A DNA stretch of 64,000 bases from Bradymonadia bacterium (GTDB taxonomy: Bacteria; Myxococcota_A; Bradymonadia; UBA7976; UBA1532), in the NCBI GenBank assembly GCA_046290225.1, contig JBKAGE010000078.1:256001-320000 (forward strand), given 5' to 3'. This document shows, piece after piece, positions 1-64,000 of the stretch (positions are counted from its first letter, which is position 1; each line of letters starts with the position of its first letter). The position numbers and the translations under genes are program-made. Under the pieces are notes generated by a model, which saw only the letters and a list, made by a program, of their open reading frames with translations, was not told the origin of the DNA and made no database searches.

Positions 1-584
1 ACGATGCCGGCGAAGATGATGAGGCTCATCCCGTTGCCGATGCCACGCTCGGTGATCTGCTCGCCGAGCCACATGATGAAAGCGGTACCAGCAGCAAGGG
101 TGAGGACGGTCATGAACCGGAACGTGAACGTACCTGGCTCACGGACGACCTGACCACTGCCCCCCTCATTGATGCCCTCGAGGAAGAAGGCGATGAAGAG
201 GCCCTGCACGATGGCGAGACCAATGGTGGAGTATCGCGTCCACTGATTGATCTTCTTACGCCCCTGCTCGCCCTCTTTGTTGAGACGGTCGAGAGTGGGC
301 ACGACCACGGTGAGCAGCTGGAAGATGATGGAGGCAGAGATGTAGGGCATGATGCCCAGTGCGAACACGCTCAACTGTTCAATGGCACCGCCGCTGAACA
401 TGTTGAACAGGCCAAGGAAGCCACCGCTCCCCTGACCCACGTTCATGAAGTCTGCCATCTTCTCGCGATCAACACCTGGCAGGGTAATGAATACGCCGAT
501 CCGATAGACGGCGAGCATGGAAAGCGTAAATAGAATCCGCTTCCGGAGCTCGGGGATTCGGAAGATGTTGATCAGGGTTTCCAC
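1..584 (-). CDS. secY: Preprotein translocase subunit SecY (5' part; runs off the window)
   Basis: Manual translation from GTG at 584: [39 protein letters not shown]...[32 protein letters not shown]; follows rplO as in the spc operon. Not in the ORF track because it is truncated. Confidence 0.97.
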
Positions 585-597
585 TCGATGCCGCCTT

Positions 598-1047
598 TCA
601 GCTGCCGAGGATCTCTACAGTCCCGCCGGCGCTCTCGATCTTTTGCACCGCGGACTTGCTGAACTTATGGGCCTTGACGGTGAGAGAGACGCTGATCTCC
701 CCATCACCAAGGATCTTGAGGGCAGTGGCCCGCTTCTTGATGAGCCCGCGAGTCCGCAGGAACTCCTCGTCAACGATGGTGCCCGCCTCGAAGTTGGCAA
801 GGGCGCCGACGTTGATGATGGCGATTTCCTCGCGGCTACGGCTCACGAAGCCTCGCTTGGGCAGACGACGGGCGAGGGGCATCTGGCCACCCTCGAAACC
901 ACGCGCCGGACCACCACCGCTACGGGACTTCTGCCCCTTCATACCGCGGCCAGCGGTCTTGCCCCAGCCGGAGGACTCGCCTCGGCCGATGCGCTTCTTC
1001 TTACGAACTGCCCCTTCGGCAGGGGTCAGGTTGCTCAGCTCATTCAT
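598..1047 (-). CDS. rplO: 50S ribosomal protein L15
   Basis: [26 protein letters not shown] and FEGGQMPL motifs. Confidence 0.98.
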
Positions 1048-1050
1048 GGC

Positions 1051-1233
1051 TCACTCCCCTACCGATTCCCACTCGACCAGGTGGCTGACCTTGTTGATCA
1101 TGCCCCGAACGGCGGGGTTGTCGGGCAGAACTCGTGATGAGTTCAAACGGCCAAGGCCCAGACCCTTAAGGACATCACGGTGACGCTGAGGACGACCGAT
1201 GGGGCTCTTGCGCAAGGTAACTTTGATCTTCAT
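1051..1233 (-). CDS. rpmD: 50S ribosomal protein L30
   Basis: [15 protein letters not shown]...LGLGRLN...[16 protein letters not shown]; start reassigned to ATG 1233 after a GAGGAG RBS. Confidence 0.96.
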
Positions 1234-1243
1234 GGTACGCTCC

Positions 1244-1756
1244 TCACTCCGGGACGTTGTGCCCGATGTCCTCGACGGACAGGCCACGCTTGGAGGCGGT
1301 GCGCTCCACGGAAACGAGGTGCTGCAGCGCGTTGACAGTGGCGTGGACCATGTTGTGAGGGTTGTTGCTCCCCAGCGACTTGGTCAGCACGTTGTGCACG
1401 CCGGCAGCCTCGAGGACGGCACGGACAGCACCACCGGCGATCACACCGGTACCACCACTGGCAGGGCGCAGAAGCACCCGCCCGGCACCGAAGTGGCCGA
1501 GGATGTCGTGAGGGATGGTCCCGTGAATCAAGGGGACGTCGAACATGGCCTTGCGGGCACGCTCGTTGCCCTTGCGGATCGCTTCGGGCACCTCGTTGGC
1601 CTTACCAAGACCAACGCCCACTCGACCCTGACCATTCCCAACGACGACGAGGGCGCTGAAGCTGAACCGCCGGCCGCCCTTGACCACCTTGGCCACTCGG
1701 TTGATGCTGATGACCTTGTCGATCAGCTCTTCTTCATTCGTGTTCGCCACGGCCAA
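1244..1756 (-). CDS. rpsE: 30S ribosomal protein S5
   Basis: [23 protein letters not shown] motif; start may be GTG 1750. Confidence 0.98.
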
Positions 1757-1844
1757 TTTTTAGCTCCCAGGCGGGCAACAGCCGCACATAAATAAAACGA
1801 ACGCGCTCAAACGTCGCCGACATGCGTCGTGCGATGGAGCGCGG

Positions 1845-1880
1845 AGTTTTAACTTCAGACCCTCCAGGTGTCAACACCTG
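1845..1880 (-). promoter_or_regulatory. Candidate internal sigma70-type promoter upstream of rpsE, with a palindrome over its -35
   Basis: Minus strand TTGACA-N17-TAAAAC(T); CAGGTGT-CA-ACACCTG palindrome (1865-1880) spans the -35. Confidence 0.5.
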
Positions 1881-1890
1881 ACCGGCCAAC

Positions 1891-2259
1891 TTAGAATACG
1901 AGACCAGCTTCCCGGGCGGCGTCCGCGAGGACCTTCACGCGCCCGTGGTAGATGAACCCGTTGCGGTCAAAGACCACGGTTTCGATATTCTGAGCCCGAC
2001 ACTTGTCAGCGATCAGACGCCCAACCAAACCGGCCATCTCGGACTTCTTCTTCCCCTCACGCTGATCGCGAATCTCGGGGGTCAGAGTCGACGCCGCGGC
2101 CAGGGTACGGCCGGTGGTGTCATCGATGACCTGGGCATAGATGTGCTGACTCGAGCGGAAGACGCTCAGCCGAGGACGCTCGGTGCTGCCGCTGATCCGC
2201 TTGCGAATCGAACGCTTGCGCCGAAGGCGGCCCTGCAGTTTGGGATCGGTACGACCCAT
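1891..2259 (-). CDS. rplR: 50S ribosomal protein L18
   Basis: [20 protein letters not shown] and [26 protein letters not shown] motifs. Confidence 0.98.
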
Positions 2260-2286
2260 TGTCTGATCTCCCTCGCCTCAACGACC

Positions 2287-2826
2287 TCAGCGGCCGCCAG
2301 ACTTGCCTTCTTTACGCCGGATAACTTCGTCGGAGTACTTCACGCCCTTGCCCTTGTAGGGCTCGGGGGGCCGGAAGCCGCGAATGACGGCGGCGGCCTG
2401 GCCCACCTTCTGGCGATCGATACCATTCACGGAAACGCGGGTTGCGCTCTCGATCTTGGCGTCGAGGCCCTCGGGCACTTCGTAATAGATGGGGTGGCTG
2501 TAGCCAAGCGAGAAGACGAGGTACTCCTTCTTCTGCTCGACCTTGTAACCCACGCCCACGATGTCCAGGGACTTGGTGTAGCCCTTGCTCACACCCTCAA
2601 CCATGTTGTTGATGAGGCTGCGTGCGAGGCCGTGCATGGCCTTGGCGGTCCGCTCCTCGGAGGCCCGCTTCACCACGACGTTACCGTCGTCGATGCTGAC
2701 GTCGACCTTGGGCGGAATAGGCCGGCTGAGGGTGCCCTTGGGCCCCTTCACCGTAATGTTGCCGCCAGAGGTCTCCACGGTCACCCCACCAGGGATAACC
2801 ACCGGCAATTTGCCGATACGGGACAT
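2287..2826 (-). CDS. rplF: 50S ribosomal protein L6
   Basis: MSRIGKLP...RPPEPYKGKGVKY. Confidence 0.98.
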   Translation of the reverse strand: MSRIGKLPVVIPGGVTVETSGGNITVKGPKGTLSRPIPPKVDVSIDDGNVVVKRASEERTAKAMHGLARSLINNMVEGVSKGYTKSLDIVGVGYKVEQKKEYLVFSLGYSHPIYYEVPEGLDAKIESATRVSVNGIDRQKVGQAAAVIRGFRPPEPYKGKGVKYSDEVIRRKEGKSGGR

Positions 2827-2899
2827 GATGGTCTCCTATCTTTGGATACTGGCAGTGACGGCAGGCTCGGCCCGACCGCCTCAAATCACCAAGTTGTCT

Positions 2900-3298
2900 T
2901 CACCACACCGAGCAGAGGTGCTCACCACCAATTTGGAGGGAGCGAGCCTGCTTGTCGGACATCACACCCCGAGAGGTGGACAAGATGGCGATGCCAAGGC
3001 CATTCCGCACGCGCGGGAGGCCACGATGCTTGACATAGATACGCTGGCCAGGACGTGACACACGCTTCAAGCCGGTGATGACTGAGGCGTTCTCAGGCGT
3101 GTACTTCAGGAAGATGCAAATCTGATCCTGAACGCCGTCCTTCACGATCTTGAAGTTACGCACGAAACCCTCCTCACGGAGGATGTTCACGATGCGCAGC
3201 TTCAAGTTGGACGCTGGGACGAATACCTTGTCGTGCCGCACGGCTGAAGCGTTGCGAATACGAGTCAAGAGGTCCGCAATCGGGTCGGTCATCCCCAC
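2900..3298 (-). CDS. rpsH: 30S ribosomal protein S8
   Basis: [15 protein letters not shown]...[14 protein letters not shown]...GGEHLCSVW. Confidence 0.98.
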
Positions 3299-3365
3299 GG
3301 AACTTCCCCTTGTAGCATTAGGCGTGAGCCCTGAGGCCCAAACCTGTGAAACGTTTCAAAACGGA

Positions 3366-3925
<560 letters not shown>

Positions 3926-3929
<4 letters not shown>

Positions 3930-4303
3930 CGGAACACCTCACCGGTCCGGGCGCAGTACCGGACCTTCTTGATCGTGCCGTCTTGCTGGCCGCCGAAGCT
4001 GGCCAGCGCCTCTTTCTTGGAGGCAAACAGCGCGCCTTCCTTGCCCTCGTAACGGTACCCGAGACGCACGCCACGGCCCGCCTCTTCGGAATATACGAGA
4101 ACGTTGGAGGCGTGAATGCCTGCCTCTTTCTCAATGATGCCCGACTCTTCGTTGGCCACGTTCTGTCGCTGGTGGCGCTTGACGATGTTCAGGCCTTCTA
4201 CATAGACGCGGTTCCGCCGGTGATCGACCCGAATAACGGTCCCGATCTTGCCCTTCTCTTTGCCGGCGGTCACCTGGACCTTGTCGTTGGTCTTGATGTG
4301 CAT
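3926..4303 (-). CDS. rplX: 50S ribosomal protein L24 (with C-terminal insertion)
   Basis: KOW-like [37 protein letters not shown]; position after rplN. Confidence 0.96.
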
Positions 4304-4341
4304 ATTGATACCTCGACCTCGGGGCAGACTCAGTGAGCCGC

Positions 4342-4710
4342 TCAGAGAACCTCTGGGGCCAGCGAAACGATCTTCATAAACTTCTTGGCGCGCAGCTCGC
4401 GAGCTACAGGGCCGAAGATACGGGTACCGACGGGCTCGTTCGAGTTGTCGATGAGCACGGCGGAGTTCTCATCGAACTTGATGTACGACCCGTCGACTCG
4501 GCGCACCTCTTTCTTGGTGCGCACGATCACTGCCCGCTTCACCTGGCCCTTCTTGACCTTGGAGTTGGGCAGCGCCTCTTTGACGGCCACGACGACGATG
4601 TCGCCGATGGAAGCCACCCGACGCTTGGAGCCCCCGAGCACCTTGATGCACTGGAGCTTCTTGGCACCGGAGTTGTCGGCGGCGGTCATCACGCTCTGCA
4701 TCTGGATCAT
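4342..4710 (-). CDS. rplN: 50S ribosomal protein L14
   Basis: ADNSGAKK...[13 protein letters not shown]...IVSLAPEVL. Confidence 0.99.
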
Positions 4711-4748
4711 GGTCTGATCTCCTTATAAAGCTGATGGGTGGTCTGAAA

Positions 4749-5060
4749 TCAGACCACCACCGCCCGGGTCTTGATGGACTGAAGACGCCAACGCTTCTCG
4801 CGGCTCATGGGACGGCACTCCTCGATGAGGACGGTGTCGCCGGTACGGGCCTCGTTGCGCTCGTCGTGGGCTTTGTACTTCACCCGCTGACGGACGTACT
4901 TCTTGTAGACAGGGTGACGCACCATGCGCACGGTCTGCACGACGATGGTCTTCTCCATCTTGTCGCTGACCACGACGCCCTCGCGCACCTTACGGTGGCC
5001 CCGAGTACGGGTGGTGTCGGCGGCAGCGCCTGCCTCTTCCTTGTTCACAACGTCAGTCAT
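4749..5060 (-). CDS. rpsQ: 30S ribosomal protein S17
   Basis: GVVVSDKMEKTIVV...HPVYKKY...YKAHDE...ECRPMSREKRW. Confidence 0.98.
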   Translation of the reverse strand: MTDVVNKEEAGAAADTTRTRGHRKVREGVVVSDKMEKTIVVQTVRMVRHPVYKKYVRQRVKYKAHDERNEARTGDTVLIEECRPMSREKRWRLQSIKTRAVVV

Positions 5061-5072
5061 GTCAAAATCCCG

Positions 5073-5279
5073 TTACTTGTCGGCCTGTTGGGCAAGCTCG
5101 CGCTCACGGATCACGGTCTCGACGCGGGCGATGTCTCGCCGCGTGACGCGGATCTCAGCGGTGTTGAGCAGCTGGCCAGTGTAATGCTTAAAACGCAGGT
5201 CGAAGCTCTGGCGACGCAGCTCGGCGCTGAGCGCCTTGAGCTCGTCGACCGACTTCTCCCTCAAATCTTTGGCCTTCAT
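5073..5279 (-). CDS. rpmC: 50S ribosomal protein L29
   Basis: ELR...FDLRF...TGQL.NTAEIR..RRDIARVET; canonical position. Confidence 0.97.
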   Translation of the reverse strand: MKAKDLREKSVDELKALSAELRRQSFDLRFKHYTGQLLNTAEIRVTRRDIARVETVIRERELAQQADK

Positions 5280-5280
5280 G

Positions 5281-5691
5281 TCACTGACCTCTCATCAGGA
5301 AACGGGTCTTGACGGGCAGCTTGTGGGCGGCGAGCCGGAAAGCCTCACGGGCGAGCTCTTCGCTGACGCCCTCCATCTCATACATGACGCGGCCAGGGCG
5401 AATCATGACCACCCAGTGGTCCACAGCACCCTTACCTTTACCCATCCGGGTCTCAGCGGGCTTCTTGCTGATCGGCTTGTCGGGAAACACCCGAATCCAG
5501 ATCTTGCCGGTACGCTTGACGTGACGGGTCATCGCGATACGGGCAGCCTCGATCTGGCGAGCGGTGACTCGACCATGGGACAACGCCTGCAGCCCGAACT
5601 CCCCGAAGTGGACATCGGTACCGCCCTTGGCGAGGCCCCTCAAGCGGCCCTTTTGCTGCTTACGAAATTTGGTTCTCTTCGGGGACAGCAT
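5281..5691 (-). CDS. rplP: 50S ribosomal protein L16
   Basis: [13 protein letters not shown]...[12 protein letters not shown]. Confidence 0.99.
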
Positions 5692-5755
5692 TGTCTCTCT
5701 CCCGCAGTGTCAGGGAATCCCCTGCACTTTCGTGTGATAAACCGCTCGAGGTGAG

Positions 5756-6406
5756 TCAGCGACGTGCGCCGGCTTCCTTGTCCTCGAGAACCTCGCCTTT
5801 GAAAATCCAGCACTTGATGCCAATGACCCCGTAGGTGGTCCTGGCAATGGCGGTGCCGTAGTCGATGTCGGCGCGAAGAGTGTGCAACGGCACCCGGCCG
5901 TCGCGGTACCACTCGTACCGACCCATCTCGGCGCCGCCGAGCCGCCCGGAGGCGGAGATACGGAAGCCCTTGGCGCCGAACTTCATGCCCGTCTGCATGG
6001 CCTTCTTGAGGGCCCGACGGAATGCGACGCGACGCACGAGCTGTGCGGCGACGTTCTCGGCGACGAGGGTGGCGTCGAGCTCGGCCTTGCGGACCTCCTG
6101 GATGTTCAGGAAGATCTCGCCGGCAACGAGCTTGCTCACGTCACGCTTGAGCTCATCGACCCCAGCGCCACGCTTGCCGATCACGATGCCAGGCCGGGCG
6201 GTGAAGATGTTGATCTTCACCTTGTTGGCCATGCGCTCGATCTCGATCTTCGAGATGCCGGCGTGCATGAGTTTCTTCTTGATGAAGCGACGCAGCTTGA
6301 TGTCCTCGTGGAGCCAATCAGCGTAACGCTTCTCTTCGTACCACTTGGACTTCCAGCCCTTGATGACCCCGAGACGGAAGCCAATCGGATGAGTTTTCTG
6401 GCCCAT
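5756..6406 (-). CDS. rpsC: 30S ribosomal protein S3
   Basis: [13 protein letters not shown]...[14 protein letters not shown]. Confidence 0.99.
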
Positions 6407-6420
6407 CGGTTAAACCTCTC

Positions 6421-6747
6421 TCAGTCCACCACGCCGAGCACGCAGGTCACGTGGCTCGTCATCTTGTTGATCCGGGTCGCCCGGCCCATGGCCCGGGGAC
6501 GGAAGCGACGAAGGGTCGGGCCCTCGTCGACGAAGATTTCCTTGACGAACAAGGCGTCGGGATCGACGCCGGCGTTCTCAGCGTTGCTGGCGGCGCTCTC
6601 AATGAGCTTGCGCACCGGCTCGCTGGCCGCACGATGGGTGAACGTCAAGATGTTCACGGCCTCGGCGAGGGACTTGCCCCGGACGAGGTTTACGACCAGC
6701 CGAGTCTTGCGAGGGCTGACTCGGAGGTATCGAAGCTTAGCCTTCAT
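6421..6747 (-). CDS. rplV: 50S ribosomal protein L22
   Basis: [10 protein letters not shown]...SAASNAEN...[18 protein letters not shown]; start reassigned to ATG 6747. Confidence 0.97.
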
Positions 6748-6760
6748 CGGGTCATCTCCC

Positions 6761-7039
6761 TCAGCGCCGCTTGGACTTCTTATCGGCCATGTGGCCGTAG
6801 TAAGTCCGGGTGGGCGAGAACTCGCCAAGCTTGTGACCAACCATGTTCTCGGTGACGAACACCGGGATGAACTTGCGGCCATTGTGCACGGCGAAGGTGT
6901 GGCCGAGGAACTCAGGCAGAATCGTACTGCGCCGAGACCAGGTCTTGATCACCTTTTTGGAGCCCGACTCGTTCATCTGCATCACCTTGTCCATGAGGTG
7001 ATGGTCGACGAAGGGCCCCTTGCGAATTGAACGTGGCAT
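6761..7039 (-). CDS. rpsS: 30S ribosomal protein S19
   Basis: [10 protein letters not shown]...[10 protein letters not shown]...[13 protein letters not shown]. Confidence 0.99.
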
Positions 7040-7053
7040 CGTCTACCCCTTCC

Positions 7054-7881
7054 TCACTTCTTGCCGCGGCGCTTGACGATCATGTTGTCGGTACGGTGGT
7101 TCCGGCGGGTCTTCTTGCCCTTGGTCGGCACACCCCAAGGCGAAACGGGGTGACGACCACCGGAGGTCCGACCCTCACCACCACCGTGGGGGTGATCGAC
7201 GGGGTTCATGGCCACACCGCGAACGGCGGGGCGCTTGCCGAGCCAGCGTGAGCGACCGGCCTTGCCGAGCCGCACGTTGCCGTGCTCTTCGTTGCCCACC
7301 TGGCCAACAGTGGCCCGGCAGTTGAGGTGCACGCGGCGGACCTCACCGGAGGGCAGACGGAGCTGGCTCCAGTCACCCTCTTTGGCGAGGATCTGAGCGG
7401 AAGCACCAGCGGCACGGCACATACGAGCGCCGGCGCCGATCTTCAGCTCGACCGCGTGAATCAGCGTACCCACGGGGATGTTCCGGATGGGCAGGCTGTT
7501 ACCAGGCTTGATGTCAGCACCACGGCTGGAGACGACGACGTCACCGGCCTTGAGGCCCTTGGGAGCCAGGATGTAGCGCTTCTCGCCATCGACGTAGTGG
7601 AGCAGAGCGATACGCGCGCTGCGGTTGGGATCGTACTCGATGGTGGCCACGTGGGCCTCGACACCGTACTTGTCCCGCTTGAAGTCGATGATGCGGTAAC
7701 GACGCTTGTGACCGCCGCCACGACGACGGGCGGTGATGCGACCGTAGACGTTGCGACCTGCCTTCTTGCGCAGGGCCGACGTGAGCTTCTTCAAGGGACC
7801 GTTGCTGGCGGTCTCCGAGAAATCGCTCACGGACATGGCCCGGCGACCGGCAGAAGTCGGCTTGTACTTCTTGGTAGCCAT
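7054..7881 (-). CDS. rplB: 50S ribosomal protein L2
   Basis: [13 protein letters not shown] and [18 protein letters not shown]. Confidence 0.99.
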
Positions 7882-7887
7882 CGCTGC

Positions 7888-8244
7888 TTACTCCGTCGCC
7901 TCGTCGATGGGGGCGTCGAACTCGCCCATCCCGTCCACGTCTTCCAGGTCATCGAGGCCTTCGAAGAACTCCACCTCGGAGCCCTCGGCGAGGGTGACGA
8001 TGGCCTTCTTCCACCCGGTGCGGTAACCCATGCTACGGCCGACGCGCTTGGGCTTGCCGCGGTAGATCATGGTGTTGACCGACTCGACCTTGACGTCGAG
8101 CAGCTGCTCGACGGCCTGGCGGATCTCGATCTTGTTGGCATCTTTGCGGACCACGAAGGCCACCTGGTTGGTGTCTTCCTTCTGAGCCGTGGTCTTCTCG
8201 GTGATCAGCGGCCGCCGCAGGATGCTGTGGATATCTTTCTTCAT
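7888..8244 (-). CDS. rplW: 50S ribosomal protein L23 (acidic C-terminal extension)
   Basis: PLITEK...ANKIEIRQAVE...V.V.SVNT...WKKAIVTL. Confidence 0.97.
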   Translation of the reverse strand: MKKDIHSILRRPLITEKTTAQKEDTNQVAFVVRKDANKIEIRQAVEQLLDVKVESVNTMIYRGKPKRVGRSMGYRTGWKKAIVTLAEGSEVEFFEGLDDLEDVDGMGEFDAPIDEATE

Positions 8245-8861
8245 TTGCCCAACACTCCCTCGATGCGCCGCACTGCGGGCTCGGTGAGCACCACATAGTT
8301 GTGCTTGAGCACATCAAACAGGTTCAGCCCCTCAACCGGCAGGTACTTGACCCGGGGGAGGTTGCGGACCGACAGCTGCAGCTCGTTGTTGGGGCCGTCG
8401 ATGACCACGGCGTTGCCGTTGGTCAGCGCACCCATCACCTTGGCGGCGGTCTTGGTCTTGATCTCACCGAGGGTGAGATCCTGAACCACCACGAGGTGAC
8501 CCTCCTGAACGCGACGGCTCAGAGCGGAACGAAGAGCGGCCTTGCGCACCTTCTTGTTGATGGGGAAGGCGTGCGAACGGGGCTGAGGCCCGTGCACGAC
8601 ACCACCACCGACAAACTGGGGTGCGCGGCGGGTGCCTTGACGTGCACGACCGGTGCCCTTCTGACGGTAGGGCTTGGCCCCACCACCCGCCACCTGGGAT
8701 CGACCCTTGGTGGCGTGGGTACCAGCGCGCCGCTTGGCGAGCTGCCACTTGATGACTTCATAAAAGAGGTGCTCTTTGACCTCGGTGTTGAACACCGAAT
8801 CGGAGACCTCAATCTCTCCGACCTGCTGCTTGGTCAGGTCGTATACCGGGAGCGTAGCCAT
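8241..8861 (-). CDS. rplD: 50S ribosomal protein L4
   Basis: [14 protein letters not shown]...[11 protein letters not shown]. Confidence 0.98.
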
Positions 8862-8874
8862 TGATAAAAGCTCC

Positions 8875-9180
8875 TCAGGACTTCAGCTCGACGTTCACCC
8901 CAGCAGACAGGTCGAGCTTCATCAGCGCGTCCAGGGTCTGCGGAGTGGGCTCCAAGATATCGAGCAGTCGCTTGTGCGTGCGGATCTCGAACTGCTCCCG
9001 GCTCTTCTTGTCGACGTGGGGGCCTCTCAACACGGTGTAGCGGCTGATCGCGGTGGGGAGAGGAATCGGCCCCGCCACCTTGGCCCCGGTGCGCCGCGCA
9101 ATGTCGACGATCTCGGAGGCCGACTGATCGAGCAGCTTGTGATCGTAAGCCTTCAGCCGGATACGGATCTTCTGACTCAT
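8875..9180 (-). CDS. rpsJ: 30S ribosomal protein S10
   Basis: [10 protein letters not shown]...GPIPLPT...[19 protein letters not shown]. Confidence 0.99.
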
Positions 9181-9247
9181 GGTCCAGGTCCTATCTAAAC
9201 CGTCTCTCGAAGCCGCCCTTTCTCAAGAGCCGGCTCGACGGATACCC

Positions 9248-11326
<2,079 letters not shown>

Positions 11327-11359
11327 GGAGTGCGTCCTCTAACCTGCTGGAAATGATGC

Positions 11360-11830
11360 TTACCAGCGGTAGTGGGCGAAGGCCTTGTTGGCCTCGGCCA
11401 TCTTGTGCGTGTCTTCGCGCTTCTTCACGGCGTTACCACGACCAGCGGCGGCGTCGAGGAGCTCACCAGCGAGCTTCTCGGCCATGGTCTTCTCGTGGCG
11501 AGACCGGGCGTAGTTGATGATCCACCGGATGCCGAGGGCGGTACGACGCTCGCCACGGATCTCGATCGGCACCTGGTAGGTGGAACCACCGACGCGGCGG
11601 CTCTTGACCTCGAGACTGGGCTTGACGTTGTCGATGGCCTTCTTGAAGAGACGCAGGGGCTCTTCCTTGGAGCGGCGCTCCACGATCTCGAAGGCGTCGT
11701 ACACGATGGCCTCGGCAATCGACTTCTTGCCGCGGGTCATCAGGCAGTTGGTGAACTTGGCAACGAGACGATCCCCGTACTTCGGATCGGGGAGGGTCTT
11801 GCGCTTGGGAACTTCTCTACGGCGAGGCAT
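11360..11830 (-). CDS. rpsG: 30S ribosomal protein S7
   Basis: MPRRREV...[15 protein letters not shown]...[15 protein letters not shown]; start reassigned to ATG 11830. Confidence 0.99.
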
Positions 11831-11840
11831 CTGACCGCTC

Positions 11841-12215
11841 CTACTTCTTGGGGCGCTTGGCGCCGTACTTGGAACGGCCCTGGTTGCGGTTGGAGACGCC
11901 GGTGGCGTCCAAGGTGCCGCGGATGATGTGATAGCGGACACCGGGAAGGTCCTTCACACGACCGCCACGGATGAGCACCACGGAGTGCTCCTGGAGGTTG
12001 TGACCCTCGCCGGGAATGTAACTGGTGACCTCAATCCCATTGGAGAGACGAACACGGGCGACCTTACGAAGGGCCGAGTTCGGCTTCTTGGGGGTTGAGG
12101 TGTATACCCGGACGCACACACCACGCTTCTGCGGGCAGGCCTGCAGCGCGGGAGCGGTGTTCTTCTGGAACTTCCGCTTGCGGCCGTGACGAACCAACTG
12201 GCTGATAGTCGGCAT
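11841..12215 (-). CDS. rpsL: 30S ribosomal protein S12
   Basis: [16 protein letters not shown]...[14 protein letters not shown]. Confidence 0.99.
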
Positions 12216-12444
12216 GCGTACTCAATCCTCGATAGAACGTGCGCTTTGCATGTCGCAAAGCGCTTCCTAAAACTACGACAACGGATTGCCTACCAGGGGG
12301 GTGTGCAGACGCATGAACGCGCCTGACGCTCGATGGGGCGACCCAACGAATCACCCCCGGTGGTTCGGCTCCGCAGTCAGCGGCCCGCCTTCCGGGTAGT
12401 GATGCCGCCCTTCACGAATGCTACAGGCGGCGAACAGGTGGCGG

Positions 12445-12472
12445 ATTATAAGTGTGAATGCAGAGCAGTCAA
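12445..12472 (-). promoter_or_regulatory. Sigma70-type promoter of the rpsL (str) block
   Basis: Minus strand TTGACT-N16-TATAAT followed by a GC-rich discriminator (CCGCC). Confidence 0.75.
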
Positions 12473-12515
12473 GGAGTTTCTCAATAACGCTGCATTCTCC
12501 GGAAATGTTTAGGTT

Positions 12516-16667
<4,152 letters not shown>

Positions 16668-16857
16668 GCGTGCTCCACTCACCCAGAGGTAAGGCACTCC
16701 CTCTGAGGGGCCTGGCCAGCCACCCCGCCGAGGGAGGTAAAGAAGAGTCTCGAACGCTCGGCCCCCTGCTCCCCTGAGCAAGGGCGGCGGCCGGGCAGGC
16801 CACATCACGTTCGAGTGAGCGCAACAGGTCACCCCATCGCGCTATGCCCATCTACGC

Positions 16858-16890
16858 AAAAAGGCCCGATCACGCAAGGTGACCGGACCT
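16858..16890 (-). terminator. Intrinsic terminator/attenuator between rplL and rpoB
   Basis: Minus strand AGGTCCGGTCAC-CTTGC-GTGATCGGGCCT then T-run; position equivalent to the known rplL-rpoB attenuator. Confidence 0.75.
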
Positions 16891-16937
16891 AAAGGTGTGC
16901 GAAGCCAGCCACAGGCCAGCTACGCAGGTCAAGTGAT

Positions 16938-17318
16938 TTACTTGACCTCGACCTGACCGCCGGCCTCTTCGATCTTGCCCTTGACGGTCTCGGCCTCTTC
17001 CTTGGACACGCCCTCCTTGAGAGCGTTGGGGGCGCCGTCCACCAGAGCCTTGGCGTCCTTGAGACCCAGGCCGGTGAGCTCGCGGACCACCTTGATGACG
17101 GCGATCTTCTTGGCGCCGGCGCTGGTGAGGATCACGTCGAACTCGGTCTTCTCTTCGACAGCAGCAGCGGCCTCGCCACCACCACCACCGGTCACGGCGA
17201 CGGCTGCGGCGGCGCTCACGCCCCACTTCTCCTCGAGCTCCTTGACGATCTCGGAGATCTCCATGACGGTGAGGTTGCTGAGGAAGTCGATGACCTGGTC
17301 TTTGTTGAGATCGCTCAT
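16938..17318 (-). CDS. rplL: 50S ribosomal protein L7/L12
   Basis: [10 protein letters not shown]...[10 protein letters not shown]...[20 protein letters not shown]. Confidence 0.99.
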
Positions 17319-17418
17319 TGTGTTTCTCCTATGAAGTTGAGCTGTTCAATGTTGCTGGCTGAACCAGCGATATATGTGTACGAACGGGTAGTTCTGGGCG
17401 AATCGGTCAAGGTCTGCC

Positions 17419-17961
17419 TCAGGCAGCCTTGGCGTCTCCACCACCTTCTTCGAGCTGCTGCTTGCGGGCCTGCAGGACCTGCATGAAGTCCCGAGGTGCG
17501 GCGCTGAGCACGCGCACCATGGCCGTAGGCACGCCCAACATGACGTTGAGGAGCTTGCTCCTCAGCTCGTCCTTGCCCGGCATCTTGGACAGACCGTCGA
17601 CGCCATTCTCGTCGAGGATCGTCCCCTCCACCCAGCCACCCTTGATCACGAGCTTCTTGTGATCCTTGGCGAACTTGAGGAGCAGCTTGGCAGCGGTGCC
17701 GGGCTCCTCGGGGTGGTAGGCGATGGCCGAGTTGCCCTTGAACAGGTCGTTGAGCCCCTCCATGGAGGTGCCGGCGATCGCGCGCTTGGCCAGGGTGTTC
17801 TTGACGACCTCGAACGTGCAGCCGGCGGCGTCCAATGTACGCCGCAGCTCGTCGCTCTCAGCCACCTTGAGACCCTGGAAATCGGCGACCACCACCGAAG
17901 GCACGCCGTCGAGGTCGTCCTTCAGCCGCTCAACGAGCGCGGTCTTGGTTTCCCGGTTCAT
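17419..17961 (-). CDS. rplJ: 50S ribosomal protein L10
   Basis: DFQGLKV...LRR...VVKNTLAKRA; canonical position; start ATG 17961 or GTG 17967. Confidence 0.96.
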   Translation of the reverse strand: MNRETKTALVERLKDDLDGVPSVVVADFQGLKVAESDELRRTLDAAGCTFEVVKNTLAKRAIAGTSMEGLNDLFKGNSAIAYHPEEPGTAAKLLLKFAKDHKKLVIKGGWVEGTILDENGVDGLSKMPGKDELRSKLLNVMLGVPTAMVRVLSAAPRDFMQVLQARKQQLEEGGGDAKAA

Positions 17962-17989
17962 GGTCACTTCCCCTTGTTGGGGCGGGGAG

Positions 17990-18092
17990 ATGCTTCATAT
18001 GAAACAGCTCAACCCCGCCTCGGCGGGCGATCTCGGCTGGAAGGCCGAGGGATTAAGCGCTCCCCCATGGAGCGCACCCGCTGTCTATGGCG
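17990..18092 (-). promoter_or_regulatory. L10 leader (L10(L12)4-binding autoregulatory RNA)
   Basis: Minus strand CCATAGACAGCGGGTG...hairpin...TTAAT...CCCGCCGAGG matches the L10 leader pattern (AGACAGYRGG...UUAA...CCYRCCGAGG) upstream of rplJ. Confidence 0.75.
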
Positions 18093-18115
18093 AGCGGCGC
18101 CAAAAAACGGCGCCC

Positions 18116-18144
18116 CTCATAAAAAACTCGGTCGAACGAGTCAA
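18116..18144 (-). promoter_or_regulatory. Candidate rplJ promoter
   Basis: Minus strand TTGACT-N17-TATGAG just upstream of the L10 leader; overlaps a short hairpin plus T-run that could also be a weak terminator. Confidence 0.45.
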
Positions 18145-18164
18145 GAGCCTCGTGGCTCTCGAAC

Positions 18165-18863
18165 TCAGTTCTTGAACGCGTTCGGATCCAGCCGGAGCCC
18201 GGGGCCCATGGTGCTGGTGAGGGTCACGTTCTTCATGTAGACACCCTTGGCGCTGGCGGGCTTGAGCCGGAGCAGGGCCTCCATGAGGGTGTTCAGGTTG
18301 CCCCGGAGGGCCTCGGCGGTGAACGAGATCTTGCCCACGGGGGCGTGCACGATGCCGGCACGCTCGACGCGGAACTCGACCCGACCGGCCTTCATCTCAC
18401 CCACGGCCTTGGCCACGTCGAAGGTCACGGTGCCCACCTTGGGGTTGGGCATCAGACCACGGGGGCCGAGGATGCGACCGATGCGGCCCACGAGGCCCAT
18501 CATGTCGGGGGTGGCGACGGCCTTGTCGAAGTCGAGCCAGCCTTCGTCTTTGATCTTGGCGACGAGATCTTCGCCACCGACGAAGTCGGCACCGGCCTCG
18601 CGGGCCTCGTTGGCCTTCTCGCCCTTGGCGAAGACGGCGACGCGCACGCTCTTGCCCAGACCGTTGGGGTACACCACGGCGCCACGGACCATCTGGTCGG
18701 CGTGACGGGGGTTCACCCCGAGGTTGACGGCCACCTCGACGGTCTCGTCGAACTTCGCGAAGGCGCCGCCCTTGAGCAGCTCGATGGCGTCAGTGGGATC
18801 GTAGAGCAGGCCGCGATCGACCCGCTTCATCATGTTCTCGTAATTCTTGCCACGCGTCGGCAT
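18165..18863 (-). CDS. rplA: 50S ribosomal protein L1
   Basis: AKFDETVE...[14 protein letters not shown]...[16 protein letters not shown]; start reassigned to ATG 18863. Confidence 0.99.
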
Positions 18864-18885
18864 GAGATGCCCTCCTTGTGCGTGT

Positions 18886-18924
18886 CCCCGGTGCATGCGA
18901 CCACCTCGAGGGTGATCTCCCGGG
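18886..18924 (-). promoter_or_regulatory. Probable L1-binding autoregulatory site between rplK and rplA
   Basis: Minus strand CCCGGGAG-ATCACC-loop-GGTGGT-CGCATGCACCGGGG: GGGAG/stem/CGC..ACC internal-loop architecture of L1 operators, just before the rplA RBS. Confidence 0.55.
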
Positions 18925-19010
18925 CCTTGGTGCTCCTCAAAATAGGCGGAGCACGGTGTTTAAATAATGCTCAGCGTGTACCTGATGTCTGGTGCCCGAA
19001 GGCCCGAGAC

Positions 19011-19439
19011 TCAGGCCTCGACGACGTTGAGGCCCATAGAGCGGGCGGTGCCAGCGATGGTGCGCATGGCAGCTTCGACGTTGTCGGTGTTGAGATCAGG
19101 GAGCTTCAAGGTGGCGATCTCCTTGACCTGCTCCGTGGTCACGCTGCCGACCTTGGTCTTGTTCGGCTCAGCAGACCCGCTCTCGATGCCGGCGGCCTTG
19201 AGCAGCAGCACGGCAGCGGGGGGGGTCTTGGTGATGAAGGAGAAGGACCGGTCAGCGTAGACGGTGATCACCACGGGGATGATCATGCCCACCTGATCGC
19301 TGGTCCGGGAGTTGAACTCCTTCACGAACTGCATGATGTTCACACCATGCTGACCGAGGGCGGGACCCACGGGCGGGGAAGGGTTGGCCTTCCCAGCGGG
19401 GACCTGCAGCTTGATGAGGCCGGTAATCTTCTTGGCCAT
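19011..19439 (-). CDS. rplK: 50S ribosomal protein L11
   Basis: [22 protein letters not shown]...IAGTARSMG. Confidence 0.99.
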
Positions 19440-19492
19440 AGCGAAGGCTCCTTATAAAACAGCGGCCCTCTCTCGACGGCCGCGCATGCGCC

Positions 19493-20032
19493 TTATGACT
19501 TCTCGACCTGGGTGAAGTCCAGCTCCACCGGGGTGGCGCGTCCGAAAATACTCACCAACACCCGCAGCTTGCCCTTGTCGAGGTTCACCTCGTCGACGGT
19601 GCCGTTGAAGTTGGCGAAGGGGCCGTCGGTGACCCGTACGGTCTCGCCCTCTTCGAAGCGCAGCTTCGGCGCCGGACGGGCGGTGCCCTCTTCGATCTGG
19701 TTGGTCAGCCGGGCGATCTCGCGCTCGGGCACGCTGGGCACGGACTCGGGGGTGGCCCCGCCGCCGACGAAGCCGGTGACCCGCGGGGTGTCCTTCACGA
19801 TGTGCCAGGTGCGCTTGTTGAGATCCATCTTCACCAGGATGTACCCGGGGAAGAACTTACGGGCAGAGGTCTTCCGCTCGCCCTTCACGACCTCGGTGAC
19901 GTTCTCGCGAGGCACCAAAACCTCGGTGAACTCTTCCTCGGCGTTGTGCTGCTTGATGCGCTCCCACAGGGCGGTCTCGACCTTGTTCTCAAAGCCAGAG
20001 TAGGTGTGGACCACATACCATTTGTGTGACAT
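19493..20032 (-). CDS. nusG: Transcription termination/antitermination factor NusG
   Basis: [14 protein letters not shown]...FPGYILV...DGPFANFNG...[17 protein letters not shown]. Confidence 0.99.
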
Positions 20033-20133
20033 CTCTCTACTCTCCGTACGCGCTGGGGCGAATCACCAATTGAAGGTTCAATGTGTAAGAAGCAGGCTTG
20101 GGGGACACGGATCGCCGAAGTGGATGGCGATGC

Positions 20134-20526
20134 TCAGGTCCCTCCCCCACCGAGAATCCAGTTGGTGAGCTTGAAGAAGACAGTGTCAAAGATCCACAGG
20201 ATGGCCGAGATGATGACCGTCACGAGGATGGTCATCCAGGTGTTGGACTTGGTCTCTTCCCATGTGGGCCAGGTGACCTTGGACAGCTCGTCGACCACCT
20301 CGCCCAGCTGAGGCCGGTAGCGGGGGTGCCGCCAGGCCCAGAAGAGCAACGCCAAAGCGGTGATGGCACCGAGCAGGTGAGCGACGGTGAACGACTGGCC
20401 CAGGAGGTGGCGAGGCTGGATGCCGAAGCTGGCGAAGCCAGAGGCGAACGCCTTCCAGAAGATGACGTAGGCGAGGATCGTGCCCACCGCATACGTCAGG
20501 TTGACCATTCGCTTGTTGGTGTTCAT
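20134..20526 (-). CDS. secE: Preprotein translocase subunit SecE (3-TM type)
   Basis: ELSKVTWPTWEET motif plus three hydrophobic segments; between tRNA-Trp and nusG. Confidence 0.93.
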   Translation of the reverse strand: MNTNKRMVNLTYAVGTILAYVIFWKAFASGFASFGIQPRHLLGQSFTVAHLLGAITALALLFWAWRHPRYRPQLGEVVDELSKVTWPTWEETKSNTWMTILVTVIISAILWIFDTVFFKLTNWILGGGGT

Positions 20527-20670
20527 GCCACTTCGCCTGGCCTTGACTCCCCCGACCCCGCGTGCTCAGGCCCGCGGAGTCAAGAGCCCTTCACCACCCC
20601 AAGGCCTGTTGTAGGGTCTTGGTGAAGGGGTTGAGGTGCCCCAAAAGTGGCACCATTTTTCCTGCATAAG

Positions 20671-20743
20671 CAGGGCCGACAGGACTCGAACCTGCAACCC
20701 TCGGATTTGGAGTCCGATGCTCTACCAATTGAGCCACAGCCCT
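20671..20743 (-). tRNA. tRNA-Trp (CCA)
   Basis: AGGGCTGTGGCTCAATTGGTAGAGCATCGGACTCCAAATCCGAGGGTTGCAGGTTCGAGTCCTGTCGGCCCTG cloverleaf; 3' CCA not encoded. Confidence 0.96.
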
Positions 20744-20832
20744 ACACGTGAGCAAGCGATTGCCCAAACGTGCGAGACCCGGGCAACTGCCCGGGCCTCA
20801 AAAGTCGATGACCACTTGGGTCACGACCTTGA

Positions 20833-22017
20833 TTACTCGACGATCTTGGACACCACACCGGCACCCACGGTACGGCCACCCTCGCGGATGGCGAACCGGA
20901 GACCCTCATCCATGGCGATGGGGGTGATCAGGGTGACGTTGATGGTGATGTTATCACCGGGCATGCACATCTCGACGCCCTCGGGCAGCTTGCAGCTACC
21001 GGTCACATCGGTGGTGCGGAAGTAGAACTGAGGACGGTAGCCGTTGAAGAACGGAGTGTGACGACCACCCTCCTCCTTCTTGAGCACGTAGACCTCAGCC
21101 TCGAACACCGTGTGAGGGGTGATGCTGCCGGGCTTGGCGAGCACCTGACCACGCTCGATGTCGGTACGCTTGATACCGCGAAGGAGGAGACCGACGTTGT
21201 CGCCAGCCTGACCCTCGTCGAGGAGCTTACGGAACATCTCGACACCGGTGACGGTGGTCTTGTGGGTGTCGCGGATGCCGACGATCTCGACCTCTTCGGA
21301 CACCTTGATGATCCCGCGCTCCACGCGGCCGGTGGCCACGGTGCCGCGACCGGCGATGGAGAACACGTCCTCGACGGGCATGAGGAAGTCACGGTCGATG
21401 TCGCGCACGGGCTCGGGCACGAAGGTGTCGACAGCTTCCATCAGCTCGAAGATCTTGGCCACGCCGTCGGCGTCACCCTCGAGAGCCTTCAGAGCGGAGC
21501 CGATGATGACCGGGCAGTCATCGCCGGGGAACTCGTACATGCTCAGGAGCTCGCGCACCTCCATCTCCACCAGCTCGAGGAGCTCCTCATCGTCGACTAG
21601 GTCGGCCTTGTTGAGGAACACCACGATGGCGGGCACGCCAACCTGGCGAGCGAGGAGGATGTGCTCGCGGGTCTGAGGCATGGGGCCGTCAGCAGCGGAG
21701 CACACGAGAATGGCGCCGTCCATCTGGGCAGCACCGGTGATCATGTTCTTGATGTAGTCCGCGTGCCCGGGGCAGTCCACGTGAGCGTAGTGGCGGTTGT
21801 CCGTCTCGTACTCAACGTGAGCAGTGGAGATGGTGATGCCGCGCTCCCGCTCCTCGGGGGCGTTGTCGATCTCGTCGAACGCCTTGACCTCGCCACCGTG
21901 CTTCTCGGAGAGAACCTTGGTGATGGCGGCGGTAAGAGTGGTCTTACCGTGGTCGACGTGACCGATGGTCCCCACGTTGACGTGGGGCTTATTGCGAACA
22001 AACTTCTCCTTGGCCAT
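20833..22017 (-). CDS. tuf: Elongation factor Tu
   Basis: [36 protein letters not shown]. Confidence 0.99.
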
Positions 22018-22108
22018 CTGAAACCTGCTCCCTAGCCTGGAGTGACCAACGAGAGGGCGGATTATGCCGCACCCCGCGAAGTTGCCAACGTGGAAAGAAT
22101 CGTAAAAA

Positions 22109-22181
22109 AGCCGATGACCGGACTTGAACCGGTGACCTCACCCTTACCAAGGGTGTGCTCTACCAACTGAGCTACATCGGC
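22109..22181 (-). tRNA. tRNA-Thr (GGT)
   Basis: GCCGATGTAGCTCAGTTGGTAGAGCACACCCTTGGTAAGGGTGAGGTCACCGGTTCAAGTCCGGTCATCGGCT. Confidence 0.96.
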
Positions 22182-22223
22182 AAAACGATCTCCGACCGAA
22201 ACCAGAGATCGAAACGCTCAAAA

Positions 22224-22299
22224 TGGAGCGGGAGACGGGGTTCGAACCCGCGACATTCAGCTTGGAAGGCTGACGCTCTGCCAGCTGAGCTACTCCCGC
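22224..22299 (-). tRNA. tRNA-Gly (TCC)
   Basis: GCGGGAGTAGCTCAGCTGGCAGAGCGTCAGCCTTCCAAGCTGAATGTCGCGGGTTCGAACCCCGTCTCCCGCTCCA, CCA encoded. Confidence 0.97.
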
Positions 22300-22334
22300 A
22301 GACGATCTACGCGAGATCGCCGTATGAGACCTAG

Positions 22335-22417
<83 letters not shown>

Positions 22418-22461
22418 GAGTTATCTCTCTCTTCCGCTAAACACCTCAATCCAAGGTGATA

Positions 22462-22534
22462 AGCTGGCGAAGGGACTTGAACCCGCAACCGGCTGATTAC
22501 AAATCAGCTGCTCTACCGATTGAGCTACGCCAGC
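22462..22534 (-). tRNA. tRNA-Thr (TGT)
   Basis: GCTGGCGTAGCTCAATCGGTAGAGCAGCTGATTTGTAATCAGCCGGTTGCGGGTTCAAGTCCCTTCGCCAGCT; completes the thrU-tyrU-glyT-thrT-tufB-type arrangement. Confidence 0.94.
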
Positions 22535-22632
22535 TCAAAACGGGGGCGGACTCTAACAGCCACCCCTATCCAGATCAAGCCCTTTCGGACCCAGTTGATC
22601 GCTGTGCGACCAATCCCTGTCAGGGTGGGCGG

Positions 22633-22680
22633 TTTATACGGGAGGCCTCTGCAGGGGTCAAGGAGTTTGTTCTTTTTGTT
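22633..22680 (-). promoter_or_regulatory. Promoter of the tRNA-tuf operon with A-rich UP element
   Basis: Minus strand AACAAAAAGAACAAA...TTGACC-N17-TATAAA-CCGCCC. Confidence 0.75.
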
Positions 22681-22718
22681 ACCCCTCTCAAAAACACTCG
22701 GGATTACAGCAGGTTGCC

Positions 22719-23450
22719 CTACCCCTTTTTGCGGTGCTCTGCGGCGGTATGCAGCAAGATCCCTGCGGCGACCGAGACGTTCAACGACGCCGTCGCTCCA
22801 GAAAGGGGGATCATGACCCGCTGATCGCATCTTTCACGGGTGAGTCGACGCAGCCCCTGCCCCTCAGCGCCCATGATGAGCATGGTGGGACGAGACCAGT
22901 CGATCGCCTCTGGATGCACGCCATCCATGTCGGCACCGATGCACTGCAGCCCCGCCTTTTGAGCCACCTTGATGCTCTGGGCGAGGTTTGTCTCCATGGC
23001 CACCGGCAAGATCTCGCTGGCGCCCGCAGACGTGCGGGCCACCGTGGGGCCCAGATGGGCGCTGCGGTGTTTGGGAAGCAACGCCCCTGTGGCCCCGAAG
23101 GCCTCGGCAGATCGCAGGATCGCGCCGAGGTTTCGAGGATCGGTGACCTGGTCCAGGGCCACGATGAGCGGACTGTCGGTGAAGATCAGCTGATCGAGCT
23201 CGGTGTACCCTGCGGGGGTGATGAAGCCCACGATGCCCTGGTGACGGACCTCGCTGACCTCGTCCAGTTGCTTGCGTGGTACCCGCTCCAGCTTGATGCC
23301 CAGCGTCATGGCCTGGTCGAGCAGACGCTCGCGCGCCGGGCTGGAGTCGGGGACGTGCTGGATCTTCTTCAGTCGGTGGGGTGCCCGGTTGAGCATGGCT
23401 TCCACCGGACGGATGCCTGGGAGAGGCACGAGGCCTTGACGACTGCTCAT
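22719..23450 (-). CDS. rlmB: 23S rRNA (G2251) 2'-O-methyltransferase, TrmH/SPOUT family
   Basis: HQGIV, LDQVTDPRNLGAILRSA, MGAEGQGL, SLNVSVAAGI motifs. Confidence 0.88.
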   Translation of the reverse strand: MSSRQGLVPLPGIRPVEAMLNRAPHRLKKIQHVPDSSPARERLLDQAMTLGIKLERVPRKQLDEVSEVRHQGIVGFITPAGYTELDQLIFTDSPLIVALDQVTDPRNLGAILRSAEAFGATGALLPKHRSAHLGPTVARTSAGASEILPVAMETNLAQSIKVAQKAGLQCIGADMDGVHPEAIDWSRPTMLIMGAEGQGLRRLTRERCDQRVMIPLSGATASLNVSVAAGILLHTAAEHRKKG

Positions 23451-24130
23451 GAGATGCTCAGTGACTGCAAGTGGGTCAACACACTTTGGAGATCGTCAGC
23501 GGCGGTGACGGCTCGCCCGATGACCAGCACATCTGCCCCTGCTTCGAGGGCTGCGGCAGGCGTCGCGACACGCTTCTGATCGTGCTGACCCGCGGTGATG
23601 CGAATCCCAGGGGTGACGAGCTTGAGCTGTCCGCCGGTGGCGGCTTTCAGGGTCGACGCCTCCTGAGCGCTGCACACGAGGCCGCCCAGTCCACTCTCAC
23701 GGGCGAGCAATGCCCGCTCTGTCGCCACAGCAGCGGGCTCGGGCCGTATCCCCACGGCCTGCATGGTGGGGCCGTCCAGGCTGGTGAGCACGGTGACGCC
23801 GAGGAGCACCATGTCGCCGGCTTGCTCAGTGGCAGCCTGCATCATCGGCCCCCCTCCCCCAGTGTGAATGGTGAGGTAGTTCACCCCGAGCCCGCTCACG
23901 CTCGCCACCGCCTTGGCGACGGTGTTGGGGATGTCGTGCAATTTGAGGTCGAGGAAAATCGCCGGCGCCCCGGCTCTGCGCACCGCCTCGATGATGGAGG
24001 GGCCCTCTGCACAGAACAGCTGCAAGCCGATCTTGTAGAGCCCGAAGACGTGGTGCGTACGCTCTACCCAGCTGATGGCCTCAGCGGGGGTGGGCACGTC
24101 GAGAGCGAGGCACAGCCGGGGATCGCTCAT
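23447..24130 (-). CDS. pyrF: Orotidine-5'-phosphate decarboxylase
   Basis: ALD, KIG, FLDLKLHDIPNTV, VTVLTS, TPGIR, DQKRVATP, VIGR. Confidence 0.96.
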   Translation of the reverse strand: MSDPRLCLALDVPTPAEAISWVERTHHVFGLYKIGLQLFCAEGPSIIEAVRRAGAPAIFLDLKLHDIPNTVAKAVASVSGLGVNYLTIHTGGGGPMMQAATEQAGDMVLLGVTVLTSLDGPTMQAVGIRPEPAAVATERALLARESGLGGLVCSAQEASTLKAATGGQLKLVTPGIRITAGQHDQKRVATPAAALEAGADVLVIGRAVTAADDLQSVLTHLQSLSIS

Positions 24131-25839
24131 CCGAGCATCTCCCGTACCCGGGCGACGAGGGTGTCAGCAGGCTCGAAGGGCACCTTCTCGATGTCGCTGC
24201 CCGTACGGGACTTCAGCTCCACTACGCCCTCTTTGACCCCACGGCCACCGATGGCGATGCGCACGGGGACCCCGATGAGATCGGCGTCTTTGAACTTGGA
24301 GCCTGCCCGCTCGTTGCGGTCGTCCAGCAACACCTCGACCCCGGCAGTCTGGAGGGCCTCGTAGACCTTCTCTGCAGTCTGCACGACGTCTTCTTTGTTC
24401 ATTTGCAACGGCAGCACGATGGCCTGATAAGGCGCGATGGCCGCAGGCCACGTGATTCCGTGCTCATCATGGTTCTGTTCGATGGCTGCGGCCATGACCC
24501 GGGTGACCCCGATGCCGTAGCAGCCCATCACCATGGGGTTCTCCTTGCCGTCCTCGTCGAGGTAGGTGCACTTCATGGGCTCGCTGTAGCGCGTGCCCAG
24601 GAAGAACACGTGGCCCACCTCGATGCCCTTGTAGCTCTTCAGCGGCGAGCCACAGCGGGGGCACGGATCGTTGTCGACGGCCATCCGCACGTCGGCGTAC
24701 TGGCTGGGCTCGAAATCCCGACCTGCGGCCACGTGTACCATGTGATGGTCTGCGACGTTGGCGCCGGCGACGCCGTCTTGCACAAGGGCGACCGCGTGAT
24801 CGGCGATGATCGACTTCACGCCGGTGAGTCCCACAGGGCCGAGGTAGCCCACGGGCACCCCGGTGGCCGACTTGACGCGGGCCTCGTCGGCCATACGCAG
24901 CTCGGTGGCGCCCAGGAGCTTCTTCACCTTGATCTCGTTGAGCTCGTGATCACCGCGCACGAGGATGGCGTGCAGCTCGCCGTCCGCCTCCACCATGAGC
25001 GTCTTGATGAAGGTGTTCGCAGGGGCCTCGAGGAAGGCAGAGACCGCCTCGATGGTCTTCTGACCGGGGGTCGAGACCTGCTCTATGGCAGCACCAGGGG
25101 CAGCGGGCGCCTCTTCAGAGGCGTTCAACTCGGCCTGCTCGGTGTTGGCGGCGTAACCACAGTGGCTGCAGCTGACGATGCGATCTTCACCGCTGTCTGC
25201 GAGGACCTGGAACTCGTGGCTGCGCTTACCGCCGATGGCGCCGGTGTCGGCCTCCACAGCGCGGAACTCCAACCCACAGCGGGTGAAGATGCGCTCGTAG
25301 GCAGCATACATGGCGTCATAGCTGGCGTTGGCGGCGTCGTCGTCCACGTCGAAGGAGTAGGCATCCTTCATGATGAACTCACGGCCACGCATCAGGCCTG
25401 CACGGGGACGGATCTCGTCTCGGAACTTGATCTGGATCTGGTAGAGGTTCAACGGGAGCGCACGCCAGGAGCGCACGTCGCGGCGGACCACGTCGACGAT
25501 GACCTCTTCATGGGTGGGGCCCAAGCAGAAGTGCCCCGCCTTACGGTCGGTCATCCGCATCAGCTCGGGGCCATAAGCACCCCAGCGGTTGGACTCTTCC
25601 CAGAGCTCTGCGGGCTGCACGACAGGGAGCAGCACCTCCTGAGCGCCGGCGCGATCCAGCTCCTCGCGGATGATCTCTTCGATCTTGCGCAGGGTCCGTC
25701 GGGCGAGGGGCAGATAGTCGTAAATGCCTGCTGCGAGCTTGCGGATGAAGCCCCCGCGGAGCAGAAGCTTGTGGCTCACCACCTCGGCGTCCTTGGGGAC
25801 CTCGCGCAAGGTGGGCATATGCAGTCGGGACAATCGCAT
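24127..25839 (-). CDS. proS: Prolyl-tRNA synthetase with editing insertion domain
   Basis: LGPTHEE, KFRDEIRPRAGLMRGREFIMKDAYSF, IEVGHVF, MGCYGIGVTR. Confidence 0.98.
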   Translation of the reverse strand: MRLSRLHMPTLREVPKDAEVVSHKLLLRGGFIRKLAAGIYDYLPLARRTLRKIEEIIREELDRAGAQEVLLPVVQPAELWEESNRWGAYGPELMRMTDRKAGHFCLGPTHEEVIVDVVRRDVRSWRALPLNLYQIQIKFRDEIRPRAGLMRGREFIMKDAYSFDVDDDAANASYDAMYAAYERIFTRCGLEFRAVEADTGAIGGKRSHEFQVLADSGEDRIVSCSHCGYAANTEQAELNASEEAPAAPGAAIEQVSTPGQKTIEAVSAFLEAPANTFIKTLMVEADGELHAILVRGDHELNEIKVKKLLGATELRMADEARVKSATGVPVGYLGPVGLTGVKSIIADHAVALVQDGVAGANVADHHMVHVAAGRDFEPSQYADVRMAVDNDPCPRCGSPLKSYKGIEVGHVFFLGTRYSEPMKCTYLDEDGKENPMVMGCYGIGVTRVMAAAIEQNHDEHGITWPAAIAPYQAIVLPLQMNKEDVVQTAEKVYEALQTAGVEVLLDDRNERAGSKFKDADLIGVPVRIAIGGRGVKEGVVELKSRTGSDIEKVPFEPADTLVARVREMLG

Positions 25840-25862
25840 GGGGCGCGTCCTGTTGTGTATCT

Positions 25863-26840
25863 CTAGGAAATGTGGGCGCCCACCTGCATGGTGGACAACA
25901 AGACCGCCTTGGTCAGGGCCAGGCGGTTGTCGGCCTGCTGATAGATCAGCGACCGGTCAGAATCGATCACCGCGTCGGCGACCTCTTCTCCCCGGCGGGC
26001 GGGGAGGCAGTGCATGAAGACGGCGTCGGGGGCAGCCCGAGCGAAGCGCTCTTCATTGAGGATCCAGCCAGCGAAGGGCGCGGCGAGGGCGCTGGCCTCT
26101 TCAGGCTGGTGCAGCAAGTCGAAGGGGGCCCAGGCTCGGGGATAGACGGCATCTGCCCCTTCCACCGCAGCGTCCATGTCAGCGACCACCTCGAGGCGAC
26201 CGCCCCCCGCTTCGGCACCCTTCCGAGCGCGGTCGAGGGCCGCCTTGGGCAGTTCGAAGCCCGGCGGATGGGCCAGTCGAACGGTCATGCCCAGACGGGG
26301 CAACAAAGACAACAGACCCTGAGAGACTGAAGCAGGCTGGCTGGGGGCTTTGTTGTACGCCCAGGTCACCGCCACCGTGCGGCCAGACAAATCAGCACCG
26401 AATCGCGCCCGCAGCGTGGCCAGATCGGCGAGGGTCTGGATCGGGTGGTCCAGATCGCACTGCAGGTTGTAGACCGGGCGCTCGGTGGCACCGGCCACGG
26501 TCTCGATGAAGGTGTTGGCCTTACCCGGAACCAGCGGATGGCGGATGCCGATGGCGTCTCCCTCGTCAGCGATCCGCGCCATGGCTCGAGCGGGCTCGTC
26601 TCCCTTGAGCGCGGCAAAGCCACCAGCGGTGACATCGCGCACGTTGGCGCCGAGTTGTCGGGCGGCCTCGACGAAGGAGGCCTTGGTCCGAGTGGACTCT
26701 GACAGGAAGGCCAGGAGCAGCGTACGCCCGGTGAGGGGCTGACCGGGATCTTCAGTCCGGAGCCTGCGGGCGAGACTGAGCAGCGCTTCGATGTCTTCGA
26801 GAGGCAATGCGTCGGTGGTGATGAGACTGTGTAGGGCCAT
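25863..26840 (-). CDS. Ornithine carbamoyltransferase-fold transcarbamylase, YgeW-like
   Basis: STRT carbamoyl-phosphate motif, NLQCDLDHPIQTLADL, TWAY...SVSQG, FMHCLPARRGEEV. Confidence 0.75.
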   Translation of the reverse strand: MALHSLITTDALPLEDIEALLSLARRLRTEDPGQPLTGRTLLLAFLSESTRTKASFVEAARQLGANVRDVTAGGFAALKGDEPARAMARIADEGDAIGIRHPLVPGKANTFIETVAGATERPVYNLQCDLDHPIQTLADLATLRARFGADLSGRTVAVTWAYNKAPSQPASVSQGLLSLLPRLGMTVRLAHPPGFELPKAALDRARKGAEAGGGRLEVVADMDAAVEGADAVYPRAWAPFDLLHQPEEASALAAPFAGWILNEERFARAAPDAVFMHCLPARRGEEVADAVIDSDRSLIYQQADNRLALTKAVLLSTMQVGAHIS

Positions 26841-26892
26841 GCTGTGCTCTGTGATACGGAGTGCTGTGATGCAGAGTGATGAGGGCCTGGGC

Positions 26893-28515
26893 TCAGCCCG
26901 CAGGCTTGCCCAGACGCAGAATGGTCTGACCGAGCATCACCGCGTCGCCCACCTGCAGGTGCCTGGCGCTCTTCAGCTTCACCCAGGTGCCATTCCTGCT
27001 GGTGAGATCGCGCAGGGTGAGATGGCTGGCCCGAGGGAGAGCCAGGGCATGGATGCCACTCATGAAGGTGTCGTGGGTGAAGACCCAGTCGCCGACGTGG
27101 CGACCGATGCGGCAGCCCTCATCTTGCAGATAGTGGGTGTTGTACGCTCGACCTTCATGGTCGACCTGCACCAGACGCCACTGCACCTTCGAGGGCCGGT
27201 CGACGTACATCTTCGAGCCCAACCGCTCAGTGCCATCGTCGGTGGGCGCAGCCACGGGCAAGGGCTCGACGCGCTCTGCCCGGAGCACCTGCTGGCCGAC
27301 AAGACAGAGCTCGCCGTCTCCCAGCTGGACGTCGCCGCGCACCCTCATCCAGATGCCGTTGCTCTCATCGAGGGGCTCCACCACCACACCATCTGGCTCC
27401 GGCACGAACCGACCATGGAGCGGTGCCATGCGCAGGTCGCCTTCGATGACGACGTCTGCCTGGGCGCGACCGACGGTGACACCATCATCGGCAATGGGGA
27501 TGCCATAGCTCTGCTCGAGGTTGTTCGACAACGCCCGGAGCACGAAACGCGCAGCCTTGGGCAGCGGCGGCGGCACGGGGCGCACGTCGTCGGGCAGCTC
27601 GATGGCCTCGAAGTCTCCTGTCTGGAGCACCTCGGCTTCGGAGGTGACCTGATCCAGAGGCACTAGGTCGATGGAGCTGAGCGGCTCACTGTTGTCGATG
27701 ACCACCTCGGGCCTGCTGATGGCCGGCGTCATGGTCTCTGCGAGGGTGCCCTTGGCAGACAATTCAGCGTCCGCGAGGGCCTCGCTGGACAGCTCAGGCG
27801 GCTCTGTAGGTGGTGGCAGCAACTCTTCAGAGGCCAACGTGTCCTGACTGGGGAGCCCCTCGGAGATCGAGTCTGGCCCCGCCTCTTCGAAGTCGTCGAG
27901 AGAGCCATCTTCCGGCTCGATCTCGTCCAGCGTGCTCACCTTGTCCGCCGCGGCCTTCTCGTCGACCCTGACCACAGGGGTCTCGGCGAGGGTGGCCATA
28001 GGCGTCGGGGCCATGGGTACAGGCATGGGCACGGGGACAGGCGTCTCACCTGAAGTCTCAACGGGCGCATCTACCGGGACGGCGGCGCGCCCCTGAGCGG
28101 GAAACTTGTCGAGGCTCGAGAGCGCCTTCATCGATGCGGGCTTCGCCGAGGGCACACCTGGGGCCAGCGCGGCATTCGTCGGTGAAGTCATCACCGGGGT
28201 ATCGGACACTCCCGCAGCAGAGGTGCTGCTCCCCTGCCCCACCCTGAGCGCCCGCGCCACAGCGCCGAGATCAACCGCCTTGGACCGCTTCCGACCATTT
28301 TCCGTGGTGTCAACCTCGTCGGCACCTTGAGCACCCAACGGGCTCAGATCCACCACGGTGGGTCGCTCCTTGCGCGCCTTCACTGAGGGCGCGGGAGGCT
28401 CGGCCACGCGCGACCGGCTCAGCGTGCGCCCGCAGTGCACACAGAAGACCGAACCATGAGGGCTCTCACCCCCACAGTGTCGACACACGACCATCTGCGG
28501 GTTTTCACCGGACAT
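26893..28515 (-). CDS. Zinc-ribbon plus tandem FHA domain protein
   Basis: N-terminal CxxC-x10-CxxC; long acidic/Pro linker; two FHA units (GR...H...NG). Confidence 0.8.
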   Translation of the reverse strand: MSGENPQMVVCRHCGGESPHGSVFCVHCGRTLSRSRVAEPPAPSVKARKERPTVVDLSPLGAQGADEVDTTENGRKRSKAVDLGAVARALRVGQGSSTSAAGVSDTPVMTSPTNAALAPGVPSAKPASMKALSSLDKFPAQGRAAVPVDAPVETSGETPVPVPMPVPMAPTPMATLAETPVVRVDEKAAADKVSTLDEIEPEDGSLDDFEEAGPDSISEGLPSQDTLASEELLPPPTEPPELSSEALADAELSAKGTLAETMTPAISRPEVVIDNSEPLSSIDLVPLDQVTSEAEVLQTGDFEAIELPDDVRPVPPPLPKAARFVLRALSNNLEQSYGIPIADDGVTVGRAQADVVIEGDLRMAPLHGRFVPEPDGVVVEPLDESNGIWMRVRGDVQLGDGELCLVGQQVLRAERVEPLPVAAPTDDGTERLGSKMYVDRPSKVQWRLVQVDHEGRAYNTHYLQDEGCRIGRHVGDWVFTHDTFMSGIHALALPRASHLTLRDLTSRNGTWVKLKSARHLQVGDAVMLGQTILRLGKPAG

Positions 28516-28739
28516 GCACGCCCCTCGTGGTGGCTCTCGCCCTGCCAGTCGCTAGGCCCTGGTTCAGGGGCTGGCTCAGAGCGCGTCGGCCTGTGGGAAG
28601 GTGGTGGGTCAAATCGCTGTTCTTTCTTTGAGTTTGTGGTGTAGCCCATGGCCACAGGAGGGTCAAGGTCCACCAGACCCATGACACCCCAGGGTGCATA
28701 AGGTTGTGCCCGTGACCCGATCGAGGACACTCTACGGCC

Positions 28740-30587
28740 ATGAAATACGCACTCTGCCTGTTCCTCAGCCTTACGCTCACCGCCTGTGGTGGGGGCCTCG
28801 TCGACCGCCCACCTCTCCCTGAGACCTCGAGCCTTCGAGACAAGACAGAGCTCAAAGTGGGCATCGAGGCCTTCGATGAAGGGCGCTTCAAAGCAGCCCG
28901 TATTCAGTTCGAGCGGTTACTCAAGGAGAACCAGGACCAAGCCATCGTGGCCCACGCCCGCTACTACATGGGTCGGATGCTCGGGCAGTCTGATCCCATA
29001 AAGGGCGCTCAGGCCCTCGAAGATCTTGCCACCGAGCTGGTGGAAGGACAGCTGCACCTCGCGGCGAGGGCCTATGGGGCAGAAGCCGCCGCTCGGGGCC
29101 ATCAATGCGCCCGAGCACGGGCCGGCGCCTCCGCCGTGCACGATCATGTGGGCGGCGCCACCCGGGCAGATCTGATGCTCTCCCTGTCCAAGTGCTTCCC
29201 ACCCCCTCAGGCCATGGCCCGCCTCGATGATGGTGCTCGCGCCGCCCACGATGCCAAAGATGAGGCCCGCGTGAGCAAGATCCGGGCAGAGGCCGTCGTA
29301 CGTGCAGCTCAGCTTCAGCCGGGTGATCGGCCAGTGATCACCGAGATGGTCATGGAGGGCCCTCTGGAGTCGGTGATGACCGGCTCGGTCGCCGAGCCTG
29401 AGCCTGTAGAATCCGCCCCGGTGGAAGACGTCCCTGTGGAGAGTTCGCCCACTCAAGAGGCGCCTGCCGTGGAAGATCCTGGGGCGCTGCTGCCCCCGGA
29501 CAGTGGGGCCTCAGTAGGCCCCATGGCGCCGGCGGGCCCCCCGCGCATCGTCGTGCTCCTCCCGCTGTCCGGCCGCTCCGCCCCGTTGGGTGATCGACTG
29601 CGCGGTGTCATCGATCTCGTCGTGGACGAAGATCACCCGGAGGGCAGCCCCCAGATCACGGTGAAAGATGCAGGATCCGTAGCCAAGACCCGAGCGGCGC
29701 TGAGTGAGCTCGCCGGCTCGACGAACGTCTCGGGCATCATCGCCATTCTCGATCGGGCCACCGCTCAAGGCAGCGGGGACGCCTTTGCAAATCTCGCTCT
29801 GCCGGTCATCGCCCTCACCCTCGGTCAGGCCCCCATGGCACACGAGGGTGTCTGGCGGGGCCTGCACACCCCTCCGCTCGTGGCTCAGGCTGCAGCACGG
29901 GCGGGCCTCGATGCCGGCGGCCGGCGAGCGGCGATCCTGTACCCCGACATCAGCTACGGAAGAGTCCTCACTCAACTGTTTCGGGGCAGCTGGCAGGCGG
30001 GCGGCGGGCAAATCGTCAAGGCCCGCAGTTGGTCGGGCACGAAGCCTGACATCAAGTCACTCGTCCGCGCCCTCAAAGGGGTGGAATTCGACACACTGTT
30101 CATCCCCGCCCCACCTCAGAGTGCCGCCACCGTCTTGAGCCACCTCGCCGCAGAGGCCGGCGTCTGGTCCAAGAGCCAGCGGCGCTCGATGAAGGGTCGC
30201 AAAGGCGTCAAGGAGGTCACCCTGCTCGGCGTGCCCGAGTGGTACACACCCAAGATCATCGACCAGGCCGGCCGCTACGTCGATGGCGCATTGTTGCCTG
30301 TGCCCTATGCTGCCGAGACGGCTGGGGGTGGAACCTTCGCGGGGCAATATGTTGCCCGCCACAACCGGGCACCCACCGCATTCGAAGCGCTGCTGATGGA
30401 CGCCATCAGCGCGCTCAGTCGCGCCCATGATGCCGCCCGCTCCACCGGGGTATCCGTCGCCAGCGCGCTGCAAGGCACCCGATATGCTCAAGCGAGCGTC
30501 GGCTACGACTTCAGCCGAAAAGAGGCTGTGCAGTCACTCTTCATGCTCGAGATTACGCCCGACGGGTTTCGCCCACTGAATCGGTGA
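28740..30587 (+). CDS. Lipoprotein, LppC/LpoA-like (TPR region plus periplasmic-binding-protein fold)
   Basis: Lipobox LTAC; TPR-like helices; IVVLLPLSGRSAPLG; AILYPDISYGR; FDTLFIP. Confidence 0.7.
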   Translation: MKYALCLFLSLTLTACGGGLVDRPPLPETSSLRDKTELKVGIEAFDEGRFKAARIQFERLLKENQDQAIVAHARYYMGRMLGQSDPIKGAQALEDLATELVEGQLHLAARAYGAEAAARGHQCARARAGASAVHDHVGGATRADLMLSLSKCFPPPQAMARLDDGARAAHDAKDEARVSKIRAEAVVRAAQLQPGDRPVITEMVMEGPLESVMTGSVAEPEPVESAPVEDVPVESSPTQEAPAVEDPGALLPPDSGASVGPMAPAGPPRIVVLLPLSGRSAPLGDRLRGVIDLVVDEDHPEGSPQITVKDAGSVAKTRAALSELAGSTNVSGIIAILDRATAQGSGDAFANLALPVIALTLGQAPMAHEGVWRGLHTPPLVAQAAARAGLDAGGRRAAILYPDISYGRVLTQLFRGSWQAGGGQIVKARSWSGTKPDIKSLVRALKGVEFDTLFIPAPPQSAATVLSHLAAEAGVWSKSQRRSMKGRKGVKEVTLLGVPEWYTPKIIDQAGRYVDGALLPVPYAAETAGGGTFAGQYVARHNRAPTAFEALLMDAISALSRAHDAARSTGVSVASALQGTRYAQASVGYDFSRKEAVQSLFMLEITPDGFRPLNR

Positions 30588-30607
30588 AGGCGAGGCAGAC
30601 CGCGTGC

Positions 30608-31843
30608 TCAGGTGAGCAGGTACATCGCCGCAGCCCCGATACTCGCCGTCAGGACAGCCCCCACCAGCACCCAGGGCCAGGCCCCCGATCGTCCTCGAGG
30701 CGTTTGACCAGCCCCACCGGCCCATGTGGGCTCTGGCGCCTCGTCCAGTTGCCCCATGCTCCACTCTCCAGTAGGGCGGTCGGTGACAGGGACCGCCACA
30801 CGTTGCTCTGAAGGTGTGGGCACGTCGAACACCAGCGCATTGAGATCCGAGGCTGATGCCTGAGCGGATGGGCCCTTCCAGAGCCGATCGACCCAGTTGG
30901 CGAGATCACGGCTCGTCGCCTGGGGAAAGTGCGGCATCGAGGACATCAGCAAATGGTGGAGGAAGCCATCAGCGTCTTCGAACCGATCTCTGGGATCAGG
31001 TGAGAGCGCCCTGAGGATCACCCGCTCAAGAGAGATGGGCAGGTTGGGCATGTGGGCCGTGGGCGGGACCAGACGCTGGCCGTCCCAGGGCATGTAGCCG
31101 GTGAGGGTGCGGTACAGCACCACCCCAGCGGAGAACAGGTCGGCCCGGGCGTCGGGCATACCCCCCGCCCTCACCTCAGGAGCCACATAGGCCGCGGAAG
31201 CCGGATCAGAGAGCGCCGTGGGCCCCATGGGCAGCCCGAAGTCGGCGAGCTTCACCTGACCATCCCGGGAGATGAGCACCGTGGAGGGCCGCACAGCCCG
31301 ATGCACGACACCCACCCGGCCCTGCTCGTCGGTGTGCCTGTGGGCATAGTCGAGGGCCTTGAGCAGCTGGGACACGACGAAGATGGCCAACGGCGCCGAT
31401 AACACCCGCACTCGAGTGCGCGAAAGCAAGCCATTGACGTCGGACAAACGCGGGCCATCGACGGCCTCGAACACGATGAAGGGCGCGCCTTCGCGACGAC
31501 CGACGTCGAGGACCTGTACGATGTGGGCGTGATTGAGCTGAGCCGCGAGGCGGGCCTCTTCCATGAAGGCCTTCACCTGCGAGCGCTCGGCGGCGAGAGC
31601 AGGCCTGAGGCGCTTGATCAAGACCGGGCGTCGGAAGGCCTCTGCCCCCATCAATGCCCCGGTGTACACCTCTACAGCCGACCCCTCGGCCACTCGAGGA
31701 CCCCAGAGATATCGACCCACAGCGGTGCTGTCCGCTGGGCCAACCGGGGCAGTCGTGCCCGCATCACCGATGAGGGTGCTGGAGCGGTTTTGGGGGAATG
31801 TGTCGCCGGGAGTGTGCACTGACTGCGCTCCAAGCCACCACAT
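30608..31843 (-). CDS. Membrane-anchored Ser/Thr kinase-fold protein, predicted pseudokinase
   Basis: VLIKRL, EEARLAAQLNH, DFG, YVAPE, DLFSAG present but HRD is HRA; C-terminal TM helix; start uncertain. Confidence 0.8.
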   Translation of the reverse strand: MWWLGAQSVHTPGDTFPQNRSSTLIGDAGTTAPVGPADSTAVGRYLWGPRVAEGSAVEVYTGALMGAEAFRRPVLIKRLRPALAAERSQVKAFMEEARLAAQLNHAHIVQVLDVGRREGAPFIVFEAVDGPRLSDVNGLLSRTRVRVLSAPLAIFVVSQLLKALDYAHRHTDEQGRVGVVHRAVRPSTVLISRDGQVKLADFGLPMGPTALSDPASAAYVAPEVRAGGMPDARADLFSAGVVLYRTLTGYMPWDGQRLVPPTAHMPNLPISLERVILRALSPDPRDRFEDADGFLHHLLMSSMPHFPQATSRDLANWVDRLWKGPSAQASASDLNALVFDVPTPSEQRVAVPVTDRPTGEWSMGQLDEAPEPTWAGGAGQTPRGRSGAWPWVLVGAVLTASIGAAAMYLLT

Positions 31844-31978
31844 GGGGGGAGATGTGTACGTTCGGTGGCGCTTATAGCACGAAGCGGCGACATGCCCCCA
31901 CTGACTTTACACATTCTTCCATGGTTTCAGCCTGTTCGAGTCAAAGCTGTCAAAAACTGACCTGTGCCCCCGAGTGAA

Positions 31979-34342
<2,364 letters not shown>

Positions 34343-34490
34343 GCAGTGATCAGGCCTTTCGAGGTGACCGGGTCATTCTTAGCCGGTTCAGTGCCCAGGG
34401 GCAAAGCAAGGGCAAAGGGTTCTGCGATATGGCGTCCACCCAATGGCCTTTGCTACCTTCCCGAGGCTTTGACCTCTCTCGGAGCTGGAG

Positions 34491-35654
34491 ATGAAGATCA
34501 GTCGATTGTGTGTCCTGGGGGCACTCTCGGTCTCGTTGTGGGCCTGTGATGACGGTGACAGTGGTGGCGGCTCAGCCGGCGCCGGTGGTGATACCGGCGG
34601 CGCGGGTGGTATGGCCGCGGCAGGTGGCATGGGCGGCGCCGGGGCGGAAGGCGGCGCAGGTGGTATGGCCGGCGCAGGCGGCATGGCTGGCGGCGCTGGC
34701 GGCATGGCCGGTGGTGGCGGTGAAGGTGGCGTCGCAGGCGGCTCGGAGCCCAGCATCGACGAGCGCTGCCCCGACGCCCAGATCCGCAGCCACCTGCTGG
34801 TGTTGTTCAACGATCGCGTCGACGCCTACTTTTTCGATCCGGGCACTGGCACCGCGTCATACTTCTGCAAGTTCCTCGATCTCGGGGGCAATGGCATCAC
34901 CACCGCCACGGGCATGGCCCAGGACGCCAACGGTGACTTCTACGTGGTGGCCTCTGGCGAGCAGTTTGGCCGCGTCGTGAAGTTCAGCACCAACGGTGAG
35001 TGGATCGATGAGGTAGATCGCAACGTCAACCTCAACGGTGTCGACGGCATCTGGAACACCTTTGGTGACGACTTCGTGGTCTGGAACGCCGCCAACCAGA
35101 ACCTGTACCGCTTGACCAACGAGGGTCGCTTCGCTGGCACCTGGACCCCACCTGCAGGCCAGAGCGCCCGCGTAACCAACATCACTGATCTCACCTTTGT
35201 GGACGACGACAAGGTGGTGGCCACCTTCTCCGACCGAGAGGCCCGCCTCTTCGCGCCCCCCTTCGCGCCAGAGTTCGTCGAAGAGCAGGTGGGCCTCGCC
35301 CTTGGCGCCGGTGGCTCGGTCATCGGCGTGGAGACCGACGCGGGTACCCAGTTGCTCATGACGGCCCAGGTGGGTGGTCTTGATGGTGGCTATGGTGTGC
35401 TGCTGTTCCGCGCAGTGGCCAGCGGTCGCGCGGCGCCGGAGCTTCAGGAGATCCTCGTAATGCCCTCGGAGATCCTCGACGGTGTGGACATTCAGGCGAC
35501 GGAGTCCGGGTTCCTCGTCCTCGACTCGGCCATCGCCGGCACGCCCAACCTCGCGGTGTTCAACCGCGACGGAGATCGCCTCAACGACATCACCATCGAA
35601 GGTGAGGGCAACCCGCGTCAGTTCGAGGTGCTTCGGGTCTTCCGCGACTTCTGA
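34491..35654 (+). CDS. Lipoprotein with Gly/Ala/Met-rich linker and probable beta-propeller domain
   Basis: Lipobox LWAC; repeated GGMAGA units; beta-rich repeats (e.g. GRVVKFSTNGEW, LYRLTNEGRF). Confidence 0.65.
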   Translation: MKISRLCVLGALSVSLWACDDGDSGGGSAGAGGDTGGAGGMAAAGGMGGAGAEGGAGGMAGAGGMAGGAGGMAGGGGEGGVAGGSEPSIDERCPDAQIRSHLLVLFNDRVDAYFFDPGTGTASYFCKFLDLGGNGITTATGMAQDANGDFYVVASGEQFGRVVKFSTNGEWIDEVDRNVNLNGVDGIWNTFGDDFVVWNAANQNLYRLTNEGRFAGTWTPPAGQSARVTNITDLTFVDDDKVVATFSDREARLFAPPFAPEFVEEQVGLALGAGGSVIGVETDAGTQLLMTAQVGGLDGGYGVLLFRAVASGRAAPELQEILVMPSEILDGVDIQATESGFLVLDSAIAGTPNLAVFNRDGDRLNDITIEGEGNPRQFEVLRVFRDF

Positions 35655-35703
35655 GGCTCGAGGCTGAGCCCCCTGTTCGGCCTGCTCCCCCAACCTGCAC
35701 AGG

Positions 35704-36642
35704 TTACTCTGACCGGGCAGCCCTGCGCATGAGCGTCTCGAGGGCTTGCTGAGCGGTAAACTGACCCCCCAACAGCCCGGCGACTGCCTTCAGCATGGGT
35801 GTCTCCACCCCCTGGCGGGCCGCTCTCGCAGCCAGGGCCCTGGCGCCATGGGCCAGCTCGGGATCTACGGCCATGGCCTTTTCTACGTCGCCCTTGGCGA
35901 GGTGCTGCCCCATCATCCAGCCTTCACCTGCACCTTCGAAGATGAGGGTGGTGATGACCCCCAGGCCTGCGAGGCCATAGGCGGTGCCGCTGTGCCCACC
36001 GAGGGCCTTCACCAGGCGCTCGCTCTCGGCGAGGGCCCGTGTGAGGGCCGTGGCCTCGGTGGCCGCACCTGCGCCGAGGGCGCGGGCGATGCTCACGGGG
36101 ATCACCATGATGTGGGCCAGCACATCGGCGAGCTCCACCCCGGTGAGATCGTCGCTGGTGTAGACACGCAGGTGGGGGCGCACCATGGCCCCCTGAATCT
36201 CCCGTGCCCACGAGACGAATGGACTGCCCACCACCAGCGCGCCGGGCTTGTCGGCCTTCAGTGCCTCAGCGTCAGCGGCACCGGCGAGGGCCGCCACCTG
36301 TCGCACACACGTCAGACGGTACACCGCCTCGCTGGCCCGCAGATGAGAGACAGGTGACAGGCCCCGGGCAGTGGTGACGATGCGGTGGTGCCCGGCGAAG
36401 AGTGCAGCGAGACCCTCCAAGGCCCGCTCAGTGTCAGCCATCGACAGGGCCATGACCACCCGCTCCGAGGCGCCCAGCGCCCGCTCGGCGTCGGTGGTGT
36501 GAGTGACCCCCGCGGGCAGCTTCCGCCGTGAAGTCTTCACCCCCAGGAGCAGGACCTGCTGCGCGTTACGCGACAGCACGCGGGCCAACGCCCGGCCCCA
36601 GGGGCCATCTCCGATGATCGTCCAGCTCGGTCCAGTGCTCAT
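35704..36642 (-). CDS. NAD(P)H glycerol-3-phosphate dehydrogenase homolog with degenerate active site
   Basis: GDGPWGRALA Rossmann motif, LRVYTSDDLTGVEL, GLAGLG; ATGA overlap with the upstream acyltransferase. Confidence 0.8.
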   Translation of the reverse strand: MSTGPSWTIIGDGPWGRALARVLSRNAQQVLLLGVKTSRRKLPAGVTHTTDAERALGASERVVMALSMADTERALEGLAALFAGHHRIVTTARGLSPVSHLRASEAVYRLTCVRQVAALAGAADAEALKADKPGALVVGSPFVSWAREIQGAMVRPHLRVYTSDDLTGVELADVLAHIMVIPVSIARALGAGAATEATALTRALAESERLVKALGGHSGTAYGLAGLGVITTLIFEGAGEGWMMGQHLAKGDVEKAMAVDPELAHGARALAARAARQGVETPMLKAVAGLLGGQFTAQQALETLMRRAARSE

Positions 36643-38276
36643 CGGACCCCCTCCTCGAAGACGCCTCGGCACAAGGCCTCGTGCCAGTGACTCAAACGGT
36701 TGGCGTAGTAGTGCAGCAGCTTCGGAGCGTTCACCACCAGCAGCTCGCCCTGGCGCTCCACCACAGCACGGGTGTGATACATGCCGAAGGTGCGCACCCC
36801 CTCGTCCACGATGGCTTCGGTGGGCTGGTTCTTGATGAAGGCGTCCACCGTGAGGCGGCCCTCGGCCTCGAGGGCCAGCAACGTGGACTTGAGGCGCTCG
36901 GCGTCGGCGTAGATGTCCGACATCGAGTGGCCATCCCCGCTCGTCGTACGCAGCAGGGCGAACAGATCGAGGCTCGGCGAGGCGCGACGCTCCCGGGTCA
37001 TGAGCAACCAGGCCACACAGTGGCTGGGGAGCACCACCGTCTCTCTCAAGAAGGCCTCACCCACCGCCGTGCCCAGCATGCGGGTGTATTCGCGATCACG
37101 GGCCGGATCGATGACCGGGTGCCCATCGCGGTAGAGGTAGCGTCGGGGATCGATGACCGAGCCGTCGGGGCCCCGGCTTGTGCCGTCGGGGGCCACGGGG
37201 TTGCCGAAGACGTCCAGGGGCACCCCATAGCGGATCACCATGTTGGTGTTGAGGGCCATCACCTTGATGGCGTACTGGGTCACCTTGCTGATCTTCGAGA
37301 ACTCGTCGTCCTCGATGATGTACCGCGCCTGGCCCTTCTCCTTGAGGTGATCCTCGATGAGGGTCTCGGCCTCGAGCACCAGCGGGTAGTTGATGGTGAC
37401 CGGCACGATGTAGATCGGCCGGGCGTCACCTCGGCTCACCCGCGCCTGGAAGGCCGTGAGCGCGGTGCCCATCAGACCCAGCTTCAAGTGTTGCTCCACC
37501 TCATTGGAGCGGCTCCGGGTGCCGCCGGGGAAAAACAGGCTGTGGAAACCGCGCTCCAGCAGGACCTGACTGTAGGTCTTCAAGATCTGCTTGTAGAGCC
37601 CGTGGCGCAGCCGTCGATCAACCCGGTAGGCCCCGAGGTTGCGCATGAAGAACGAGATCAGCGGGTTGGAGAACAGGTTCTTGCCGGCGCCATAGGTCGC
37701 CGGGGGCAGGCCCGCCTCCACCAGGGACCAGCCGAGGACGATGCTGTCGAGGTTGCTCGAGTGAGTGGGCACGATCACCAGCGTGCCCCGCTCCATGAGC
37801 GCCCGAGCCTGCTCGGTGTGCCCCTCGACCCGGATCCGCTCCGAGAGATCGCGCATCGAGGCGAGGCCCGAGATGCGATCTGAGGTGTTGAACAGCATCT
37901 TGAGGCCCACGGGCAGCATGCGCGACGCGAAGCGATACACCCGAGGATCGAAGTTGCCCACGACGTCGGAGACATAGAAGCGCGCGAGATCTTCCAGTTC
38001 CCCCTCGAGGGCCGAGGCGTCCATGCGTCCCAGACGGCGAGCGAGGCTGTTCCACTTCGCCAGTCGATCGGCGCTGGCCCCGGGGGTCTTCTCGAGGCGC
38101 CTGATCTCGTGGAACGCAGCGTCGTTGAGCACCAGCTGATAGCTGCGCGGAGCCTTGAGCCCACCAAAGCTGGCGAGCTCGTGCACCACACGGCGGGTCA
38201 CCTCTCGCTGGATGTCCTCGCGATGCCGGTTGAACTGGAAGATCGGGGCGGCCCGGGTCTGGAAGGCTGTGCTCAC
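36639..38276 (-). CDS. Glycerol-3-phosphate acyltransferase, PlsB/PlsC superfamily
   Basis: HxxxxD (HSSNLD), GAYRVDR, FPGGTRS, IVPVTINY; GTG start overlaps the upstream stop (GTGA). Confidence 0.85.
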   Translation of the reverse strand: MSTAFQTRAAPIFQFNRHREDIQREVTRRVVHELASFGGLKAPRSYQLVLNDAAFHEIRRLEKTPGASADRLAKWNSLARRLGRMDASALEGELEDLARFYVSDVVGNFDPRVYRFASRMLPVGLKMLFNTSDRISGLASMRDLSERIRVEGHTEQARALMERGTLVIVPTHSSNLDSIVLGWSLVEAGLPPATYGAGKNLFSNPLISFFMRNLGAYRVDRRLRHGLYKQILKTYSQVLLERGFHSLFFPGGTRSRSNEVEQHLKLGLMGTALTAFQARVSRGDARPIYIVPVTINYPLVLEAETLIEDHLKEKGQARYIIEDDEFSKISKVTQYAIKVMALNTNMVIRYGVPLDVFGNPVAPDGTSRGPDGSVIDPRRYLYRDGHPVIDPARDREYTRMLGTAVGEAFLRETVVLPSHCVAWLLMTRERRASPSLDLFALLRTTSGDGHSMSDIYADAERLKSTLLALEAEGRLTVDAFIKNQPTEAIVDEGVRTFGMYHTRAVVERQGELLVVNAPKLLHYYANRLSHWHEALCRGVFEEGVR

Positions 38277-39877
38277 TCTGTCACCTCGAAAGCGCGCAGC
38301 ATGTAGGGGTTGCCGTTGATGTAGATGTCGAGACGCCAGTTCCCCGCCACAAAGGCCCGGAAGCTCCGGGTCCAGGCCCACCAGCCGCCCTCGAAGAGCC
38401 GCTGCTGGTATCGGTGGCGGGTGCCGTCGGGCTGGGTCCAGAACCAGGCGATGTCTACCTGAGGTCCCTCGCGGATCATGATCGCCCCAGCAGTCTCTTC
38501 GTCGACGAGGAAGCGCGCCCGCTCTCCCTCGGACCTGCAGTTGAGCAGGGCGTCGAAGTCGTCGGAGAACATCGCGTTGCAGTTCGCGGTCTCGTTGGCC
38601 TCGACGAGGAACAAGCCCTCGACCCAGTCAGGGCGGGGTGTCGCGGACAAAGGCGGGGTCAGATCCACGGGACCCACGAGCTGCTCGTGCACGAGGCGCC
38701 CCACCGACGCGAAGAGCGCGCCGGTGTCCGCCCCGATCTGCCGATCGAGGGTGAGCATCACCAGCACCATGGGCTCGAGGCCTTCTGCGGCGGCTTCGTC
38801 CGTGGGGGGCGTGATGAGAGCCCCCCAGTGACGGCCCGCGTAGAAGCCCGCGTTCCAGCTGGAGACCCACACTGGAGAGGGCAGCTCGTCTCCCCCACCT
38901 CCGCTGCCCAGCGACTGCTCGAGGAGTCCGCGGACGATGGCGTTCGTGGTCGCGTCCACCAGGGTGCCGCGGTAGAGCCGGGTGAGCACCTCACCCCATG
39001 CCCGAGCCGTGGCCAGGGATACGCCCATGTCGTTCATGGCGGCGACAGCGCCGCGGAAGGCAGCGTCGTCGAACTCCGGTGCTTCGGGGAAAGGATCAGG
39101 GGTGATGGCCGTCGCGTCGTCGCCGTGCAGATATCGGCCGAGGTTCACGCAGCTCACCCCCGAGAAACGACCATCGAGGGCCTCGGCGAACAGGCGATCC
39201 CGCTCGCAGGGAGACAGATAGCGACCCAGGCCGGGCACGATGAGGCTCGTGGCCGTCTCTTGCACCACCTCGGCCCCGCCGAGGGCGTCGATGAGCAGCG
39301 CCTCCGCCGAGCGATCCCCCAGGTTCAGGGTGAACCGCGCGAGCTGCTCGAGGGTGAAGGTCTCGCCGACACGGCGATTGCCCAGGAAGCCCGCGGGACT
39401 GCGCTCGAACTCAGCGGTGTACGTCACCTCGGTGCCAGCCTCGATGGTGCCTGCGGTGACCTGACTGGCGTAAGTGAGCACGGCGAAGATGCGGAACAGC
39501 TCTCCCCCGAAGACAGGCTCGTCAGCCCGAGAGGCCACCGCCTCTCCTGTGGCGAGGTTGCGGCCGTAGAAGTAGACCTCGCCGTTGAAGGCATCCACGG
39601 CCTCATTGATCTCTGCAGACGGGGCTTCTGGACCAGTGGGGGCAGCATCCGGCACCTCGGCCATGTCGGGTGGATCAGGCAGCTCGAAATCGGGGCTCGG
39701 CGCAAAGGCGTCGGGCATCATCGCCCCTCCGACACCACCCCCGCCGGCCTCACCCCCCTGAGGGCCACTGTCGGTCTGGCCGATCAGGCCGGGCTCTCCA
39801 GGCTCGCCACACCCGAGGCCGAAGTTCACGGCCCCCAGGAGCAAAGCCCCGAGGGCACACCGATGAATCTGGCGCAT
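38273..39877 (-). CDS. Lipoprotein with class A beta-lactamase/serine-hydrolase-like fold, catalytic motifs absent
   Basis: Lipobox GLGC; FYGRNLATGEAVASRADEPVF, TLEQLA, ATARAWGEVLTRLYRGTLV follow the class A layout; C-terminal beta-rich domain. Confidence 0.6.
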   Translation of the reverse strand: MRQIHRCALGALLLGAVNFGLGCGEPGEPGLIGQTDSGPQGGEAGGGGVGGAMMPDAFAPSPDFELPDPPDMAEVPDAAPTGPEAPSAEINEAVDAFNGEVYFYGRNLATGEAVASRADEPVFGGELFRIFAVLTYASQVTAGTIEAGTEVTYTAEFERSPAGFLGNRRVGETFTLEQLARFTLNLGDRSAEALLIDALGGAEVVQETATSLIVPGLGRYLSPCERDRLFAEALDGRFSGVSCVNLGRYLHGDDATAITPDPFPEAPEFDDAAFRGAVAAMNDMGVSLATARAWGEVLTRLYRGTLVDATTNAIVRGLLEQSLGSGGGGDELPSPVWVSSWNAGFYAGRHWGALITPPTDEAAAEGLEPMVLVMLTLDRQIGADTGALFASVGRLVHEQLVGPVDLTPPLSATPRPDWVEGLFLVEANETANCNAMFSDDFDALLNCRSEGERARFLVDEETAGAIMIREGPQVDIAWFWTQPDGTRHRYQQRLFEGGWWAWTRSFRAFVAGNWRLDIYINGNPYMLRAFEVTE

Positions 39878-39940
39878 CACGTGCTCTCTCCTCGACATCA
39901 GTTCACATGGGCAGCGATGGATCAGTTTCGCCGCATCGTG

Positions 39941-40702
39941 TCACCGGCGGGCCTGCGGGGCAACGATCCGGATGATCTCCTGCACCACCTGCTCAACGGT
40001 CCGGCTCGCAGTGTCTACCGTAAAATGGGCTTCTTGATACAGCGGAGCCCGTGCCGCAAGCAGGGCCTTGAGCTCCGCCATCGCTTGCGGGTGATCCCGC
40101 ATCGGGCGGCGATCACCCTGTTGAATCACTCGATCCCAGTGGTCTTCTGGCCGTGCCTTGAGCCACACCGTCTGCGCTGATCTCTTGAGCTGCCCCCAGA
40201 TGATCTCGTGGGTCACCAGAGAGCCGCCCGTGGCGAGCACGGTGTCTTCCCGCTCTCCGAGCAGCTGGCTCAGGGCTTCATCTTCGAGGCGGCGATAGTA
40301 CGCCTCACCGTGTACAGCGAAGATCTCGGAGAGCGACAACTCGGCGAGGGCCTCGATCCGAGCGTCGAGCTCTACAAACCGGTAGCCCATCTGATCAGCG
40401 AGCGTCCGCCCGACAGAGGACTTCCCTGCTCCTCTGACCCCCATGAGCGCCAGCACCGCCCCTCGAGGTTCTTCAGCCACGACCTCGGCGATGGTCAGGC
40501 CGAGGGCCCGGCACATGGCGTACAGCTTCGCCAGCGACACATTCGCCTGACCCCGCTCGGCAAGGCCGATGTAGCGCTCGCTGAGCCCCGAGGCTTCTGC
40601 AAGGCCCTTCAGGGTCAGGTCGAGGGCTTGTCGTCGGCCTCTGAGGCGACGACCCACCATCGCCTTGAGGGCCTCCACCTCGTATGTGGCTGTGTCGTCC
40701 AT
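39941..40702 (-). CDS. boxR: BoxR/BzdR-type regulator (XRE HTH plus shikimate-kinase-like domain)
   Basis: LSERYIGLAERGQANVS HTH; GVRGAGKSSVG P-loop, LATGGSLV, QGDRRPM; divergent from boxC. Confidence 0.85.
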   Translation of the reverse strand: MDDTATYEVEALKAMVGRRLRGRRQALDLTLKGLAEASGLSERYIGLAERGQANVSLAKLYAMCRALGLTIAEVVAEEPRGAVLALMGVRGAGKSSVGRTLADQMGYRFVELDARIEALAELSLSEIFAVHGEAYYRRLEDEALSQLLGEREDTVLATGGSLVTHEIIWGQLKRSAQTVWLKARPEDHWDRVIQQGDRRPMRDHPQAMAELKALLAARAPLYQEAHFTVDTASRTVEQVVQEIIRIVAPQARR

Positions 40703-40767
40703 GAGAGGCTCCACGAAAAAAAGGAACTATATGTCACGCAACTTCCTCACGAGACGCAATATCATTC

Positions 40768-40796
40768 TTGATGGCCGGCAACGACCCCTTTATTGT
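40768..40796 (+). promoter_or_regulatory. Candidate boxCB promoter
   Basis: TTGATG-N17-TATTGT upstream of boxC. Confidence 0.45.
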
Positions 40797-40872
40797 GCGT
40801 GTCGAAGTCGAAACATTCTGACGGACCCCCAGCGGCGCAGTTCAGCCGCTGCGCCACCCACCGCGAGGCCTC

Positions 40873-42576
<1,704 letters not shown>

Positions 42577-42577
42577 G

Positions 42578-43990
42578 ATGGGCAACATCGACTACCAGAG
42601 CCGGATCCCCAACAACGTAGATCTCGGCAGCGACCGCCGCCTGCAGCGGGCTCTCGAAGCCTGGCAGCCCAACTTCATCGACTGGTGGATGGAGATGGGC
42701 CCTGAAGGCTTCCAACAAGACCAGGTGTACCTGCGCACCGCCATCAGCGTCGATCGTGACGGTTGGGCCCACTTCGACTACGTAAAGATGCCCGAATACC
42801 GCTGGGGCATCTTCGTGAACCCCATCGACACCGAGCGCACCATCCACTTCGGCGATCACATCGGCGCCCCGGTCTGGCAGAAAGTGCCCGGCGAGTACCG
42901 CAACGTGCTCCGCCGCATCATCGTGACCCAGGGCGACACCGAGCCCGCCAGCGTGGAGCAGCAGCGTCTGCTCGGTCAGACCGCCCCTTCTCTCTATGAC
43001 CTGCGCAACCTGTTCCAGGTGAATGTCGAAGAGGGCCGGCACCTCTGGGCCATGGTGTATCTGCTGCACACCTACTTCGGCCGTGATGGTCGAGAAGAGG
43101 CCGATGCGCTGCTCGAGCGCCGAAGCGGCAACGCCGACTCGCCGCGCATCCTCGACGCCTTCAACGCCCCCATCGACGACTGGTTGAGCTTCTTCTGCTT
43201 CACCACCTTCACCGACCGTGACGGCAAATATCAGCTGCGGGCCCTCGCCGAGAGTGGCTTCGACCCCCTCGCCCGCACCTGCCAGTTCATGCTCACCGAA
43301 GAAGCCCACCACATGTTCGTGGGCCAGACGGGCATGGGGCGGATCCTCCAGCGCTCTGCCGAAGCCTCGAAGCTGGGCGACCCCCGCACGCAGGGCGTGA
43401 TCCCCTTGGACATGCTCCAGCGGTACGTGAACTTCTGGTACACGATCTCCCTCGACCTCTTCGGCAGCGAAGACTCGAGCAATGCTGCCCTGTTCTTCGG
43501 CGCGGGCCTCAAGGGTCGCGATCGGGAGGCCACCCTCGAGGAGCACACCGCCCTCGACCAGAGCTACACGTTGACCAAGCTGAAGGGCGGCGCCCTCGTC
43601 GACGAGGACATTCCCCTGCGCCGGGCCATGAACGAGGTCCTCCGCGACGCCTATGTCGCCGACTGCGAGAAGGTGATCAAGAGCTGGAACCGGATCCTCG
43701 ACAAGGTGGGCTGTGACGTACGGATCAGCTTGCCCAACCGCCGGTTCAACCGCCGCCAGGGCATCTACGCCGACTTCGACTTCACCCCCGACGGCAAGCC
43801 TCTCACCCCAGCACAGTGGGCCGCTCAGAAGGACCAGTGGCTGCCCTCGGAAGATGATCAGCTCTACGTGAAGAGCCTGATGACCCGCGCCTACATCCAG
43901 CCCGGTGAGTACGCCCCCTGGATCGCGCCGCCGACCCGCGGCATCAATGGCCAGGGCCTCGACTACGCCTACGTGCAGCCTCACACCTGA
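42578..43990 (+). CDS. boxB: Benzoyl-CoA 2,3-epoxidase di-iron subunit
   Basis: IPNNVDL, QGDTEPASVEQQ, NVEEGRHLWAM, TDRDGKYQL, EEAHHMFVG di-iron motifs. Confidence 0.95.
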   Translation: MGNIDYQSRIPNNVDLGSDRRLQRALEAWQPNFIDWWMEMGPEGFQQDQVYLRTAISVDRDGWAHFDYVKMPEYRWGIFVNPIDTERTIHFGDHIGAPVWQKVPGEYRNVLRRIIVTQGDTEPASVEQQRLLGQTAPSLYDLRNLFQVNVEEGRHLWAMVYLLHTYFGRDGREEADALLERRSGNADSPRILDAFNAPIDDWLSFFCFTTFTDRDGKYQLRALAESGFDPLARTCQFMLTEEAHHMFVGQTGMGRILQRSAEASKLGDPRTQGVIPLDMLQRYVNFWYTISLDLFGSEDSSNAALFFGAGLKGRDREATLEEHTALDQSYTLTKLKGGALVDEDIPLRRAMNEVLRDAYVADCEKVIKSWNRILDKVGCDVRISLPNRRFNRRQGIYADFDFTPDGKPLTPAQWAAQKDQWLPSEDDQLYVKSLMTRAYIQPGEYAPWIAPPTRGINGQGLDYAYVQPHT

Positions 43991-44252
43991 GGCTGTCTCA
44001 CCTACACACACCCACAAAAACGCACAACCCATTGATCGTCATCCTGATATGGGCTAGCCTGCTTATATTCTCAGGCACATGTACCTGAAGAGCAGTGCTC
44101 TCAAGGTGGGGTGTCTACTCGCTCACTCGGGTGAGTCGAAGGGTGTGTCGGGCTGTCCTCTGACATATTCTCTGTTTCGACTCACCTGAAGTGTGTCTCT
44201 GGTGCCCTGGTGTGTTGTTGAATGACACCCGGGCCCTGAAGAGGGATGACCG

Positions 44253-45995
44253 GTGGGGACAAAATACCCAGGCCATCTGTTGGATGATCCCTTCGCAGCG
44301 CACGATGCTGCGACTGATCACAGTGGCTTGTCTGATCCGCTTCACACGGATCGGACATGGGATGATCCTGTTGATCCTGGACCCCGCGGTACAGTCCCTG
44401 TGGGCCGTCAGCTCGCACCACGGCCCTCGATTCACCCCCGACACCTGCACCGTAAGGCGACGATTTTCGTCCGCCAGTCCGACATGCCCCGCCTGGCCCA
44501 GGTCGGCCCTCAGCGCCTGATGCAAGAGGTGAAGGGCCTGGGCTTCCAACATGTGGACATCGCCGGTGAAGGTCACCTGGCCTCACGGCACATGGGCCTG
44601 CTCGCAGACATCGCCTCGGGGCGCCTCGGGGCCCTGGTCTCGACCCACAGCGCCGAGATGGGGCCCCCTGACGCGGTCTTGCGCGATCTCCTCAACGCCT
44701 GTGCCATCTCCGGCGCGGTGGTGATCAGCCCGACGGGCATCTACAACCCGAGGCACATGCACGACCGACAGCGTCTCGGCCTCCCGAGCATGCTGTCTCA
44801 CGGCGATCTCAGACACATCAGCAATCAGATCCTGTCGCATATTCGCCAGCCCGCTGCTGCGGGTTTGCGACCCATCCTCCCCGCTGGTCTGCACTGGAAC
44901 AGACACCACCAGGTCGATCTGGATCCTGATCATCAGGTGCGTCAGACCATCAAGGCGGTCTTGGATCGATTCGAACACACTCGAGATGCCTACGATGTGT
45001 TGACCTGGCTGGAGCGTCGGCGAGCTCAGCTCCCCGCCCCGGTCTACACTGAGGGTCAGGCCCGTATGGAGTGGCGCCGACCCAATGCCCAGACGGTGCA
45101 TCAGATCCTCACTGATCCCATGTATGCCGGCGCCTTTGGTCTCGGGCCTCGTTCGGCCTCACCTCATGGGCTCATCGGCAACCCGGATCTGCTCGTGCGC
45201 AATCATCACCCGGGCTACATCCACTGGGATCATTTCGAGCGCAACCAAAAGCTCCTCGGTGAAGAGCGGCCCTACCGCGTCATCGATCTCGTGGCTGATC
45301 AGAGCGCTCAGGGCTTCTCCATGCCCTCCACGCCGACGCCAGCTCAAGCTTCAGGGCTGGTGGATGCCCTGGTAGAAGCCCGACGCTGGGCTGAGGAGAT
45401 CTCTCGTCGCTACGCTCAAGCCTCGTCGAGCAACCGCTTCGTGAAGGCAGAGCTGGAGCGCCAGTGGAACCAGGCTCTGGAGCAGGTGCAGGCGCTCTCG
45501 GCGCGGCTGGCTGCAGAGCAGTCGACGCCCATGCATCAAAACGGCGCCATCACAGCCCCGCTGACGCCCCTGCCGAGCCCGGTGCCTCATCATGGCGGTC
45601 ACATGACACGCTGGCAGCCCCCAGGTGGGCCTCTGATGGCACCGAACGGTGTGCCCAATCACAGCGATCAACGTTACAAGACGTCGAACCCCCTACGGAC
45701 TCTGACGCCGGCGCCCGACATGGACGACTATGACGTGGTGGTGGTGCCGGATTGGGTGGACCCTCAAGCCCTCGCACAGTCGCTGCCTCCATCGACTGCG
45801 AGCCAGCGTCGCCACGAGGAGCACCGCGCTCAACAGCAGGTCGACGCCCTGCTCAACGGTGGAGATGGCCAGCTGCCCCCTGACAGCCTCGCCATCGGTC
45901 TGAACCGCGCCGGCGTCCGCTCAGGGGCTCGAGTCAACTGGACCTCGAACCGGGTACAGCGCGTGCGGCGCTTCAACCGCGAGCGCGACGAGTAG
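44253..45995 (+). CDS. Large serine recombinase-derived protein, catalytic Arg motif and zinc ribbon missing
   Basis: HLHRKATIFVRQS, GIYNPR..DR..LG, DPD..V...I..V...F, ILTDPMYAGAF, HHPGYIHW..FERNQ, NRFVKAELERQWN, LNRAG.R....WTSNRV. Confidence 0.72.
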   Translation: MGTKYPGHLLDDPFAAHDAATDHSGLSDPLHTDRTWDDPVDPGPRGTVPVGRQLAPRPSIHPRHLHRKATIFVRQSDMPRLAQVGPQRLMQEVKGLGFQHVDIAGEGHLASRHMGLLADIASGRLGALVSTHSAEMGPPDAVLRDLLNACAISGAVVISPTGIYNPRHMHDRQRLGLPSMLSHGDLRHISNQILSHIRQPAAAGLRPILPAGLHWNRHHQVDLDPDHQVRQTIKAVLDRFEHTRDAYDVLTWLERRRAQLPAPVYTEGQARMEWRRPNAQTVHQILTDPMYAGAFGLGPRSASPHGLIGNPDLLVRNHHPGYIHWDHFERNQKLLGEERPYRVIDLVADQSAQGFSMPSTPTPAQASGLVDALVEARRWAEEISRRYAQASSSNRFVKAELERQWNQALEQVQALSARLAAEQSTPMHQNGAITAPLTPLPSPVPHHGGHMTRWQPPGGPLMAPNGVPNHSDQRYKTSNPLRTLTPAPDMDDYDVVVVPDWVDPQALAQSLPPSTASQRRHEEHRAQQQVDALLNGGDGQLPPDSLAIGLNRAGVRSGARVNWTSNRVQRVRRFNRERDE

Positions 45996-46001
45996 GCCCT
46001 C

Positions 46002-46035
46002 TTCCACAGAGATGCCCATTCCACAGAGATGTCCA
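46002..46035. repeat. 17-bp tandem direct repeat (2 copies)
   Basis: TTCCACAGAGATGCCCA then TTCCACAGAGATGTCCA, one mismatch. Confidence 0.8.
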
Positions 46036-46187
46036 GTCCTCTGGCTCCACGAGCAGCCCTCTGATACCTTCCGCTACCTCATTTCATGGCTGTCTCGACC
46101 TTCGAGGGTGCGCCCGGGGTCGTCACAGCGAGCGTCTTTTGACCGAATGGGTGGTCCGACCACCCCCTCAGCCTCTGCGAGGTCGCC

Positions 46188-47276
46188 ATGCAAGCGGGCA
46201 TCGTCGGCCTGCCCAACGTGGGCAAGTCCACCATCTTCAACGCGCTCACCGCCGCCGGTGCTGAGAGCGCGAATTATCCCTTCTGCACCATCGAGCCCAA
46301 CGTGGGGGTGGTGCCGGTGCCTGATCCCCGCCTCGATCGCCTGCAGACGGTGATCGCCACCCAAAAGGTGATCCCGGCGAACGTGGAGATCGTCGACATC
46401 GCCGGCCTGGTCCGGGGCGCGAGCAAGGGCGAGGGTCTGGGTAACCAGTTCCTCGGCAACATCCGCAACGTCGACGCGGTGCTCCACGTGGTGCGTTGCT
46501 TCGAGGACGCCGACGTGGTCCATGTGGATGACAGCGTCGATCCCATGCGGGACATCGAGACCATCGAGACGGAGCTGATCCTCTCGGACATGGAGTCGGT
46601 GGATCGCCAGGTAGAGCGCACGGCGAAGAAGGCCCGGGGCGGCGATAAGGACGCCAAGGCCCGCATGGAGGTGCTCGAGGCCGCGCAGAAGCTGCTGCAC
46701 GCCGAGAAGCCCCTGCGCCACGGCGATTGGGACGAGAACCAGCGCAAGGTGCTCCGCGAGGTGGGCCTGCTCACGGCGAAGCCGGTGCTCTTCGTGTGCA
46801 ACGTCGACGAAGATGCCGCTGCTGAGGGCAACGCGCTGTCCGAGAAGGTGGCGGCCTATGCTGCGGAGAACGGCGCGGGCTGTATCCGCCTGAGCGGTCA
46901 GGTGGAGGCCGAGGTCTCGGAGCTGGAGCCCGAGGATCGCGTGGCCTTCTTGTCGGATCTTGGCCTCGAGGAGCCGGGGCTGCACGTGCTGGCCCGCGCC
47001 ACCTACGAGCTGCTGGGCCTGCAGACCTACTTCACCGCTGGGGAGAAGGAGATCCGCGCCTGGACGATCAAGCAGGGCACGATGGCCCCTCAGGCAGCGG
47101 GCGTGATCCACACTGACTTCGAGCGCGGCTTCATCCGGGCCGAGGTCTACACGATCTCCGATCTCGAGGAGACGGGGAGCGAGGCCGGCCTGAAGGCCGC
47201 AGGCAAGCTGCGGGTGGAAGGCAAGGAGTACCTCGTGAAGGACGGCGATGTGATGCACTTCCGGTTTAATGTCTAA
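46188..47276 (+). CDS. ychF: Ribosome-binding ATPase YchF
   Basis: GLPNVGKST, ANYPFCTIEPN, DIAGLV, GEGLGNQFL, AAGVIHTDFERGFIRAE, DGDVMHFRFNV. Confidence 0.98.
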   Translation: MQAGIVGLPNVGKSTIFNALTAAGAESANYPFCTIEPNVGVVPVPDPRLDRLQTVIATQKVIPANVEIVDIAGLVRGASKGEGLGNQFLGNIRNVDAVLHVVRCFEDADVVHVDDSVDPMRDIETIETELILSDMESVDRQVERTAKKARGGDKDAKARMEVLEAAQKLLHAEKPLRHGDWDENQRKVLREVGLLTAKPVLFVCNVDEDAAAEGNALSEKVAAYAAENGAGCIRLSGQVEAEVSELEPEDRVAFLSDLGLEEPGLHVLARATYELLGLQTYFTAGEKEIRAWTIKQGTMAPQAAGVIHTDFERGFIRAEVYTISDLEETGSEAGLKAAGKLRVEGKEYLVKDGDVMHFRFNV

Positions 47277-47538
47277 GGGCTGAACCAAGCCTCCAGCCTT
47301 CGGGCACTTGCGACAACGCCGAGCAGCTTGTGCGGGTCAATGCCCGCCACGATCGGCCCTGGACTCGCACAGCCTTCCCAACGACAAACTCGCATGTAGG
47401 GTGCTCCTCCTATTATTCCGGGCAGGTAGGAGGTCATGCGGTCTGGCACAGGAAGTTCAACTTCCGCTTCTCTGAGGCCAACATGCAGCCAGATGCCATC
47501 CGAGCCCTTCACATCTGGCTGGAGCAGGAGTCCGAGCT

Positions 47539-47766
47539 GTGAGCAAGGTCACCATCGAACTGACGGGCGACGAGGCCCTTGTCCTCTTCGAGTGGATCAC
47601 CCGCTTCACCAAGAGGGAGAACGAGGGGTTCGAGGACCAAGCCGAAGAGAGGGTGCTCTGGCAAATTGAAGCCGTACTGGAGAAGGCGCTCGTCGAGCCG
47701 TTCAAGCCCGACTACGACCGGCTGCTGGCGGCGGCCCGAGCAAGGGTGAGGGACGAGTCGAGTTGA
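47539..47766 (+). CDS. Small helical hypothetical protein
   Basis: Clean 75-aa ORF with host-like codons and upstream GGAG; LTGDEALVLFEW...DQAEERVLW...LVEPF. Confidence 0.65.
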   Translation: MSKVTIELTGDEALVLFEWITRFTKRENEGFEDQAEERVLWQIEAVLEKALVEPFKPDYDRLLAAARARVRDESS

Positions 47767-48012
47767 CGCAGTCACCAGTGCCTGTGTGAGAGGCGACACC
47801 ACTTCCTTCCAGCAACGGGCCTGCTCCAAGTCAAGCACCTCGGTCTCGGCAGCGGAGCGCTCCCCGAGCCCAGGAACAGCGACCGCCCCCTACCAACTTC
47901 TCCCCTTCGCACAACCGGCCTCCGTATCGCAGCAGGCCATCGACGATCACCTGGTTCTGAAGCAATATGGCGATATCTGCAGCTACACCTTCGAACGGTT
48001 GGGCGAATCATC

Positions 48013-50370
48013 ATGCGAATCACTGGCGTTCTTCTTCTCCTGCTCGCGCTCGCCCCTACCCCTGAGGCACACGCTGACGGGCTGGACCTCGCGCTCAAGC
48101 TCAAGAAGTACTACGGCCGCGGCAAATACATCGCCCAATCAGGCAAGTACCTCACCAACTACAATGACTGCCGTGCACGTGGTGCCACAGAAGAACAGTG
48201 CAGGGCGCTGGCGACCTTCTGCGCGATCCAGGACGCACCCCTCTTCGGCCGATATGCGGGCTTCTTCAAATCGCTGGGGCTCAATCAAGCCTTCAAGCTC
48301 GATTGTGGCAGCCAGGAGTGCTTTCAGTGCTGTTATGTGCCCGGCGAAGGCTGTCACACCTCGTTCATCGGCTTTCCCGTCATCAACTGCAACGCACGCT
48401 ATGGCGAAGGCACCCGCGCAGCCGGGTTGACGCTGATCACCGATCCTGACGCGATGCCGGGAGAAGCCTGCATCTCGATCCCTCAGACCTGCGAGCACAT
48501 CGCAGTGTGCGCCGGCCCGGAAAACTTCGAGACCATTCGAGAGGCCGTAGACGCGGGCGAGGACCACCCAGTCAATGCCCCCAATGCGGCAGAAAATCGC
48601 GGGAAGTTCTTCGCGAGTCAGGTGTATCAGAAGTGGTGTGAGGCGCTTGATCTGTTCGACACCGTTGTCCCCCGTGATCCAACGGTGCCGGGGTTCGACA
48701 CGGTGGTGGACCTGCAGGACTTCGTCACTGGGCGCGGCTGTGTGGGCTGGCGCTCCAGAGTAGGTGACGCCTTCCCCTTCGACTGGTCCGAAGAGTACTT
48801 CGCGATTATGGACGAAGAGGGTGCACTGGTCCCTGCGGCCTCTCACCGAAATGGCCTGTGTCAGTTGGGCGCGTTGCGCATCTTGGAGAGCGTGCCTGCC
48901 CTGGCCGAGCGATTGAGCTTCATCGACTCCACGGTCTGGCCTGACCCGCTCCGAGACGCCTATCTTGCACAGCTGGCCGATCCCGATGCCGCGTTCTCCG
49001 AACACGCCGATCCCATCGTCCGTGACATCCTCGCGTGTAACACGGGGGTCTACGACTACCGCATGCTGGCGGTGCCACTGGCGGACGAGCCCGAGCCAGG
49101 GCGGGTCTTCAACGGCTGCGAGTTGGGAGAAGCACCTCGCATCGATCTGAGCGCAGAGCCGATGGCACCGCGGGCAGTTCAACTCACAGTCGAGATCGAT
49201 GATCCCGAGGTGGGCACCCCTGATGCGGCCCCTGTCCAGCTGACCGTCTTCTGGGGAGATGGCCGAGTTGACCAACTCGAGGCACCCTCTGGCCAGAGGT
49301 CCATCGACACCACCCACACCTATGCCGACCCCGGCCGCTACACGGTCTTTACGCTGGCAGAGAACACTTCGGGCCTCCGTGGCTTTGCTGGGCTGGTGAT
49401 CGAGAGCGGCCCGGGTGAGCCTGGAGAAGCTGAAGGTCCGGTCATCGTCTCCGAAGTGCGTTTGGTGGATGCAATCGCCCGCGCCAACACACTGTCCGGC
49501 AACGCCAGGCGGATGTTCTTTCAAGTCGATGGGCACGACGCAGACACAGGTGAGCATCATCGAATCGGCCTGAGCCCGGACCGTGAGATCGCGTTCAACA
49601 CCGACACCGCAATGGGGACTGTGGTGGGCCACAACACTGGGGCGGCCGCCTTGGACTTCATCACGCTGCGTCCGCAGTGGCGCGACGGCTTCTACACAGG
49701 GTTCCGCAAGGCCTTCATGCACATTGCAGGTCTGGAGATGCACATTTTCGATACAACGACTGGAGACTCGCGCGTCGTCGAGCTGCCGCTCACGCCGGAC
49801 ACTGTACGGGTCTTCGTGCATGACCGGGAGGAGCCGCTCACACCAGAAGAGCTCGTCGTTGACGAAATGGGTCGGCTGGAGCTCTTTCTGCACGATCGCG
49901 ATCGCTTGACCGAGCGCATCGAAATCGACCTGCCTCAAGATCTGCTGATCGCCGGCGCACCGGGCCCGGTTGATGGCCCAGAGGGTGATGGGCAGTGGTA
50001 CGAAGAGCGTCCTGGCCACTTCCTCCCGGTCCTACCCCCCATGGAGATGGGCGATCCGGACATGGGCCTTGAGGGCATGGAAGACGCTGCCATGAGCGAT
50101 GCGGCTGTGAGCGACTCAGGTGTGGGTGCCGCAGATATGGGAGAAGCCGATATGCGCGACGCAGGCATGGAGGTTTTGGACATGCACGTCGCAGCGGACC
50201 AGGGCGATGGCGAGCCCGATGGGCAGCAGCCCGAGGCGGGCATCGGCGGCTCGACGGGCGAGGCGGATGGTGGTGGTGGCAGTTGCAGCACCACATCAGG
50301 CCGGCCCGGCTCCATGATCTGGCTCTTGTTGCTGGCTGCTTCGGTCAGCTGGCGTAGACGCTTCTGTTAA
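48013..50370 (+). CDS. Secreted surface protein: Cys-rich N-domain, PKD domain, MYXO-CTERM-like anchor
   Basis: Signal peptide; WGDG...HTYADPGRYTV PKD motif; C-terminus GGGGSCSTT...WLLLLAASVSWRRR. Confidence 0.8.
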   Translation: MRITGVLLLLLALAPTPEAHADGLDLALKLKKYYGRGKYIAQSGKYLTNYNDCRARGATEEQCRALATFCAIQDAPLFGRYAGFFKSLGLNQAFKLDCGSQECFQCCYVPGEGCHTSFIGFPVINCNARYGEGTRAAGLTLITDPDAMPGEACISIPQTCEHIAVCAGPENFETIREAVDAGEDHPVNAPNAAENRGKFFASQVYQKWCEALDLFDTVVPRDPTVPGFDTVVDLQDFVTGRGCVGWRSRVGDAFPFDWSEEYFAIMDEEGALVPAASHRNGLCQLGALRILESVPALAERLSFIDSTVWPDPLRDAYLAQLADPDAAFSEHADPIVRDILACNTGVYDYRMLAVPLADEPEPGRVFNGCELGEAPRIDLSAEPMAPRAVQLTVEIDDPEVGTPDAAPVQLTVFWGDGRVDQLEAPSGQRSIDTTHTYADPGRYTVFTLAENTSGLRGFAGLVIESGPGEPGEAEGPVIVSEVRLVDAIARANTLSGNARRMFFQVDGHDADTGEHHRIGLSPDREIAFNTDTAMGTVVGHNTGAAALDFITLRPQWRDGFYTGFRKAFMHIAGLEMHIFDTTTGDSRVVELPLTPDTVRVFVHDREEPLTPEELVVDEMGRLELFLHDRDRLTERIEIDLPQDLLIAGAPGPVDGPEGDGQWYEERPGHFLPVLPPMEMGDPDMGLEGMEDAAMSDAAVSDSGVGAADMGEADMRDAGMEVLDMHVAADQGDGEPDGQQPEAGIGGSTGEADGGGGSCSTTSGRPGSMIWLLLLAASVSWRRRFC

Positions 50371-50401
50371 ACCACACCGCTCATGGTCATGACCCAACCT
50401 C

Positions 50402-51676
50402 TCACACCTGCGCTCGGCGCCTGACATATGTGGCAAAGGCGACAGTGACGCTCAGCCCCAGGGCGGCGAACCCGGCGAGCACCCCGAAGAGGTATTGATG
50501 TCCCAGGGCCCCAGGGTAGGTGTCAGTGCACCAGCCCATCAGCGGCCCCATGAAGATGTCGGGGGTGAAGCCCACCAGCGACACCACACCCGCAGCCGTG
50601 CCGGTCAGTGCCGGCGCGATCCCAGCCTGCTCGAAGATGGCGAAGTAGAGCCCACGCAGGCCATAGATCGCAGCGCTGGTCACGGCGACGGTCATGAACA
50701 GGGTCCACGGCAAGTCGGGCTGCAACCAGCCCAGGGCGACGGACAAATCCCCGACGAGCATCACCGCGAAGGCTGTGAGAATGGCTGGGACAGCCCCGAC
50801 GCGATCACCCAGCCAACCTGCCCCCACGGCGGCGATGGGACGCACCCAGAAGGCCACTGTGCCCACCTCGGCAGCACGTACCTGATCGAAGCCGAAGACA
50901 TCCTGAGCATATAAACCCAGATCGTCGATGGCCTTGTAGCCCGTGTAGGCGGTCACCACGATCAGGCCCTGAAGCCAGACCGCAGGGTTGCGTACCACGA
51001 GCCCGACGTGACTCCACGAAAACCTGCCTTCGTCACGATCGCTGACCTCAGCATCAGGTACGAACACCCAGACCAGAGTCGCCGCCAGCGCGGCAGCCCC
51101 GATGAAGATCCAGATGATGGCTGTCAGAGCACTGGCCTTCTCGGCGGCGCTGGCGGTCTCGTGTGTCCCTGGCAGCAGGCTGGCGAAGGCAGCCACCGAG
51201 GCAGAAGCCAGTACCGCTGCCAGCAGCCCACGCCCGCCATCCAAGATGCCGAAGGCCCGACCCTGTCCGCCGTCCCCTCCCCACTCCCGGGTGGCCCGAA
51301 TCAACGCGGCCCAGAACAGCAGGATCGTGGTGCACCCCCAGATGCCATACAGCACTGTGAGTCCAGCCAGACTCGGCACCTGCACGAAGTACAACCCCCC
51401 GGCAGCGGTGGCCAGCAACGCGGCGGTCATCAGCTTGCGGGCCGAGAAGCGATCTGCCAGTGGTCCGCCCGGTACGTAGGCGATCATCGCCACGATGCCG
51501 TAGAGCGAGAAGGCGGTCCCGAGCTCGAGGTTGGTGATGCCGAACACATCCAGCAACGTGGGCCGGAAGATGCGCGCAATGATAAAAGGCAGACCGAAGA
51601 TGGCCTCCCCTGCGATGATCAAAGCGGCCATCTGGAGCGCGCGACGGGCGCCAGCGGACGATGTGTGTGTGGTCAA
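50402..51676 (-). CDS. MFS transporter
   Basis: About 12 hydrophobic segments; GGPLADRFSARK and GWLGDRVG motif A copies. Confidence 0.9.
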   Translation of the reverse strand: MTTHTSSAGARRALQMAALIIAGEAIFGLPFIIARIFRPTLLDVFGITNLELGTAFSLYGIVAMIAYVPGGPLADRFSARKLMTAALLATAAGGLYFVQVPSLAGLTVLYGIWGCTTILLFWAALIRATREWGGDGGQGRAFGILDGGRGLLAAVLASASVAAFASLLPGTHETASAAEKASALTAIIWIFIGAAALAATLVWVFVPDAEVSDRDEGRFSWSHVGLVVRNPAVWLQGLIVVTAYTGYKAIDDLGLYAQDVFGFDQVRAAEVGTVAFWVRPIAAVGAGWLGDRVGAVPAILTAFAVMLVGDLSVALGWLQPDLPWTLFMTVAVTSAAIYGLRGLYFAIFEQAGIAPALTGTAAGVVSLVGFTPDIFMGPLMGWCTDTYPGALGHQYLFGVLAGFAALGLSVTVAFATYVRRRAQV

Positions 51677-51711
51677 TGGATCACCGTTGGTGTGTTGGCA
51701 TAGCCTTGGAA

Positions 51712-52335
51712 TTAATGCTTTTCATAGAGGCCACCTACACAGCTCTTCCCACTGCTGGACTGGTGGTGTTTCTTGTAGAGCCCTCCGCAGCAGACCTCAC
51801 CTGTCGGGGACTCATAGTAGGCATCGTATAGCCCACCACAGGCGACCTTGCCGGTATTGGACACGTGGTACGACTTGAACAACCCCCCTGCACACACATT
51901 GCCGGTACTCGACACGTGATACGAGTCGTACTGGCCTCCACACGCCACCTGACCAGTACTTGATACGTGATACGACTTGAACAAGCCCCCTGCGCAGACC
52001 TCTCCCATGCTCGACACGTGGTACCCGTCATATTGACCACCACAGGCGACCTTGCCGGTACTGGACACATGGTAGGACGTGTAGAGCCCCCCTGCGCAGA
52101 CCTCTCCCGTACTCGACACATGATATGAGTCGTAGAGACCGCCGCAGCATACGAGGCCCTCTGAGGTCACGTGGTACGAGGTGAACTTTTTCCCGCAGAT
52201 GGGGATGCCCATGACCACCTGGTATGAGTCTTCGCTGGCCTGAGCCTCAGGCGGAGCAGAGCCATCAGTCCCAATGAAAAGTACAGCGGCCCCCAACAAC
52301 GCCGACACACACCCGAGCACTTTTGCGTTCGCCAT
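51712..52335 (-). CDS. Secreted protein made of 17-aa Cys/His-containing tandem repeats
   Basis: Start ATG 52335 gives a signal peptide (MANAKVLGCVSALLGAAVLF); about 9 repeats GGLYxSYHVSSTGxV(CA/AC). Confidence 0.8.
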   Translation of the reverse strand: MANAKVLGCVSALLGAAVLFIGTDGSAPPEAQASEDSYQVVMGIPICGKKFTSYHVTSEGLVCCGGLYDSYHVSSTGEVCAGGLYTSYHVSSTGKVACGGQYDGYHVSSMGEVCAGGLFKSYHVSSTGQVACGGQYDSYHVSSTGNVCAGGLFKSYHVSNTGKVACGGLYDAYYESPTGEVCCGGLYKKHHQSSSGKSCVGGLYEKH

Positions 52336-52363
52336 TCGACTCAGACCTTTCAACACAACACCA

Positions 52364-52897
52364 TCATTCATCAGGGTCAAAGACCTCTGAGGGCTGCAGG
52401 CCCCTGATGAAGGCCTCGAAAGACTCGGCCACGAAGGTGACCTTGAAGTTGAAGTCCTGATCCACGTGTACGACCTGGGGCTCGCCATCAGGACCACACT
52501 CACGATAGTCGAGGGCCAGCATGTCGTGCCCTGCAGATGGGCAGCTCGCGAAGTAGATCCCCAATGGGGGGTAATTCCACTCTTCGATCCAGAAGTGGCT
52601 GCCTGATGAACCTCCCAGCGAGTACATCTCCGTATCCCCGATGGCGAAGATGCCCTCGATGGCGATGTGGTCCTGCGCCCATGATGTCCGGCTCCCAGTC
52701 GCATGACGCCTGCGCTTCGGCATGCCCCCATTCTGACTTCGAGCGAGGGCGACGTATGCAGCAGGCAGACGGTAGCCCAAGAGGCGTTCCAATCTCTGTA
52801 CGGTCTCTTCAGTGGGCGCCGCTTCAGTGTAGTCAGATCGCGTCCAGTCTTCTGGGCTCCAGAAGTCAGCCAGCTCAAAGCCCTCGAATGTCGTCAT
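52364..52897 (-). CDS. SMI1/KNR4 (SUKH) family protein
   Basis: LERLLGYRLPAAYV...NGG...PSAGHDMLALDYRECGPDGEPQVVHVDQD...VAESFEAFIRGL. Confidence 0.9.
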   Translation of the reverse strand: MTTFEGFELADFWSPEDWTRSDYTEAAPTEETVQRLERLLGYRLPAAYVALARSQNGGMPKRRRHATGSRTSWAQDHIAIEGIFAIGDTEMYSLGGSSGSHFWIEEWNYPPLGIYFASCPSAGHDMLALDYRECGPDGEPQVVHVDQDFNFKVTFVAESFEAFIRGLQPSEVFDPDE

Positions 52898-52989
52898 CCT
52901 TCACCTCATCGCCATGAAAAACTCATTGTGCGTCCATGTTGTATGCCGCCACCTCCAAACTCAACGTCAGCTGAAAAAGCGCCCCCACA

Positions 52990-53017
52990 TTTGCACAATT
53001 GCGCAAACATGCATAAT
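52990..53017 (+). promoter_or_regulatory. Palindromic operator and promoter of the ArsR-metallothionein operon
   Basis: TTTGCACAATTGCGCAAA (52990-53007), 8 of 9 pairs complementary; CATAAT at 53012-53017, 8 nt before the GTG start. Confidence 0.65.
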
Positions 53018-53025
53018 CTACCTCG

Positions 53026-53328
53026 GTGAACAACGAAGCCCTACGAGAACTGGCCGATCTCTTGAAGGCATTGGGTGAGGTCAACAGACTCTCGCTGGTG
53101 TGCAGGCTCTGCGAATGCAGATCGCCCCAAAACGCGATGTGTTTGTGTGACTGCTGCAATGTCGATGCCTCGGGTGTCTCCCGACACCTCAAGGTCCTTA
53201 CTCAGGAGGGCATCCTGAGTGTGGAGAAGCGTGGTCGAGAGAGAAACTACTCACTGAACCGGGCCTATGTGGCTCAACAATTACGCGTGCTCGCGGACAA
53301 GATCGAGCATGATACGGAGGCATCATGA
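53026..53328 (+). CDS. ArsR/SmtB family metalloregulator, unusually Cys-rich
   Basis: LKALGEVNRL..., SGVSRHLKVL, VEKRGRERNYSL winged HTH; CRLCEC and MCLCDCC (7 Cys). Confidence 0.9.
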   Translation: MNNEALRELADLLKALGEVNRLSLVCRLCECRSPQNAMCLCDCCNVDASGVSRHLKVLTQEGILSVEKRGRERNYSLNRAYVAQQLRVLADKIEHDTEAS

Positions 53329-53420
53329 GCAACGAAAAGTGTAAGTGTGATTGCAAAAAGGCCGACTGCTGCGTCAAGAAGACCTGTGCCTGCTGCAAAG
53401 AAAAGTGCTGTTGTCGCTGA
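53325..53420 (+). CDS. Metallothionein-like peptide, 31 aa, 11 Cys (not in ORF track)
   Basis: MSNEKCKCDCKKADCCVKKTCACCKEKCCCR*; GGAGG RBS at 53316-53320; ATGA overlap with the ArsR stop. Confidence 0.85.
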   Translation: MSNEKCKCDCKKADCCVKKTCACCKEKCCCR

Positions 53421-53510
53421 CAGAGAACCCTGTCCACACATCTCCCCTCACTGTCCCGATCCCTTTCGAAGACGTGCGGGCCCGGCTCAGCTACGAACCC
53501 TACCCTGTAC

Positions 53511-54449
53511 TCAGCTGCCCATCCGCGAGAAGAACTGCTCCATGACGGGCTTGGGCTGACGATCCACAGTGAACAGCCCCCAGTGCTTCTCGGGCTCGTT
53601 CGGATCAGGTGAGCCCTTCCACGGCTCGTCGAAGGCCTCGAAGACATAGATGCGCATGCCGCGGGCCTCACCCCATGCGGTGAGCTCGTCGTAGTACCGC
53701 CGTTGATGATCCACGTTGGCGTTGTGGGGCTCGATGCCCCGGCCATTGCTCCGAGTGGCCCAGCCCGCCTCGGTGATGGCGATCTCCACCCCAGGGTGAC
53801 GCTGCTCGATGCGGGTGATGTCATTGATGGTGACTTCCAGCGCCTCGTCGATGCTCTTGTACTCCCAGACTGGGTAGGTGTGCACCGAGATGAAGTCGAG
53901 CTCCGGCACCAGGGCATCGAGCTTGCCCATCCAGGGCACGTGGTTCTCACAGAAGGTCACCGGCAAGCCCGTGTCGGCCTTTGCTCGCCGCACCAGCTCG
54001 ATCATCCGCTCTACAGGTACGAGATGGCCCGTCCAGTCCACGGTGGCTTCGTTGCCCACAGCGATCGAAGTGATGATGTTCGGGTATCGTTGCACGAACT
54101 CTGCGAGCCGGCCGACCTCGGCGTCGTTGTTGCCGACGTTCACAGTGAGCTGGTCGTCGGTGTACCAGGCTCCCCATGGGCACCCCGGGTTGTTGATCTC
54201 CGCGCTGAGCCAGGCGCCGAGCAATACCTTCAGGTCGAGGCCGAGGCGCTGGATGGCAGAGAGGACGAGCTCTGCGTGAGGGCCAGTGTCGTACAGCCGT
54301 ATGTAGCGCCACCGTCGGGCGAGGATGTGCAAATCCTCTTCGATCTGCTCTGGCGACGGGAAGATGCCTGCGTCGGGGCTCTGGCCATCACGATAGCCGG
54401 AGTAACAGATGCCCTGATGGACAAGACGTTCGGGCAACTCAGCGTTCAA
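53511..54449 (-). CDS. Glycoside hydrolase family 17-like (beta-1,3-glucanase/transglycosylase)
   Basis: ICYSGYRDGQSP, IRLY, AVGNEA acid/base, ITEAGW nucleophile, FEAFDEPWK...WGLF. Confidence 0.88.
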   Translation of the reverse strand: MNAELPERLVHQGICYSGYRDGQSPDAGIFPSPEQIEEDLHILARRWRYIRLYDTGPHAELVLSAIQRLGLDLKVLLGAWLSAEINNPGCPWGAWYTDDQLTVNVGNNDAEVGRLAEFVQRYPNIITSIAVGNEATVDWTGHLVPVERMIELVRRAKADTGLPVTFCENHVPWMGKLDALVPELDFISVHTYPVWEYKSIDEALEVTINDITRIEQRHPGVEIAITEAGWATRSNGRGIEPHNANVDHQRRYYDELTAWGEARGMRIYVFEAFDEPWKGSPDPNEPEKHWGLFTVDRQPKPVMEQFFSRMGS

Positions 54450-55356
54450 GTTTCAACCCTCCATCGGCATCCCACAAACCCCAAAACGCACCACAGTCCC
54501 CTTCGGGGCCCACTTTCCAGGCCTCGTCATAGGCCGAGAACCAGAACAACGGCAGCTCCTCGTCATCAGTCCACGCCAGGATGTTGAGCAGATACAACGC
54601 CATGTTGCGCAGCGAGGGCTCAGCGGGGCCATTGGCTTCGCCGGCGGTGGGCCACCCGGTCTCGGCGATGACGACGGGCTTGTCCCCCACTGCAGCTTGT
54701 ACGCGACGCACCATCTCCTGGGCGTAATTGACGGATCGCTCCAGGGGGACCTCCTCCCAGAACGGGTAGCAATTCACAGGGATGAAGTCGCAGGCTGCGG
54801 CGATGGCAGGGTGCGCCACGAAGACAAAGTAGGCATCGACATAGCCCACGGGTACCCCAGGTACGGCAGCGCGGACCTCCTCGATCATCTCGATGAGTCG
54901 GGCTTCTTCCATCTCGCCCCGGAGAATGACCTCGTTGCCCACGGCGATGAGATCAGCGTGCCCTGCCCGGGCCACCTCGATGACTGCCTCGATCTCCTTG
55001 CGGTTGCGGGCCTCGTCTTCTCCGATCCACGCGCCGACGAGGGTCTTGAGCCCATGCTGATGTGCCAGGCGCGCGCCGTGCTCGTTGCCATCGAGGCAGG
55101 AGAAAGTCCGGATCCACTTGGTGTAAGGCGCGATCCGCTCGAGGCGCCCCTGGACCTGCGCCTCGGACAACTGACTCAAAGCTTCTGGGGTCTGCTGGCC
55201 TTCGTAGGCGCTGAAGCTCACGCCATGCAGCCCGATGTCGAGGGCCTTGCGCAGCCGCCGCAGCAGCTCGTCGGTGGACAACTCGGTGAAGCTCAGCTCT
55301 GCGGAGGCCTTGAAACCTGCCAGCAGGTCCTTGCCCTTGATGTGCAGCTCGCCCAT
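54439..55356 (-). CDS. Glycoside hydrolase family 17-like
   Basis: WIRTFS, AVGNEVILR, NCYPFWE, IAETGWP, AYDEAWK...WGLW. Confidence 0.88.
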   Translation of the reverse strand: MGELHIKGKDLLAGFKASAELSFTELSTDELLRRLRKALDIGLHGVSFSAYEGQQTPEALSQLSEAQVQGRLERIAPYTKWIRTFSCLDGNEHGARLAHQHGLKTLVGAWIGEDEARNRKEIEAVIEVARAGHADLIAVGNEVILRGEMEEARLIEMIEEVRAAVPGVPVGYVDAYFVFVAHPAIAAACDFIPVNCYPFWEEVPLERSVNYAQEMVRRVQAAVGDKPVVIAETGWPTAGEANGPAEPSLRNMALYLLNILAWTDDEELPLFWFSAYDEAWKVGPEGDCGAFWGLWDADGGLKLER

Positions 55357-55383
55357 TGAAACTCCAAAGGTGGCAGATACCGC

Positions 55384-56847
55384 TCAGTCAGTGCCCAGGG
55401 TGAGGGTGAGCAGCGCGGAGGCAGGGCAACGCACCTGTGGCTCGCGCTCACTCCAGGCAATCGAGACGTTGATGGGATGATCGGTTTCGTTGAACAGATG
55501 GACGATCTGAGTGCCGTCGGGGTTGCGCAACGCCACGGCCCAGAGGCCCTCTGGGAGATCCCCCTCGAGCTCGAGCACCACAGCCCCCGGGCGGGTGTGT
55601 CGACTCACCTGCGCGAGGATGTGGAACAACGGGGTGATGTAGATTTCGCCCTCATCGACGAGGATGGGGGCGAGGCAGAAGTTCTCCACGTGGTTGGGCC
55701 CACCGCGGCGGGTCAGAGCGAGGTTCCAATCGATCCAACCTGAGAGCCAATGTGCCAGCCCGCCGACGATGTCTCGCGCGTACCTGAAGGCGGCGGCATA
55801 CGGAGGGTGATCCACTTCGGGACTCGGGGCCCAGTCCCAGCCCCAGTCCGTGGCCACTTTCTGCCAGTACCAGCTGTCGTCCCGCCACCATGGGGTTGCC
55901 GCACCGGGCCCTTTGTCCTCGCCCTTGATGAAGACGTTGTCGATGCACCCCTCGGTCTGAACGATGGGGTGATCGGGCCACGCGGCGTGCACCGCCTCAA
56001 GCTGATCTGCGTACACCCGAAAGGTGGAGTCGTACCAGTGCACGGCGATGCCCGTGGCGTGAGCATGCGCATCTTGATGGTTCAACACACCATCGGCGTA
56101 GGCCTTCACGCCCGCGCGATTCTGATCGTAGATGAGCACATCGAGTTCGAGATCCCGGGCCTCGAGCGCCCTGCCGAGCGCGGCCACGTATTCGGCCTGC
56201 TCGTTGGCGCTCATCTCCATGGATTCCCAGGAGCCGCCGTTGCCGTGGGGCTCGTTCACCGGGGTGAGGCCCCAGATGCTGACGCCCTCTTGCGCCATGG
56301 CCTCGACATATCGAGCGGTGTATCGGGCGAACGTGTCGTAGTGCTCGGGCAGCAGCTTGCCCCCACGTCGCGCTTGGGGATCGAAGTAGCGCCCGTTGTC
56401 CTTCATCCACGGCGGTGCCGTCCAGGGCGAGGCAATCAACCTGAACTGGGCGCCCTTCACTCGGTGAGCATCGAGCAACAGATCGAGGTGACCGTTCTCG
56501 CGATCGACATCGAGAGAGAAGCTCTCCAGCGAGGCATCCGGCTCGGGCACATAGGTGTAGCTGTGGGTGGAGAAGTCACAGCTGGCGATGTGGGTCCGCG
56601 CCATCGAGAAAGCCGCTTCGTCGGATGCGAATGCCATGGCCAGCACCCGGCTGCGGGTTTCTGGAGACAAGGTGGACAGGGACACGGCGGATGCCTGAGT
56701 CAGCGAGCTGCCGATGCCAATGATGGTCTGACGTTCACGATGCGGGTGAACCCTGAGGATGACTTCAGGTGACTCGTGAGGGATGAGATCGCCGATGGGT
56801 ACGACGCGTTGAGCGTCACCTGCGGCGGAGGTCAACGTTGCACGCAT
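55384..56847 (-). CDS. Glycoside hydrolase family 30 (glucosylceramidase-like)
   Basis: RTHIASCDFS, ASPWTAPPWMK, PVNEP, VHWY, QTEGC, GWIDWNL. Confidence 0.9.
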   Translation of the reverse strand: MRATLTSAAGDAQRVVPIGDLIPHESPEVILRVHPHRERQTIIGIGSSLTQASAVSLSTLSPETRSRVLAMAFASDEAAFSMARTHIASCDFSTHSYTYVPEPDASLESFSLDVDRENGHLDLLLDAHRVKGAQFRLIASPWTAPPWMKDNGRYFDPQARRGGKLLPEHYDTFARYTARYVEAMAQEGVSIWGLTPVNEPHGNGGSWESMEMSANEQAEYVAALGRALEARDLELDVLIYDQNRAGVKAYADGVLNHQDAHAHATGIAVHWYDSTFRVYADQLEAVHAAWPDHPIVQTEGCIDNVFIKGEDKGPGAATPWWRDDSWYWQKVATDWGWDWAPSPEVDHPPYAAAFRYARDIVGGLAHWLSGWIDWNLALTRRGGPNHVENFCLAPILVDEGEIYITPLFHILAQVSRHTRPGAVVLELEGDLPEGLWAVALRNPDGTQIVHLFNETDHPINVSIAWSEREPQVRCPASALLTLTLGTD

Positions 56848-56911
56848 TGTGTGAGACTAGCACATTTATGGGGGTGGCCAAGCGGACGATGATGCATGGA
56901 TCTTGGTGTTG

Positions 56912-57270
56912 TGGTGGTTTCGGGGGTCGCTCCGCTGGCAAGAGAGTTTCGGGCACGGGCACGGGCACGGGCACGGGCACGAGTTGATACATATCTGGAC
57001 CCGTAGCCCTGCATGGCTCCGCTCGTAGGTTGATGGTGGTGGAGGCGCTGCTCGGCCCCGCGTTCTTCTCAGTGGAGGCTCTGAACTCCATATCCCCAAG
57101 ACCTGAACTTTCAGGCCGTTCTCAAGCGTACCTTCTCAGCTTCAATCGCAACCCTCGCCCTGAATTCAGGATGGGCCACGGGTCCAGATATGTATCAACT
57201 CGTGCCCGTGCCCGTGCCCGTGCCCGTGCCCGAAACTCTCTTGCCAGCGGAGCGACCCCCGAAACCACCA
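56912..57270. repeat. Long inverted-repeat element: 93-bp perfect arms with (GGGCAC)5, 173-bp spacer
   Basis: 56912-57004 is the exact reverse complement of 57178-57270. Confidence 0.92.
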
Positions 57271-57304
57271 TCACGCATCGAACCCGATCCAGAAGACAAG
57301 GCCA

Positions 57305-58120
57305 TCACCGACCGCTCTTTTCTCGACCACAACGTTGCGCGCTGCGCTGCTTCAGCTCGGCATGATTCGGCAGGTACTTGGCATGCCGCACGATGACCTC
57401 GTGACTCAACTGCTCGAAATGAGCCTCGAAGATCGCGGCAGCGAACTCCGGGTGCTTTCTCGACGCATCAGCGAGCACCCAGCCAATCCCAGTCTGCACG
57501 AAGCGCTCTTCTGACGGCAGCAGACGTTGCACGAGATCAGCGATGACGTCGTGGTGCAGCCCCGACTTCCCTGCCTTCTTGAACGCCAGGATGGCGCAGC
57601 GCCTCTGCCAGACGGTCTCTGACTCTGCCCAGCCCACCAACCGGGGAATGAAGTCGGGCGTCTTCAAGGGCACCTCTTCAAGCACCCGCACGCACAGCCA
57701 GTCATTGGTCGACCAGTCGTGAATGTCTCCGGCGCCGAGAGCATCTTCGACCATCCCGAGCATGGCAGCGATCCTGTCCTCAGCGGTGACGTCAGGATCC
57801 TTTCGCTTGAGCCACTGCTTCAACCACAAGATGGCCGTGAGCTTGTCTTCAGCCATGGGCTGGGCAAGCCAATGTCGAATGTGACGCAGTTGCTCGTCAG
57901 CAGGCAGGCGATCTGCACCGCTCTGAGCGAAGACGCTCTTCAATGCAGTCTTCAGCTGAGGCGTCTTCACCCCCCGGTAGGTGATCACGCCTTTCAGGTA
58001 GCGCGTGAACCACTCTGCAGTCTCGGGCGTCGCAGCGGCCTCCAAGACCGACACGAGGATCGAGTGCAGCGCCTCTTCACCCAATGCATCAGAGTTGACC
58101 ACGCCTGTGGACTCGGTCAC
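57305..58120 (-). CDS. DNA alkylation repair enzyme (AlkD-like HEAT-repeat family)
   Basis: YLKGVITYRGVKTP, DWSTND, W...E.VWQRR, ERFVQTGIGWVL; GTG start overlaps the upstream stop (GTGA). Confidence 0.78.
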   Translation of the reverse strand: MTESTGVVNSDALGEEALHSILVSVLEAAATPETAEWFTRYLKGVITYRGVKTPQLKTALKSVFAQSGADRLPADEQLRHIRHWLAQPMAEDKLTAILWLKQWLKRKDPDVTAEDRIAAMLGMVEDALGAGDIHDWSTNDWLCVRVLEEVPLKTPDFIPRLVGWAESETVWQRRCAILAFKKAGKSGLHHDVIADLVQRLLPSEERFVQTGIGWVLADASRKHPEFAAAIFEAHFEQLSHEVIVRHAKYLPNHAELKQRSAQRCGREKSGR

Positions 58121-59574
58121 GTGGTGGCCACCTGGGCGGCATCGGCCGGCGTTGCGCCCTCTTCTGAGGTGTCCAGCTGAGCGCGGATCTCGTTCGCCTT
58201 CTCTTCGGTGAGCTTGTAGCCCCACATCACCCAAATGGCGATGAGGGTGCCGAAGATGGGCACCCCGGAGAAGAAGGCTCGCAGCCCAGTCATCGCCTCC
58301 GCGGTCTGGCTGGCGGCGCCGGGCTCGTAGCCTACGAACGACAAGATCAAACCGCTCATCAGGCCCGCCACAGCGAAGCCGAACTTCACCATCCACCAGT
58401 AGATGGCCCCAAAGATGCCTTCCCGGCGCAATCCGGAGTTCAGCTCGTCGAGATCGATGACATCTGCGGTCATGGACATCATCAGGGTGAACAGACCTCC
58501 GATCCCGAAGGAGAAGAACGGGAGGGCGAAGATGAACATGTACGGCTTGCCGGGGATGAACAGGAACCACAACATGATGTAGCCGATGATGGAGATGCCC
58601 TGGGACAACAAGAACGCTCGGCGCTTACCCAGCCTCTTCGACATCAGCGCCACGATGGGGATCACGACGAAGGTGGTGATCAGCGCGCCCACAGAGCCGA
58701 ACAAGGTGGCCCATACGCCCATCTCCCCAGCATCACCGGCGAACAGGTAGTGCAGGATGATGTAGAAGGAGAAGGCCGCCACAGTGTTGAAGGCGTTGAA
58801 CACGAAGAAGGTGGCCACGCACAAGCGACGGAACGGCACCAACTTGAAGGCCTCGCGAAACCCGCTGAAGATGCTGCCGAGGGACTGGCCGATGTTCTTG
58901 ATCTTGAGGGGCGCGTAGTCAGCGTCTTCGGTGGACTCGCTCTTAAGGAAGATGGCCGGTACGAGGGCACACACAGTGCATGCGAGGCCCACCCAGATCG
59001 CCAGCTCGCGCACTGCCGCATCGGGCGATTCGAACCACGCCTCGTCGTACATAACCACCCAGAACCACGGCGCGATCACCCACGCCCACTGCCCGATCCA
59101 CTGAGCCACAGCCATGATGCTGGTGCGCTCGTGGAAGTCGTTGCTCATCTCGTAGCCCATGGCCACGTACGGCACGCTGAAGATGGTGATGCCCAGGTAG
59201 AAGAAGATGGACCACACCAGGAAGTACACGAAGTTGTATTCCAAGCTGTTGTCACGACTGAGCTGCCACATGAACACGAAGGACAACCCAGTGAAGATGC
59301 CGCCGATGAAGACGTACTGTCTCCGCCGACCCCACTTCGACTTCGTGTTGTCCGAAATGAACCCCATCAACGGATCGGAGAGCGCGTCCAAGACTCGAGG
59401 CAAGAAGGCGAGCACCCCGAGCATCCACCCCGGAAACCCGAGGTTCTCGATGAGCACCACCATGAAGATGCCCAGCACGGCGGGGAACATCTGGTTGGCG
59501 AGCATGCCGACGCCAAAGGCGAGCTTCTGGCCGAAGGGGACCTTCTGAGTGGCCTGAGGAGAGTTCGTACTCAC
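58117..59574 (-). CDS. GPH (glycoside-pentoside-hexuronide) family MFS sugar transporter
   Basis: DALSDPLMGFISDNTKSKWGRRR, PYVAMGYEMS.DFHERT, ADVIDLDEL..G.RREG. Confidence 0.92.
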   Translation of the reverse strand: MSTNSPQATQKVPFGQKLAFGVGMLANQMFPAVLGIFMVVLIENLGFPGWMLGVLAFLPRVLDALSDPLMGFISDNTKSKWGRRRQYVFIGGIFTGLSFVFMWQLSRDNSLEYNFVYFLVWSIFFYLGITIFSVPYVAMGYEMSNDFHERTSIMAVAQWIGQWAWVIAPWFWVVMYDEAWFESPDAAVRELAIWVGLACTVCALVPAIFLKSESTEDADYAPLKIKNIGQSLGSIFSGFREAFKLVPFRRLCVATFFVFNAFNTVAAFSFYIILHYLFAGDAGEMGVWATLFGSVGALITTFVVIPIVALMSKRLGKRRAFLLSQGISIIGYIMLWFLFIPGKPYMFIFALPFFSFGIGGLFTLMMSMTADVIDLDELNSGLRREGIFGAIYWWMVKFGFAVAGLMSGLILSFVGYEPGAASQTAEAMTGLRAFFSGVPIFGTLIAIWVMWGYKLTEEKANEIRAQLDTSEEGATPADAAQVATT

Positions 59575-59696
59575 GGCTTCACACCTGTAATTTCACTGTG
59601 GTGACACTTTGCAGGCAATCAGTGAGCACTGGCAAGCAGTACGGTCGTATCGCGGTCATATCAGAAAAGTGCCATGAACCAGGTTGCAACGGATGC

Positions 59697-60290
59697 TTAT
59701 GACTGAGGCTGCCCGATGGCTCTCGTGGCCACTCGACAGGCAGCTTTCACCTGAGTGGGTGAAGCCTTGGCACGGACCAGGGCAGCCACCCCAATCAGCG
59801 CCATGGTGAAGTAGGCCGCCAGCTCGTCGAGATCCGCGCCCTCCCCCACCTCACCATCACGCTGTGCGTTCCCCAGCGCATGCCTGAAAGCCGCGTTGAG
59901 CCGCTCGAAGTATGCGTTCACGTGACGCTTGACCCCCTCGTCGAGGGGTCCCCGCTCCACAGCGGCGTTGCACAGCAGACACCCGAGACCGCTCATGGGC
60001 CCCTCGCTCGCTCGGCCATACCCTTCGAAGGCGTTATGGATGGCCTCGGCGCCACCATCGGGGGCCTCGAGCCCCGAGAGCACCCGAGAGAGCTGGTTGC
60101 GATCGTAGTACTCGAGGGCCGCCTCGTAGAGGGCCTGCTTCGAGCCGAACTCGGCGTACATGCTTTTGCGATTTACGCCGAGAGCCTCCACGAGCTCTTC
60201 GGTCTTGGCGGCGTCATATCCCTTCCGATGAAAGACGCCCACTGCCCGCTTCAAGAGGTCTTCGCGGTCGTACTGCTTGGGCCTGCCCAT
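59697..60290 (-). CDS. TetR/AcrR family transcriptional regulator
   Basis: MGRPKQYD...F..KGY...LGVNRKSMYAEFGSK; GCLLCN. Confidence 0.92.
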   Translation of the reverse strand: MGRPKQYDREDLLKRAVGVFHRKGYDAAKTEELVEALGVNRKSMYAEFGSKQALYEAALEYYDRNQLSRVLSGLEAPDGGAEAIHNAFEGYGRASEGPMSGLGCLLCNAAVERGPLDEGVKRHVNAYFERLNAAFRHALGNAQRDGEVGEGADLDELAAYFTMALIGVAALVRAKASPTQVKAACRVATRAIGQPQS

Positions 60291-60324
60291 GGGCGCTGCT
60301 CACTTTTTCCAAATTTTTGCTTGC

Positions 60325-60373
60325 CCAAAAGTAACCCCTTAGTTACGAACGCCAAAAGCAACCCATCAGTTAC
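60325..60373. promoter_or_regulatory. Tandem palindromic operators between the TetR gene and the divergent ABM gene
   Basis: CCAAAAGTAACCCCTTAGTTAC (60325-60346) and CCAAAAGCAACCCATCAGTTAC (60352-60373); core G(T/C)AAC-N6-GTTAC. Confidence 0.75.
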
Positions 60374-60420
60374 TTATTCACGACACCGCCTCAAACGAGG
60401 CCCATCAGGAGGATCACGTC

Positions 60421-60789
60421 ATGGCCAGCACTCACATCACAGTCGTTTACAAGTGGACCGCCAAGCCCGGGCAGCTCGATGCGCTGTCGACGATCTACGC
60501 CGGGGTCACTGAAGCCATGCAGCAAAACGAGCCCGGCGCCACCGACGTGCAGGTGTACCGCTCAGAAGAAGAGAACGTGCTCTACGTCCGCGACGAGTTC
60601 GTCGACGCCGACGCCCTGGCGTTTCACCTGACCCAGACCGCCGCGGCGCACTTCGGCGATCTGCTGGCCATCGCCACGCCGGGTTCGTTCTTGTTCTTTG
60701 GTGACGTGCCCGCGGAGCTACAGGCGGCGACGAAGCAGATGGGGCTGGCTTCGGAGTTCGGCACGCGTCTGGGTGGCTTCACGCGCTGA
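60421..60789 (+). CDS. Antibiotic biosynthesis monooxygenase (ABM)-like protein
   Basis: AKPGQ...NEPG...E.F.D..A...H pattern; AGGAGG RBS. Confidence 0.75.
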   Translation: MASTHITVVYKWTAKPGQLDALSTIYAGVTEAMQQNEPGATDVQVYRSEEENVLYVRDEFVDADALAFHLTQTAAAHFGDLLAIATPGSFLFFGDVPAELQAATKQMGLASEFGTRLGGFTR

Positions 60790-60816
60790 GGTGAGTTGAT
60801 CAGGTGAGTCTGCTAT

Positions 60817-61332
60817 GTGTTGAGCATGCACCCCGGCGATATTGTCTACGGCATCGTGTTCCATGTAACCATCTACCATGTGTACGTGAGACTCACTCGA
60901 ACGCCTGCTCTCATCGGCACCATCCACAACCAAAACATTGGTTGGAGCCGCGATGACCAGTTCGGTGATCTCGACCAGCGCTTCAGCCCTGGAGACTCTG
61001 TAGAAGCGCGGGTACTCAGTATTAGGCGTAGCGGACTCGAAGTCAGCCTCAGCATCAAGACGCTTACCCAAGACCCGTGGTTGACCTATGCCGATGTCCT
61101 GACCATAGGTCACACGCTCCCTGGCCGGGTTGTGTCGATCACCGATGATGGTCTGTTCGTGGAACTCTTCCCCGGAGTCGAGGGGGTCATCTTCTGCCAA
61201 GAGCTGGGATGGACCTCTCGGGAGAGGTGGACCTCAACTCAGAACATCGGCGATGTACTTTGGGTCGAGCTGATTCATGTGGATCTCGAACATCAGAGGC
61301 TTTCACTACGACCAGTGCCCGACGAGAGCTGA
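60817..61332 (+). CDS. Stand-alone two-S1-domain protein (ribosomal S1-like)
   Basis: GDSVEARVLSI...VSLSIKTLTQDPW...GRVVSITDDGLFVELFPGVEGVI...ELGW...RLSL. Confidence 0.72.
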   Translation: MLSMHPGDIVYGIVFHVTIYHVYVRLTRTPALIGTIHNQNIGWSRDDQFGDLDQRFSPGDSVEARVLSIRRSGLEVSLSIKTLTQDPWLTYADVLTIGHTLPGRVVSITDDGLFVELFPGVEGVIFCQELGWTSRERWTSTQNIGDVLWVELIHVDLEHQRLSLRPVPDES

Positions 61333-61557
61333 TTCCATCAGTGCCCTTGATGCCCGGACCATTACGTTGCTTGTGATCAATGTATCGATCGATGCAGGAC
61401 GAACACCCTTCCCACCTGAGGTGTGTCGATTCTGATTCGAACGCGGCTTTGAACGCCTCAATAGGTGGGCAGGTGATGGCATCTGCTTCAGTGATGTCAT
61501 TGCGCTCAGTGTGCCAGACTCTTGATGAGAGCGGCCTCATGGTGCCCTTGAAAGGCA

Positions 61558-61977
61558 CTACCTGAACTCAAAACGGCCACTCAACACTTTCAATGCTGCA
61601 TCAAAGGCCTCCGCCCGAACCAGCATATAGTCCGTGTCGTAGGTCGACATCGCACAGATGCTGATGCCTGCCTCTGCCAGGGGTACCGCGATGGATGCCA
61701 GCACCCCCGTGAGGCCGAAGTCCAGCGGGCCAACAACCCCCAGACATCGCCAGCTCCTCTCGGCCTTCACTTCGTCAGGTACACTCTGCTCAGGCACTAC
61801 GAGAGACAACTCCTCGTGGGTATATGTCAGCGAAGAGAGCGCGCTCGGTCGGAACCAGCTGGGCACCGAATCGCCTGAGGGCAAACGACAAATCGCGAAC
61901 CGCTCCGAGAGCACCCGTAGAGTCAGGCCTTGGAGCTTGTTCTTTTGAGCACCAGCGATTTGAACTCGTGTCATCAT
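61558..61977 (-). CDS. ACT domain protein (ACT_7/CASTOR-like)
   Basis: EELSLVV, GPLDFGLTGVLA, AGISI..STYDTDYMLV; start at ATG 61977 after GGAGG. Confidence 0.85.
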   Translation of the reverse strand: MMTRVQIAGAQKNKLQGLTLRVLSERFAICRLPSGDSVPSWFRPSALSSLTYTHEELSLVVPEQSVPDEVKAERSWRCLGVVGPLDFGLTGVLASIAVPLAEAGISICAMSTYDTDYMLVRAEAFDAALKVLSGRFEFR

Positions 61978-62134
61978 CTGCCTCCGCGATCCTCTTGGTA
62001 TCGGTGATACCACGCGTGAACATGTCCGTTGATGACCCCAAGTGCCTGGCAGCCATGCATGCGCATTGGTTTGGGCAGTGATACAACGCACTTCTCACCT
62101 GAGATGACCTCTCAAACGCTCTGGAGCCTCTTCA

Positions 62135-62677
62135 ATGCCAGCTCGCCTCTCGGCCCCCTTCACCCTCTTCGCGTTGCTGCTCAGCCTCACCGGGTGCGGC
62201 GGCAGTCAAACCGCGTCCATACCGACGGAGCCTGTGGTGCAATACCTCAAGGGCGAGCTGGTCACGACCTCGCCCGACGGCAAACGCGCGTTTGGTCCTC
62301 CGGTGACCGTACTCGCCATGCGCACCGTCGATCCCGCCTCTGGCACCATCACCGAGCAGACCCGGCATGGTGTGGAGGCGCGCACGACGACGCTGCAGAG
62401 GCAGGGAGAGACCAACACCTTCGAGGCCACCGACAAGGCAGGCTCTTTCAAGGGCACCATCGCCTTCGGCGGGGCAGATTGGGCCATGGGGGCTGCCACC
62501 TATCAGATCTCCATGTCAGATGGGTCTGGCACCATCACTGGTCAGGGCACCTGGGCAGACAAGACCTATGTCACCGAGAAGGTCTTCTCTGATCCAAAGG
62601 GCACACCGAGGGCCAAGATGGTGGAGCGCCTCACCCTCGTTTCGAAGGCCGAGTACGATCAGGCGATGGCCCAATAA
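62135..62677 (+). CDS. Hypothetical lipoprotein (beta-rich)
   Basis: Lipobox LTGC; host-like codon usage. Confidence 0.7.
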   Translation: MPARLSAPFTLFALLLSLTGCGGSQTASIPTEPVVQYLKGELVTTSPDGKRAFGPPVTVLAMRTVDPASGTITEQTRHGVEARTTTLQRQGETNTFEATDKAGSFKGTIAFGGADWAMGAATYQISMSDGSGTITGQGTWADKTYVTEKVFSDPKGTPRAKMVERLTLVSKAEYDQAMAQ

Positions 62678-62681
62678 CATC

Positions 62682-63053
62682 ATGTCCGCACTCGTCCTCG
62701 CGCTACTGCTCTTGTCCGCGCTCATCCACCTGCTCCCCATGGTGGGCGTGCTGGGCCCCGCTCGCCTCCAGCGCCTCTATGGCGTGCCCGTCACCGATCC
62801 TACGCTGGCCCTGTCGATGCGACACCGTGCCATCATGTTCGGCGCCCTCGCGGGGCTGCTCATCGCCGGCGCCGTCGAGCCGCTGTGGCGTATGCCTGCC
62901 GTGGGCGCCACGCTGCTCAGCGATGTGGCCTTTCTCGTGCTCTGGCGCGTGACGCCGGGTGTGCACTCGGCGATGCGGAAGGTGGTCATCGCCGACGTGA
63001 TCTCCATCGTCTGCCTCGGGCTGGTTTTCGCTTTGCACTTCAGTGGCTTCTGA
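62682..63053 (+). CDS. Small 4-TM membrane protein
   Basis: IHLLP..GVLG..RL..LYG....DP.L...MRHRA.MFG pattern; start reassigned to ATG 62682. Confidence 0.72.
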   Translation: MSALVLALLLLSALIHLLPMVGVLGPARLQRLYGVPVTDPTLALSMRHRAIMFGALAGLLIAGAVEPLWRMPAVGATLLSDVAFLVLWRVTPGVHSAMRKVVIADVISIVCLGLVFALHFSGF

Positions 63054-63061
63054 GCCTCCGC

Positions 63062-63089
63062 TTGACAACACGAACGGTCGTACTATTTT
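63062..63089 (+). promoter_or_regulatory. TetR promoter with operator between -35 and -10
   Basis: TTGACA-N16-TATTTT enclosing CACGAACGGTCG. Confidence 0.7.
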
Positions 63090-63121
63090 TAAAGGCGTGA
63101 TCTTCTTCGAGAGGCTTCCTC

Positions 63122-63715
63122 ATGAGCAAAGGCGCCGAGACCCGTGACACCATCCTCGCCCGAGCGATGGATCTGGGCAGCACGGTGGGTCTCGTGGGCC
63201 TCACCATCGGTGAGCTGGCCAAGCAAGTGGGCATGTCGAAGAGCGGACTCTACGCCCACTTCAACTCCAAAGAAGATCTGCAGCGCTCGGTCCTCGAGGC
63301 CGCTGCGGCCCACTTCACCGCCCGGGTGCTCCGCCCTGCCATCCAAGCGCCCCGAGGAGAGCCCCGCGTCCGGGCCCTCTTCGATCGCTGGATGGCGTGG
63401 AGCAGCACCGATCTCAAGGGTGGCTGCCTCTTCATCACCGCCTCCATCGAGTTCGACGATCGAGACACCGTGGTGCGCAGCTATGTGAAGCGCCGCGTGC
63501 AGGAGACTCAGCAGGTCATCGCCCGAGCGGCGGAGATCGCCGTAGAGGAGGGGCACTTCGACGCCCAGCTCGACGTGGGCAGCTTCGCCTTCGAGTTCTG
63601 GGGCATCCTGCTCTCGTTCCACAACTACAGCCGACTGCTCGACGACGCCTCTGCCCGCGAAAAAGCCCTCGGCGCCCTCGAAGCACTCATTCTCCGCGCT
63701 CGCCCTTCGACCTGA
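63122..63715 (+). CDS. TetR/AcrR family transcriptional regulator
   Basis: MSKGAETRDTIL...LTIGELA...GMSKSGLYAHFNSKEDLQ; GGCLFI. Confidence 0.93.
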   Translation: MSKGAETRDTILARAMDLGSTVGLVGLTIGELAKQVGMSKSGLYAHFNSKEDLQRSVLEAAAAHFTARVLRPAIQAPRGEPRVRALFDRWMAWSSTDLKGGCLFITASIEFDDRDTVVRSYVKRRVQETQQVIARAAEIAVEEGHFDAQLDVGSFAFEFWGILLSFHNYSRLLDDASAREKALGALEALILRARPST

Positions 63716-63760
63716 CACACTGATGCAGATTCACCCTCACCCCACACAGGAGCCCTTGTC

Positions 63761-64000
63761 ATGGCACAAAAAAGCACGAACGTTCGGATGATTCAGCTCG
63801 CAGCAGGCCCCCTCTCCACGGTGGCCCCCAACACCAGCGCGCGGTTGCTGGCCCACCTGTTCACCTCCCCTACCCGACGGCGCCGCCCTAGCCGCGAGCG
63901 GGCGTGGCTCAAAGACGCGACGTCTTTCAAAGTGCTCTTCGATCACCGCCGCCACCTCGTGATCCACCGCTGGGGCAAGGGCCCGGTGATCTTGCTGGTC
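63761..64000 (+). CDS. Alpha/beta hydrolase (5' part; runs off the window)
   Basis: Manual translation MAQKSTNVRMIQ...LFTSP...WGKGPVILLV, reaching the strand that normally precedes the HG oxyanion motif; AGGAG RBS. Confidence 0.7.
   Translation, partial: MAQKSTNVRMIQLAAGPLSTVAPNTSARLLAHLFTSPTRRRRPSRERAWLKDATSFKVLFDHRRHLVIHRWGKGPVILLV

Follow-up and report, generated by a model that had tools for sequence, protein, structure and literature searches.

Few bacterial metallothioneins have been characterised, namely those of the BmtA/SmtA type, MymT and a thioredoxin fusion (PMC13578184, PMC10612145; here and below, PMC numbers refer to the available part of each source). The control of a metallothionein by an ArsR-type repressor is established for SmtB-SmtA (PMC3323870), and in the BmtA family (PF02069; SmtB-SmtA of Synechococcus PCC 7942, BxmR-BmtA, AzuR-NmtA) the gene for an ArsR/SmtB repressor lies beside a small Cys-rich gene. 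In marine Synechococcus, the BmtA metallothionein serves in zinc banking under the control of Zur (PMC9337993). Metallothionein candidates mined from the environment contain on average 10.6% Cys and 13.3% His, as against 31.7% Cys in animal metallothioneins (PMC11705764), and the 11/12-Cys animal domains that have been measured bind four ions (PMC8476144).

Here, I describe a two-gene unit in which an ArsR/SmtB-family repressor gene and a small Cys-rich gene likewise adjoin each other. It was found in the window, that is, the whole stretch of 64,000 nucleotides that was analysed, where its coding part comprises the following features:

53026-53328, plus strand: ArsR/SmtB-family repressor gene, 100 aa, GTG start, likely leaderless
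53316-53320, plus strand: GGAGG, the Shine-Dalgarno sequence of the peptide gene, within the 3' end of arsR, 4 nt from the ATG
53325-53420, plus strand: 11-Cys peptide gene (candidate metallothionein), 31 aa, MSNEKCKCDCKKADCCVKKTCACCKEKCCCR

A sequence-only reading of this DNA had reported, behind an ArsR gene, an open reading frame of 31 aa with 11 Cys, 8 Lys and neither His nor aromatic residues, together with an ATGA overlap of the arsR stop and the peptide start and a GGAGG ribosome-binding site; the frame, its composition, the overlap (at 53325-53328) and the GGAGG are all present. So is the Cys arrangement that it had given, CxCxC, CC, CxCC and CCC, which in the window peptide occupies 53340-53414 with the spacing CxCxC-x4-CC-x4-CxCC-x3-CCC; exactly this core is found in 84 of the 85 distinct peptides of the family, the remaining one having one extra residue.

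A scan of 185,579 genomes for the ArsR recovered 21 loci. In 19, the ArsR is 63-83% identical to that of the window, and all 19 have the peptide gene directly 3' of arsR. From a metagenome scan, the best 80 of 109 relatives were analysed: 77 have an intact peptide gene, one a frameshifted gene (L125) and one no peptide gene at all (L106), and in one the contig ends inside arsR. Over the genome loci and the best 80 of 109 metagenome relatives taken together, an intact peptide gene stands behind arsR in 96 of 98 scorable loci, above what chance would give, and the conservation of a small Cys-rich frame behind ArsR homologs, for which the earlier reading had proposed a search, is borne out. With the window included, the locus set amounts to 97 intact loci, 85 distinct peptides and 76 lineages, all 97 with the two genes in tandem on the same strand. 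Two loci with distant ArsRs, L050 and L051, were left out of the counts, the ArsR of L050 being 29% identical and the 7-Cys stretch that follows it a chance frame.

The same association emerges when the peptide is sought first. When 401 genomes of the phylum were searched with a nucleotide pattern of the Cys core, the matches listed fell in 15 genomes; nine of the 15 were dropped because antisense poly-Gln or similar repeats mimic the Cys pattern (two loci were translated, the others judged from the matches listed), and all six genuine matches adjoin this ArsR, so that the peptide occurs in at least six of the 401 genomes among the matches listed. Peptides fused within longer proteins were absent from the 8000 candidates scored, the sole match of that form being an ArsR with an over-long start.

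The unit is patchily distributed, a close ArsR being found in 2 of the 27 genomes of the window's family, and it reaches Myxococcota, Pseudomonadota (Alteromonas sp. 5E99-2, a RefSeq genome, L040, and other Gammaproteobacteria), Planctomycetota and Candidatus Hydrogenedens. A partly marine range is suggested by the Alteromonadaceae and by one contig with TARA in its name. Third-position GC content tracks that of the host, from 0.27 to 0.87, which suggests long residence in the hosts following horizontal spread; in the window, the module has 53% GC and the window as a whole 63%. Carriage by plasmids or phages was rejected, as there was no plasmid match at E ≤ 1e-15 and the single viral match was spurious.

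The peptide gene is a real, conserved small gene. Synonymous divergence is saturated (uncorrected pS 0.97) against a pN of 0.24, over non-independent pairs; both Cys codons are in use at each of the 11 Cys positions, the spacer residues being variable, and the two alternative frames are closed by stops in 76 of 84 and 79 of 84 cases. The recurrence of the gene behind arsR, the difference between pS and pN and the closed frames rule out a chance frame or a frame artefact. A precursor of a modified peptide or a secreted disulfide peptide is likewise ruled out, since the family peptides have no leader or signal sequence and, among the flanking ORFs scanned, no modifying enzyme or transporter is conserved beside the gene. 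Behind the peptide gene, hairpins are stronger than in shuffled sequence in 48 of 84 relatives; no terminator was found behind that of the window.

Two RNA-library runs of one study contain a relative 90-95% identical to the window module, with contigs spanning 53044-53270 and 53256-53536 in one run and 53052-53206 in the other, and with all 11 Cys kept; across 19.9 kb there are only five other short pieces of RNA contig. These contigs fit transcription weakly, being blind to strand, level and transcript ends and possibly derived from DNA.

Two imperfect relatives and one extended one deserve mention. In L125 (890-985), the reading frames of the peptide gene are shifted within a region that resembles its relatives, owing to a sequencing error or to decay into a pseudogene. 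In L106 (1596-1898), a close ArsR with all six Cys stands beside a HupE/UreJ-like gene, without operator or peptide gene, and is possibly a decayed or rewired copy. In L100 (2640-2740), the peptide gene is followed by a second short Cys-rich frame with DCCAP/DCCAA repeats, the start of which is not obvious.

The family peptides are 30-39 aa long in 84 of 85 cases, mostly 30-31 aa, and 34.6% Cys, values that lie within the size and Cys content by which PMC8476144 defines metallothioneins. The Cys number 11 in 84 of 85 distinct peptides and 12 in one, the chain ends 0-1 residues past the CCC in 77 of 85, and a His and an aromatic residue occur in one peptide each of the 85, neither being conserved. 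The comparison with metallothionein HMMs that the sequence-only reading had proposed gave no match to a described model: none of 82 peptides matched the Pfam or NCBIfam metallothionein models at E ≤ 1, in a search whose HMMER filters can drop low-complexity matches. PF02069 had no match in the window's genome and found its Synechococcus control. No metallothionein in the PDB matched the peptide, two matches at E of about 1 being due to chance. The metal-free peptide is predicted to be mostly coil, and its model had no PDB match at Z ≥ 2; in an ESM Atlas search it scored 0.80 at best, with an insect-metallothionein cluster at 0.77, which is a lead only.

MymT of Mycobacterium tuberculosis and the metallothioneins of Pseudomonas are, like the present peptide, small, Cys-rich, bacterial metal-binding proteins that were long overlooked. 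MymT differs in length and His content and is controlled by RicR. It is moreover a copper metallothionein with a motif of its own (PMC10612145), and those of Pseudomonas are His-rich and SmtA-like and have no metal regulator (PMC7387436), unlike the 11-Cys peptide. The BmtA proteins have a zinc-finger fold, His ligands and a conserved Tyr (PMC3323870), and the 11-Cys peptide has neither the His nor the Tyr; smtB and smtA are divergent (PMC7387436), whereas here the two genes are in tandem and coupled.

In its make-up, the peptide is animal-like, on the figures of PMC11705764 and PMC10612145. With the 11/12-Cys domains of animals (the alpha domains of vertebrates, echinoderms and molluscs, and the single-domain ascidian metallothioneins) it shares 11 Cys, some 35% Cys and the want of His and aromatic residues, with the echinoderm alpha domain also the CC-x4 spacing and with the ascidian protein the one-domain size, and its CC, CxCC and CCC clusters are those of the Cd metallothioneins of Tetrahymena and other ciliates (PMC4862169). 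Its spacing, however, differs from all seven 11/12-Cys patterns in Table 1 of PMC8476144, among them that of the vertebrate alpha domain, CCxCCx3Cx2Cx3[CxC]x4-12Cx1-3CC, and its 11 Cys span 25 residues against, by the present count, 26 or more in that table. The likeness to the vertebrate alpha domain drawn by the sequence-only reading therefore ends at the number of Cys. Of the eukaryote-style make-up that it had also claimed, the freedom from His and aromatic residues and the greater nearness to animal than to bacterial metallothioneins held; Lys-richness did not, and is no family trait, because the net charge ranges from -8 to +6. Convergence is the simpler reading of the resemblance; no sign of transfer from a eukaryote was seen.

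The repressor belongs to the ArsR family by NCBIfam NF033788 (59 bits, above the cut-off of 55), scores just below the cut-off of Pfam HTH_5 (20.1 against 22 bits) and has CadC (E from 3e-10 to 8e-8), CzrA and SmtB as its best relatives in the PDB. Of its Cys, C26 is variable and six others, C29, C31, C39, C41, C43 and C44, are each found in 84-85 of 85 distinct relatives. C39-x-C41, each Cys of which is present in 84 of 85, aligns with the alpha-3 CxC of CadC, a feature shared with the CadC/AztR (alpha-3N) and ArsR (alpha-3) sensors; relative to CadC there is a four-residue insert before the CxC (C29, C31), a CC after it and a three-residue deletion before the recognition helix. CadC and AztR have an N-terminal Cys pair, which is missing here, as is an efflux pump in the operon: no N-terminal Cys of an alpha-3N site was found, and no Cys precedes position 26 in 30 aligned relatives. 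The alpha-5 site that SmtB possesses is likewise absent, its zinc motif DxHx10Hx2(H/E) occurring in none of the 97 loci (one ArsR is clipped at the contig start). Alpha-3 sites composed wholly of Cys are used for Cd, Pb, Zn, As or peroxide, and the putative six-Cys site appears to fit none of those listed in the available part of the source exactly (PMC11672702). The ArsR model has a pLDDT of 74.6, but of 58-61 across the Cys region, and a TM of 0.37 to CzrA and SmtB; this weakness over the Cys makes it useless for placing the metal site. A more distant group of ArsRs, 40-42% identical (L004, 1408-1860, and L005, 1354-1836), has RRPCS..ECCPVDLSVVSRHL and Cys-rich tails, and no peptide follows them.

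Upstream of arsR, the predicted control elements overlap one another:

52990-53007, no strand: the palindrome of the sequence-only reading, 18 bp, 8 of 9 pairs, not on the conserved axis
52991-53014, no strand: operator palindrome, predicted site of an ArsR dimer, 24 bp, family consensus TTGCATATTTGCGCAAATATGCAA, centre 53002/53003
52991-53019, plus strand: predicted promoter, -35 TTGCAC at 52991-52996, 17 nt, -10 TAATCT at 53014-53019

The 18-bp palindrome that had been placed over the promoter does exist, and an operator unique in the genome is there, but the axis conserved in the family lies 4 bp to the right, which makes the 18-bp palindrome a by-product of a three-part TTGCA repeat. Of the 12 pairs of the operator, 8 are complementary in the window's copy; among 78 distinct sites of the family, complementarity of the inner pairs holds in 70-71, and 67 begin 34-36 nt ahead of the arsR start. 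With a matrix built from these 78 sites, the window's included, the 8.58-Mb genome scores above 12 bits three times, each time at this locus; no second operator was found elsewhere in that genome, and a wider regulon in it was rejected since the operator occurs there once. A second operator copy lies some 24-33 bp upstream of the first in L058, L062, L065, L067, L068, L071 and L079, and L071 has an additional site 2.2 kb downstream. L106, with its intact-looking ArsR and no peptide, is the locus from which the operator is also missing.

The left arm of the operator doubles as the -35 hexamer. The search for sigma-70-like promoters returned one site against 0.5 expected in shuffled sequence and is weak alone, and an alternative register, TTTGCA-16-CATAAT, overlaps the predicted one. 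Of 75 upstream regions, 36 have a TAnnnT that ends 5-8 nt ahead of the start codon, against 12% of shuffled sequences, and a further 30 have nAnnnT. Transcription from the predicted promoter would begin on the arsR start codon or immediately beside it. A Shine-Dalgarno sequence precedes arsR in none of the 75 upstream regions and the peptide gene in 70 of 75 relatives, from which the arsR transcript is likely leaderless and the peptide would be translated more strongly than the repressor.

Beyond the two genes there is no conserved third: when the 357 flanking ORFs were clustered, none of the 228 clusters proved to be conserved adjoining the unit (232 ORFs, with every cluster outside the window represented, were compared with Pfam, and the labels spread within clusters by BLAST). 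The commonest neighbour is COG0523/CobW, which is found in 15 of 97 loci and 12 of 76 lineages; it occurs to either side of the unit, its sequences form five groups at 50% identity, and 14 of the 15 checked keep GCxCC. About 0.07 would be expected in the 342 kb examined, by a baseline of 41 matches in 191 Mb that is drawn solely from relatives of the window's genome. Near distant ArsRs it is absent from all 29 loci (96 kb). COG0523 is sometimes found near BmtA-type genes as well, which annotation likewise often misses (PMC3323870). COG0523, znuABC, DUF1826 and FolE2 have been placed in Zur-regulated clusters (PMC2770081); here, COG0523, ZnuA, DUF1826 and FolE2 together mark 18 loci of 14 lineages, a number that rises to 26 loci and 21 lineages when HupE/UreJ_2, MerC plus Fur, CobN, NicO, DUF3526, CDF and CbiM are added. 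On a tree restricted to the 70 loci that extend over at least 3 kb, there are nine changes of the zinc label, at least five of them forced by well-supported branches. None of the four markers is present in 79 of the 97 loci, many of them on short contigs; the window is among these, the neighbours there being a divergent SMI1/KNR4 gene and a convergent GH17 gene, both unrelated to metals.

Other neighbours recur as well. A gene for a DUF4876-like lipoprotein is the third commonest neighbour family (eight loci of seven lineages: L038, L088, L089, L097, L098, L104, L116 and L118), often stands alongside COG0523, and its product is a candidate zinc-uptake component. In L035, L037, L093, L094 and L096, a short COG0523-like gene, with GCxCC kept and a degenerate Walker A, adjoins MerC-family and Fur-family genes.

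The peptide is likely a metal-binding metallothionein of some form and, on balance, the two-gene unit would seem to be a self-regulating zinc/cadmium buffer, that is, a new metallothionein family under autorepression. A metal-free ArsR dimer on the palindrome would block its own promoter, and surplus Zn(II) or Cd(II), bound at the Cys cluster around helix 3, would release it; one short mRNA would then yield little repressor, arsR being leaderless, and much peptide, through its Shine-Dalgarno sequence and stop/start coupling. The peptide would fold round about four divalent ions by means of thiolates only, upon which free metal would fall and repression be restored. Stored zinc could be drawn on later, and this reuse of banked zinc would account for the recurrence of zinc-starvation genes near the unit. 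The absence from the ArsR of the alpha-5 His site and of the N-terminal alpha-3N Cys argues against zinc or cadmium. Some COG0523 proteins, for their part, serve cobalt and other metals, and accessory genes cluster in islands.

ArsR sites composed of Cys alone are also suitable for Cu(I), Hg(II), As(III) and oxidants (PMC11672702). That the circuit is the same and that Cu(I), Ag(I) or Hg(II) is what the repressor senses and the peptide binds is unlikely. Cys would supply every ligand in both proteins, the alpha-5 zinc site is missing, an Hg-sensing ArsR of Streptomyces has more than six Cys (PMC11672702) and MerC-family genes are present in four loci of two lineages; yet the neighbours scanned include no recurrent copper ATPase, multicopper oxidase or mer operon, those that do recur being zinc-starvation genes, and in ciliates CC, CXCC and CCC are Cd-type clusters and CXC is Cu-type (PMC4862169).

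A buffer of thiol redox or sulfur, in which vicinal Cys of the repressor would sense peroxide or persulfide and the peptide would be a sacrificial store of thiols, is improbable, since 11 Cys at fixed spacing exceed the constraint that a thiol sponge needs, the helix-5 Cys of SqrR/BigR is absent from this ArsR and the unit has no conserved peroxidase or sulfur enzyme. Its precedent would be RexT, which senses H2O2 via vicinal Cys of helix 3 (PMC11672702), the C43-C44 pair being invariant here, and genes for pyridine-nucleotide disulfide oxidoreductases and of the CMD family recur in a few loci. The alpha-3 CxC with nearby Cys, which aligns with C39-x-C41, is the canonical As(III) site (PMC11672702), and an ArsC-like phosphatase and an aquaporin gene lie near the unit in one lineage and an ArsP_1 permease gene in one locus; but ars-type neighbours are confined to 2 of 76 lineages as against 14 with zinc markers, the ArsC-like and aquaporin genes are on the opposite strand, and ArsB/Acr3 was not found beside the unit, so that an ArsR sensing arsenite or antimonite and inducing an As-trapping peptide is very improbable. 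Least probable is a role of the peptide as metal-sensing partner (co- or anti-repressor) to the ArsR rather than as a bulk chelator, as SrnQ is the metal-binding partner that SrnR needs (PMC11672702), for, almost inseparable as the two genes are, with the ATGA overlap in 61 of 97 loci, the gap between them reaches 61 nt elsewhere, the pair, having a single operator in the genome, would regulate only itself, and non-Cys positions that vary freely, with a net charge of -8 to +6, fit a protein-binding surface poorly.

To return to the zinc/cadmium buffer, it may tentatively be taken further, namely as an independently evolved class of bacterial metallothionein, carried by heterotrophs of at least four phyla, which would combine the most compact four-metal, all-thiolate cluster protein yet described (11 Cys in 25 residues) with a new six-Cys ArsR site and would bank zinc beside zinc-starvation genes, and which would have gone unseen because gene callers skip the peptide gene. 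The gene is indeed mostly missed by gene callers: none of 16 family peptides looked up in a set of 15 billion proteins is present, the Alteromonas ArsR being there under a name, and a profile search of 1.84 billion protein representatives returned three unnamed members of the same family and no others. From the absence of all 16 peptides, an annotation gap would seem to account in part for the scarcity of bacterial metallothioneins.

The 11-Cys family appears undescribed. No description of it was found in the openly accessible literature, five of its motif words are absent from four supplements of PMC11705764 (the sequence sets of which are kept elsewhere), and the available part of PMC13578184 (2026) names only cyanobacterial, mycobacterial, Salmonella and Pseudomonas metallothioneins. 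If the preferred reading is true, bacteria arrived independently at a metallothionein of the animal style, free of His, 35% Cys and rigid in its spacing, in four phyla, and a new sensing site is added to those of ArsR proteins.

Three other genes of the window may be recorded. A 580-aa ORF at 44253-45995 (plus strand), about 7 kb from the module, has a weak match to Recombinase (PF07508) and is possibly a relic of a mobile element. At 51712-52335 (minus strand), a protein of 207 aa, for which Pfam returned nothing convincing, has a hydrophobic stretch at its N terminus and contains a 17-residue repeat of the YHVSSTGxVxCGGLY kind in about ten copies. At 48013-50370 (plus strand), a Cys-rich protein of 785 aa, probably at the surface, has a weak PKD domain and a C-terminal tail of GCS followed by a hydrophobic-basic segment, which presumably resembles a myxobacterial sorting signal.
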